Shown here: in pieces, positions 1 to 31,795 of the stretch | Layout of the letters: every line of letters begins with the position of its first letter | Position numbering within the stretch: position 1 is the stretch's first letter | Assembly: GCA_029565375.1 (NCBI GenBank) | Contig: JAKQOF010000047.1 | Span: forward strand, 1-31,795 | DNA length: 31,795 nt | Source of the DNA: a bacterium | Lineage (GTDB): Bacteria; Patescibacteriota; Saccharimonadia; Saccharimonadales; Saccharimonadaceae | Direction: 5' to 3' | Notes under the pieces: model-generated | What the model saw: only the letters and a program-made list of their open reading frames with translations | Databases searched by the model: none | Told to the model about the DNA's origin: nothing | Position numbers and translations under genes: made by a program

Positions 1-1
1 T

Positions 2-478
2 ATGGGTCGTGGCGGTAGTATTGTGAACGTCAAGTTAAAGAACTTGATCGATGGCAGCGTTATTCCCAAGACCTTCAAAGGTCAGGAAAAAATTGACTCT
101 GCTGACGTTACCAACCGCAGTGTGCAATATCTGTATTCAGACGGTACAAGCTACCACTTTATGGATCCAGAGACGTTCGAACAGTTTGAACTGTCGTCGG
201 AGTTGGTTGACGACGCAGCTGGATACTTGAAAGAGGGCGAAGGCCTGAGTTTGCAGTCATTTGACGGTATTATTACCAATGTCGAATTGCCAAAGAACGT
301 GTACTTGGAAGTCACCTACAGCGAGAGTGTGACAAAGGGCGACACAACCAGCAGCGTCCTCAAAGACGCAACGCTTGAGACAGGATTGGTTGTTAAAGTT
401 CCATCATTCATCAAGACTGGCGACATCATTTCAGTTGATACCGCAACAGGTGAATACCGCGAGCGTAAAAAGGCTTAG
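2..478 (+). CDS. efp: Elongation factor P, 5'-truncated by the window edge
   Basis: EF-P motifs YLYSDG...FMDPETFEQ, GDT, LETG..V.VP.FI..GD.I.VDT..GEY.ER. At 158 aa against ~185 aa for typical EF-P, the true start lies upstream of base 1. Confidence 0.97.
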   Translation: MGRGGSIVNVKLKNLIDGSVIPKTFKGQEKIDSADVTNRSVQYLYSDGTSYHFMDPETFEQFELSSELVDDAAGYLKEGEGLSLQSFDGIITNVELPKNVYLEVTYSESVTKGDTTSSVLKDATLETGLVVKVPSFIKTGDIISVDTATGEYRERKKA

Positions 479-1201
479 ATGACCAAACAACGTTTGGACA
501 TCGAGCTGACACGTCGAGGTCTAACGACTACGCGTTCACAAGCTGAAAGCTGGATAAAGATGGGCAAGGTCACCGTTGATGGTCGCGTGCTTTCAAAACC
601 CGGCGTGTTTGTCAGTGTTAACAGCGATATCCAAATGACACCCGAGGTTCATTATGTCAGTCGCGCAGGTCTGAAGCTCGCGTCAGTTGCCGAAGTGCTG
701 AAGCTCGACTTTAAAGACAAAGTCGTTTTGGATGTTGGCAGTAGTACCGGTGGCTTTACCGACTACGCACTGCGTAACGGTGCCAAAAAAGTATATGCCG
801 TTGACGTTGGCACCGACCAATTGCACCCCAGCTTGCAGCGTCATCCCAAGATCGAACTTCACGAAAAGACAGACATCCGCGACTTTTACCTGGAGGTCAA
901 ACCAGACATTATCGTGATCGACGTGTCGTTCATTAGCCTGCGCGACATCTTGCCACATCTGCACGAGCACTTGGCCGGTCCACACACGCTCATCGCTGCC
1001 ATGGTTAAGCCACAGTTTGAAGCAGGGAAGGACCAAACCAACAAAGGTATTATTAAAAATGACTCAATGCGCCGCCAAATCCTGCGCGACTTTGAAGCCT
1101 GGTCAAAAGACTTATTTGTCATCATGGACAAGCGCGACAGCGACGTCGCCGGCGCCAAAGGTAACCAAGAACGCTTTTATCTCCTCAAGCCCACCAAATA
1201 A
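479..1201 (+). CDS. tlyA: TlyA-family rRNA 2'-O-methyltransferase (S4 domain + FtsJ-type MTase)
   Basis: N-terminal S4-like RLD...RGL..TRSQA; YVSRAGLKL, LDVGSSTGGFTD, VDVGTDQL, DVSFISL, MVKPQFEA motifs. ATG abuts the efp stop. Confidence 0.95.
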   Translation: MTKQRLDIELTRRGLTTTRSQAESWIKMGKVTVDGRVLSKPGVFVSVNSDIQMTPEVHYVSRAGLKLASVAEVLKLDFKDKVVLDVGSSTGGFTDYALRNGAKKVYAVDVGTDQLHPSLQRHPKIELHEKTDIRDFYLEVKPDIIVIDVSFISLRDILPHLHEHLAGPHTLIAAMVKPQFEAGKDQTNKGIIKNDSMRRQILRDFEAWSKDLFVIMDKRDSDVAGAKGNQERFYLLKPTK

Positions 1202-1328
1202 CCCTCGCACTTCGATTTCGTCTCCATCGTCTCCATCGTGTGACTTGCATTCCCCGCCATTTATTATCTGCAGAGGTCCGTCCCTTGCTCAGCGGAATTT
1301 AAGTTTTGAATCTGTTTTATTGATCATT

Positions 1329-1535
1329 TTATGGGTCTGAGCGCTTGAGTGTAGAGGTGCCGTTGTGCCAAAAGCTGCAAAAGGCACATTTGTATTGTGA
1401 GAGTGTTGATTTGGGGGCGTTGAGTGCTGCATCGAGTTCGGTGCGGTACTTTTTCTTTACTTTGTCGTCAATCACACAATACTCATTTGGATTGGGCTGG
1501 GTAGGGTAGGCCGCGCTTCGTTTTTTGTGCTTCAT
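1329..1535 (-). CDS. Small hypothetical protein (68 aa) with a putative C-x29-CxxC-x3-H zinc site
   Basis: ATG 7 nt downstream of the ychF stop, with SD-like AGGTGAG before it (TAGGTGAGTTATG). YKCAFCSFWH motif. Fills an otherwise empty gap. Confidence 0.7.
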   Translation of the reverse strand: MKHKKRSAAYPTQPNPNEYCVIDDKVKKKYRTELDAALNAPKSTLSQYKCAFCSFWHNGTSTLKRSDP

Positions 1536-1542
1536 AACTCAC

Positions 1543-2619
1543 CTAAACGTTAAAGCGGAACTCAACGACATCGCCAGGTTGCATGATGTACTCTTTACCC
1601 TCAGTGCGCATCTTGCCGGCTGCTTTAGCGGCGGCTTCTGAGCCCGCAGCAATTAGGTCATCGTAGTCAAAAATGGCTGCAGCAATAAAGCCACGTTCAA
1701 AATCACCGTGAATCACGCCAGCTGCTTGTGGGGCAGTCGCACCTTTTTTGATTGTCCAGGCGCGGATCTCTTGAACGCCTGCGGTCAGATAACTTTGCAG
1801 TCCCAGTGTGTCATAGGCAGCATGGATCATTTGACCCAATCCAGTCTCTTTAACGCCGTAACTTTCCAGCAGTTCACGTGCGTCTGCCTCTGACAGACCT
1901 TTAATTTCTTCTTCCAATTGAGCGCATACAAAAATTGTTCGGGCAGGTGCAACTAGGGCAGATAGCTCGGCTTGCTTCGTGGTGTCAGTCAGTGTTTTTT
2001 CATCAATATTAAAGGCATAAATAACAGGTTTTGCAGTCAGTAGGTGCAGGTCAGCGATGTATTCGTGATTCAAGCTCGGTAGGGCAGACAGTGGCACACC
2101 TTTGTTCAGCTCGTCGAGAAGGCCTTGCAGATACTCGGCGATAACACGTGACTTTGGAAGTGCTTTTGACTCTTTGATAACCTTTGGCAGGCGAGTCTCG
2201 ATGGTTTGAATGTCGGCGAGGATCAGCTCGGTGTTGATAATCTCGATGTCTTTGAGGGGGTCGATGCGGTTCTCAACATGAACAATATCGTCGTTATGAA
2301 AGGCGCGCACAATATGCACAATTGCATCGCATTGGCGAATGTTGGCCAGGAACTTGTTGCCCAAGCCTTCGCCTTTGCTGGCACCGGCGACCAAGCCTGC
2401 AATATCAACAAAGGTGACACTGGCAGGGATGATCTTGGTCGAGTGGTATAGGTCTGCCAGGCGCGAAAGTCGTTCGTCAGGCACAGCAACAATACCCGTG
2501 TTCGGCTCGATCGTCGCGAACGGGTAATTAGCTGCCAAGATAGAATTGTTGGTCAGGGCATTAAACAAGGTTGATTTGCCAACATTAGGCAAACCCACGA
2601 TTCCGATAGAAAGACTCAT
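1543..2619 (-). CDS. ychF: Redox-regulated ATPase YchF (Obg family)
   Basis: GIVGLPNVGKSTLFNALT, ANYPFATIEPN, DIAGLV.GAS.GEGLGNKFL, APQAAGVIHGDFERGFI, C-terminal DGDVVEFRFNV-like (PGDVVEFRFNV). Confidence 0.98.
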   Translation of the reverse strand: MSLSIGIVGLPNVGKSTLFNALTNNSILAANYPFATIEPNTGIVAVPDERLSRLADLYHSTKIIPASVTFVDIAGLVAGASKGEGLGNKFLANIRQCDAIVHIVRAFHNDDIVHVENRIDPLKDIEIINTELILADIQTIETRLPKVIKESKALPKSRVIAEYLQGLLDELNKGVPLSALPSLNHEYIADLHLLTAKPVIYAFNIDEKTLTDTTKQAELSALVAPARTIFVCAQLEEEIKGLSEADARELLESYGVKETGLGQMIHAAYDTLGLQSYLTAGVQEIRAWTIKKGATAPQAAGVIHGDFERGFIAAAIFDYDDLIAAGSEAAAKAAGKMRTEGKEYIMQPGDVVEFRFNV

Positions 2620-2625
2620 ACCGCT

Positions 2626-2634
2626 ATTTTAACA
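2626..2634 (-). promoter_or_regulatory. Extended -10 promoter (TGtTAAAAT) of ychF, probably leaderless
   Basis: Minus strand reads TGTTAAAAT-agcggt-ATG, 6 nt to the start codon. Confidence 0.6.
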
Positions 2635-2681
2635 GATATGAATTGTATTCGCATAAGCGGTATACTATAATTGGCTTAATT

Positions 2682-3197
2682 ATGGCGATCAAGATAACAC
2701 GCACAAAAATTATTATCATTGTTATCGTATTTGTTGTACTTGTTGGTGGGGCACTGAGCTGGTTCTTGCTGTTTAATAAATCTGGTACGCCAGCACTGAC
2801 GGACGACCAAAAAAATCCCGACAAGGTAAATACAACTGCAACGAATCTTTATTTTTCGTCACGTAATTTTGATGAAGCAAATAAAGCATACGATCAAGCG
2901 ATTGGCGCTAACACTGACCCTAAGGCGCTCGCAGAGCTGTATCGGTATAAGGCAACGTTGTACTTGAATGACAAAAAATATGATGAGGCAATAACGCTTG
3001 CCAAAAAGTCAGATGGCTATTTGCCAACGCGCTTTTCGGCTGACCTCCTGGGCGAGATATATCTGGCACAGGGTAATAAAGCAGAGGCAATCAACAGCTT
3101 TAAGCTCGCAATTTCACGTCTGGATACGGACGGATATAACGATATAACGATTAATACCAAGGACTACTATGAAGCGCGTATCAGGGAAGCACAGTAA
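2682..3197 (+). CDS. Membrane-anchored TPR-repeat protein (171 aa from ATG 2682)
   Basis: One N-terminal hydrophobic helix (IIIIVIVFVVLVGGALSWFLLF) followed by TPR-like repeats (A..AYDQAI, YDEAI..AKK, LLGEIYLAQGNKAEAINSFKLAI). Stop overlaps the next start (TAATG). ATG 2682 is preferred to 2643 because -10-like boxes lie at 2661-2671. Confidence 0.8.
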   Translation: MAIKITRTKIIIIVIVFVVLVGGALSWFLLFNKSGTPALTDDQKNPDKVNTTATNLYFSSRNFDEANKAYDQAIGANTDPKALAELYRYKATLYLNDKKYDEAITLAKKSDGYLPTRFSADLLGEIYLAQGNKAEAINSFKLAISRLDTDGYNDITINTKDYYEARIREAQ

Positions 3198-5704
3198 TGG
3201 CTAAAGGGCTGCATAAAAAGCGGTTTTTTGCAGTTCTATTGTTGTTTGGGTTTTTGATCGCCTCAAGCGCCTCAATTTTGGTTGATGTCGAGAAGGCTCA
3301 CGCCATCACTGGTCAGGGCAATAATATTGGCTGGATAACGGGTCGTAATATGTATTACACAGACACACCAACACCAGACAGAAGGGTGATTCCAAGAGGA
3401 TTATATAACGACTCGGGGATTGGTGTCCGTAATGTTGCACAACTGATCAGAAGTTTACAATTATCGCATGGTGCAGGTGGGCAAAATACCACCGGCGCAG
3501 CGTTTGTTGTACGCACCATGCTTGGCCTTGGCGCAGGTCGGGACGTATCGACTGCACAATGGACTGATTTGACACAACGTCTGGATGCGCTGCAGGCACA
3601 AGGAAAGATTACGTGGAACGCATGGATAGACAAAACAGGCACAACATACGGAAGTGACAAATATACCGGCTATTTTGACGGTGATTATTACGGATACACC
3701 GATTATGATGTCGCAGAGCACAGTGATTGGCCACAAACTGGCGCGGGTGTATATATTGATGTTGGCAGTGGCAAAAGTTACAGCTTGCTGTATTTTTGTG
3801 CAAACCCGTCAGGTGATGCAGTGCCACTGCCGGTAACGCCGCCATGGTGTTTACTGCCAAGTGGTACAAAGTTGTACGGAAATCCAAATGACGCTTCATG
3901 TACTCCTGGCCCAAAGCAACCAGACCCAGATCCTCCAACGTTTGATAACCCAAATCCATACAACTCAGGTGTTGCAACGGTAGCAGATCGCAGCGTTGCG
4001 GTTCCTGGTGAGACTATCACCTGGAAGCATGTCATTAGAAACAGCGGCCCGAACAAGACCCACGTTGACATCACCTATCATTATCAGGACCGTCAAGACT
4101 TAGGGGCAGGCACAGGAGCTAATAAGATATTGCCAAAAGATACTCCATTGGGAGGAGGAGATACCTTTACCTCAACACACCTGGTCACTGCGAGTGACCT
4201 AACAAAAACCTTGTGTCGCTCAACAAGCGCGAGTCCGAAAAGCTCGATAGATAGCGGGTGGATAGAGTCTAATCAGGCGTGTGTAACAGTGCCGTATAAC
4301 TACACGCTGACACCAACTGCATCACTGGCATCAAATCGCGTGATTGAAGGATCTGCGACGGCAAAAGTGGATATTGGTGTGCAAAATGCCGGTCCAACGC
4401 AGTCCAAACCAACACAGTGGCGCGTCACAAAGATTATTGTTCAACAAGGTGGGTCAGTACCAAATTCAGCAGGCGGGACTTCTGTCGCAGCTGCGTTGCC
4501 GTGTGGAACGTACTTTAGCAATGCTAAGGCGGTATGCTCGACTGTTCCTGGTGCGTCTGGAACGTCTGTATTTGGTGTTGGTGGATCGATTATCTCGGGT
4601 GACCAATTGCCACAACAATCAGTACCTATTGGAGACCTTCCAATCGGCACAAAGATTTGTTTTGCCTTGTCCGTGCAAGCCGAATCCAGCAGTAGCGATC
4701 AATGGCGCCATTCTGCACCAAGCTGTATTACTATCGGTAAAAAACCAAAGATCCAAGTACTGGGTGAAGATTTGTCTGTCGGTAAAGCCTTTTCAGGAGT
4801 GACGGGTGCATTGCCACTAGCCAACATCTATACCAGTACATCAGTCAAAGATATTAGTGGTGTACAACGGACATTTGGTAGCTGGACTGAGTATGGTATT
4901 TTTGCCACAGGACGTGTTGGTGCGTCAACATCTGGCTCAATTGCCTCTGGATCGGCATATGGAGGTAACCCAACTGGCCTTGAGAACGCAACGTTATGTA
5001 ATACCAGCACGCTTAGCTTTACAAACGCCGCAACAACAACAGGATGTAACGCGACGACTGTTATTGGGGGTTATGCAACGACACGTACTATTCCAGACGT
5101 TGCCTCGACGTTCCCTGTGACTAGCTCGACACCTGTACTGACGACCAATGACCTTGCAAACGCTGCGGTTAAAGGTGTGTACACAGCACCAGGCGACCTG
5201 ACGCTCAGCGGTGGGACAATTGGTGTTTCTCGTTGGGTAGTGCTGAACGCGCCAAACTCAACAGTCACCATAAACGGCAATATTTTGTACACACCAGCAA
5301 CGCTGACGTCGGCAAGTCAGATTCCACAAGTGATCATTATCGCCAAGAACATCGTTATTGCTGACAGTGTGACGCAAATTGACGCATGGTTGATTGCTAA
5401 GAGCTCATCGATTACGACAGACGGTGTTATCAATACCTGTGGAACAGTTGGCGGCACAGCGCTTAGTACGACTGAGCCTTTGACTGCTGGCATTTGTAGT
5501 AACCAATTGGTCGTTAACGGCCCAGTCATGGCAAACAAGCTATTCCTTCGCCGCACAGCAGGATCGGGGACAGGCGCAAATAGTGGTGATCCTGCCGAAA
5601 TCTTTAATTTGCGCCCAGATGCATATATTTGGGCAGCGGCACGTTCGCAAAGTGGCGGTCGGATTCAGACAGTCTACAGCACCGAACTTCCGCCTCGCCT
5701 GTAA
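3197..5704 (+). CDS. Large secreted Cys/Thr/Gly-rich protein (835 aa), candidate pilus-associated adhesin
   Basis: Sec signal ending EKAHA^I, N-terminal globular region, Pro-rich linker (PGPKQPDPDPP), Ig-like DUF11/CARDB-style segments (VPGETITWKHVIRNSGP; VDIGVQNAGPTQS), beta-rich C-terminus, 13 Cys. Lies directly upstream of pilM. The adhesin function is inferred from context. Confidence 0.6.
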   Translation: MAKGLHKKRFFAVLLLFGFLIASSASILVDVEKAHAITGQGNNIGWITGRNMYYTDTPTPDRRVIPRGLYNDSGIGVRNVAQLIRSLQLSHGAGGQNTTGAAFVVRTMLGLGAGRDVSTAQWTDLTQRLDALQAQGKITWNAWIDKTGTTYGSDKYTGYFDGDYYGYTDYDVAEHSDWPQTGAGVYIDVGSGKSYSLLYFCANPSGDAVPLPVTPPWCLLPSGTKLYGNPNDASCTPGPKQPDPDPPTFDNPNPYNSGVATVADRSVAVPGETITWKHVIRNSGPNKTHVDITYHYQDRQDLGAGTGANKILPKDTPLGGGDTFTSTHLVTASDLTKTLCRSTSASPKSSIDSGWIESNQACVTVPYNYTLTPTASLASNRVIEGSATAKVDIGVQNAGPTQSKPTQWRVTKIIVQQGGSVPNSAGGTSVAAALPCGTYFSNAKAVCSTVPGASGTSVFGVGGSIISGDQLPQQSVPIGDLPIGTKICFALSVQAESSSSDQWRHSAPSCITIGKKPKIQVLGEDLSVGKAFSGVTGALPLANIYTSTSVKDISGVQRTFGSWTEYGIFATGRVGASTSGSIASGSAYGGNPTGLENATLCNTSTLSFTNAATTTGCNATTVIGGYATTRTIPDVASTFPVTSSTPVLTTNDLANAAVKGVYTAPGDLTLSGGTIGVSRWVVLNAPNSTVTINGNILYTPATLTSASQIPQVIIIAKNIVIADSVTQIDAWLIAKSSSITTDGVINTCGTVGGTALSTTEPLTAGICSNQLVVNGPVMANKLFLRRTAGSGTGANSGDPAEIFNLRPDAYIWAAARSQSGGRIQTVYSTELPPRL

Positions 5705-5742
5705 TATCGTTTCTTCGCTTGCTTTTACGCTTACGCTTTAGG

Positions 5743-5748
5743 TATAAT
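5743..5748 (+). promoter_or_regulatory. -10 box (TATAAT) of the pilM operon
   Basis: Perfect TATAAT 10 nt before ATG 5759, preceded by GCTT repeats (5716-5738). Confidence 0.55.
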
Positions 5749-5758
5749 GAAAGGCAAT

Positions 5759-6805
5759 ATGGCATTACTAAAAGGAGTGGGCGACTTTTTTGCACTAGAT
5801 ATAGGCACCAACGCCGTACGCGTCGTGCAATTGTCTTCGACTGGACCTGAAAGTTGGGCACTCGAACATTATGGATACGTCCCTCTGGATGAGAAAACAA
5901 GTACCAGCTCGTCGAGTGAAAGCCAACATCGTCTTGGTGAGATTATTATGACGGCTATTGGTCAAAGTGGCATAAAGGCTAAGAATGTCGCCATTGGCTT
6001 GCCATCAAGCAAGACGTTCACAACAGTAGTTGACGTACCGAATATGGGCGACGCCGAGCTACGTAGTACGATTAAATATCAGATCGATCAGTATATTCCG
6101 ATGGCAATTGATGAGACAAAGGTTGACTGGGCACCACTCGGCCAATCCCTCCATGATCCAAAGCAACAAGAAGTATTGTTGGCAAGCACTGCAAATGCCT
6201 ATGCAGAGGAACGACTTGAGTTTATCGAGAGCCTAGGACTCAATGTTATTGCAGCAGAACCTGATCCGATTGCGATGATTCGTTCGTTGCTACCGAGCGG
6301 GGTTAAGGACGCGCGACTCATCATTGATGTTGGTGAGCAGTCAACAGATTTGGCAATTACATTTGGTGACTCACCACGCCTCGTGCGCACGATTCCTATG
6401 GGGCTTCGCTCACTGATCAAAGCAGCAGTCCAAAACCTCAATGTACAGGAAGAACAAGCTCGTCAGTTTATTTTGAAGTTTGGACTGGCCCCAGACCGTC
6501 TTGAAGGTCAGGTATTCCGGGCTATCGAAGGGACGCTTGATAACTTTGCTGCCGAGTTGATCAAATCAATTAAGTTCTTTCAAACTCGCTACCCAAACAC
6601 ACCAGTGGGAGGCATTTTATTATCTGGTTTTGCCGCGATTGTGCCACAATTTGGCGACTACGTTGCTGCAAAGACTACTGTTGCCGCCGCGGTCGCGAAC
6701 CCATGGCAAAAAGTACGTGTGAATCAGGCTGATCAGCAACAACTGGGCAGTGTTGCCTCCGAGTTTGCAGCTGTTATTGGCCTCGCCGAGAGGAGGAACA
6801 GGTAA
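5759..6805 (+). CDS. pilM: Type IV pilus assembly protein PilM (actin-like)
   Basis: ALDIGTNAVRVVQL, IIDVGEQSTDL, ILLSGFAA, VANPW, AAVIGLAER. ATG 5759 chosen because the ORF-track start 5747 overlaps the -10 box. Confidence 0.93.
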   Translation: MALLKGVGDFFALDIGTNAVRVVQLSSTGPESWALEHYGYVPLDEKTSTSSSSESQHRLGEIIMTAIGQSGIKAKNVAIGLPSSKTFTTVVDVPNMGDAELRSTIKYQIDQYIPMAIDETKVDWAPLGQSLHDPKQQEVLLASTANAYAEERLEFIESLGLNVIAAEPDPIAMIRSLLPSGVKDARLIIDVGEQSTDLAITFGDSPRLVRTIPMGLRSLIKAAVQNLNVQEEQARQFILKFGLAPDRLEGQVFRAIEGTLDNFAAELIKSIKFFQTRYPNTPVGGILLSGFAAIVPQFGDYVAAKTTVAAAVANPWQKVRVNQADQQQLGSVASEFAAVIGLAERRNR

Positions 6806-7530
6806 TGATTGAGATCAACCTTGTTCCTGACGTTAAACAGGAACTTATCAAGGCACAACGTGTCCGTTCTACGGTGATTTCGTTCTCGATTATTATTGCT
6901 GTCGGCGCCGGTATTATTGTGACGCTTCTAGCGATCTATGTATTTGGTGTGCAAACGGTTCGTGGCGTTGTTGCCGACGGTGCTATTACCGATGGTGGCA
7001 AAAAACTAGCCAGTGTTGAAGACCTTTCAAAAACACTTACTATTCAAAACCAGCTGACAAAGATATCATCACTACACGCTGATAAAAAAATTGATTCACG
7101 TATTTTTGATGTGCTGGTCGCGATTATTCCCGCGTCACCAAACCAAGTGCAGATATCAAATCTAGCGATTGACTCAGACCTAGGAACGATTAGTGTTGAG
7201 GGACAGGCTGCAAGAAGTTATGCGGCACTTGAGGTGTTTCGTAAGACGATTGAAGGTGCTCAGGTGCAGTTTACTAACGATCAAGGTGATCAATCGGTGA
7301 CATTAGCCTCAGATGTCAGCACTGGTGAGACTAGCTACGGTGAAGACGCGTCCGGTGCAAAGGTGCTGCGCTTTACGATGAGCTTTAAGTATGCACCCGA
7401 ATTATTTGCGCCTGCATCTAAGAATTTACGTATCGTGATATCGACCAAGGGCAATGCGACTGACTCGTATTTGGGTGTACCGACAAGTATCTTTGTTGAT
7501 CGCGCAAAAGATCTTGAGGGGGGTCAGTAA
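6805..7530 (+). CDS. pilN: PilN-like pilus alignment protein
   Basis: N-terminal EINLVP (PilM-binding INLLP-type motif), single TM helix, TAATG-coupled to pilM. Confidence 0.85.
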   Translation: MIEINLVPDVKQELIKAQRVRSTVISFSIIIAVGAGIIVTLLAIYVFGVQTVRGVVADGAITDGGKKLASVEDLSKTLTIQNQLTKISSLHADKKIDSRIFDVLVAIIPASPNQVQISNLAIDSDLGTISVEGQAARSYAALEVFRKTIEGAQVQFTNDQGDQSVTLASDVSTGETSYGEDASGAKVLRFTMSFKYAPELFAPASKNLRIVISTKGNATDSYLGVPTSIFVDRAKDLEGGQ

Positions 7531-8225
7531 TGCAGCCAAAAGACGCAGCAATACGCAAGCGAACGCAGATCGCCAGTGCAAACAGGACGATGTTTATCTG
7601 GGTTGCAGGGGTATCTGTTGTTGTAGGTGTTGCCTTGGTAAGCTCGATATTCCTGATTCAGAAATTGTCATTTAACGAAAAAATATTGGCTGAAAAAGAT
7701 AAGACAGTTTCAACACTGACCAAGAATAATAATAATGTGAGCGAACTTGAGGCACAGGTGAGGATTCTTGATAACAACCAAGCATTGATTGACTCTAAAG
7801 CAAAACCAGATGACCAAGCCGTACAGGTTATCTTGGATGCACTCCCATCAGATGCAAACTTTACTGCACTTGGTGCATCACTCCAAGATAAGCTGCTTGC
7901 CAATATCCCAGGTCTCACCATTGAGTCACTACAGGTTGATCCAGTGATTGGCGTTGAGTCATTGTCGGCTGATGCGGTCGTGCAGTCCGGGTCGAGTAAA
8001 AACTCTGCTTCACAGCCTCAGATTACATTCCGCTTTACGGTCAACGGCAGCGAAACGGCACTTAAGGAAGTGTTGACCCGTTTGGAGCGTTCGATTCGCG
8101 CTATTGATGTGACATCGCTACGGATTGAAAGTCAGGGTGCTGGACGATTGTTGACTGTTCAGGCGCGCGCTTTTTACGAACCAGCGCGAACGGTAGAGTT
8201 GAGAGATAAGGTGGTAAAGCCATGA
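7530..8225 (+). CDS. pilO: PilO-like pilus alignment protein
   Basis: Single TM helix, coiled coil, DALP and C-terminal ferredoxin-like signature (F.V.GS...LKEVL.RLERSIR.IDV). Position after pilN. Confidence 0.8.
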   Translation: MQPKDAAIRKRTQIASANRTMFIWVAGVSVVVGVALVSSIFLIQKLSFNEKILAEKDKTVSTLTKNNNNVSELEAQVRILDNNQALIDSKAKPDDQAVQVILDALPSDANFTALGASLQDKLLANIPGLTIESLQVDPVIGVESLSADAVVQSGSSKNSASQPQITFRFTVNGSETALKEVLTRLERSIRAIDVTSLRIESQGAGRLLTVQARAFYEPARTVELRDKVVKP

Positions 8226-8455
8226 AAAAAAGCGATATAGCAATGATTGTCTTGATTGCAGCCGTCAGCATGCTGGTTGCGTATTTTGTTGCCAGCAGTC
8301 TCTTTGGTAGCATATCCGGCGAAAGCGCAAAGGTGAAGACGATTGACCCAATTAACGCAACGATTGTCGAGCCTAGCACGGATATCTTTAACAAAAATGC
8401 AATTAACCCAGCTGTTCAAGTCGAGATCAAATCTACCCAATCAGGGACACAGTAG
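8222..8455 (+). CDS. Small single-TM protein (77 aa) at the pilP position
   Basis: ATGA overlap with pilO; TM helix IAMIVLIAAVSMLVAYFVASSLF; ...DIFNKNAINP motif; no Cys, so no lipobox. Confidence 0.7.
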   Translation: MKKSDIAMIVLIAAVSMLVAYFVASSLFGSISGESAKVKTIDPINATIVEPSTDIFNKNAINPAVQVEIKSTQSGTQ

Positions 8456-8467
8456 GAGTATGGCCGT

Positions 8468-10231
8468 ATGGCACTCTTGACTAGCGACATACAAGGAAAG
8501 TTGATGAGTCTTCTGATTGATGAAGGCCTGGTGACCGAGTCTGTCCTTAAGAACGCAGAAGCAGCGGCAACGTCATCAAACCAACCGTTATTTGCCATAT
8601 TAACCCAACAACATATTATCGACGACGAAATGCTGACGCACGCCATCGCACAGGTATCGGGTGTTCCATATGTGAATTTGACATCCAGTATTATTGACCA
8701 GAACATCTTGTCGCTGCTTCCTGAGGACATTGCAGAACGCTTTATGGCCGTGCCACTGGCAGAAGTCCAGAATCGTCTTGCTGTTGCTATGATTGATGCT
8801 AACAATGTTCAGGCAGTGGACTACTTGGCGAGTCGTATTGAGCGACCACTGAAGGTCTTTATGGCGTCTGAGGCAGGTGTGCGTCATGTACTTGATCAGT
8901 ATCGCACAGACCTTTCAAGTGTCGATGAGGCGGCAGTTGCTAGCCAGGCAGAAGAAAATATGGAGTCTGACAAAGACGTTAAAACGATTGTCGAAGACTC
9001 ACCAATCAGCAAGGCACTCAGTACAATCTTGGAGTATGCAGTTAAGTCGCGAGCAAGCGATATTCACGTTGAGCCACTTGAGGGAACGCTCAAGATTCGT
9101 TGTCGTGTTGACGGTGTCCTGCGAGAGATTATGCAGCTACCAAAGAGCATTGAGCCAGCGCTGGTCAGCCGTATTAAGATTTTGTCCAACCTAAAAATTG
9201 ACGAACATCGCGTGCCTCAAGATGGTCAGTTTACAGTAAAAGTCGCCAACAAAGAGGTAGACCTCCGTATTGCTATCAGCCCTGTCGTATGGGGTGAACA
9301 AGTGGTCATTCGTTTGCTTGATAAGTCGGGTAACAGTTTTGATATCGAGCAAATGGGCTATGCTGGCCGAGCGCTTCGAGCAATTCGTCGTGGTATTAAG
9401 CACCCGAACGGTATGGTGCTCACGTCAGGTCCAACAGGTAGTGGTAAGACAACAAGTCTATATGCTCTCATTAAGGAAATTAAGAACGACACAGTCAATA
9501 TAGTCACACTTGAAGACCCAGTTGAGTACAAAATGGATGGTGTTAACCAAATTCAAGTGAACGGTGACGTAGGACTGACGTTTGCAACAGGGCTTCGATC
9601 AATTCTTCGTCAAGACCCAGACGTTGTGATGGTGGGGGAGATCCGTGACAGCGAGACGGCTAACTTGGCTGTGCAAGCTGCCCTGACAGGTCACTTGGTG
9701 TTTAGCACCTTGCACACAAACAGTGCTGCGGGTGTGCTGCCACGACTTCTTGATATGGGTATTGAGCCGTTCTTGATCGCCAGTACGGTGAACACTATTA
9801 TTGGTCAACGATTGGTGCGTCGCGTTGCGACAAACCGTCAGTCATACCAGTCAAATCCGATAGAAACACAAAATATTTTGACGACAGTGGGGCACTTGTT
9901 GCCAAAGACCGCCGCTGACGTTGCAAAGGTATCGCAAGATTTGGGATATAAAGACTTGCCTCTAGCGGGTCAAAGCGCTTATACTTTAGTCAAGGGAGTT
10001 GATTCTGCTCAATCACCCCATGGATATAGCGGACGCGCTGGGCTGTACGAAGTAATGGATGTAAATAGTGACATCCAAAACCTCATCGTTGCACGAGCAA
10101 CCAGTTCAGAGATTCAGCGTATGGCTATATCGCAGGGAATGATAACGATGCGTCAGGATGGTTACCTGAAAGCACTACAGGGCATTACAACCATTGAAGA
10201 AGTTAATCGTGTAGCGGCAGATACGGCATAG
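8468..10231 (+). CDS. pilB: Type IV pilus extension ATPase PilB (GspE family)
   Basis: N-terminal MshEN-like/N1 region, ASDIHVEP, RVPQDG, Walker A GPTGSGKTT, TLEDPVE, LRQDPDVVMVGEIRD, TGHLVFSTLHTN. Confidence 0.96.
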   Translation: MALLTSDIQGKLMSLLIDEGLVTESVLKNAEAAATSSNQPLFAILTQQHIIDDEMLTHAIAQVSGVPYVNLTSSIIDQNILSLLPEDIAERFMAVPLAEVQNRLAVAMIDANNVQAVDYLASRIERPLKVFMASEAGVRHVLDQYRTDLSSVDEAAVASQAEENMESDKDVKTIVEDSPISKALSTILEYAVKSRASDIHVEPLEGTLKIRCRVDGVLREIMQLPKSIEPALVSRIKILSNLKIDEHRVPQDGQFTVKVANKEVDLRIAISPVVWGEQVVIRLLDKSGNSFDIEQMGYAGRALRAIRRGIKHPNGMVLTSGPTGSGKTTSLYALIKEIKNDTVNIVTLEDPVEYKMDGVNQIQVNGDVGLTFATGLRSILRQDPDVVMVGEIRDSETANLAVQAALTGHLVFSTLHTNSAAGVLPRLLDMGIEPFLIASTVNTIIGQRLVRRVATNRQSYQSNPIETQNILTTVGHLLPKTAADVAKVSQDLGYKDLPLAGQSAYTLVKGVDSAQSPHGYSGRAGLYEVMDVNSDIQNLIVARATSSEIQRMAISQGMITMRQDGYLKALQGITTIEEVNRVAADTA

Positions 10232-10244
10232 GAAAGGTGGGAAG

Positions 10245-11315
<1,071 letters not shown>

Positions 11316-11318
11316 TTC

Positions 11319-12530
11319 GTGAAGAAGTTTGCGTATGAAGCCCGTGATCAGGCATCAGACAAAATTATTAAGGCGACACTGCAGGCTGATTCTGAAAGTG
11401 CTGCTGCGCGGCTACTGCTAGAGCAGGGCTTTACGCCACTTGTCTTAAAAGAAGAGTCTGCTGACGGTAACTTTATTGCGCGACTGAGTGGACGGATTAC
11501 TACAAAGGATAAGATCGTTTTTACGCGTCAGTTAGCAACATTGATTGGTGCGGGGCTGCCGCTTGCACAAAGCCTCCATACCGTCCTCGAGCAAACCCAG
11601 AACAAGAGACTGCAGGCAGTTATTCAAGAGATTACTGCTTCAGTCGAGGGTGGTAAAACATTATCTGAGTCCTTTGGTAAGCATACAAATATCTTCGACC
11701 CAGTGTTCATCTCGTTGATATCAGCAGGTGAAGTATCTGGTACGCTCGACGAATCTTTGCAGCGTATAGCCAATCAGCAGGAAAAGGATGCAGCGATTAC
11801 CAGCAAGATAAAAGGTGCGATGACATACCCAATCATCGTCTTGTTTGTCATCTTTGGTGTGATGGCATTTATGCTCTTTACCGTGGTACCACAAGTCGAA
11901 AAGCTGTATAAAGATCTCAAAAAAGATTTGCCGCTTATCACGCAAATTATGGTGAGTGTTGCGGACTTTCTATCTAACTTTTGGTGGCTTGCCATCATTA
12001 TTATTGGCCTGGGTGTGTACTTTATTGTTCAGTATCTTAAGACAGAAAGTGGTATCAAATTTAAAGACACCTTTAAACTCAATGTTCCTATTTTTGGTGT
12101 TATGTTTCGAAAGTTATACATGGCTCGCTTTACGCGCACTGCCCAGACACTCCTTAGTACCGGCGTGAGCATGCTCGACATGTTAAAAATTACCTCAACT
12201 GCGATTAACAACACTATTCTTGCTAAAAGTATCACACGCGCTGCCGAGAAGGTAAGGGGCGGTAAGGCACTTTCTGTAGCGATACAACCAGAAGATTATA
12301 TATTGCCACTTGTCCCGCAGATGATTAAGATTGGCGAACAATCAGGACGCATCGATGAGATGATGGGTAAGGTTGCACAGGTGTACGAAGACGAGCTTGA
12401 TGAGCAAATTCGAACTATTTCAACATCCATCGAGCCTATTTTGATGGTTGTGCTGGCAGTTGTTGCTGGAGGAATGGTTGGTGCCATTTTGCTTCCAATT
12501 TACAGCCTGGTCAACGGTATAAATGTCTAG
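11319..12530 (+). CDS. pilC: Type IV pilus platform protein PilC (GspF family)
   Basis: FTRQLATLIGAGLPL, GEVSGTLD, AMTYP, GEQSGRIDEM, EPILMV..GGMV.AILLPIY. GTG start. Confidence 0.95.
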   Translation: MKKFAYEARDQASDKIIKATLQADSESAAARLLLEQGFTPLVLKEESADGNFIARLSGRITTKDKIVFTRQLATLIGAGLPLAQSLHTVLEQTQNKRLQAVIQEITASVEGGKTLSESFGKHTNIFDPVFISLISAGEVSGTLDESLQRIANQQEKDAAITSKIKGAMTYPIIVLFVIFGVMAFMLFTVVPQVEKLYKDLKKDLPLITQIMVSVADFLSNFWWLAIIIIGLGVYFIVQYLKTESGIKFKDTFKLNVPIFGVMFRKLYMARFTRTAQTLLSTGVSMLDMLKITSTAINNTILAKSITRAAEKVRGGKALSVAIQPEDYILPLVPQMIKIGEQSGRIDEMMGKVAQVYEDELDEQIRTISTSIEPILMVVLAVVAGGMVGAILLPIYSLVNGINV

Positions 12531-12615
12531 ACATGCGTACCAGATTAGAGTACTATAAGCATAAGCGTGTCAACGCAAGACATAATAGTTCATACGAAAG
12601 GTGGAATAAATTCCT

Positions 12616-13095
12616 ATGAACGTTCAACAAAAAGAAAAAGGTTTTACGATTATCGAGGTTGTTTTGGTACTTGCAATCGCAGGCCTTATTTTCTTGATGG
12701 TATTTATTGCGTTGCCTGCTTTGCAGCGTAACCAACGTGACTCAGCTCGAAAGTCTGAGGTGAGTACGGTTCTTGCGTCTATTACGACCTATCAATCAAA
12801 CAATCGTGGGCAATCTCCGACCGACGACGCATCAACATTTGGTAAGTACTTAGATTCTACCGTGACGTCTGTTGGCGGCACAATTACACTTGCTAGTGGT
12901 ACAACAGTAACTCGTTTTACAGGTACGATCAGCGGCTCAACAACGGTCAGTGGTATTACGCAGGATAATATTGTCTTTATTGTTGGCGCAAAGTGCGATA
13001 CTGACGACAAGGTCGTCAAAGGCACTACTCGTCAAGCAGCAGCACTCATTCAGTTAGAAAACGGTGGTGGTGCGTACTACTGTCAAACCAGCTAG
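12616..13095 (+). CDS. Type IV pilin, probable major pilin
   Basis: Class III signal KEKG^FTIIEVVLVLAIAGLIFLMVFIALPALQRNQRD with Glu5; C-terminal Cys pair; strong SD GAAAGGTGG; own intergenic promoter region and terminator. Confidence 0.9.
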   Translation: MNVQQKEKGFTIIEVVLVLAIAGLIFLMVFIALPALQRNQRDSARKSEVSTVLASITTYQSNNRGQSPTDDASTFGKYLDSTVTSVGGTITLASGTTVTRFTGTISGSTTVSGITQDNIVFIVGAKCDTDDKVVKGTTRQAAALIQLENGGGAYYCQTS

Positions 13096-13109
13096 GACAT
13101 CGCCGAAAA

Positions 13110-13147
13110 GCAATAAATAAGGACGCTGACGCGTCCTTATTTATTGC
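13110..13147. terminator. Intrinsic terminator after the pilin gene
   Basis: Perfect 17-bp inverted repeat GCAATAAATAAGGACGC-tgac-GCGTCCTTATTTATTGC. Confidence 0.85.
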
Positions 13148-13171
13148 CCTATTTGTGGTATCATAGTGCTT

Positions 13172-14050
13172 ATGGGAACTGAGCTTATATATCTTATTCT
13201 TGTCCTTGTCGGACTATGTTTGGGGAGTTTTTCAGGTGCAACGGTATGGCGACTTCGCGCACGTCAACTAGCCATCGATAGGTCACGACACGAAGCGTAT
13301 GACAAAGAGGAGTATGAACAACTCAAGAAGCTGACAAAAGCGACAGTAATGCATGACTATTCGCAGTGCCTTCACTGTTCGTACCGACTCAGGTGGTATG
13401 ATTTGGTTCCACTTATCAGCTGGATAAGTCTGCGTGGTCGTTGTCGCCAATGTCGTAAGCCGATTGGGCACCTAGAACCACTTATTGAGCTGGGCGTTGC
13501 GTCCTTATTTGTTGCATCATATGCACTTTGGCCGTATCAACTGGGCACAGGTCTCGAGGTTGCTCAGTTTGTTGTGTGGCTTGTTGCAGGTGTTGGCTTG
13601 GCGATATTATTCGCATACGACGCCAAGTGGTTGTTGCTACCGGATAAAGTGAATGTTGCTGTTATCGGTCTTGGGTTGGTGAGTGCTATTCTCGTTGTAC
13701 TGCGGTCTAGTGATATAGCAGCAACTATTATTTCGATTGTTGCATCAGTGGGTATCTTGAGTGGTATGTATTTCGTGTTGTATCTTGTATCTCGCGGCAA
13801 GTGGATTGGCTTTGGTGATATCAAGCTTGGTCTTGGTCTTGCGCTTTTGCTTGCCGACTGGCGTCTTGCATTCATCGCCCTGTTTGCAGCCAATCTGATT
13901 GGCTGTTTGGTCGTGTTGCCACAAATGCTCCGTGGCAAGCTAAAGCGTAGTGCGCATGTGCCTTTCGGCCCATTATTAATCGCTGGCACGGTCATTGCAC
14001 AACTTGTCGGGTTTTATCTGATTGATATCTATACCTACGGCCTCGTCTAA
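13172..14050 (+). CDS. pilD: Prepilin peptidase/N-methyltransferase PilD
   Basis: LGSF..ATVWRL, two CxxC motifs (CLHC, CRQC), DLVPLISW..LRGRC, catalytic Asp motifs YDAKW and GFGDIKL, VPFGP. TGgTATCAT lies 7 nt before ATG 13172. Confidence 0.95.
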   Translation: MGTELIYLILVLVGLCLGSFSGATVWRLRARQLAIDRSRHEAYDKEEYEQLKKLTKATVMHDYSQCLHCSYRLRWYDLVPLISWISLRGRCRQCRKPIGHLEPLIELGVASLFVASYALWPYQLGTGLEVAQFVVWLVAGVGLAILFAYDAKWLLLPDKVNVAVIGLGLVSAILVVLRSSDIAATIISIVASVGILSGMYFVLYLVSRGKWIGFGDIKLGLGLALLLADWRLAFIALFAANLIGCLVVLPQMLRGKLKRSAHVPFGPLLIAGTVIAQLVGFYLIDIYTYGLV

Positions 14051-14082
14051 GCGTATATAACCCTATACGCTTATGGTATAAT
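14048..14082 (+). promoter_or_regulatory. Minor-pilin promoter: 10-bp inverted repeat abutting an extended -10
   Basis: TAAGCGTATA-taaccc-TATACGCTTA (14048-14073) followed at once by TGGTATAAT (14074-14082); ATG 8 nt later. Confidence 0.65.
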
Positions 14083-14090
14083 TATGCCAA

Positions 14091-14834
14091 ATGGGCAGCA
14101 CTTACGAACGCGGATTTACTATCATCGAGACGATGTTGTTTCTGGCAATCACCGGTGTATTGGTTGTCTCGATTTTAGTGGGGACAGGAACGTCGATCAA
14201 TATTCAACGCTATCGCGACAGTGTTATATCGCTGCAAACAACTCTCCAGGAACAGTATTCAGAGGTTATCAACGTTCGTAATACCGTTAGTACTGCAGAA
14301 CTGACATGTGACGATAATGCCAATGTCACAACAAACCAAAGTGCCCCTGCGTCACCACGCGGACAAGACGATTGTGTGGTGCTTGGTCGCTACATTACGA
14401 CCCTCAACAGCTCGACGCTTTCGATTGGTACAGTCATTGGCTATATCGATCCGACGATAAAATTGACTTCAAGTGATCTTGAGACACTAAAGCTCTACAA
14501 GCTCAATATTATTCCCGCATCCGCAGAAGAATATCCAATCGAATGGGGTGCATCTGTACACAGGGCGGGGAGTGATACGCCGCTTGCATTCTCGCTATTG
14601 ATTTTACGATCTCCGTCGAGTGGTATCGTGCGAACATTTATCAATCCAGATACGTCTGTCGCAGTCCAAAACCTTACTGATTTGGTGACAACAGACAACC
14701 TGACGCAACCGCTGAAAGCATGCGTTGACGCAGGTGGACTGTTTGGAACAACCAAGATGGCAGTATCGGTGGTTGCCGGCGCAACAAGCACAACTGGCGT
14801 GGAAGTGCTGGGCGATGGGAGCAGTGGATGTTAG
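14091..14834 (+). CDS. Minor type IV pilin (FimU/FimT position)
   Basis: ERG^FTIIETMLFLAITGVLVVSILVG with Glu5; first gene of a four-gene overlapping pilin cassette. Confidence 0.85.
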   Translation: MGSTYERGFTIIETMLFLAITGVLVVSILVGTGTSINIQRYRDSVISLQTTLQEQYSEVINVRNTVSTAELTCDDNANVTTNQSAPASPRGQDDCVVLGRYITTLNSSTLSIGTVIGYIDPTIKLTSSDLETLKLYKLNIIPASAEEYPIEWGASVHRAGSDTPLAFSLLILRSPSSGIVRTFINPDTSVAVQNLTDLVTTDNLTQPLKACVDAGGLFGTTKMAVSVVAGATSTTGVEVLGDGSSGC

Positions 14835-15472
14835 GCTTTAAACGCCGTTATGAAAAAGGTGACACGATTATTGAAGTCTTGTTTGCCGTGTCTGTGTTTA
14901 GTCTTGTCGCCGTTGGTGGTTTGAGCATCATGAACCAAGGTACGACGACTTCACAGCGTGCTCTTGAAATAACATTAGTTCGCCAAGAGATTGACGCCCA
15001 GGCTGAAACACTCCGTTTTCTACATGATTCATACGTGGCTGCCTATCAATCTGGCGGAAGCTATGCAGCTGATACTCCAGCAGGACAATGGAAGGTTATG
15101 CTCGACAGTATTATCAGTACAGGTACTGTCAACGCCTCTGCTTTTGGCGCGGCTGATACGTGTCCTAACCCACCAAGCGGGAGCTTTATCTTTAACGCAC
15201 GTACAGCAACATTTACTGCCCCTGGAGAAAGTAAGTTAGAACCAGCCCAGGTATTCTCTAAAGTTGAGTACGATGTTGTGAACGGCCAATCTATCTTAAA
15301 AACCGCTGACGGTATATGGATAGAGGCTGTTCGTTCTCGAACGACTACTGATGTTAACCAAGCGAACGCTGGATTTATCGATTTTCATATTCGGGCATGT
15401 TGGGGAACTGCCGGCTTGAGTGTACCCGAGACGATAGGAACGATTGTGAGGTTGTATGAACCACGTGGATAA
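14828..15472 (+). CDS. Minor type IV pilin (PilV position) with Asp at +1
   Basis: EKG^DTIIEVLFAVSVFSLVAVGGL with Glu5; overlaps both neighbours. Confidence 0.85.
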   Translation: MLGFKRRYEKGDTIIEVLFAVSVFSLVAVGGLSIMNQGTTTSQRALEITLVRQEIDAQAETLRFLHDSYVAAYQSGGSYAADTPAGQWKVMLDSIISTGTVNASAFGAADTCPNPPSGSFIFNARTATFTAPGESKLEPAQVFSKVEYDVVNGQSILKTADGIWIEAVRSRTTTDVNQANAGFIDFHIRACWGTAGLSVPETIGTIVRLYEPRG

Positions 15473-16160
15473 AACAAAAGGCTTTACGCTGATTGAGTTA
15501 ATGCTTTCGATGACATTTATATCCATTTTATTGGTAGCAATAGCTGTCACAATTATTCAGATAAGTAATGTCTATAACAGGGGAATAACGCTCAAGGAGG
15601 TTAACCAATCGGGTCGGTCCCTCTCCAACGAGCTGCAACGCAGTATTACCTCAGGTGCACCGTTTATGATTGAAGAAGGAGACGGTAGTCGGTATGTGAA
15701 GCAGGAAGATTGGGGCGGAAGGTTGTGTACTGGGCAGTATAGCTATGTATGGAACTTTGGACGCGCACTTGTGTCAAATGATCCCGGGGGTGATAGATTG
15801 AACGTGTATGCAGACGGAAGCGACACGCAGATTCGTTTTGTCAAAGCAGTCGACCCGAGCGCGTCGTATTGTATTGACTCAACAAAAAAGGTTGATAAGG
15901 CAACTGCAACGGAACTTTTGAACGTTGGCGATCACAGCTTAGCGCTTCAGAGTTTTAGCATCGAATCGGCTGCATCGGCTACAGATGCAAAGACGCGCGA
16001 ACGATTGTACAGTATCGTCTTCTTTATTGGGACAAACGATCAAGCTGCGCTTGTTGAGGGCGGCACAGGCTGTAAGGGACCAGGTGAAGACGGGGCTGAT
16101 CTTGCGTATTGTTCGGTGCAAGAGTTTAACATTGTAGCACGAGCGGGAAGCGGGTTGTGA
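15456..16160 (+). CDS. Minor type IV pilin (PilW position)
   Basis: TKG^FTLIELMLSMTFISILLVAIA with Glu5. Confidence 0.85.
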   Translation: MNHVDKTKGFTLIELMLSMTFISILLVAIAVTIIQISNVYNRGITLKEVNQSGRSLSNELQRSITSGAPFMIEEGDGSRYVKQEDWGGRLCTGQYSYVWNFGRALVSNDPGGDRLNVYADGSDTQIRFVKAVDPSASYCIDSTKKVDKATATELLNVGDHSLALQSFSIESAASATDAKTRERLYSIVFFIGTNDQAALVEGGTGCKGPGEDGADLAYCSVQEFNIVARAGSGL

Positions 16161-16179
16161 TACCATGATAAGAGGAATT

Positions 16180-17376
16180 ATGACAAAGCATCGTACTAAC
16201 GAATTGGGCGCCGTATCATTATTCATTGTCGTGTTTACGGCACTTCTTATTACTGTTGTGACAGTCAGTTTTATTCGTTTGACCATACGAGATGAACAAC
16301 AAGCAACAACTGTCGATTTGTCACAAAGCGCCTATGACTCGGCCCAAGCAGGTGTTGAAGACGCAAAGCGAGCAATTATCCGCTACCAAACAGTCTGCGC
16401 AACAGGCGATAGTGCCGCGTGTCTGGCTGCGAGGACAAAGATTAATCTAGACGAATGTAACACTGGGCTGAGTGATATCGTGACTCCTGTTGATGGTGAG
16501 GTCAAGATTCAACAGAGTAGTGGAGACACCGTGTTAGATCAAGCGTACAGCTGTGTAAAAGTGAAGTTAGATACGGATGACTACCTGGGTGTGTTGTCGA
16601 CAAATGCGTCAAAGGTTATTCCTCTCGTGAGTACAAAACCATTTAACACCGTGTTGCTTGAGTGGTATAGCTCGGAGAATCTTCAGACGACAAATAGTTT
16701 TGACGTCGACTTGCAGCCAGGAGCGTTGCTCGCGCAGCCATTGCTCGCTCAAAACCTTTGGAAGCCAAATCGACCCTCTGTTATGCGTGCACAGCTGATG
16801 CAATATAGCAGCAGTGGCTTTACGCTAGGTAGTTTTGACAGTGTCAATGCAACCGGCCAAAGTAATGCGAACACTTTGTTCCTATATCCGACTGGGACGA
16901 CAGGGACAACGTCATCAGTTGTAGACGAGGCATCGTTTGTGGGACGAGATAATCGCGCGACGCCCACAGGCACGCGCGCAACGACAACCAACCCGTTCCC
17001 AGTGACTTGCTCGGGCAACCTTACAGGTGGTGGATATGCCTGTCGTGTAGAGTTGACCTTGCCTGATCCTGTTGGGGCGGGGAGTCGACTTGCATATTTG
17101 AAGTTGAGTGCACTTTATAACAAATCAAATTATCGTCTGACACTATCAAACAATGGTGTTGATCCAGCGAGCTTTAACGGTGTGCAGCCTCAGGTAGATT
17201 CGACAGGTCGCGCAAATGATTTGTTCAGGCGTGTACAGAGTAGGGTTGAGCTTACAGACCTTGTTGATTCAAGCTTTCCGTATCCAGATAGCGCCGTTGA
17301 TGTGACCGGTAACCTTTGTAAAGACTTCTTAATTACTGATACGGCAAGTGACTATAACAACACGTGCGCGCCTTAA
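16180..17376 (+). CDS. PilX/GspK-like large minor pilin
   Basis: ELG^AVSLFIVVFTALLI (no Glu5), SQSAYDSAQAGVEDAKR (PilX N-terminal signature). SD-like AGAGGA before ATG 16180. Confidence 0.8.
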   Translation: MTKHRTNELGAVSLFIVVFTALLITVVTVSFIRLTIRDEQQATTVDLSQSAYDSAQAGVEDAKRAIIRYQTVCATGDSAACLAARTKINLDECNTGLSDIVTPVDGEVKIQQSSGDTVLDQAYSCVKVKLDTDDYLGVLSTNASKVIPLVSTKPFNTVLLEWYSSENLQTTNSFDVDLQPGALLAQPLLAQNLWKPNRPSVMRAQLMQYSSSGFTLGSFDSVNATGQSNANTLFLYPTGTTGTTSSVVDEASFVGRDNRATPTGTRATTTNPFPVTCSGNLTGGGYACRVELTLPDPVGAGSRLAYLKLSALYNKSNYRLTLSNNGVDPASFNGVQPQVDSTGRANDLFRRVQSRVELTDLVDSSFPYPDSAVDVTGNLCKDFLITDTASDYNNTCAP

Positions 17377-18314
17377 CTATTTGACGTGACATCCTCTGGG
17401 CTATCGGCCTCGCTATGAAACTTTTCGTATATTTCACGGAGATGTTGGTCGGTCACATGGGTATATATCTGAGTTGTACTAATGTTACTGTGACCAAGCA
17501 TACTTTGAACACTGCGTATATCAGCGCCATTCATCAGTAGGTCGGTTGCAAAGCTATGACGCATGGTGTGCGGGCTCACGTGTTTTGTGATGCCTGCCAG
17601 GCGCGCATATCGCGTCACGATTCGCTGAACACTTCTTGCAGTCAGCCGACGAAAGTCACCCGTCGTGCCGGTTGTATTATTACGACTATAGTTGAGGAAT
17701 AAGGGAGGGAGGTTGTCGAGTCGTTCTTGTAGGTATTCGTCAACGCAGCGTGCAGCGCTTTCACTAATAAAAATAGGACGATCCTTTTGGCCTTTACCGC
17801 GAACCATAAATTCACGTCGTTTTGTGTTGATGTGATCTCGGTTCAGGTTGACCAGTTCAGACACACGCAACCCGCTTGAAAACAGGAGCTCAACTAGTGC
17901 CTTGTCTCTTCGACCAACTTCGGTCGCAGTACTAATTTGTTCAAGCAACCGTTCAATCTCGTCAAAATGGAGAAAGGTGACCTGTTTACGCGTTGTCTTT
18001 GGAAGCTCAATCTTGTCTGGCGAAAGTGAGGGGATATCCCGTTTTGAAAGGTATCCGAGAAAACCACGAAGAGCAATAAGGTGATAGGACTGAGTGATGG
18101 TTGCTAATTCATCATCGTTGCCGTTTTTATAACGATTCAACCATAGTCGATATTTACGAATAACTTCCGATGTAATTTTATCTACAATTATATCTTCAGT
18201 AAACTCAACAAATCGTTCAAGATAGAGTTTGTAGTTTTCGGCAGTGCGCGCCGAGCGTCCACCTTCTACTTCAAGGTGTTCGATGTAGTCAAGGATGAGT
18301 TCCGACATGTACAT
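17373..18314 (-). CDS. xerC: XerC/XerD-family tyrosine recombinase
   Basis: Catalytic residues SSGLRVSEL, VRGKGQKDR, HTMRHSFAT, LGHSNI, TQIYTH. Start set at 18314 (MYMSEL); the longer ORF-track start runs into uppP. XerC versus XerD cannot be decided by eye. Confidence 0.88.
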   Translation of the reverse strand: MYMSELILDYIEHLEVEGGRSARTAENYKLYLERFVEFTEDIIVDKITSEVIRKYRLWLNRYKNGNDDELATITQSYHLIALRGFLGYLSKRDIPSLSPDKIELPKTTRKQVTFLHFDEIERLLEQISTATEVGRRDKALVELLFSSGLRVSELVNLNRDHINTKRREFMVRGKGQKDRPIFISESAARCVDEYLQERLDNLPPLFLNYSRNNTTGTTGDFRRLTARSVQRIVTRYARLAGITKHVSPHTMRHSFATDLLMNGADIRSVQSMLGHSNISTTQIYTHVTDQHLREIYEKFHSEADSPEDVTSNS

Positions 18315-18359
18315 GTTATTAGCATAGCCTAAAAGCCGATAACTCGGTACAATGAAACA

Positions 18360-19148
18360 ATGCATACGCTTGAAATCATCATCCTTGGCATCATTCAGGG
18401 TCTTACAGAGTTTATTCCTATCAGCAGTTCTGGGCACTTGGTTATTGCCCAAACCTTTTTTTCAGGCGCGTCTGACCATCTGTTTTTAGAGTTTATTAAT
18501 GTGGGTACACTTCTTGCATTGCTTGTTTTCTTCCGTAAAAAAATTCTGACGATTATCAAGGACATTTTTGTTCATAAAAAATATAAGCTTGCTGTCAATA
18601 TCTTAATCACTGCCATACCTGCTGGCATCATCGGCTATGTTCTGGCTGACTTTATCAGTGCAACTCCGTTTTTTGGCAGTGTATTTGTGGTGATGGTGAC
18701 GCTGGCAACAGTTGGTATTGTCATGGTTATTCTGGAACGATTGCCGAAAGCGTCAGCTGTCGGTAGCGGTGAGGCCCTCAGTCCGCTACGAGCTCTTGTT
18801 ATTGGACTAGCGCAGGTCTTTGCGTTGATTCCTGGCGTATCACGATCTGGATCAACGATTATCGCAGGAAGGCTGGCTGGCTTAAACCCTGCAGCCGCGG
18901 CTGAGTATAGTTTTTTGGCGTCTTTGCCGATCATGGTCGGCGTAACACTCAAGATACTTGTATCGGATCGAGACTACCTCATGGCAAATATGACCCCACT
19001 CATTATTGGTAATATTGCCGCATTTCTTGCCGGTATCTTTGCGATAGGCTTTTTAATGAAGTATCTGTCAAAGCATAGCTTGGCGCTATTTGGTTGGTAC
19101 CGGATTGGGCTTGCAGCTGTATTAGCGCTGGTTCTTTTGTTACAATAG
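18360..19148 (+). CDS. uppP: Undecaprenyl-diphosphate phosphatase (BacA/UppP)
   Basis: LGIIQGLTEFIPISSSGHL, ALIPGVSRSGSTI, AAEYSFL, FGWYRI. Confidence 0.96.
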   Translation: MHTLEIIILGIIQGLTEFIPISSSGHLVIAQTFFSGASDHLFLEFINVGTLLALLVFFRKKILTIIKDIFVHKKYKLAVNILITAIPAGIIGYVLADFISATPFFGSVFVVMVTLATVGIVMVILERLPKASAVGSGEALSPLRALVIGLAQVFALIPGVSRSGSTIIAGRLAGLNPAAAAEYSFLASLPIMVGVTLKILVSDRDYLMANMTPLIIGNIAAFLAGIFAIGFLMKYLSKHSLALFGWYRIGLAAVLALVLLLQ

Positions 19149-19173
19149 AGTGAATTGATTAAGGAGTACATTC

Positions 19174-19677
19174 ATGACAACTGTTGAAAACACACTAGTA
19201 TTATTTAAGCCAGACACGGTTCAACGCGGGCTTGTTGGCGAGATTTTGACACGATTTGAGCGCGTTGGTTTGAAGATTGTTGCAACAAAAATGATTGCAC
19301 CGAACAAAGACCATTACTACAAGCACTACGAAGAAATCGGCCAGATGATTACTCGTCGAGGCGAGAAAGCGTTTGACGTAACACTTGAGATGATGATACA
19401 AGGTCCAGTCATTGCCATGGTACTTGAAGGTGTCGAAGCGGTGGCCCTGGTACGAAAGCTCGTTGGCCCTACCGAACCAAAGTCTGCAGCACCCGGAACG
19501 ATTCGTGGCGACTTTTCGCATATGAGTTTTGTATACGCAGACGATCAGGGCAAAGGTATTCCAAACCTTATTCATGCCAGCGGTGACCCAGAAGAAGCAG
19601 CTAAAGAAATTGCGCATTGGTTTACTGATGACGAGCTGTACACCTACGAAGCAGCAAACGAAAAGTTTGTCCGCTAG
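19174..19677 (+). CDS. ndk: Nucleoside diphosphate kinase
   Basis: TLVLFKPD.VQRGLVGEIL.RFER.GLKIV, GTIRGDF, catalytic NLIHAS. SD AAGGAG. Confidence 0.96.
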   Translation: MTTVENTLVLFKPDTVQRGLVGEILTRFERVGLKIVATKMIAPNKDHYYKHYEEIGQMITRRGEKAFDVTLEMMIQGPVIAMVLEGVEAVALVRKLVGPTEPKSAAPGTIRGDFSHMSFVYADDQGKGIPNLIHASGDPEEAAKEIAHWFTDDELYTYEAANEKFVR

Positions 19678-19713
19678 TACCCCTGTTATATGCTACAATA
19701 ACGAGTGGGTAGG

Positions 19714-19842
19714 ATATGCCTCGGTAGCTCAACTGCCTGAGCGAAGCGAAACAATTAACAGAAAGCAGCTCTATCCAGTTGAATTATAAACAGAGGGTAG
19801 GCTGACGCGTTATAATACCTATATGCCTCGGTAGCTCAACTG
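19714..19842 (+). repeat. 22-bp direct repeat of the tRNA-Arg 5' end plus a 15-bp inverted copy of its D-arm
   Basis: ATATGCCTCGGTAGCTCAACTG at 19714-19735 and 19821-19842. GCTCTATCCAGTTGA (19768-19782) is the reverse complement of 19836-19850. Confidence 0.95.
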
Positions 19843-19901
19843 GATAGAGCAGATCCGTCCTAAGGATAAGGTTGTAGGTTCAACTCCTGCCCGGGGTACC
19901 A
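19825..19901 (+). tRNA. tRNA-Arg(CCT)
   Basis: Cloverleaf GCCTCGG/CCGGGGT, D-stem GCTC/GAGC, anticodon loop GT-CCT-AA, T-loop TTCAACT, encoded CCA. Confidence 0.95.
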
Positions 19902-19905
19902 AAAC

Positions 19906-20454
19906 ATGAGTAAACAAGATACATCTGACGAAGATTCACAAGCGCAGCTTGATTTTGATGGCCAGCGCGACGATGAACAACTATTGTTCATCTTTCGCCG
20001 ACACATCATTGCGATGCGCAAGGGCTTTTATTTGCTTGTTATCCCACTCGTTATTACGGCAATTCCACCGCTTATTTGGCAAAATAATCTTGAACTCTTT
20101 TGGCTTCCTGTCGGTGGCCTCGCATTAGGACTAATCCTCTTTCTGTATCACTTTATCTTGTGGTATTTTACGATCTATATCGTCACTGATCAGCGCATTC
20201 GGCAGGTGACCCAACGAGGTTTTTTTGGTAAGGATGTTATCGAGCTTCATCTGTCCAAGATTCAAAACATAAGCTATAATATACCAGGGTTTACAGGTGA
20301 AATTTTTCAATATGGGACAATCGTTATCCAGACATTTGTTGGTGACTTGGTGATTCATCAAGTCGAGCATCCCGACAAAACGTACAATAAATTACAAAAT
20401 GCTGTCAATAATGCAGTTAAACACCAAGGAGATTATGAAGAAGTTACTAGCTAA
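19906..20454 (+). CDS. Membrane protein with bacterial PH domain
   Basis: Two TM helices, then YIVTDQRI..V.QRGFF..DV.EL.L.KIQNISY..GT.VIQT, typical of bPH domains. Confidence 0.75.
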   Translation: MSKQDTSDEDSQAQLDFDGQRDDEQLLFIFRRHIIAMRKGFYLLVIPLVITAIPPLIWQNNLELFWLPVGGLALGLILFLYHFILWYFTIYIVTDQRIRQVTQRGFFGKDVIELHLSKIQNISYNIPGFTGEIFQYGTIVIQTFVGDLVIHQVEHPDKTYNKLQNAVNNAVKHQGDYEEVTS

Positions 20455-21481
20455 GTTACGTAGGAAAGACGTCGAGGCACCGTCGCGTATTACGAACGAG
20501 ACTGTCGCTGAACATCGTGAACGCATTCTTGCCGGTGGACGCCGCTTCAAGTATCCTTTGCAATACGTCCGACATCGCCTTGTGTTCAATACCATTATTA
20601 TTAGTGTTGTCGCAGTCATTGTTCTCGTGAGCGTCGGCTACTGGCAGTTATATTCTGTTCAAAACACCAACGTCTTTTTTTATAACGTGACGAAGGTTGT
20701 ACCGCTACCGGTCGGTTCTGTTGATGGACAGCCGGTCCTTTATAGTGACTATCTGATACGCTATCGCAGTGCAATCTATAACCTCGAACAAAAAGAGCAA
20801 GTCAGTTTGAAGACAGAGGATGGCAAACGCCAAGCAGACTATCATAAGCAAAAGGCCATGCAAGCTGCTATTAATGACGCGTATGGTGCAAAAGTTGCCA
20901 GCAAACTTGGCTTGAGTGTGACCGATGCTGAGCTGGAGTCATACATTAAAGCACAAAGACAGACGGCAGACGGTGAGATTTCACAGCAAACCTACGATGC
21001 GGCGACGCTTGATATTCTTGGATGGAGCCCAGATGAATATCGTCATGTGTTGAAGAATGAATTGCTCCGCCAGAAGGCGGCATACGCGGTTGATGACGCC
21101 GCACTGGCGACAAGCAATGCACTTACGTCACAAGTAAACGCTGATGGAAGTAACCTAGCGGCAATCACAACAGCGGCAAACGCAGTAGGCGCAAAGGTAG
21201 TGTATGGTGCATTTGGCTGGGTAAATAAAAGCAACCAAGACGGTGGGTTGGCTAGCGCAGCGGTTAAGCTCGAAAAAGGCAAAGTATCAAGCCCGATTAA
21301 GTCCACAACAGGAGACGGGTATTACTTTGTCCGCCTGATCGACAGCAACGACACACAGGTTAACTACGAATATATTCAAGTTCCACTGACAGAGTTTGCC
21401 AGGCAGTTGGCTGAACTACAGAAGAATAATAAGATTGCTGAATACATATCAGTACCAAAGACTGAAACAGATAATCCTTAA
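20435..21481 (+). CDS. SurA/PrsA-like membrane-anchored foldase
   Basis: One TM helix, SurA N-domain-like (GSVDGQPV.YSDY, VTDAELESYI), parvulin-like remnant (FGWV, LEKGKVSSPIKS..GYYFVRL). Start set at ATG 20435. Confidence 0.7.
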   Translation: MKKLLAKLRRKDVEAPSRITNETVAEHRERILAGGRRFKYPLQYVRHRLVFNTIIISVVAVIVLVSVGYWQLYSVQNTNVFFYNVTKVVPLPVGSVDGQPVLYSDYLIRYRSAIYNLEQKEQVSLKTEDGKRQADYHKQKAMQAAINDAYGAKVASKLGLSVTDAELESYIKAQRQTADGEISQQTYDAATLDILGWSPDEYRHVLKNELLRQKAAYAVDDAALATSNALTSQVNADGSNLAAITTAANAVGAKVVYGAFGWVNKSNQDGGLASAAVKLEKGKVSSPIKSTTGDGYYFVRLIDSNDTQVNYEYIQVPLTEFARQLAELQKNNKIAEYISVPKTETDNP

Positions 21482-21492
21482 GGAGACTCACT

Positions 21493-22092
21493 ATGTTTAC
21501 ACTTCCAGAATTGCCATACGATTACGACGGGCTAGGTAAGTATATCAGTAAGGATATTATGGTACTTCATCACGACAAGCATCATCAGACATACGTCGAT
21601 AAGCTAAACGCTGCAATAGACAGTGCCCCAGAACTAAAGGGTCGGTCGGTAGAAGAACTATTGATCGGCATCAATGATGCACCGGATAGCGTTCGTCAGG
21701 CAGTGATTAATCATGGTGGTGGTCACTATAACCACAGTCTTTTCTGGCAGTGGATGTCACCAAACGGTGGCGGTGAGCCAACGGGTGAGTTAGCGGCAGC
21801 ATTAGTTGAAAAGTATGGTAGTTATCAAGAGTTTGTTGACCAATTTACAACAAAATCACTTGCTGTCTTTGGAAGTGGTTGGACATGGTTGCAGCCAGAC
21901 CTTGATATTATTACAACCGCCAACCAGGATAACCCATTGATACAGGGACTGGAAGCGCCACTACTTGGTTTGGACGTCTGGGAACACGCGTACTATCTTG
22001 ATTACAAGAACAAGCGCGACGACTATGTAAAATCGTGGTGGAATGTTGTGAACTGGGATTTTGTGTCAGAGCGTTTTGGTATACACAATTAG
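21493..22092 (+). CDS. sodA: Fe/Mn superoxide dismutase
   Basis: LPELPYDY, HHDKHHQTYV, NHGGGHYNHSLFW, FGSGWTWL, DVWEHAYY. SD AAGGAG. Confidence 0.96.
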   Translation: MFTLPELPYDYDGLGKYISKDIMVLHHDKHHQTYVDKLNAAIDSAPELKGRSVEELLIGINDAPDSVRQAVINHGGGHYNHSLFWQWMSPNGGGEPTGELAAALVEKYGSYQEFVDQFTTKSLAVFGSGWTWLQPDLDIITTANQDNPLIQGLEAPLLGLDVWEHAYYLDYKNKRDDYVKSWWNVVNWDFVSERFGIHN

Positions 22093-22118
22093 TTTTTCGA
22101 GGATTTTTTACACCCAGA

Positions 22119-22154
22119 ATAATAAAAGACCATCTGACGATAGTCTTTTATTAT
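22119..22154. terminator. Bidirectional terminator between sodA and tRNA-Asp
   Basis: ATAATAAAAGAC...GTCTTTTATTAT 12-bp inverted repeat with A/T tails on both sides. Confidence 0.75.
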
Positions 22155-22229
22155 GGCGGGCTCGACCGGATTTGAACCGGCGATCTCCTCCGTGACAGGG
22201 AGGCGTGATAACCCCTTCACTACGAGCCC
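22154..22229 (-). tRNA. tRNA-Asp(GTC)
   Basis: Minus strand GGGCTCG...CCTCC-CT-GTC-AC-GGAGG...TTCAAAT...CGAGCCC-G-CCA. TGtTAGAAT promoter at 22252-22260. Confidence 0.96.
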
Positions 22230-22342
22230 GTATGTAGGGTGAACTCAAAACATTCTAACAGTTTTCGGCCGATCAAGCAACAGGGGAGAGGCGTTTATTT
22301 ACACGCCTTGTAATGCTATAATAATCGATGATTGGCAGCAGT

Positions 22343-22418
22343 GCCGCTGTAGCTCAGTTGGTAGAGCGGCGCTTTCGTAAAGCGTAGGTCTCCGGTTCAA
22401 ATCCGGACAGCGGCTCCA
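22343..22418 (+). tRNA. tRNA-Thr(CGT)
   Basis: GCCGCTG/CAGCGGC acceptor, loop TT-CGT-AA, discriminator T, encoded CCA. TGcTATAAT promoter at 22314-22322. Confidence 0.96.
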
Positions 22419-22432
22419 TCATTTTGAAATAT

Positions 22433-22825
22433 ATGAAAAAGACTATACAAGATTCACTCAAACACCTTGTCGCCGACCGCTATTTACTAGTGCTATCGAG
22501 TATTTTGTTATTACTGGCGATTAGCTTTGCGATATACATAGGATTGAGTGTTCGGCCTAGCGAACTTCAACTTGTGTCGCATTGTTCTGCCTTTGGCGTG
22601 ACGCACTTGTACCGCGACCAGTGGTTTTATTTGCTGACATTTGCGGTTTTTGGATTATTTGCAGCGCTCATTCACATTATTATCGCTATCAAATTGTTAC
22701 TCATCAAAGGGCACTCGCTCGCCGTACTGTTCGCATGGCTTGGTATCGCCATAGTTCTTCTTGCCTGGATGACAGCGTATGCCGTTATTAACATTTACGT
22801 CACAATAAACGTGTGTTCACCGTAG
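22433..22825 (+). CDS. Small multi-pass membrane protein (3 predicted TM helices)
   Basis: Three hydrophobic stretches and a loop motif HCSAFG...YRDQWFYL. ATG 22433 preferred to TTG 22424. Confidence 0.7.
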   Translation: MKKTIQDSLKHLVADRYLLVLSSILLLLAISFAIYIGLSVRPSELQLVSHCSAFGVTHLYRDQWFYLLTFAVFGLFAALIHIIIAIKLLLIKGHSLAVLFAWLGIAIVLLAWMTAYAVINIYVTINVCSP

Positions 22826-22832
22826 TGAGTCT

Positions 22833-24506
22833 ATGATTGATCTTGAAATACCCCTTGGTAAACGAACACTCAAATATCGTTTGTTCGAGATGCTTCCTGC
22901 CGTACTGAGTTACGGTGCATTAATTTTGCTTGTCGTATTGTCGCTTATCAGTCCGCTTTTGGCGGCAGTGTATCTGATGCTTATCATCATCACACTACTA
23001 GTTAAAGCCGTTGGTATCGCATATCACACCATCGGGGGACGCAATCGGCTCGAGCGCTCTCAAAACGTTGACTGGAAGGCACGACTCAGTGATTTGGAAC
23101 AGCCTGTCGAGTCATTTGAACGATTAAAGGATGCTCATTCGCGCGCGTTTGGTGCAATTGCGCACGTAGACAACCTACGTCTGATGTCGGCTGACCCGCA
23201 TACGTTTCCGCGCCCATCCCAGCTGTACAACCTGGTGATTATCGCAACCTATAACGAGTCGTATGACATCCTAGCACCAACAATTCAATCCGTTCTGAGC
23301 ACAACCTACGACAATAAAAAGATTATCCTCGCGATTGCGTATGAGCAGCGTGGTGGACCTGCGATTAAAGCCACAGTAGAGCGTTTAAAAAAGGAGTTTG
23401 GTGATCAGTTCCACTCGCTACACTTAATCGAACACCCGCAAGACCTTCCTGATGAAGTAATTGGAAAGGGTGGTAACATTACCCACGCTGGTCGTTATAT
23501 GCGTGACTGGCTACCGACGCAAGATATCGACTATAAAGATGTTATTGTGACGACGCTCGATAGCGATAACCGTCCCCATGCGACATATTTTGACTATGTG
23601 ACATACGAATACGTCGTACACGAAGATCGCAAACATCTTGCGTATCAGCCGATATCACTATTCTTCAGCAATATTTGGGATGCACCTGCACTTATGCGCG
23701 TTGTTGCAACAGGTAACTCGTTTTGGAACATTATTAGTGCCATGCGCCCTCATACACTTCGCAACTTTGCCTCACATTCGCAACCAATGGATGCACTTGT
23801 CGAGATGGACTTTTGGAGTACGCGCACAATCGTAGAGGACGGTCACCAATACTGGCGTAGTTACTTTTACTTTAACGGTAATTACTCGGTATTGCCGATC
23901 TATGTGCCTATCTATCAAGACGCTGTGCTATCAGATACATACCTAAAGACCTTGAAAGCGCAGTTTATCCAGTTACGTCGGTGGGCATATGGTGCTTCAG
24001 ACGTGCCATACGTGGCAGTACGGATTTTTACGGGTCAGCGCAACGTCTCGTTCTTGGGGGGCTTTGGACGCTTTCTGAGGCTGCTTGATGGCCATGTAAC
24101 GCTTGCGAGTATATCGATTTTGGTCGCCTTCGGTGGGTGGGTACCGCTTCTTATTAATTCTCAGGCATTTCGTGACCCCGTGGCGCACCAACTTCCGGAC
24201 GTCATTAGCTCGATGCAGCAAGTAGCGACCGTCGGTCTTATTATTACTGTCTTTCTCGCCTTTAAGCTTCTTCCTCCGCGGCCAGCGCGCTATAAGCGCC
24301 ATAGGACTATATGGATGGTACTACAGTGGTTCTTGATGCCAATTAGCGCAGTTGGTTACAGCGCCGGATCGGCGTTGTACTCACAAGGTCGTTTATTCCT
24401 TGGTAAGTATCTTGATAAGTTTGATGTAACAGATAAAGCAACACATGAATCCGCAAAAGCTGCTCGGCAGCGCGCCAAAGAACTCAAACATACATCTCAG
24501 GGATAA
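22833..24506 (+). CDS. Membrane glycosyltransferase family 2, processive-synthase type
   Basis: IIATYNES, GKGGN, TTLDSD (DxD), IVEDG, QLRRW (QxxRW); TM helices on both sides of the catalytic domain. Confidence 0.85.
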   Translation: MIDLEIPLGKRTLKYRLFEMLPAVLSYGALILLVVLSLISPLLAAVYLMLIIITLLVKAVGIAYHTIGGRNRLERSQNVDWKARLSDLEQPVESFERLKDAHSRAFGAIAHVDNLRLMSADPHTFPRPSQLYNLVIIATYNESYDILAPTIQSVLSTTYDNKKIILAIAYEQRGGPAIKATVERLKKEFGDQFHSLHLIEHPQDLPDEVIGKGGNITHAGRYMRDWLPTQDIDYKDVIVTTLDSDNRPHATYFDYVTYEYVVHEDRKHLAYQPISLFFSNIWDAPALMRVVATGNSFWNIISAMRPHTLRNFASHSQPMDALVEMDFWSTRTIVEDGHQYWRSYFYFNGNYSVLPIYVPIYQDAVLSDTYLKTLKAQFIQLRRWAYGASDVPYVAVRIFTGQRNVSFLGGFGRFLRLLDGHVTLASISILVAFGGWVPLLINSQAFRDPVAHQLPDVISSMQQVATVGLIITVFLAFKLLPPRPARYKRHRTIWMVLQWFLMPISAVGYSAGSALYSQGRLFLGKYLDKFDVTDKATHESAKAARQRAKELKHTSQG

Positions 24507-24536
24507 AAAATCACCTGTTCCTTAAGAACAGGTGAT
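24505..24536 (-). terminator. Intrinsic terminator oriented for the minus strand
   Basis: ATCACCTGTTC-cttaa-GAACAGGTGAT (11 bp). The A-run lies on the left, giving a U-tail only on the minus strand. Confidence 0.7.
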
Positions 24537-24557
24537 GGATAGGTGACATCGCTATGC

Positions 24558-24695
24558 TTATGCGTTTTTGTGTGTACGAACACGTACATCACGCTTTACT
24601 TCTTGAAGAGTCTTGTTGTATTCAAATCCCAGACTAAACTGCTGAAGTTGCGAGATAGGTGATACTGGTTCTGACATCTGTTGTTTCTTGACCAT
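24558..24695 (-). CDS. Uncalled 45-aa small protein MVKKQQMSEPVSPISQLQQFSLGFEYNKTLQEVKRDVRVRTHKNA
   Basis: Hand-translated ORF below the track cut-off; preceded by TTGACA-17-TAATAT and followed by a minus-strand terminator. Confidence 0.65.
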   Translation of the reverse strand: MVKKQQMSEPVSPISQLQQFSLGFEYNKTLQEVKRDVRVRTHKNA

Positions 24696-24701
24696 ATATA
24701 C

Positions 24702-24730
24702 ATATTAGCATAAGCACTTGTAATTGTCAA
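24702..24730 (-). promoter_or_regulatory. Sigma70-type promoter of the 45-aa ORF
   Basis: Minus strand TTGACA-attacaagtgcttatgc(17)-TAATAT-gtatat-ATG. Confidence 0.7.
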
Positions 24731-24856
24731 TGGTACAGATGTGCAGTCGATATTCACCAGGTGATATACAGATAGTAATATAGGTATTCGTGGACTGGTG
24801 GAAAACTATGACAAACAGTGGGTAAATAAAAAAGACCCCTGTAAGGATCTGATGTA

Positions 24857-24933
24857 TGGTGGGTCCTAGAGGATTCGAACCTCTCACCTCCTCAACGTCA
24901 ATGAGGCGCTCTAGCCAAATGAGCTAAGGACCC
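24857..24933 (-). tRNA. tRNA-Val(GAC)
   Basis: Minus strand GGGTCCT...CCTCA-TT-GAC-GT-TGAGG...TTCGAAT...AGGACCC-A-CCA. Confidence 0.96.
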
Positions 24934-24978
24934 AAGCTCTATACAGGATAGCAAAATAGGGGTGAACAGGCAACAATA

Positions 24979-25179
24979 TGGTATTATAAGCTAGAACAAC
25001 GACGCAGCCCAACCATCTGCCGAGTTCCGTGGGTGCGAGGACGTGCGTAACGTCCCTCATAAGTAAAAGTCCGGTGGAACCGTCTAGCAATCAGCTGGAC
25101 CCGAGACATACAACGAATGGATTTATAGTCATAAACCCGGTCGCTGTGTGTCTTATTTTAATTTAAAAGGAGTAACGAT
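24979..25179 (+). promoter_or_regulatory. thrS promoter and structured 5' leader, T-box-like
   Basis: TGgTATTAT (24979-24987); short hairpin with ACC in its loop (24998-25026); AGTA (25062-25065); GTCCGG-TGGAACC...CTGGAC antiterminator-like fold (25069-25100); long hairpin 25103-25154; SD AAGGAG. Confidence 0.65.
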
Positions 25180-26991
25180 ATGAACGACGAACAACTACAC
25201 GCAATGAGGCACAGCTTGGCGCATATTACGGCAGCTGCCGTGCAGCGACTGTGGCCGGAGGCAAAATTTGGGGTTGGTCCAGTGGTCGAAAATGGCTTTT
25301 ACTACGATATTGACCTTGGTGAGGTTAAAATATCTGACGCGAACTTCGCGAAGATTGAGAAAGAGATGCGGGGGATTATCAATTACGGTGATGATTTTGA
25401 ACGGTTTGAGATGCCAATTGATCAAGCGATCGACTGGGCGCGTGAGAACAATCAGCCGTACAAGGAAGAGCTGCTAAATGACTTGAAACGCTCAGGCACA
25501 ACAGTTGCAAAAGATCTCGACGTGAGCGAACTTGGTCTTGCCGCGGACGGAGAAGCGGCAGTAGAGAACGTGTCTTTCTACAAAAACGGCAACTTTGTTG
25601 ACCTTTGTCGTGGGCCACATGTACATAACACGAAAGATGTAGGTGTATTTAAGCTTCTACGTGTCGCTGGAGCGTACTGGCGAGGGAAAGAGACGAACCC
25701 TCAAATGCAGCGTTTGTATGGCGTTGCGTTTGCAACCCAAGAAGAACTTGATCAGTATCTTGAGCGCCTGGAACAGGCCAAGCTTCGCGACCACCGCAAG
25801 CTTGGTAAAGAGCTTGACCTTTACACTGTTTCGCCACTTGTCGGGGCAGGATTACCACTCTTTACACCGCGCGGGACAGTTCTTCGAGATATATTCTCAC
25901 AGTATTCCAACCAATTACGACAAGCTTTTGGTTTTGAAAAAGTGTGGACGCCTCATATTACAAAAACATCTCTCTACGAAACATCTGGGCATTGGGCAAA
26001 GTTTGGTGATGAACTGTTTTTGGTCACCAGCCAGGAAACTGACGACAAGATGGCATTGAAGCCAATGAACTGCCCTCATCATACGCAGATATATGCGAGT
26101 AAACCACGCAGCTATCGCGATTTACCTGTACGGTTTCTGGAAACAACAACTGATTATCGTGATGAGAAGACGGGTGAGTTGGGTGGGCTGAACCGTGTAC
26201 GTTCACTAACTCAAGATGATAGCCATGTATTCTGTCGTTCTGATCAGATCGAAAACGAGATTAATAGTCTGCTTTCTAGCGCTCGTGAATTATATGGCAC
26301 AATTGATATGAATTTGAGAGTTCGTCTGTCATATCGTGACAGTGGCGATGGTTATTTGGGTGACCAATCTCTCTGGGACTCAGCTCAAGCCCAATTAAAG
26401 TCAGCTGTTCTTTCAAATGATTTGGAATATTTTGAGGTCGAAGGTGAAGCGGCATTTTACGGTCCTAAAATCGATTTTATGGCAATGGATGCAATAGGTC
26501 GTGAGCATCAAGTTGCGACAGTGCAGCTAGATTTTGTGCAACCTGGTCGATTTGGTCTTGAGTACAACGATAATGAGGGCAACTCTCAAACGCCAGTCAT
26601 GATACATTGCGCGCTCCTGGGCTCGATCGAGCGATTTTTGAGTGTGTATATTGAGCACACCGGTGGTTGGTTTCCACTATGGGCTGCACCTGAGCAGATT
26701 CGAATCCTTACGATTAACGACACCGTTCTTGACTACGTGGAGGAGATTAAACAGGTGCTCACAGGCGTTGTATTGATGACACCAGTGAAGTATAACGAAT
26801 TACGGTACACAGTCGACAGCCGCAACGAATCACTTGGCAAAAAAATCCGAGAGGCGACATCGTGGAAGATACCTGTACAACTTATTATTGGACAACAAGA
26901 TAAGGATGATAGGCAAGTGAGCGTGCGAACTCAGGATGGTGAAACGAAAGTATCTCTTGACGCCCTTGCGGATTATTTAAAGCAGGTGTAA
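25180..26991 (+). CDS. thrS: Threonine--tRNA ligase (lacks N-terminal TGS domain)
   Basis: RHSLAH, GFYYD, DLCRGPH, GAYWRG, RDHRKLG, LKPMNCP, FYGPKID, TVQLDF, GSIERF. Confidence 0.98.
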   Translation: MNDEQLHAMRHSLAHITAAAVQRLWPEAKFGVGPVVENGFYYDIDLGEVKISDANFAKIEKEMRGIINYGDDFERFEMPIDQAIDWARENNQPYKEELLNDLKRSGTTVAKDLDVSELGLAADGEAAVENVSFYKNGNFVDLCRGPHVHNTKDVGVFKLLRVAGAYWRGKETNPQMQRLYGVAFATQEELDQYLERLEQAKLRDHRKLGKELDLYTVSPLVGAGLPLFTPRGTVLRDIFSQYSNQLRQAFGFEKVWTPHITKTSLYETSGHWAKFGDELFLVTSQETDDKMALKPMNCPHHTQIYASKPRSYRDLPVRFLETTTDYRDEKTGELGGLNRVRSLTQDDSHVFCRSDQIENEINSLLSSARELYGTIDMNLRVRLSYRDSGDGYLGDQSLWDSAQAQLKSAVLSNDLEYFEVEGEAAFYGPKIDFMAMDAIGREHQVATVQLDFVQPGRFGLEYNDNEGNSQTPVMIHCALLGSIERFLSVYIEHTGGWFPLWAAPEQIRILTINDTVLDYVEEIKQVLTGVVLMTPVKYNELRYTVDSRNESLGKKIREATSWKIPVQLIIGQQDKDDRQVSVRTQDGETKVSLDALADYLKQV

Positions 26992-26993
26992 TC

Positions 26994-27305
26994 GTGGTTG
27001 ACGCAGGCTTTCGTCGAAAAGTAGAACAGCTCATGGGGCAAGTTCCTCCTGGACGAGTAACGACGTATGGTGATCTTGCGGCGCTTGTCGGTCATCCGTA
27101 TGCATCGCGTGTTGTCGGAGGCATTGCTCATTATGGCGACACTGAGTTGCCCTGGCATCGATTGGTTAATCGATTTGGAGGCTTGGCGGCCGGTTTTCAT
27201 GGCGGACGAGAAGTCCAGGCCCAGCTTTTGGCACAAGAAGGAATAACCTGCACAAACCATATCGTCAATAACTTTCAGGATATACGATGGCAACCAAAGA
27301 TATAA
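26994..27305 (+). CDS. Alkyltransferase-like (ATL/YbaZ-type) DNA-binding protein
   Basis: VPPGRVTTYGDLA...R.VG...PWHRLVN; Trp in place of the Cys of the active MGMT PCHR motif. GTG start. Confidence 0.88.
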   Translation: MVDAGFRRKVEQLMGQVPPGRVTTYGDLAALVGHPYASRVVGGIAHYGDTELPWHRLVNRFGGLAAGFHGGREVQAQLLAQEGITCTNHIVNNFQDIRWQPKI

Positions 27306-28165
27306 ATCTTCCACTCGTTGTCATCACTGGCCCAACTGCCAGTGGTAAAACAGCACTTGCTATTGATTTGGCGCAGCGTTTTGGTGGCGAAATTATTTGT
27401 GCAGACTCGCGAACGGTATATAAAGGCCTAGATGTCGGTACGGCCAAGCCTAGCGTTGTCGAGCAAAAGCTTGTTCCGCATTGGGGTATCGACTTGATAG
27501 AGCCAAATGAGCGTTTTTCCGTTGCTGACTTCAAGGAATATGCAGTCAAAGCCATTCAAGACATACGTGCGAGAGGCCATGTTCCGTTTCTTGTGGGAGG
27601 TACTGGCTTGTATGTCGATGCCGTTATCTTAGACTACCAGTTTGGCAGAGAGTATGATGAAAATACGAGGCAAAAATTACAACGCATGACGTTAGATGAA
27701 CTGTATCACTACTGTGAAGATAATCACATTAACCTCCCAGAAAACGATAAAAATAAACGGTATGTCATACGTGCAATAGAGAATGCTGGGCATGATAGCA
27801 ATCGTAATGTGGTACCAGAATTTCCAAAATACATTGTCGGAATAACAACAGAAAAAAGTGAGCTACGAGAACGAATAGGTAAACGTATTGAACAAATGTT
27901 AGAAAATGGAGTCGTCGACGAGGCAATAATGATTGCTGAAAAATATGGATGGGACGCTGAATCAATGAAAGCAAACCTGTACCCATTGTTACGAAAATAC
28001 GTCGCGGGTGACCTAGAAATCAGTGATCTAAAAACCCAAGCGGTGACAGCCGACTGGCACTTGGCTAAGCGTCAATTAACGTGGTTACGGCGTAACAAAT
28101 TTATTCATTGGGATGACGTTGAACACCTGAACACATATCTATCTGGTCTTCTCGCACGTATCTGA
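27287..28165 (+). CDS. miaA: tRNA dimethylallyltransferase
   Basis: ITGPTASGKT, EII.ADSR.VY.GLDVGTAKP, VGGTGLY, LAKRQLTWLR. Confidence 0.96.
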   Translation: MATKDINLPLVVITGPTASGKTALAIDLAQRFGGEIICADSRTVYKGLDVGTAKPSVVEQKLVPHWGIDLIEPNERFSVADFKEYAVKAIQDIRARGHVPFLVGGTGLYVDAVILDYQFGREYDENTRQKLQRMTLDELYHYCEDNHINLPENDKNKRYVIRAIENAGHDSNRNVVPEFPKYIVGITTEKSELRERIGKRIEQMLENGVVDEAIMIAEKYGWDAESMKANLYPLLRKYVAGDLEISDLKTQAVTADWHLAKRQLTWLRRNKFIHWDDVEHLNTYLSGLLARI

Positions 28166-28204
28166 TAAACGTGGTATTATGAGAACACGAAAGTTATTGA
28201 GGGA

Positions 28205-28813
28205 ATGACCATGATTGACGCACTATTTGGTTCAAAGACGAGGGTAAAGTTGCTGCACCTTTTCTTAAATAGTCCTGGACAATCTTTTTATGTACGGGAG
28301 ATCACACGAAAAATTGATGAACAGATAAACTCGGTTCGTCGTGAACTATCAAATATGCTTGAGGTTGGGGTTATCACAAGCGATAGTGCCGATAACAAAC
28401 TATATTATGAAGTGAATCAGCGGTATGAATACTATATTCCTCTGCGAGCGATTTTTGGTGATGGTGCGATTGATACAAACGCTGTGCCGATAAGCACCGA
28501 GTCGACAGCAGATGAGTATACGAGTGCCGTTAAGGCTATTGCTGGTATCCGAGTTGCTATTTTTTCAGGTGTACTTGTAAGGGGTTCGATCAGTAAGGTC
28601 GACGTTGTTCTTGTCGGCAATCTTTCCCCTGCAAAAGTAAAAGTTGCAATGAAGGTTATTGAAAAAGGCGAGGGTCGTGATATCAACTACAGCGTGCTAT
28701 CATATGATGAGTTCTATTATCGACTGAGTATCCGAGATAAGTTTATTACAGAGATACTTGCAGGAAAACATACAGTTGTGATTGATATAGATAATAGCCT
28801 GGCAGTCCAGTAA
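28205..28813 (+). CDS. Winged-HTH protein with a degenerate nucleotidyltransferase-like C-domain
   Basis: LFGSKTRVKLL.LF, YVREITR, INSVRREL..., LYYEVN; C-terminal SGV...VDVVLVG...EGRDINY. TGgTATTAT promoter at 28172-28180. Confidence 0.7.
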   Translation: MTMIDALFGSKTRVKLLHLFLNSPGQSFYVREITRKIDEQINSVRRELSNMLEVGVITSDSADNKLYYEVNQRYEYYIPLRAIFGDGAIDTNAVPISTESTADEYTSAVKAIAGIRVAIFSGVLVRGSISKVDVVLVGNLSPAKVKVAMKVIEKGEGRDINYSVLSYDEFYYRLSIRDKFITEILAGKHTVVIDIDNSLAVQ

Positions 28814-28831
28814 CAGAATAGGAGATAACGC

Positions 28832-29461
28832 ATGTTTGACGTTGAATATAAAGGTGGAAATACAGTATTAATTAGTACAAAAAAGGCAGTGATCGTTGTT
28901 GATCCGAAGCTTTCGATTGTTGGGTTGAAGGATACCGTTTTGAAGGACTCTGTAGAGCTTGCGACTGAGTCGCGTTTTGCAATCAACAGTGACGATGCCC
29001 GACTCGTTATTGAAGGTCCTGGTGAATATGGTGTTGCCGATTTTGATATCCTTGGTTTGCCAGTGCAACGCCATCTTGATGCTGAAGGGCAGCTCAGTAC
29101 AATGTATCGTATAGAGGTGGGAGACGTGAGAATTGGTTTGCTCGGGAATATCTATGAGAAATTAAGTGATGATCAACTTGAGGCATTAGGCCTTATTGAC
29201 ATTCTGATTCTTCCAGTAGGTGGCAATGGATATACCCTTGATGCGACGGGTGCTGCTAACCTGGTCCGCAAAATTGATCCAAAGGTAGTTATTCCTGTGC
29301 ATTATGCTGATGCCACACTCAAGTACGAGGTACCACAAGACACACTTGAGACGTTCGTGAAAGAGCTTGGTGCTCCGGTTGAAGCGACGCCCAAATATAA
29401 GGTGAAAGCCGCATCTACAATTCCGGCTTCGTTGATGGTCATTGAATTAATGCGTAGCTAA
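28832..29461 (+). CDS. Metallo-beta-lactamase-fold protein with degenerate metal motif
   Basis: IEGPGEY, IDILILPVGG...TLD...A..LV..IDPKVVIPVHY are typical of this MBL family; no HxHxDH is visible. Confidence 0.75.
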   Translation: MFDVEYKGGNTVLISTKKAVIVVDPKLSIVGLKDTVLKDSVELATESRFAINSDDARLVIEGPGEYGVADFDILGLPVQRHLDAEGQLSTMYRIEVGDVRIGLLGNIYEKLSDDQLEALGLIDILILPVGGNGYTLDATGAANLVRKIDPKVVIPVHYADATLKYEVPQDTLETFVKELGAPVEATPKYKVKAASTIPASLMVIELMRS

Positions 29462-29477
29462 TATCTCTGGTGATTAA

Positions 29478-29507
29478 AAAATAACCCCTCAATTGAGGGG
29501 TTATTTT
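29478..29507. terminator. Bidirectional terminator between the MBL-fold gene and rpmB
   Basis: Perfect 30-bp palindrome AAAATAACCCCTCAATTGAGGGGTTATTTT between convergent genes. Confidence 0.85.
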
Positions 29508-29524
29508 AACGTACTAAACAAGAG

Positions 29525-29719
29525 TTAGGCTAGAATGCCTTTTTTCTTTAGTGTACGAATTGCTTGAGTGCTTAAGATCATAGTGACTTTTTGGCCATTA
29601 AACTCAAAAGTTTTCTTTTGGAGGTTAGGTTTAAATACGCGGTTTGTGCGACGCAAAGAGAAGCTCACGTTGTGGCCAAATTGTTTACCTTTTCCAGTTA
29701 GTTCGCATCGTGCTGCCAT
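29525..29719 (-). CDS. rpmB: 50S ribosomal protein L28
   Basis: [32 protein letters not shown]...STQAIRTL.K. Start set at ATG 29719. Confidence 0.96.
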
Positions 29720-29754
29720 TGCATTACTTTCCACTTATTTTGACAATACTAGCC

Positions 29755-29783
29755 AGTATAGCGTTTTTTGGCGTTTGCGTCAA
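29755..29783 (-). promoter_or_regulatory. Sigma70 promoter of rpmB
   Basis: Minus strand TTGACG-17 nt-TATACT. Confidence 0.8.
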
Positions 29784-29822
29784 GGGTAGAACAGAGGGAA
29801 AAGGGCTGTTATAATAGTGCTA

Positions 29823-30467
29823 ATGAGTATTGATCTCGTATACATTGTCATTGTATTAGTTGTTATCCTTCTGTCGATGACTCTCCATGAAGCTATGCAT
29901 GCGTATGTAGGCTATTGGCTTGGCGATAATACTGCCCGATTACAGGGTCGTCTTACGCTAAATCCGATTAAACACATCGATCCATTTTTGACGATTGTTT
30001 TGCCAGTGACGCTGGCACTACTTGGTCTTCCGATTTTCGGAGGTGCCAGACCTGTTCCATTTAACCCGAACAATGTTCGATTTGGTGAATGGGGCGCTGC
30101 TTTGATAGCCGCGTCTGGTCCTTTAACTAACCTTATTATTGCGTTCGTTGGATTTGGCATTTGGGTCGTATTGGGGACCCCCGCTACTGGGATAGCTAGT
30201 CAGATATTTGGCGCTATAGTTTCGGTCAATCTTGGATTCTTCGTGTTTAATAGTATTCCAATCCCGCCGCTTGACGGGTCGCGGGTGCTATATGCACTTG
30301 CGCCTGAGTTTTTCCGACGTGGTATGGAGTTTGTTGAACGGTATGGCATTATCGTCGTATTTGCAATCGTACTACTCGCCGGGCCAGCTATCGGCACGTT
30401 GATGTCGACCGCAATCAACTTCTTTATTGATGTGTTCAGCCATATCTTCAGTATCCCAGTGATATAA
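29823..30467 (+). CDS. Site-2 protease family (M50) intramembrane zinc metalloprotease
   Basis: HEAMH (HExxH), LGDNTA..QGRLTLNP.KH.DP, AASGPLTN, FNSIPIPPLDG. TGtTATAAT lies 7 nt before ATG 29823. Confidence 0.93.
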   Translation: MSIDLVYIVIVLVVILLSMTLHEAMHAYVGYWLGDNTARLQGRLTLNPIKHIDPFLTIVLPVTLALLGLPIFGGARPVPFNPNNVRFGEWGAALIAASGPLTNLIIAFVGFGIWVVLGTPATGIASQIFGAIVSVNLGFFVFNSIPIPPLDGSRVLYALAPEFFRRGMEFVERYGIIVVFAIVLLAGPAIGTLMSTAINFFIDVFSHIFSIPVI

Positions 30468-30475
30468 TAGATATA

Positions 30476-30624
30476 TCCCGGGAGAGCCTAGGCGTATATG
30501 ATTTTCCTGAATATCATATAGATCGGGAACTCAAAAATATGTATTTCCGTGGAAATACGTTGCGAGTACCCACCTTGCCTTTACGGTTGGGAATATCTAG
30601 CGCCAACAGCAAACCCGGGATTTT
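30476..30624 (+). ncRNA. ssrS: 6S RNA (SsrS)-like, compact (~145 nt)
   Basis: Own extended -10 TGaTATAAT (30460-30468). Closing stem TCCCGGG/CCCGGGA plus GC/GC and GGCG/CGCC; CCTGAA...CGGGAACTC and GAGTACCCACC...GGTTGGG segments resemble Gram-positive-type 6S RNAs as recalled; U-tract after the stem. Confidence 0.72.
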
Positions 30625-30687
30625 CTGCAATTATGACTCAGGTGCTACACTAGGTGTAGCGAATAACCAAAAGGTAGAAACAAAAAT

Positions 30688-31578
30688 ATGAAACAAAGAG
30701 TTGTTGTACAGGCAATTATCCAGAACGGTGACGATGTGCTTTTATTGCGTCGTTCACAGGGCAAACCCGGAAGTATTGGTAAGTACGAATTACCGGGTGG
30801 AAGTATCGATGATAATGAACAGCCCGAAGATGCATTAAAGCGACATCTTCATAACGAATTAGGGATCGAAAAAGTTCGCATCCTACTAGACGACGTCGTA
30901 TCAATGAATAGTCGCCAAGAAGGAGATATTCAGCATATCTTCGTCGTCTATATAATCGCAGACATTGCTCGGTCTTTCTCTGTGATTCTTGGCTCAAGCT
31001 ATGACGAGTATGAATGGGTTTCGAAGCCAGAATTACAACGCAAATCTTTACGTGACAGTGCAGCGTATCTGTTAAGTATATACCGACCAGACATTCAGTC
31101 AGATAATCCTCGTCCAATCTCACGGAAAACTGTAGATAATATAGCAACAGATTCAGCAGTGCATACATCAGTAACTATTTACTCAGATGGTGGATCAAGA
31201 GGAAACCCGGGTCCATCCGCTGCTGCGTTTGTTATCGTTGACGCAAACCACCAAGTCATTGATCAGGGCGGCGAATACCTTGGCATTACAACAAATAATC
31301 AAGCAGAGTATCACGGAGTTCGACTCGGCTTGGAGAAGGCGGCTGCATTAGGAATACCTTCCGTAGAGTTTAAGATTGACAGTATGCTAGTAGTTAACCA
31401 GCTAAATCAAGTATATAAGATAAAAAATAGGGAACTGTGGCCTATAAACGAGAGGATTATTGAACTTTTAGGACAGTTTAATCACGTGAGATTCGTCCAT
31501 GTATCGCGTGATCTCAACAAGATGGCTGATGGATTGGTGAATAAGTTGCTCGATCAACATCAGAATGATCAGGTATAA
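30688..31578 (+). CDS. rnhA: NUDIX-like domain fused to ribonuclease HI
   Basis: N-terminal LLLRRS...ELPGG Nudix fold; C-terminal YSDGGSRGNPG, TNNQAEY, IDSMLVVNQ, NKMADGLVN with the RNase H D-E-D-D residues intact. Confidence 0.88.
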   Translation: MKQRVVVQAIIQNGDDVLLLRRSQGKPGSIGKYELPGGSIDDNEQPEDALKRHLHNELGIEKVRILLDDVVSMNSRQEGDIQHIFVVYIIADIARSFSVILGSSYDEYEWVSKPELQRKSLRDSAAYLLSIYRPDIQSDNPRPISRKTVDNIATDSAVHTSVTIYSDGGSRGNPGPSAAAFVIVDANHQVIDQGGEYLGITTNNQAEYHGVRLGLEKAAALGIPSVEFKIDSMLVVNQLNQVYKIKNRELWPINERIIELLGQFNHVRFVHVSRDLNKMADGLVNKLLDQHQNDQV

Positions 31579-31597
31579 CTTTGCTATACTGTATACA

Positions 31598-31795
31598 GGC
31601 AGCTCATTAGGTGATCGCTTGTATCTTCGGATATAAGAGGAAAGTCCGGGCAGCAAAGAGTATGGCAGTCGCTAACGGCGACCGGAGGAAACTCTAGGGA
31701 AAGTGCCACAGAAACGAAACTACCTCTTCGGAGGAAAAGATGAAACGAGTGAGGTAAGAGCTCACAGCATTCCATGGCGACATGGCGTGGAGGTA
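31598..31795 (+). ncRNA. rnpB: RNase P RNA, 3'-truncated by the window edge
   Basis: GAGGAAAGTCC (31637-31647), AGTGCCACAGAAA (31702-31714), P3 hairpin with UUCG loop; TGcTATACT promoter at 31582-31590. 5' end approximate. Confidence 0.95.

Follow-up and report, generated by a model that had tools for sequence, protein, structure and literature searches.

A conserved non-coding cassette with an inverted D-arm copy directly upstream of tRNA genes in Saccharimonadales

Known systems resembling the cassette

A tRNA-flanking module of ~88 nt with three hairpins is known from Saccharibacteria, in which a partial tRNA duplicate adjoins the intact gene and a few D- or T-loop bases are replaced. The locus described here shares these traits, the replaced bases being 19-22. 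It occupies positions 19714-19824 of a 31,795-nt stretch of DNA (hereafter the window) from a 710 kb Saccharibacteria metagenome-assembled genome (MAG) in 125 contigs. This segment belongs to a family of conserved, non-coding cassettes of ~107 nt in Saccharimonadales (Saccharibacteria), located directly 5' of an intact tRNA gene. Module and cassette are also alike in their patchy presence, their tandem arrays and the lack of an Rfam entry, and the module occurs in the host genome too, as well as at tRNA-Arg(CCT) in relatives (types 2 and 3). However, the module has three hairpins, spans 85-90 nt and carries the motifs GAGAmCyGCC..., GATGGCAACTGG and GGTCrCGGAACGTGACC, whereas the cassette has a core of ~30 nt with one hairpin and none of these motifs. 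The two have no sequence likeness, and the cassette has an inverted D-arm copy that meets the partial copy head-to-head. The short-core cassette with an inverted arm looks like a variant distinct from the ~88-nt module. A full-text literature search found no description of such tRNA-flanking cassettes. Searching positions 19000-20500 against Rfam at E values up to 10 matched tRNA alone, and a search of 10 related loci with E limited to 0.1 yielded, apart from tRNA, a single sub-threshold hit to mir-23 (26 bits, gathering score 52), which was taken as chance.

Integrases reportedly use three sublocations of tRNA genes, the anticodon loop, the T-loop or the 3' end, which Williams is said to have set out in 2002, with the 3' part of the gene being duplicated. 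We know of no integration sublocation in the D-loop. As with attL/attR repeats, the duplicated tRNA segment of the cassette keeps the gene intact, its presence varies among relatives and tRNA genes are preferred. The cassette differs from them in repeating the 5' end (leader plus bases 1-18), in its D-loop junction at G18/G19, in its inverted copy, in having neither integrase nor cargo, and in its length of ~107 nt.

REPIN/RAYT and Correia-type miniature elements are short, non-coding and multi-copy, have palindromic arms around a short loop and may carry promoters. The cassette is likewise multi-copy (5 copies in the host genome and 57 in the genus) and non-coding, with a conserved internal core. 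The terminal repeats of miniature elements are, however, element-borne and their target duplication is short and fixed, whereas the arms of the cassette are those of each target tRNA and differ by species, and its direct repeat varies in length, with 17-19 nt from the tRNA and between 0 and at least 40 nt from the leader. REPINs differ further in that cassette copies lie only beside tRNA genes and are not associated with RAYT-like genes.

The split and intron-containing tRNA genes of archaea include non-canonical introns in the D- and T-loops. They resemble the cassette in that a structured segment interrupts a tRNA at a loop and complementarity joins the tRNA parts, as it would in the predicted read-through RNA of the cassette. 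The cassette is nevertheless bacterial, neither a bulge-helix-bulge motif nor a splicing endonuclease was identified, and splicing is not needed because an intact copy stands beside the interrupted tRNA.

Inverted triplications with short-inverted-repeat junctions are a described product of replication errors (PMC4689423). These TID/ODIRA products share with the cassette the direct-inverted-direct order and the palindromic junction, the cassette reading sense 1-26, antisense 26-12 and then the full sense gene. They are, in contrast, large, not stereotyped in site and made of local sequence only, whereas the cassette has a foreign core and an inverted segment of ~15 nt and recurs at many tRNA genes.

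Anatomy of the site in the window

The features of the site are given below in the coordinates of the window.

19174-19677, + strand: ndk (nucleoside diphosphate kinase), an ORF with Pfam NDK at 5.8e-41 and the upstream neighbour of the cassette
19678-19713, + strand: ancestral tRNA promoter region P1 and leader, with the extended -10 TGCTACAAT at 19691-19699
19714-19735, + strand: direct repeat copy 1, consisting of 4 nt of leader and the decoy (tRNA-Arg(CCT) bases 1-18, 19718-19735); exact 22-nt repeat
19736-19763, + strand: family core, consisting of CC, the mini-hairpin GCGAAGC (19741-19747) and an A-rich linker; alignment A1
19764-19767, + strand: short sense piece AGCA (tRNA bases 23-26), which makes an inner palindrome together with the beginning of the antisense arm
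19768-19782, + strand: antisense arm, which reverse-complements tRNA bases 12-26 exactly (D-loop and 3' D-stem strand); inverted repeat I1, 15 nt, 100%
19783-19820, + strand: spacer, with a duplicated leader piece (19786-19801; direct repeat D2) and promoter P2
19821-19842: direct repeat copy 2
19825-19901, + strand: intact tRNA-Arg(CCT), called by ARAGORN; Rfam tRNA at 53 bits
19836-19850: D-arm targeted by the antisense arm
19906-20454, + strand: bPH-domain membrane protein gene, an ORF with Pfam bPH_2 at 1.5e-8, starting 4 nt past the tRNA CCA

In the partial copy, the core stands in place of tRNA bases 19-22, and the 85 nt between the two 22-nt repeats contain no ORF. In a scan of the window, nothing resembling a terminator was found from the ndk stop to the cassette. 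The synteny of the tRNA and the bPH gene is kept throughout the genus, and the bPH gene probably depends on the tRNA promoters.

A preliminary description of this DNA had pointed to most of these parts. The direct repeat (19714-19735 and 19821-19842) was found to be exact over 22 nt in a repeat search, and the antisense copy (19768-19782 against 19836-19850) is complementary at 100% of its 15 nt. By our arithmetic, the chance expectation in 350 nt is ~4e-9 for an exact 22-mer repeat and ~6e-5 for an exact inverted repeat of 15 nt. As had been noted, the antisense arm also pairs over 7 bp, through CAGTTGA in its 3' part, with TCAACTG of the decoy; this is seen in the sequence and in the RNA fold. 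The segment that had been remarked on after the break point is likewise present, CCTGAGCGAAGCGAA lying at 19736-19750, immediately past decoy base G18.

The same description had proposed imperfect terminal inverted repeats at 19678-19690 and 19785-19799. The similarity can be seen by eye, with two 1-nt indels, but it was not listed by the repeat search, and the two arms are not element ends, because the left one is the ancestral promoter region, present in empty-site relatives (L006, L009, L011 and L041), and the right one is duplicated leader (D2, a direct repeat of 19698-19713 and 19786-19801 with 81% identity). In the same four relatives, the promoter cccctgttatatgctacaat, the same as P1, abuts the intact tRNA. 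A -10 box had been described before each repeat copy, and both were recovered: the box at 19691-19699 is the ancestral -10, kept in relatives, and TATAAT at 19811-19816 was called by the promoter scan as part of P2, together with TAAACA at 19787-19792 (18-nt spacer, 10/12 matches).

Census, shared architecture and sharing of cores

A pattern specific to Arg-CCT (CCTGRGCGAAGCG...CTCTATC), used to look outside the genus, matched only the window itself in a 400-genome sample of the order. A covariance model was needed to reveal the family. This model, R1, was built from 10 cassette copies. R1 identified 5 copies in the host genome, before Arg-CCT, Arg-TCT, Arg-GCG, Lys-TTT and Lys-CTT, and 57 copies in the genus, distributed over 33 of 62 genomes. 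Beyond the genus, copies were present in 19 of the 150 other genomes sampled from the order. The cassette lies 5' of its tRNA in all 44 copies having a called tRNA. The tRNA species concerned are Arg-CCT, TCT, GCG and CCG; Lys-TTT and CTT; Met; Ala-CGC and GGC; Thr; Val-GAC and TAC; and His. Together with an additional copy before Ala-TGC, this amounts to 14 tRNA species. One mirror-image 3' cassette was parsed, behind Ala-GGC on contig C12. Tandem arrays were also observed, with three units at a period of ~107 nt in G006:C29 and two units in G177. Neither a donor nor a free form of the core was encountered.

A common anatomy was observed in 44/44 measured copies: tRNA bases 1-18, CC, a covarying GC hairpin, an A-rich linker, the sense piece (23-26), an antisense arm of bases ~12-27, a spacer and the gene. 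The sense piece and the antisense arm meet head-to-head, and a spacer of ~40 nt, which holds a -10 box in the window copy, precedes the intact gene. Family-wide, the spacer is mostly 37-50 nt long (range 13-147). The decoy is identical to its own tRNA at 16-18 of 18 bases in 41 of the 44 copies, and the antisense arm matches its own tRNA with a median exact run of 14.5 nt, a match that holds at 14 tRNA species. The sense piece ahead of the antisense arm forms an inner stem of 2.5 bp family-wide, compared with 1.2 bp in shuffles (p = 1.4e-5). In the mini-hairpin, a compensatory change from GCGAAGC to ACGAAGT was found in G076, and other copies have a hairpin of other sequence and length at the same place. 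Compared with shuffles, the mini-hairpin shows more structure (z = -0.92, p = 0.0015). The DNA fold of the cassette alone is no better than that of shuffles (z = 0.14).

Two further likenesses were considered and rejected. The resemblance to a hammerhead ribozyme (CUGA...GAAAC) fails in that CUGAGCGAAGCGAAAC misses the core G8/A9 of CUGANGA ... GAAA, the GAAAC is not conserved in G014 and there is no Rfam match. The resemblance of GCTCAAC and GTTGAAT to the R'' (RYYYAAC) and R' (GTTRRRY) boxes of an integron attC fits the Arg-CCT copy only, while Arg-TCT, Lys and other copies read CAGTTG/CAACTG, CAGCTG and the like.

The preliminary description had called for a search for an empty site in close relatives, and a cassette-free allele was found in most of them. 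At Arg-CCT, 6 of the 62 genus genomes have the cassette, and the same architecture was assembled independently at this site in 6 other genomes. Sister genomes disagree here: G064 has the cassette and G027 is empty, the empty site of G027 being the P1 leader of the window fused to the intact tRNA. Relative to the empty allele the cassette is inserted DNA, and its exact loss is possible via recombination between the two copies of the tRNA 5' end. Young copies (L196 and L171) have leader repeats of at least 40 nt, and decay differs by lineage, with 6 mismatches in the 18 decoy bases of G064 and a broken antisense arm in G022. These gain and loss events form a dated series, and they are possible strain markers in these uncultured bacteria.

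Identical cores are found at different tRNA species, with arms fitting the new tRNA. The core CCAAGGCGGAGCCG is present at Arg-GCG of the host genome and at Arg-CCT of G194, and GGCGCAGCGTAGCTGC at Lys-CTT of G049 and Ala-TGC of G168. Furthermore, GGCCCAGCCGAAGGCGG is found in two Met copies, with the one-base variant GGCCCAGCCGTAGGCGG at Ala-CGC. From these few shared cores we infer movement of the core between tRNAs. The cores group largely according to the tRNA beside which they lie, and the orthologous copies are old, which argues for mostly vertical inheritance. Further copies beside other tRNAs had been proposed as a check; the short core does recur there, but the exact spacer (19678-19824) has no second copy in the host genome.

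Explanations for the cassette family

The reading that we favour, with moderate confidence, is that the family represents a DNA-level insertion/duplication cassette that rewires the tRNA promoter. The core would spread through DNA-level insertion at G18/G19 of the D-loop, and the insertion or its repair would copy the target in both orientations, giving a sense-antisense-sense order that resembles an inverted triplication. The inverted arm may have a fold-back origin. Since the intact gene remains afterwards, the insertion would be tolerated in a single-copy essential gene. In the window, P1 would now transcribe the decoy and hairpin rather than the tRNA, and the tRNA, probably together with the bPH gene 4 nt behind it, would be expressed from P2. 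Pairing between the antisense arm and the real D-arm would make any read-through RNA from P1 misfold, and this pairing is part of the predicted minimum-energy fold of the read-through RNA (-62.9 kcal/mol, z = -3.3), in which the decoy acceptor strand also pairs with the tRNA 3' strand.

One of the two readings in the preliminary description, a miniature element that inserted into the D-loop and supplied a new 5' half and promoter, comes close to this. The empty alleles, the copies at other tRNAs and the duplication backed by reads agree with it, but its terminal repeats, its recurring exact spacer and its element-borne arms do not hold. In particular, the 5' half would not have been supplied by the element, as each cassette takes both it and its antisense arm from the tRNA that it targets.

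In the tiny genomes of Saccharibacteria, tRNA genes are mostly present once only, and one would not expect a recurrent element to split their 5' ends and yet leave them functional. The cassettes replace the native tRNA promoter, and here the bPH gene is probably re-wired as well. If the core really moves between tRNA species with its arms rebuilt for each target, the insertion or repair chemistry, whether target-copying or target-guided, would be without a described counterpart. In Arg-TCT orthologues, the decoy, CC, hairpin and antisense arm are near-invariant, while the spacer varies and the linker is more variable. This near-invariance suggests selection or concerted evolution, which a purely selfish scar would not predict.

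We also entertain, tentatively, that the cassette is the footprint of a new tRNA-gene-homing element. Its ~30-nt hairpin core would enter the D-loop elbow (G18/G19) and carry or create the target-complementary arm. The event itself would generate the partial sense and antisense copies of the target and so preserve an intact gene, making a self-rescuing insertion into single-copy essential genes, with no element-encoded protein found. As a variant of this, the read-through RNA may be a chimeric, intron-like pre-tRNA that is actually processed. The one tyrosine recombinase in the host genome (17373-18452) lies outside the repeats, looks Xer-like and has no link to the cassette. Three RAYT-like HUH genes are present in the host genome, but a RAYT/HUH transposase was rejected as the mobiliser, there being no association with cassettes over 62 genomes: the cassette is present in 23 genomes with and 10 without Y1_Tnp, and absent from 19 with and 10 without it (odds ratio 1.2, p = 0.79). 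G014, which is 99% complete, has 3 cassettes and zero Y1_Tnp genes. A reverse transcriptase search gave a single match, under the cut-off, on C123.

The other reading in the preliminary description was a cis-acting RNA device, which we regard as unlikely. In it, the antisense arm in P1 or ndk read-through transcripts would tie up the D-arm of the tRNA being made unless the antisense is itself captured by the decoy, tuning the tRNA and the bPH mRNA and being kept by selection. The geometry fits, in that the predicted fold of the read-through RNA pairs the antisense arm with the real D-arm and the decoy acceptor with the tRNA 3' strand, and the decoy, hairpin and antisense arm are the parts kept among Arg-TCT orthologues, the spacer and linker being looser. 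The antisense arm follows its own tRNA even where that tRNA differs: in G014 the tRNA reads CAATTGG..GAGT and its antisense is ACTCTATCCAATT, tracking the divergence. Spacers of 13-14 nt (L118, and Arg-GCG of the host genome) are too short for a second promoter, so that the antisense must sit in the pre-tRNA leader there. The linker is A-rich on the tRNA-sense strand both in the 5' cassettes and in the parsed 3' cassette (Ala-GGC, C12).

Several observations nevertheless speak against such a device. Mismatches in the sense:antisense helix comprise 11 G.T and 10 A.C, so that G.T is not in excess and no strand-specific G-U signature was found. As a test of strand these counts say little, although the lack of bias would suit a DNA-level palindrome. 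The minus strand folds lower than the plus strand in 28 of 34 copies, an advantage that is confounded by loop composition and is discounted, since the complement of the A-rich linker is U-rich. The promoter-like -10 in the window lies past the antisense arm, and its transcripts would thus be without antisense; -10-like boxes were also seen by eye in the Arg-TCT spacers. The cassette is dispensable, being missing at the same tRNA in most close relatives, and its parts decay unevenly, as seen in G064 and G022. Moreover, no terminator-like U-tract follows the hairpin.

Two other regulatory candidates were rejected. An intrinsic terminator formed by a decoy:antisense hairpin does not fit the window, which is without a U-tract, and a T-rich stretch is present in only some Arg-TCT copies. 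A promoter switch by inversion between the 15-nt inverted repeats was dropped, as no inverted allele was found in any relative or contig and because inversion would wreck the single-copy tRNA gene.

Recurrent spontaneous rearrangement without a mobile element, by fold-back or template-switch errors (tandem inversion duplication / ODIRA-type) at the D-arm quasi-palindrome, independently at many tRNA genes, appears improbable to us. The sense-antisense-sense geometry and the near-zero-loop palindromic junction at bases 26-30 are consistent with it, the D-arm is naturally quasi-palindromic, and the triplications discussed above provide a precedent (PMC4689423). Such errors would, however, leave unexplained a foreign core that is conserved across tRNA species, genomes and families, with identical cores of 14-17 nt, as well as the stereotyped G18/G19 break and the spacer of mostly 37-50 nt.

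We give very little credence to a decayed attL/attR scar of an integrase-driven island or prophage that entered the tRNA gene and was later almost wholly deleted. It would draw on the standing of tRNA genes as classical integration sites, on the tRNA 3'-fragment repeats at the Arg-CCT locus in relatives L028, L029, L056 and L057, and on the tyrosine recombinase gene 1.4 kb upstream. Yet the duplication covers the 5' end to the D-loop rather than the 3' end, the target also occurs as an inverted copy, every cassette is ~100 nt and cargo-free, the sole recombinase looks like a housekeeping Xer type, and the structure is stereotyped at 14 tRNA species.

An assembly artefact, in the form of a collapsed or chimeric repeat, could be suspected in a 125-contig MAG whose relatives have contigs that break inside tRNA-Arg(CCT) (G084, G001 and G006), but its probability is negligible given the read support that the preliminary description had asked to see confirmed (a 346-nt Logan contig of run X1, possibly the sample from which the window was assembled, covers 19679-20024 with zero differences, and a contig from an unrelated study, X6, covers 19566-19759, across the decoy/core junction) and given orthologous cassettes in 6 other genomes at Arg-CCT and dozens elsewhere. 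The cassettes do break assemblies at tRNA genes, and the pseudo-tRNA fragments that they contribute confuse annotation.

The tRNA-Arg(CCT) locus in the window and in relatives

The window belongs to a 710-kb, 125-contig Saccharibacteria (Saccharimonadales) assembly, in which the tRNA-Arg(CCT) gene is flanked by ndk and by a gene for a bPH-domain membrane protein:

19174-19677: ndk (Pfam NDK)
19714-19824: window copy of the cassette, a non-coding unit of ~107 nt located 5' of the intact tRNA
19825-19901: tRNA-Arg(CCT) (Rfam tRNA, 53 bits)
19906-20454: bPH-domain membrane protein gene

The 22-nt direct repeat (19714-19735 and 19821-19842) and the 15-nt inverted repeat (19768-19782 and 19836-19850) of the preliminary description are both exact, with chance expectations in 350 nt of ~4e-9 and ~6e-5, respectively, by our own arithmetic. 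The segment reported at the break point, CCTGAGCGAAGCGAA, directly follows base G18 of the decoy, the partial sense copy of the tRNA 5' end (19718-19735). Both -10 boxes (19691-19699 and 19811-19816) were likewise located as described, and a promoter scan scored the proximal one as TAAACA-18-TATAAT, with 10 of 12 matches. An assembly artefact is ruled out by two sequencing runs, since a 346-nt contig of run X1, which may be the window's source sample, equals 19679-20024 with zero differences, and a contig of run X6, from an unrelated study, covers 19566-19759. The X6 contig joins the 3' end of ndk to the decoy and part of the cassette core (CC, hairpin and A-rich linker); its library is guessed to be RNA, the type being uncertain, and if so, ndk transcripts extend into the cassette. 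On the other flank, the bPH gene begins with an ATG 4 nt past the encoded CCA of the tRNA (19902-19908), where neither a Shine-Dalgarno sequence nor a promoter of its own was found. This arrangement suggests a tRNA-mRNA co-transcript, from which tRNA processing would yield a leaderless mRNA.

The order ndk, tRNA-Arg(CCT), bPH gene is kept throughout the 62-genome genus, and in most of its genomes only 40-60 nt of promoter and leader separate the ndk stop from the tRNA. The empty allele sought among close relatives was found, for example, in genome G027, where BLAST cuts the window into two pieces overlapping by exactly the 22-nt repeat and thus identifies an empty site, which is the expected product of recombination between the two repeat copies. 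The upstream promoter of the window, cccctgttatatgctacaat, also fronts the intact tRNA at four loci of relatives (L006, L009, L011 and L041) and, judged from this sequence match, is the ancestral promoter. The terminal inverted repeats of the preliminary description are present only if two indels are allowed; because the left one belongs to the ancestral promoter and the right one to a duplicated piece of leader (19698-19713, repeated at 19786-19801), they do not mark the ends of an element. Within the ancestral promoter, short inverted arms enclose the tRNA -10 as their loop, e.g. CCCTG..tgctacaat..CAGGG (empty-site loci L006, L009, L041 and L042; window 19678-19713); this one structure may both terminate ndk and drive the tRNA.

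Cassettes at this same site were identified in genomes G022, G014, G072, G064 and G076 and in the metagenomic genome L118. On a tree built from the flanking proteins, the Arg-CCT cassettes fall into one 12-member clade and the G014/G072 pair. G064, which carries the cassette, and the empty G027 are sisters on this tree, so the cassette turns over on a short time scale.

Distribution and architecture of the cassette family

Every tRNA of the window genome was screened for self-repeats and the matches were then read. The further copies sought beside other tRNAs were recovered, with the same architecture, 5' of Arg-TCT, Arg-GCG, Lys-TTT and Lys-CTT. A covariance model derived from 10 copies detected exactly 5 copies in this genome, at those four tRNAs and Arg-CCT, together with 57 copies in 33 of the 62 genus genomes and copies in 19 of 150 other sampled genomes of the order, spanning many families. 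The cassette lies 5' of the tRNA in all 44 matches with a called tRNA, at 14 tRNA species, and most spacers measure 37-50 nt (range 13-147). Tandem arrays comprise three units with a period of ~107 nt in G006 and two units in G177. The cassette gave no significant Rfam match, and no description of it was found in the literature searched.

From 5' to 3', each cassette opens with bases 1 to 17-19 of its own tRNA (16-18 of 18 identical in 41 of 44 copies), directly followed by CC and by a GC-rich hairpin whose position is constant, with sequence and length varying by copy (GC-GAA-GC, GCGCU-UUC-AGCGC, GGCGC-UU-GCGCC, GCC-GAA-GGC, CUGACAG-CUUGC-CUGUCAG). The G076 version, AC-GAA-GT, is a compensatory pair relative to GC-GAA-GC, and the core hairpin has more structure than shuffles (p = 0.0015). 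An A-rich linker, often including ATAAT, leads to a short stretch repeating tRNA bases 23-26/28 in sense orientation. Abutting it is the antisense arm, a reverse-complemented stretch of the same tRNA that runs backwards from around base 26-30 to 11-12 (median exact run 14.5 nt), and a spacer precedes the intact gene. The unit upstream of the gene is a partial tRNA copy with D-loop bases 19-22 swapped for the core, head-to-head with an inverted partial copy, and with the real gene it forms a sense-antisense-sense arrangement. Pairing in the decoy:antisense helix reaches 84.9%, with 17 double-change cells; this is expected anyway if both arms were copied from one tRNA, so the pairing by itself is no evidence of selection.

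Origin and maintenance of the cassette

Several cores are shared between different tRNA species in different genomes. The core CCAAGGCGGAGCCG occurs at Arg-GCG of the window genome and Arg-CCT of G194, GGCGCAGCGTAGCTGC at Lys-CTT of G049 and Ala-TGC of G168, and GGCCCAGCCGAAGGCGG at Met, with a one-base variant at Ala-CGC; each time, the arms match the local tRNA. Identical or nearly identical cores with locally matching arms indicate that the core moved between tRNA genes and that the arms were made from the target. We infer that the target is copied in both orientations by insertion or by its repair. Leader repeats are long in young copies (at least 40 nt in L196 and L171); older copies retain the tRNA part only.

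Among 12 Arg-TCT orthologues, the decoy, CC, hairpin, TAGC and antisense are almost invariant, the linker is more variable and the spacer is free to vary, so the cassette is not simply decaying. Its upkeep reflects either selection or concerted evolution, which unequal exchange between repeat copies could produce, along with arrays and precise losses. A cis RNA switch acting through antisense and decoy, the second reading of the preliminary description, is a minority possibility. In the predicted minimum-energy fold of RNA read through from the upstream promoter (-62.9 kcal/mol, z = -3.3), the real D-arm is bound by the antisense, and the decoy provides the acceptor 5' strand and a D-arm-like hairpin; this RNA would differ from an ordinary tRNA precursor, which leaves room for the switch. 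So do the copies with spacers of 13-14 nt (L118, Arg-GCG), too short for a second promoter. Against a dedicated RNA device, one -10 of the window lies downstream of the antisense, and -10-like boxes were seen by eye in Arg-TCT spacers. The helix shows no excess of G.T over A.C (11 vs 10), a terminator signature is lacking, most relatives have no cassette, and its parts decay lineage by lineage (the decoy in G064, the antisense in G022).

Plain replication-error triplication (PMC4689423) accounts for the sense-antisense-sense geometry but leaves the shared core unexplained. A classical integrase scar was rejected on every defining feature: the repeated part is the 5' end, not the 3' end, the junction falls within the D-loop, an inverted target copy is present, and there is neither integrase nor cargo. 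The miniature element with a new promoter, as first proposed, is essentially right in kind; its supposed ends are ancestral promoter and leader piece, and the arms it was thought to carry are made from the target. Modules of ~88 nt inside partial tRNA copies also occur in the window genome and, in relatives, at tRNA-Arg(CCT), and the short-core cassette with its inverted target arm seems to represent a distinct member of this wider class.

The only tyrosine recombinase of the window genome is Xer-like. Three RAYT/IS200-like Y1 HUH transposase genes are present in its 710 kb (contigs C82:285-509(-), C91:1667-1894(-) and C98:3989-4225(+)), two being close paralogues, with open frames of 212-232 aa and the HuH motif NHFHLL. 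Such genes occur in 42 of the 62 genus genomes and show no co-variation with cassettes across the genus.

Other modules at tRNA genes

In the window genome, 3'-side cassettes were observed on contigs C23 (after tRNA-Gln CTG, 151-225), C83 (Gln TTG), C57 (Lys TTT) and C4 (Phe), and in relatives at loci L026, L028, L029, L054, L056 and L058. Their order is tRNA, terminator, a structured module of ~100-130 nt, a copy of the tRNA spanning the T-loop 3' half to CCA and, in several cases, a second terminator. The module is the ~88-nt three-hairpin family, and in the Gln and Arg-CCT copies it ends in ...CGTGAAGTTTCGGGGTCGCGGAACGTGACC. A mirror-image short cassette lies downstream of tRNA-Ala(GGC) (4008-4084 on contig C12 of the window genome), where the T-arm region in antisense is followed by an A-rich linker, a GC hairpin and the tRNA 3' end in sense orientation. 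Partial versions at Ser-GCT (C100) and Pro-TGG (C72) both have the antisense T-arm copy; Ser-GCT alone also has the GC hairpin and a degenerate copy in sense orientation. At all three tRNAs the antisense arm borders the real tRNA, a placement shared with the 5' cassettes.

Another type of D-loop module precedes tRNA-Arg(CCT) at L015 (G025), L030 (G030), L043 (G078), L047 (G081) and L056 (G073). It consists of tRNA bases 1-12, G..CCATGTCG-loop-GACGTGG and CAACTGG before the intact gene, and GACGTGG alternates with GACATGG (U.G / U-A in the stem). G078 has no recognisable second -10 there, so its tRNA must be read through the pseudo-copy. At L017 (G036), an almost complete pseudo-tRNA-Arg, whose T-loop holds a structured insert of 86 nt and whose acceptor end is truncated, lies ~150 nt before the intact tRNA-Arg(CCT). 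Contigs of G084, G001 and G006 break at tRNA bases 52-57, probably from the same cause. Finally, a 5' pseudo-copy upstream of tRNA-Leu(CAG) (1710-1796 on contig C29 of the window genome) comprises bases 1-13, CCTATGGTAAATC and bases 20-30 and has a duplicated leader of 26 nt. This too is a partial copy with an altered D-loop, and its insert differs from the others.

Follow-up and report, generated by a model that had tools for sequence, protein, structure and literature searches.

The leader that precedes thrS in this member of the Saccharimonadaceae (24994–25165) has the sequence and conserved structure of a T-box, and on this basis we put the probability that it is a genuine T-box-type tRNA-Thr sensor at roughly 0.88. 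Folding models of its two conformers suggest that it most likely acts by transcription attenuation. T-boxes are a model system for tRNA recognition by RNA-RNA contacts and an antibiotic target. An earlier note on the window (the whole stretch of 31,795 nt that was analysed) had proposed that it is a miniaturised Thr T-box of a CPR bacterium, in which Stem I is ultrashort and the terminal loop holds the specifier, and every computational test that we ran supported this proposal.

Genomic context of the leader

The source genome is approximately 0.71 Mb in size (91% completeness), and the leader occupies the 246-nt spacer between a tRNA-Val(GAC) gene and thrS. From the candidate extended -10 element in this spacer (Table 1), transcription likely starts at G24994 or a few bases away; a TAnnAT hexamer recurs 5–7 nt 5' of Stem I among relatives and reads TATAAT in the complete genome of 'Ca. 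Saccharibacteria bacterium TM7i' (CP075337.1). A promoter/terminator scan that needs a -35 box made no call on the + strand. This result is uninformative, since the candidate promoter has no -35 box and the terminator has a long stem with interruptions.

Table 1. Features of the thrS leader and its surroundings. Positions are those of the window; the last column gives partners, sequence or the basis of the assignment.
Feature	Position	Strand	Details
tRNA-Val(GAC)	24857–24933	opposite to thrS	
Candidate extended -10 promoter, TGg TATTAT	24979–24987	+	direct reading
Whole leader	24994–25165	+	5' of thrS
Stem I with K-turn	24994–25027	+	covariation (93 leaders) and RNAalifold
K-turn C-stem	24994–97 / 25024–27	+	GAAC / GUUC
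K-turn 3-nt bulge	24998–25000	+	AAC
Tandem G·A pairs	25001–02 / 25022–23	+	GA / GA
3b·3n position of K-turn	25003 / 25021	+	C25003·C25021
Stem I upper helix	25004–07 / 25017–20	+	GCAG / CUGC
Stem I apical loop, 9 nt	25008–16	+	CCCAACCAU
Specifier (Thr)	25012–14	+	ACC, followed by conserved 3' purine A25015
Linker, 5' strand of candidate 3-bp pseudoknot helix	25028–30	+	CGU; partner G25045–G25047
Middle hairpin	25037–58	+	GAGGACGU 25037–44, loop GCGUA 25045–49, ACGUC-C-CUC 25050–58
Purine-rich linker	25059–68	+	AUAAGUAAAA
Antiterminator (discriminator)	25069–25107	+	RNAalifold and covariation
Helix A1	25069–74 / 25101–07	+	GUCCGG / CCG(A)GAC, A25104 bulged
T-box bulge, 7 nt	25075–81	+	UGGAACC
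Helix A2	25082–88 / 25094–25100	+	GUCUAGC / GCUGGAC; loop AAUCA
Intrinsic terminator	25103–25165	+	hairpin 25103–25154, then U-rich tract AUUUUAAUUU
Shine-Dalgarno sequence	25166–72	+	AAAGGAG; direct reading
thrS start codon	25180	+	ATG; direct reading
thrS	25180–26991	+	603-aa ORF; domains tRNA_SAD, class II core, anticodon-binding (Pfam)

Detection and conservation

Standard models do not report the element. Rfam at gathering thresholds, run over the whole window, returned only tRNAs and RNase P and left the leader unmatched, and a permissive cmscan of 24930–25200 (271 nt) gave nothing at E <= 10. The T-box model RF00230 (gathering threshold 93 bits), with which the earlier note had thought the element could be confirmed in Infernal, gave no match anywhere in the genome and none on the thrS leaders of 10 relatives. 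As this model depends on a long Stem I, we do not regard its silence as evidence against a T-box. Single-sequence folding does not reveal the element (whole-leader MFE fold, z = -1.37, unremarkable).

To characterize the leader by comparison, we collected the thrS loci of 40 relatives, 28 of which yielded usable leaders, and an alignment made with MAFFT revealed strong conservation of the leader. The heptamer TGGAACC was found 105–141 nt 5' of the thrS start in 17 of the 28 and at -78 in one more. Without reference to our direct reading, RNAalifold recovered the basal and upper helices of Stem I (4 pairs each), a small hairpin, and a two-helix element built around the heptamer: GUCCGG/CCG(A)GAC, with one bulged A, encloses it, and a 7-bp hairpin follows it directly. 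This element is a canonical T-box antiterminator, composed of helix A1, the 7-nt bulge UGGNACC and helix A2. In the 18-sequence alignment pairing was 94.7%, as against 84.1% for shuffled controls and 24–40% when partners were slid.

A covariance model (R1; 135 positions, 28 pairs) matched the source genome once, at 24994–25109 with 112.9 bits. It matched 81 of 151 genomes at the level of the order and 108 of 151 at that of the class, as well as 14 genomes sampled from other classes of Patescibacteria, nearly always as a single strong match per genome; about 30–45% of the sampled relatives, some of them from the same genus, have no thrS T-box leader. No second T-box was detected in the source genome by R1 or by a UGGNACC pattern scan. 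UGGNACC look-alikes on two contigs (C63 and C99) apparently belong to coding sequence and have no R1 match, and seemingly tandem matches in one relative (genome G148) are one element interrupted by a run of N.

The 93 order-level matches were aligned to the model, 91 of them being complete elements. thrS lies 3' of every one of the 93 with enough downstream sequence, one match being at a contig end. In this alignment 93.6% of cells are paired, compared with 75.9% in shuffles and 23–40% in slid controls. Covariation across thrS leaders, a check that the earlier note had proposed, is extensive: 28 of the 31 pairs show two-sided changes, and every helix covaries. An independent mutual-information scan recovered the modelled helices and found no further long-range pairs.

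Architecture of the leader

Stem I is the best-supported part of the fold: all 8 of its Watson-Crick pairs change on both sides, with 98–100% of cells paired. Within the K-turn the GA dinucleotides are invariant, the C-stem covaries, and the mutual-information scan showed that the 3b·3n columns covary without forming standard pairs. Direct reading confirms the hairpin described before (25001–25023), with its tandem G-A pairs and with ACC in the terminal loop, while the AAC/GUU once taken for the base of the stem is really a GAAC/GUUC C-stem with AAC as the 3-nt bulge. In the antiterminator 5 of 6 A1 pairs and all 7 A2 pairs covary. The earlier note had instead closed the bulge with GUCCGG/CUGGAC; over the 93 leaders that helix pairs in 73.5% of cells as against 74.3% when shuffled, with 1 pair changing on both sides, and it is wrong because CUGGAC (25095–25100) is the 3' strand of A2.

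Between these two parts lies a hairpin all 7 of whose modelled pairs change on both sides (81–92% of cells paired). Its loop consensus is RCGWWAA (RCG(W)WAA), and RCG can pair with a CGY located directly after Stem I. The Y/R pair between linker and loop is U-A in 53 leaders, C-G in 12, U·G in 10 and G-C in 1, with 3 non-pairs, and leaders with C-G are spread across 9 GTDB families; the other two candidate pseudoknot pairs are invariant. The elements follow one another in H-type order (S1 5' strand, loop, S2 5' strand, S1 3' strand, A-rich loop, S2 3' strand), a topology shared with the IIA/B pseudoknot that ileS leaders from this class contain. Furthermore, the hairpin loop resembles the F-box, CCGUCA/CCGUUA (PMC7583486). 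From one covarying pair and this analogy we infer that the hairpin may be a Stem IIA/B pseudoknot that was kept and enlarged and now comes right behind Stem I, as the sole vestige of the Stem II domain after the loss of Stem II itself.

The purine-rich linker that follows is the counterpart of the AAGUG/AAA purines on either side of Stem III in the RF00230 consensus, and only R-A-G is conserved in it. The AGUA in which an S-turn-like motif had been seen is there, at 25062–65, but the S-turn is not: relatives read AAGAG, AAGUG or CGAGC at this place, and direct reading of the 93-leader alignment found no GAA/AGUA S-turn in the region from Stem I to the discriminator. The window lacks Stem III, as do 49 of 91 relatives; the other 42 have an insert of its size.

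Specifier codon and tRNA 3'-end complementarity

At a fixed position of the apical loop the 91 complete elements carry ACC (76), ACU (11) or ACG (4). ACA occurs in another Patescibacteria class, so that all four Thr codons are represented and nothing else. A purine follows the specifier in each element, and the loop is 9 nt long in 85 of the 91. The T-box bulge fits the canonical UGGNACC and reads UGGAACC in full in 82 of 91 elements. Thus the two signatures singled out in the earlier note, ACC and UGGA, are both kept in the orthologous leaders, the former as a Thr codon and the latter unchanged at the start of the bulge, each in 91 of 91. The genome has three tRNA-Thr genes, one with anticodon CGU in the window and two, GGU (at 5428–5503) and UGU, on another contig (C109). 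Since all three end in U73 and an encoded CCA, UGGA can pair with the UCCA end of tRNA-Thr, which bears out the complementarity claimed before.

Weak second R1 matches in other genomes were traced to leaders of ileS and glyS (labelled L150–L158 and L160–L186), which provide natural specifier swaps. The ileS leaders, upstream of a TIGR00392 gene, have an ultrashort Stem I in which a K-turn and a 4-bp helix lead up to a 7-nt apical loop (e.g. CUAUCAA); this loop carries AUC followed by A in 9 of 9. Stem I is followed by a Stem II with a GAA/AGUA S-turn, a IIA/B pseudoknot and Stem III, and the bulge is UGGUACC or UGGAACC; RF00230 scores these leaders at 20–36 bits, below its threshold. The glyS leaders come from another Patescibacteria order and precede a gene for glycine-tRNA ligase. 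Among the 12 whose bulge reads UGGAACC, about 9 have a short K-turn stem whose loop contains GGC followed by A (e.g. CUUUGGCAA). The glyS leaders have no Stem II region and show canonical terminator overlap. Both groups share with the thrS leader the K-turn, the ultrashort Stem I, the apical codon and the discriminator, and both are of the terminator type. The apical codon therefore tracks the regulated synthetase (Thr codons with thrS, AUC with ileS, GGC with glyS), and this matching, read from sequence, is the strongest computational evidence available that the codon serves as specifier.

A terminator that shares a strand with the antiterminator

The long hairpin followed by AUUUU that the earlier note had seen is confirmed by direct reading, and folded alone it has a free energy of -20.4 kcal/mol. 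Of 91 relatives, 87 retain such a hairpin (median -18.8 kcal/mol) with a U run directly behind it, despite variation of its sequence. In these 87 the hairpin begins inside the 3' strand of A1, in 70 of them at position +3 of that strand. In the window the two structures have GAGAC (25103–07) in common. The earlier note had considered the terminator not to overlap the antiterminator; this is corrected once A1 is drawn as in Table 1, its 3' strand then sharing 5 nt with the terminator stem, from G25103 onwards. Segments 25092–25103 and 25138–25146, for which a competing pairing had been suggested, vary freely among relatives.

We used folding energies to compare the two conformers. When the RNA is cut at 25107 the MFE fold is the antiterminator (-14.4 kcal/mol), while the full leader prefers A2 plus the terminator (-32.6 kcal/mol, versus -26.8 kcal/mol with the antiterminator enforced). 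Enforcing the antiterminator costs the terminator the 5 pairs that adjoin the U tract. Together with T-box logic, these energies suggest that the switch is OFF by default and that the ON state needs A1 to be stabilised from outside. The Shine-Dalgarno sequence and the thrS start codon are accessible in both folded conformers; that the former is unpaired favours control of transcription, and no conserved anti-Shine-Dalgarno sequence was seen in the alignment of the relatives' leaders. The textbook terminator uses the 3' strands of both A1 and A2 (PMC7583486). As the overlap is only 5 nt here, and as in many relatives 4 of these 5 nt pair with uridines of the U tract, the switch may be leakier than the textbook one or otherwise unlike it.

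Alternative explanations

Because about 60 of 93 leaders have RCGU and then AA in the loop of the middle hairpin, resembling C34-G35-U36-A37-A38 of tRNA-Thr(CGU), we considered whether the leader might be a ThrRS-binding operator, as in E. coli thrS, with the hairpin and its loop (U)GCGUA(A) mimicking the anticodon arm of that tRNA. We find this improbable. U36 is a main ThrRS identity element, and about a third of the leaders (RCGAUAA, RCGAAA) have A instead of U as the third 'anticodon' base; moreover, a purine occupies the place of U33. The loop R covaries with the upstream linker through all the pair types listed above, which argues for a pseudoknot and not for a free anticodon-like loop. 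The hairpin and the Shine-Dalgarno sequence are also over 100 nt apart, whereas E. coli-type mimics, with a CGU/UGU-like loop, adjoin the ribosome binding site. Finally, an operator would not account for three conserved features, namely the bulge UGGAACC, the terminator and the Thr codon that Stem I carries.

Somewhat less improbable, though still unlikely, is a T-box that acts mainly on translation or mRNA stability in the manner of actinobacterial ileS T-boxes. The ultrashort-Stem I T-boxes described so far are indeed all translational (PMC7583486), the overlap between terminator and antiterminator is small, and the U tract is just 1–20 nt from the Shine-Dalgarno sequence. Yet AAAGGAG is free in either conformer, no conserved anti-Shine-Dalgarno sequence accompanies it, and the stable hairpin and U run persist through sequence change in nearly all relatives. 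Hardly credible is a constitutive structured leader or terminator, or a leader-peptide attenuator, with no sensing of the tRNA 3' end. A 45-codon frame (25029–25166) does contain adjacent Thr codons (ACA ACG) and crosses the 5' strand of the terminator, but its GTG start has no Shine-Dalgarno sequence and the frame is not kept, relatives reading CAUGCGAU. Conservation lies in paired RNA columns with compensatory changes, and an exact T-box bulge together with codons matching the gene in thrS, ileS and glyS leaders would have to be coincidence. We therefore retain a T-box controlling transcription as the preferred reading.

Comparison with known T-boxes

Ultrashort-Stem I ileS T-boxes are attributed to Sherwood, Grundy and Henkin (2015), as cited in PMC7583486, and correspond to 'class II' of TBDB (PMC7778990), whose class II model was searched in Actinobacteria only (PMC7778990). 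Structures are available from M. tuberculosis and N. farcinica (PMC7583486, PMC7778990). The described examples are mostly actinobacterial ileS leaders that depend on a Stem II S-turn; a short Stem I carries its specifier in the apical loop and needs a K-turn (PMC7583486). The thrS leader resembles these actinobacterial T-boxes in the very short Stem I and the K-turn at its base, the apical codon followed by a purine, the UGGNACC core and, as a candidate here, a pseudoknot adjacent to Stem I, and like them it has no distal platform for the tRNA elbow. It differs in gene and codon (thrS/ACC rather than ileS/AUC) and in output, an intrinsic terminator in place of translational control by Shine-Dalgarno sequestration. 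The actinobacterial Stem II S-turn (GAA/AGUA, the '5-purine string') docks on the codon-anticodon duplex and has no counterpart in the thrS leader, where the pseudoknot-like hairpin instead comes directly after Stem I.

With class I T-boxes (RF00230; B. subtilis tyrS, thrS and glyQS) the leader shares an aminoacyl-tRNA synthetase gene downstream, a specifier matching the amino acid, a K-turn, the GGUGGNACCG T-box sequence, a 7-nt bulge between A1 and A2 whose N is complementary to the tRNA discriminator base, AAGNG/AAA purines before the discriminator, and a terminator that competes with the antiterminator, the default being OFF. The class I Stem I, however, is about 90 nt long, with a specifier bulge, an S-turn and interdigitated T-loops, whereas that of the thrS leader has 8 bp in 34 nt and an apical specifier. 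Class I has Stem II and Stem III, of which the thrS leader lacks the former and, in the window, also the latter, and its terminator overlaps the 3' strands of A1 and A2, not of A1 alone. The B. subtilis type of glyQS, the most minimal T-box studied so far, is like the thrS leader transcriptional and free of a Stem II S-turn domain, and its codon-anticodon pairing is likewise G/C-rich (GGC; ACC here); unlike the thrS leader it keeps a long elbow-binding Stem I, Stem III and full terminator overlap. The thrS leader is thus outside RF00230 as defined and outside the translational T-boxes of class II.

Proposed mechanism and implications

In the mechanism that we propose, transcription would begin near 24994 and the short Stem I, kinked by its K-turn, would hold ACC in its apical loop where the anticodon of tRNA-Thr(GGU) could read it. 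The pseudoknotted hairpin (25028–58) at the base of Stem I would probably play the role of the Stem IIA/B 'hub'. UGGA (25075–78) would then pair with U73-C-C-A of uncharged tRNA-Thr and stabilise A1; by holding GAGAC (25103–07), A1 would block the bottom 5 terminator pairs, and polymerase would read into thrS. With the tRNA charged or absent, GAGAC would join the more stable terminator (25103–54) and transcription would stop at the U tract. Whether this amounts to an irreversible, co-transcriptional decision taken from a codon hairpin, a small pseudoknot and a 3'-end sensor, with neither elbow contact nor the S-turn 'anticodon pincer', is a closer call, and we judge the odds to be only a little better than even.

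Transcriptional T-boxes are held to need contact with the tRNA elbow for fast capture (PMC7583486). [quoted passage not shown] Being conserved across a whole class of ultrasmall episymbiotic bacteria, it offers a directly testable natural counter-example. Counted up to helix A1 it measures 114 nt, and on our reading no natural transcriptional switch that senses tRNA would be smaller; the Patescibacteria leaders of thrS, ileS and glyS would then make up a series graded by the modules that they have lost. The leader also offers a very compact scaffold for structural and synthetic work.

The leader extends T-box regulation to Patescibacteria and shows that standard annotation (RF00230, and TBDB class II in Actinobacteria only) overlooks an entire group. 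In the searchable full-text literature, the coverage of which is incomplete, we found no paper on T-boxes in Saccharibacteria, Patescibacteria, the Candidate Phyla Radiation or TM7, and none of the papers there that name riboswitches together with Saccharibacteria treats T-boxes. The sole T-box found in this 0.7-Mb, regulator-poor genome guards thrS, which hints at the supply lines that such cells monitor. The nearest public relatives of this thrS are from metagenome-assembled genomes (Candidatus Saccharibacteria / Saccharimonadales) and from the complete genome of TM7i, which carries the thrS T-box element as well.

K-turn and related T-box leaders

The loci discussed here are collected in the table. 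In the alignment of 93 order-level thrS leader matches, columns 10 and 34 form the 3b.3n position of the K-turn, adjoining the tandem G.A pairs. These columns covary yet do so without standard pairing, being occupied by C.C, U.G, A.G or A.A.

Coordinates of the leaders and associated features
Feature	Position	Source	Score, thrS-leader model (bits)
K-turn 3b.3n position	25003 and 25021	window
ileS T-box leaders (L150-L158)	e.g. G246:C6:55160-55480	other Saccharimonadia genomes
glyS T-box leaders (L160-L186)	around G382:C3:94540-94900	another Patescibacteria order
Thr-type leader (specifier ACU) with downstream ORFs	L136:31-1239	another Patescibacteria class	67.8
thrS leader locus	L002:936-1500	closest relative fetched
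Possible 104-aa ORF	L002:1104-1418	closest relative fetched
thrS T-box element	L240:216-336, CP075337.1	complete genome, named isolate Ca. Saccharibacteria bacterium TM7i	53.4
GTG-start frame	25029-25166	window

The ileS leaders carry an ultrashort Stem I with a K-turn and the apical loop CUAUCAA (AUC+A). They also contain a Stem II bearing a GAA/AGUA S-turn, a IIA/B pseudoknot and Stem III, and their bulge reads UGGUACC or UGGAACC. Since the 5' strand of their terminator lies within Stem III, the terminator helix encloses the entire antiterminator. The Rfam T-box model RF00230 gave these leaders 20-36 bits at most. No ileS-type T-box leader was found in the genome of the window. Among the glyS leaders, about nine of the 12 with a UGGAACC bulge combine a K-turn with an ultrashort Stem I, as in the thrS leader, and present GGC+A apically (e.g. 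CUUUGGCAA). These glyS leaders lack any Stem II region, and their terminator overlap is canonical.

Distribution and genomic context

The thrS leader is patchily distributed: it is missing from 70 of the 151 genomes of the order and from several close relatives, the same-genus loci L007, L011, L012 and L013, whose thrS is 75–82% identical. Frequent losses seem to have occurred. Among the relatives fetched, the closest has a thrS that is 87% identical; there the gene begins ~435 nt downstream of the T-box and terminator, with the possible ORF in between. Downstream of the Thr-type leader in L136 there is no thrS; instead come two ORFs, one of 196 aa and one of at least 149 aa, neither of which matched Pfam or NCBIfam.

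Within the window, a 45-codon frame overlaps the leader and places two adjacent Thr codons in the 5' strand of the terminator. Relatives do not conserve this frame, which is probably spurious.

Finally, the TM7i isolate offers a possible experimental system for the element; in this genome a TATAAT box precedes the element by 7 nt, and its A1 antiterminator helix contains internal A.A mismatches.
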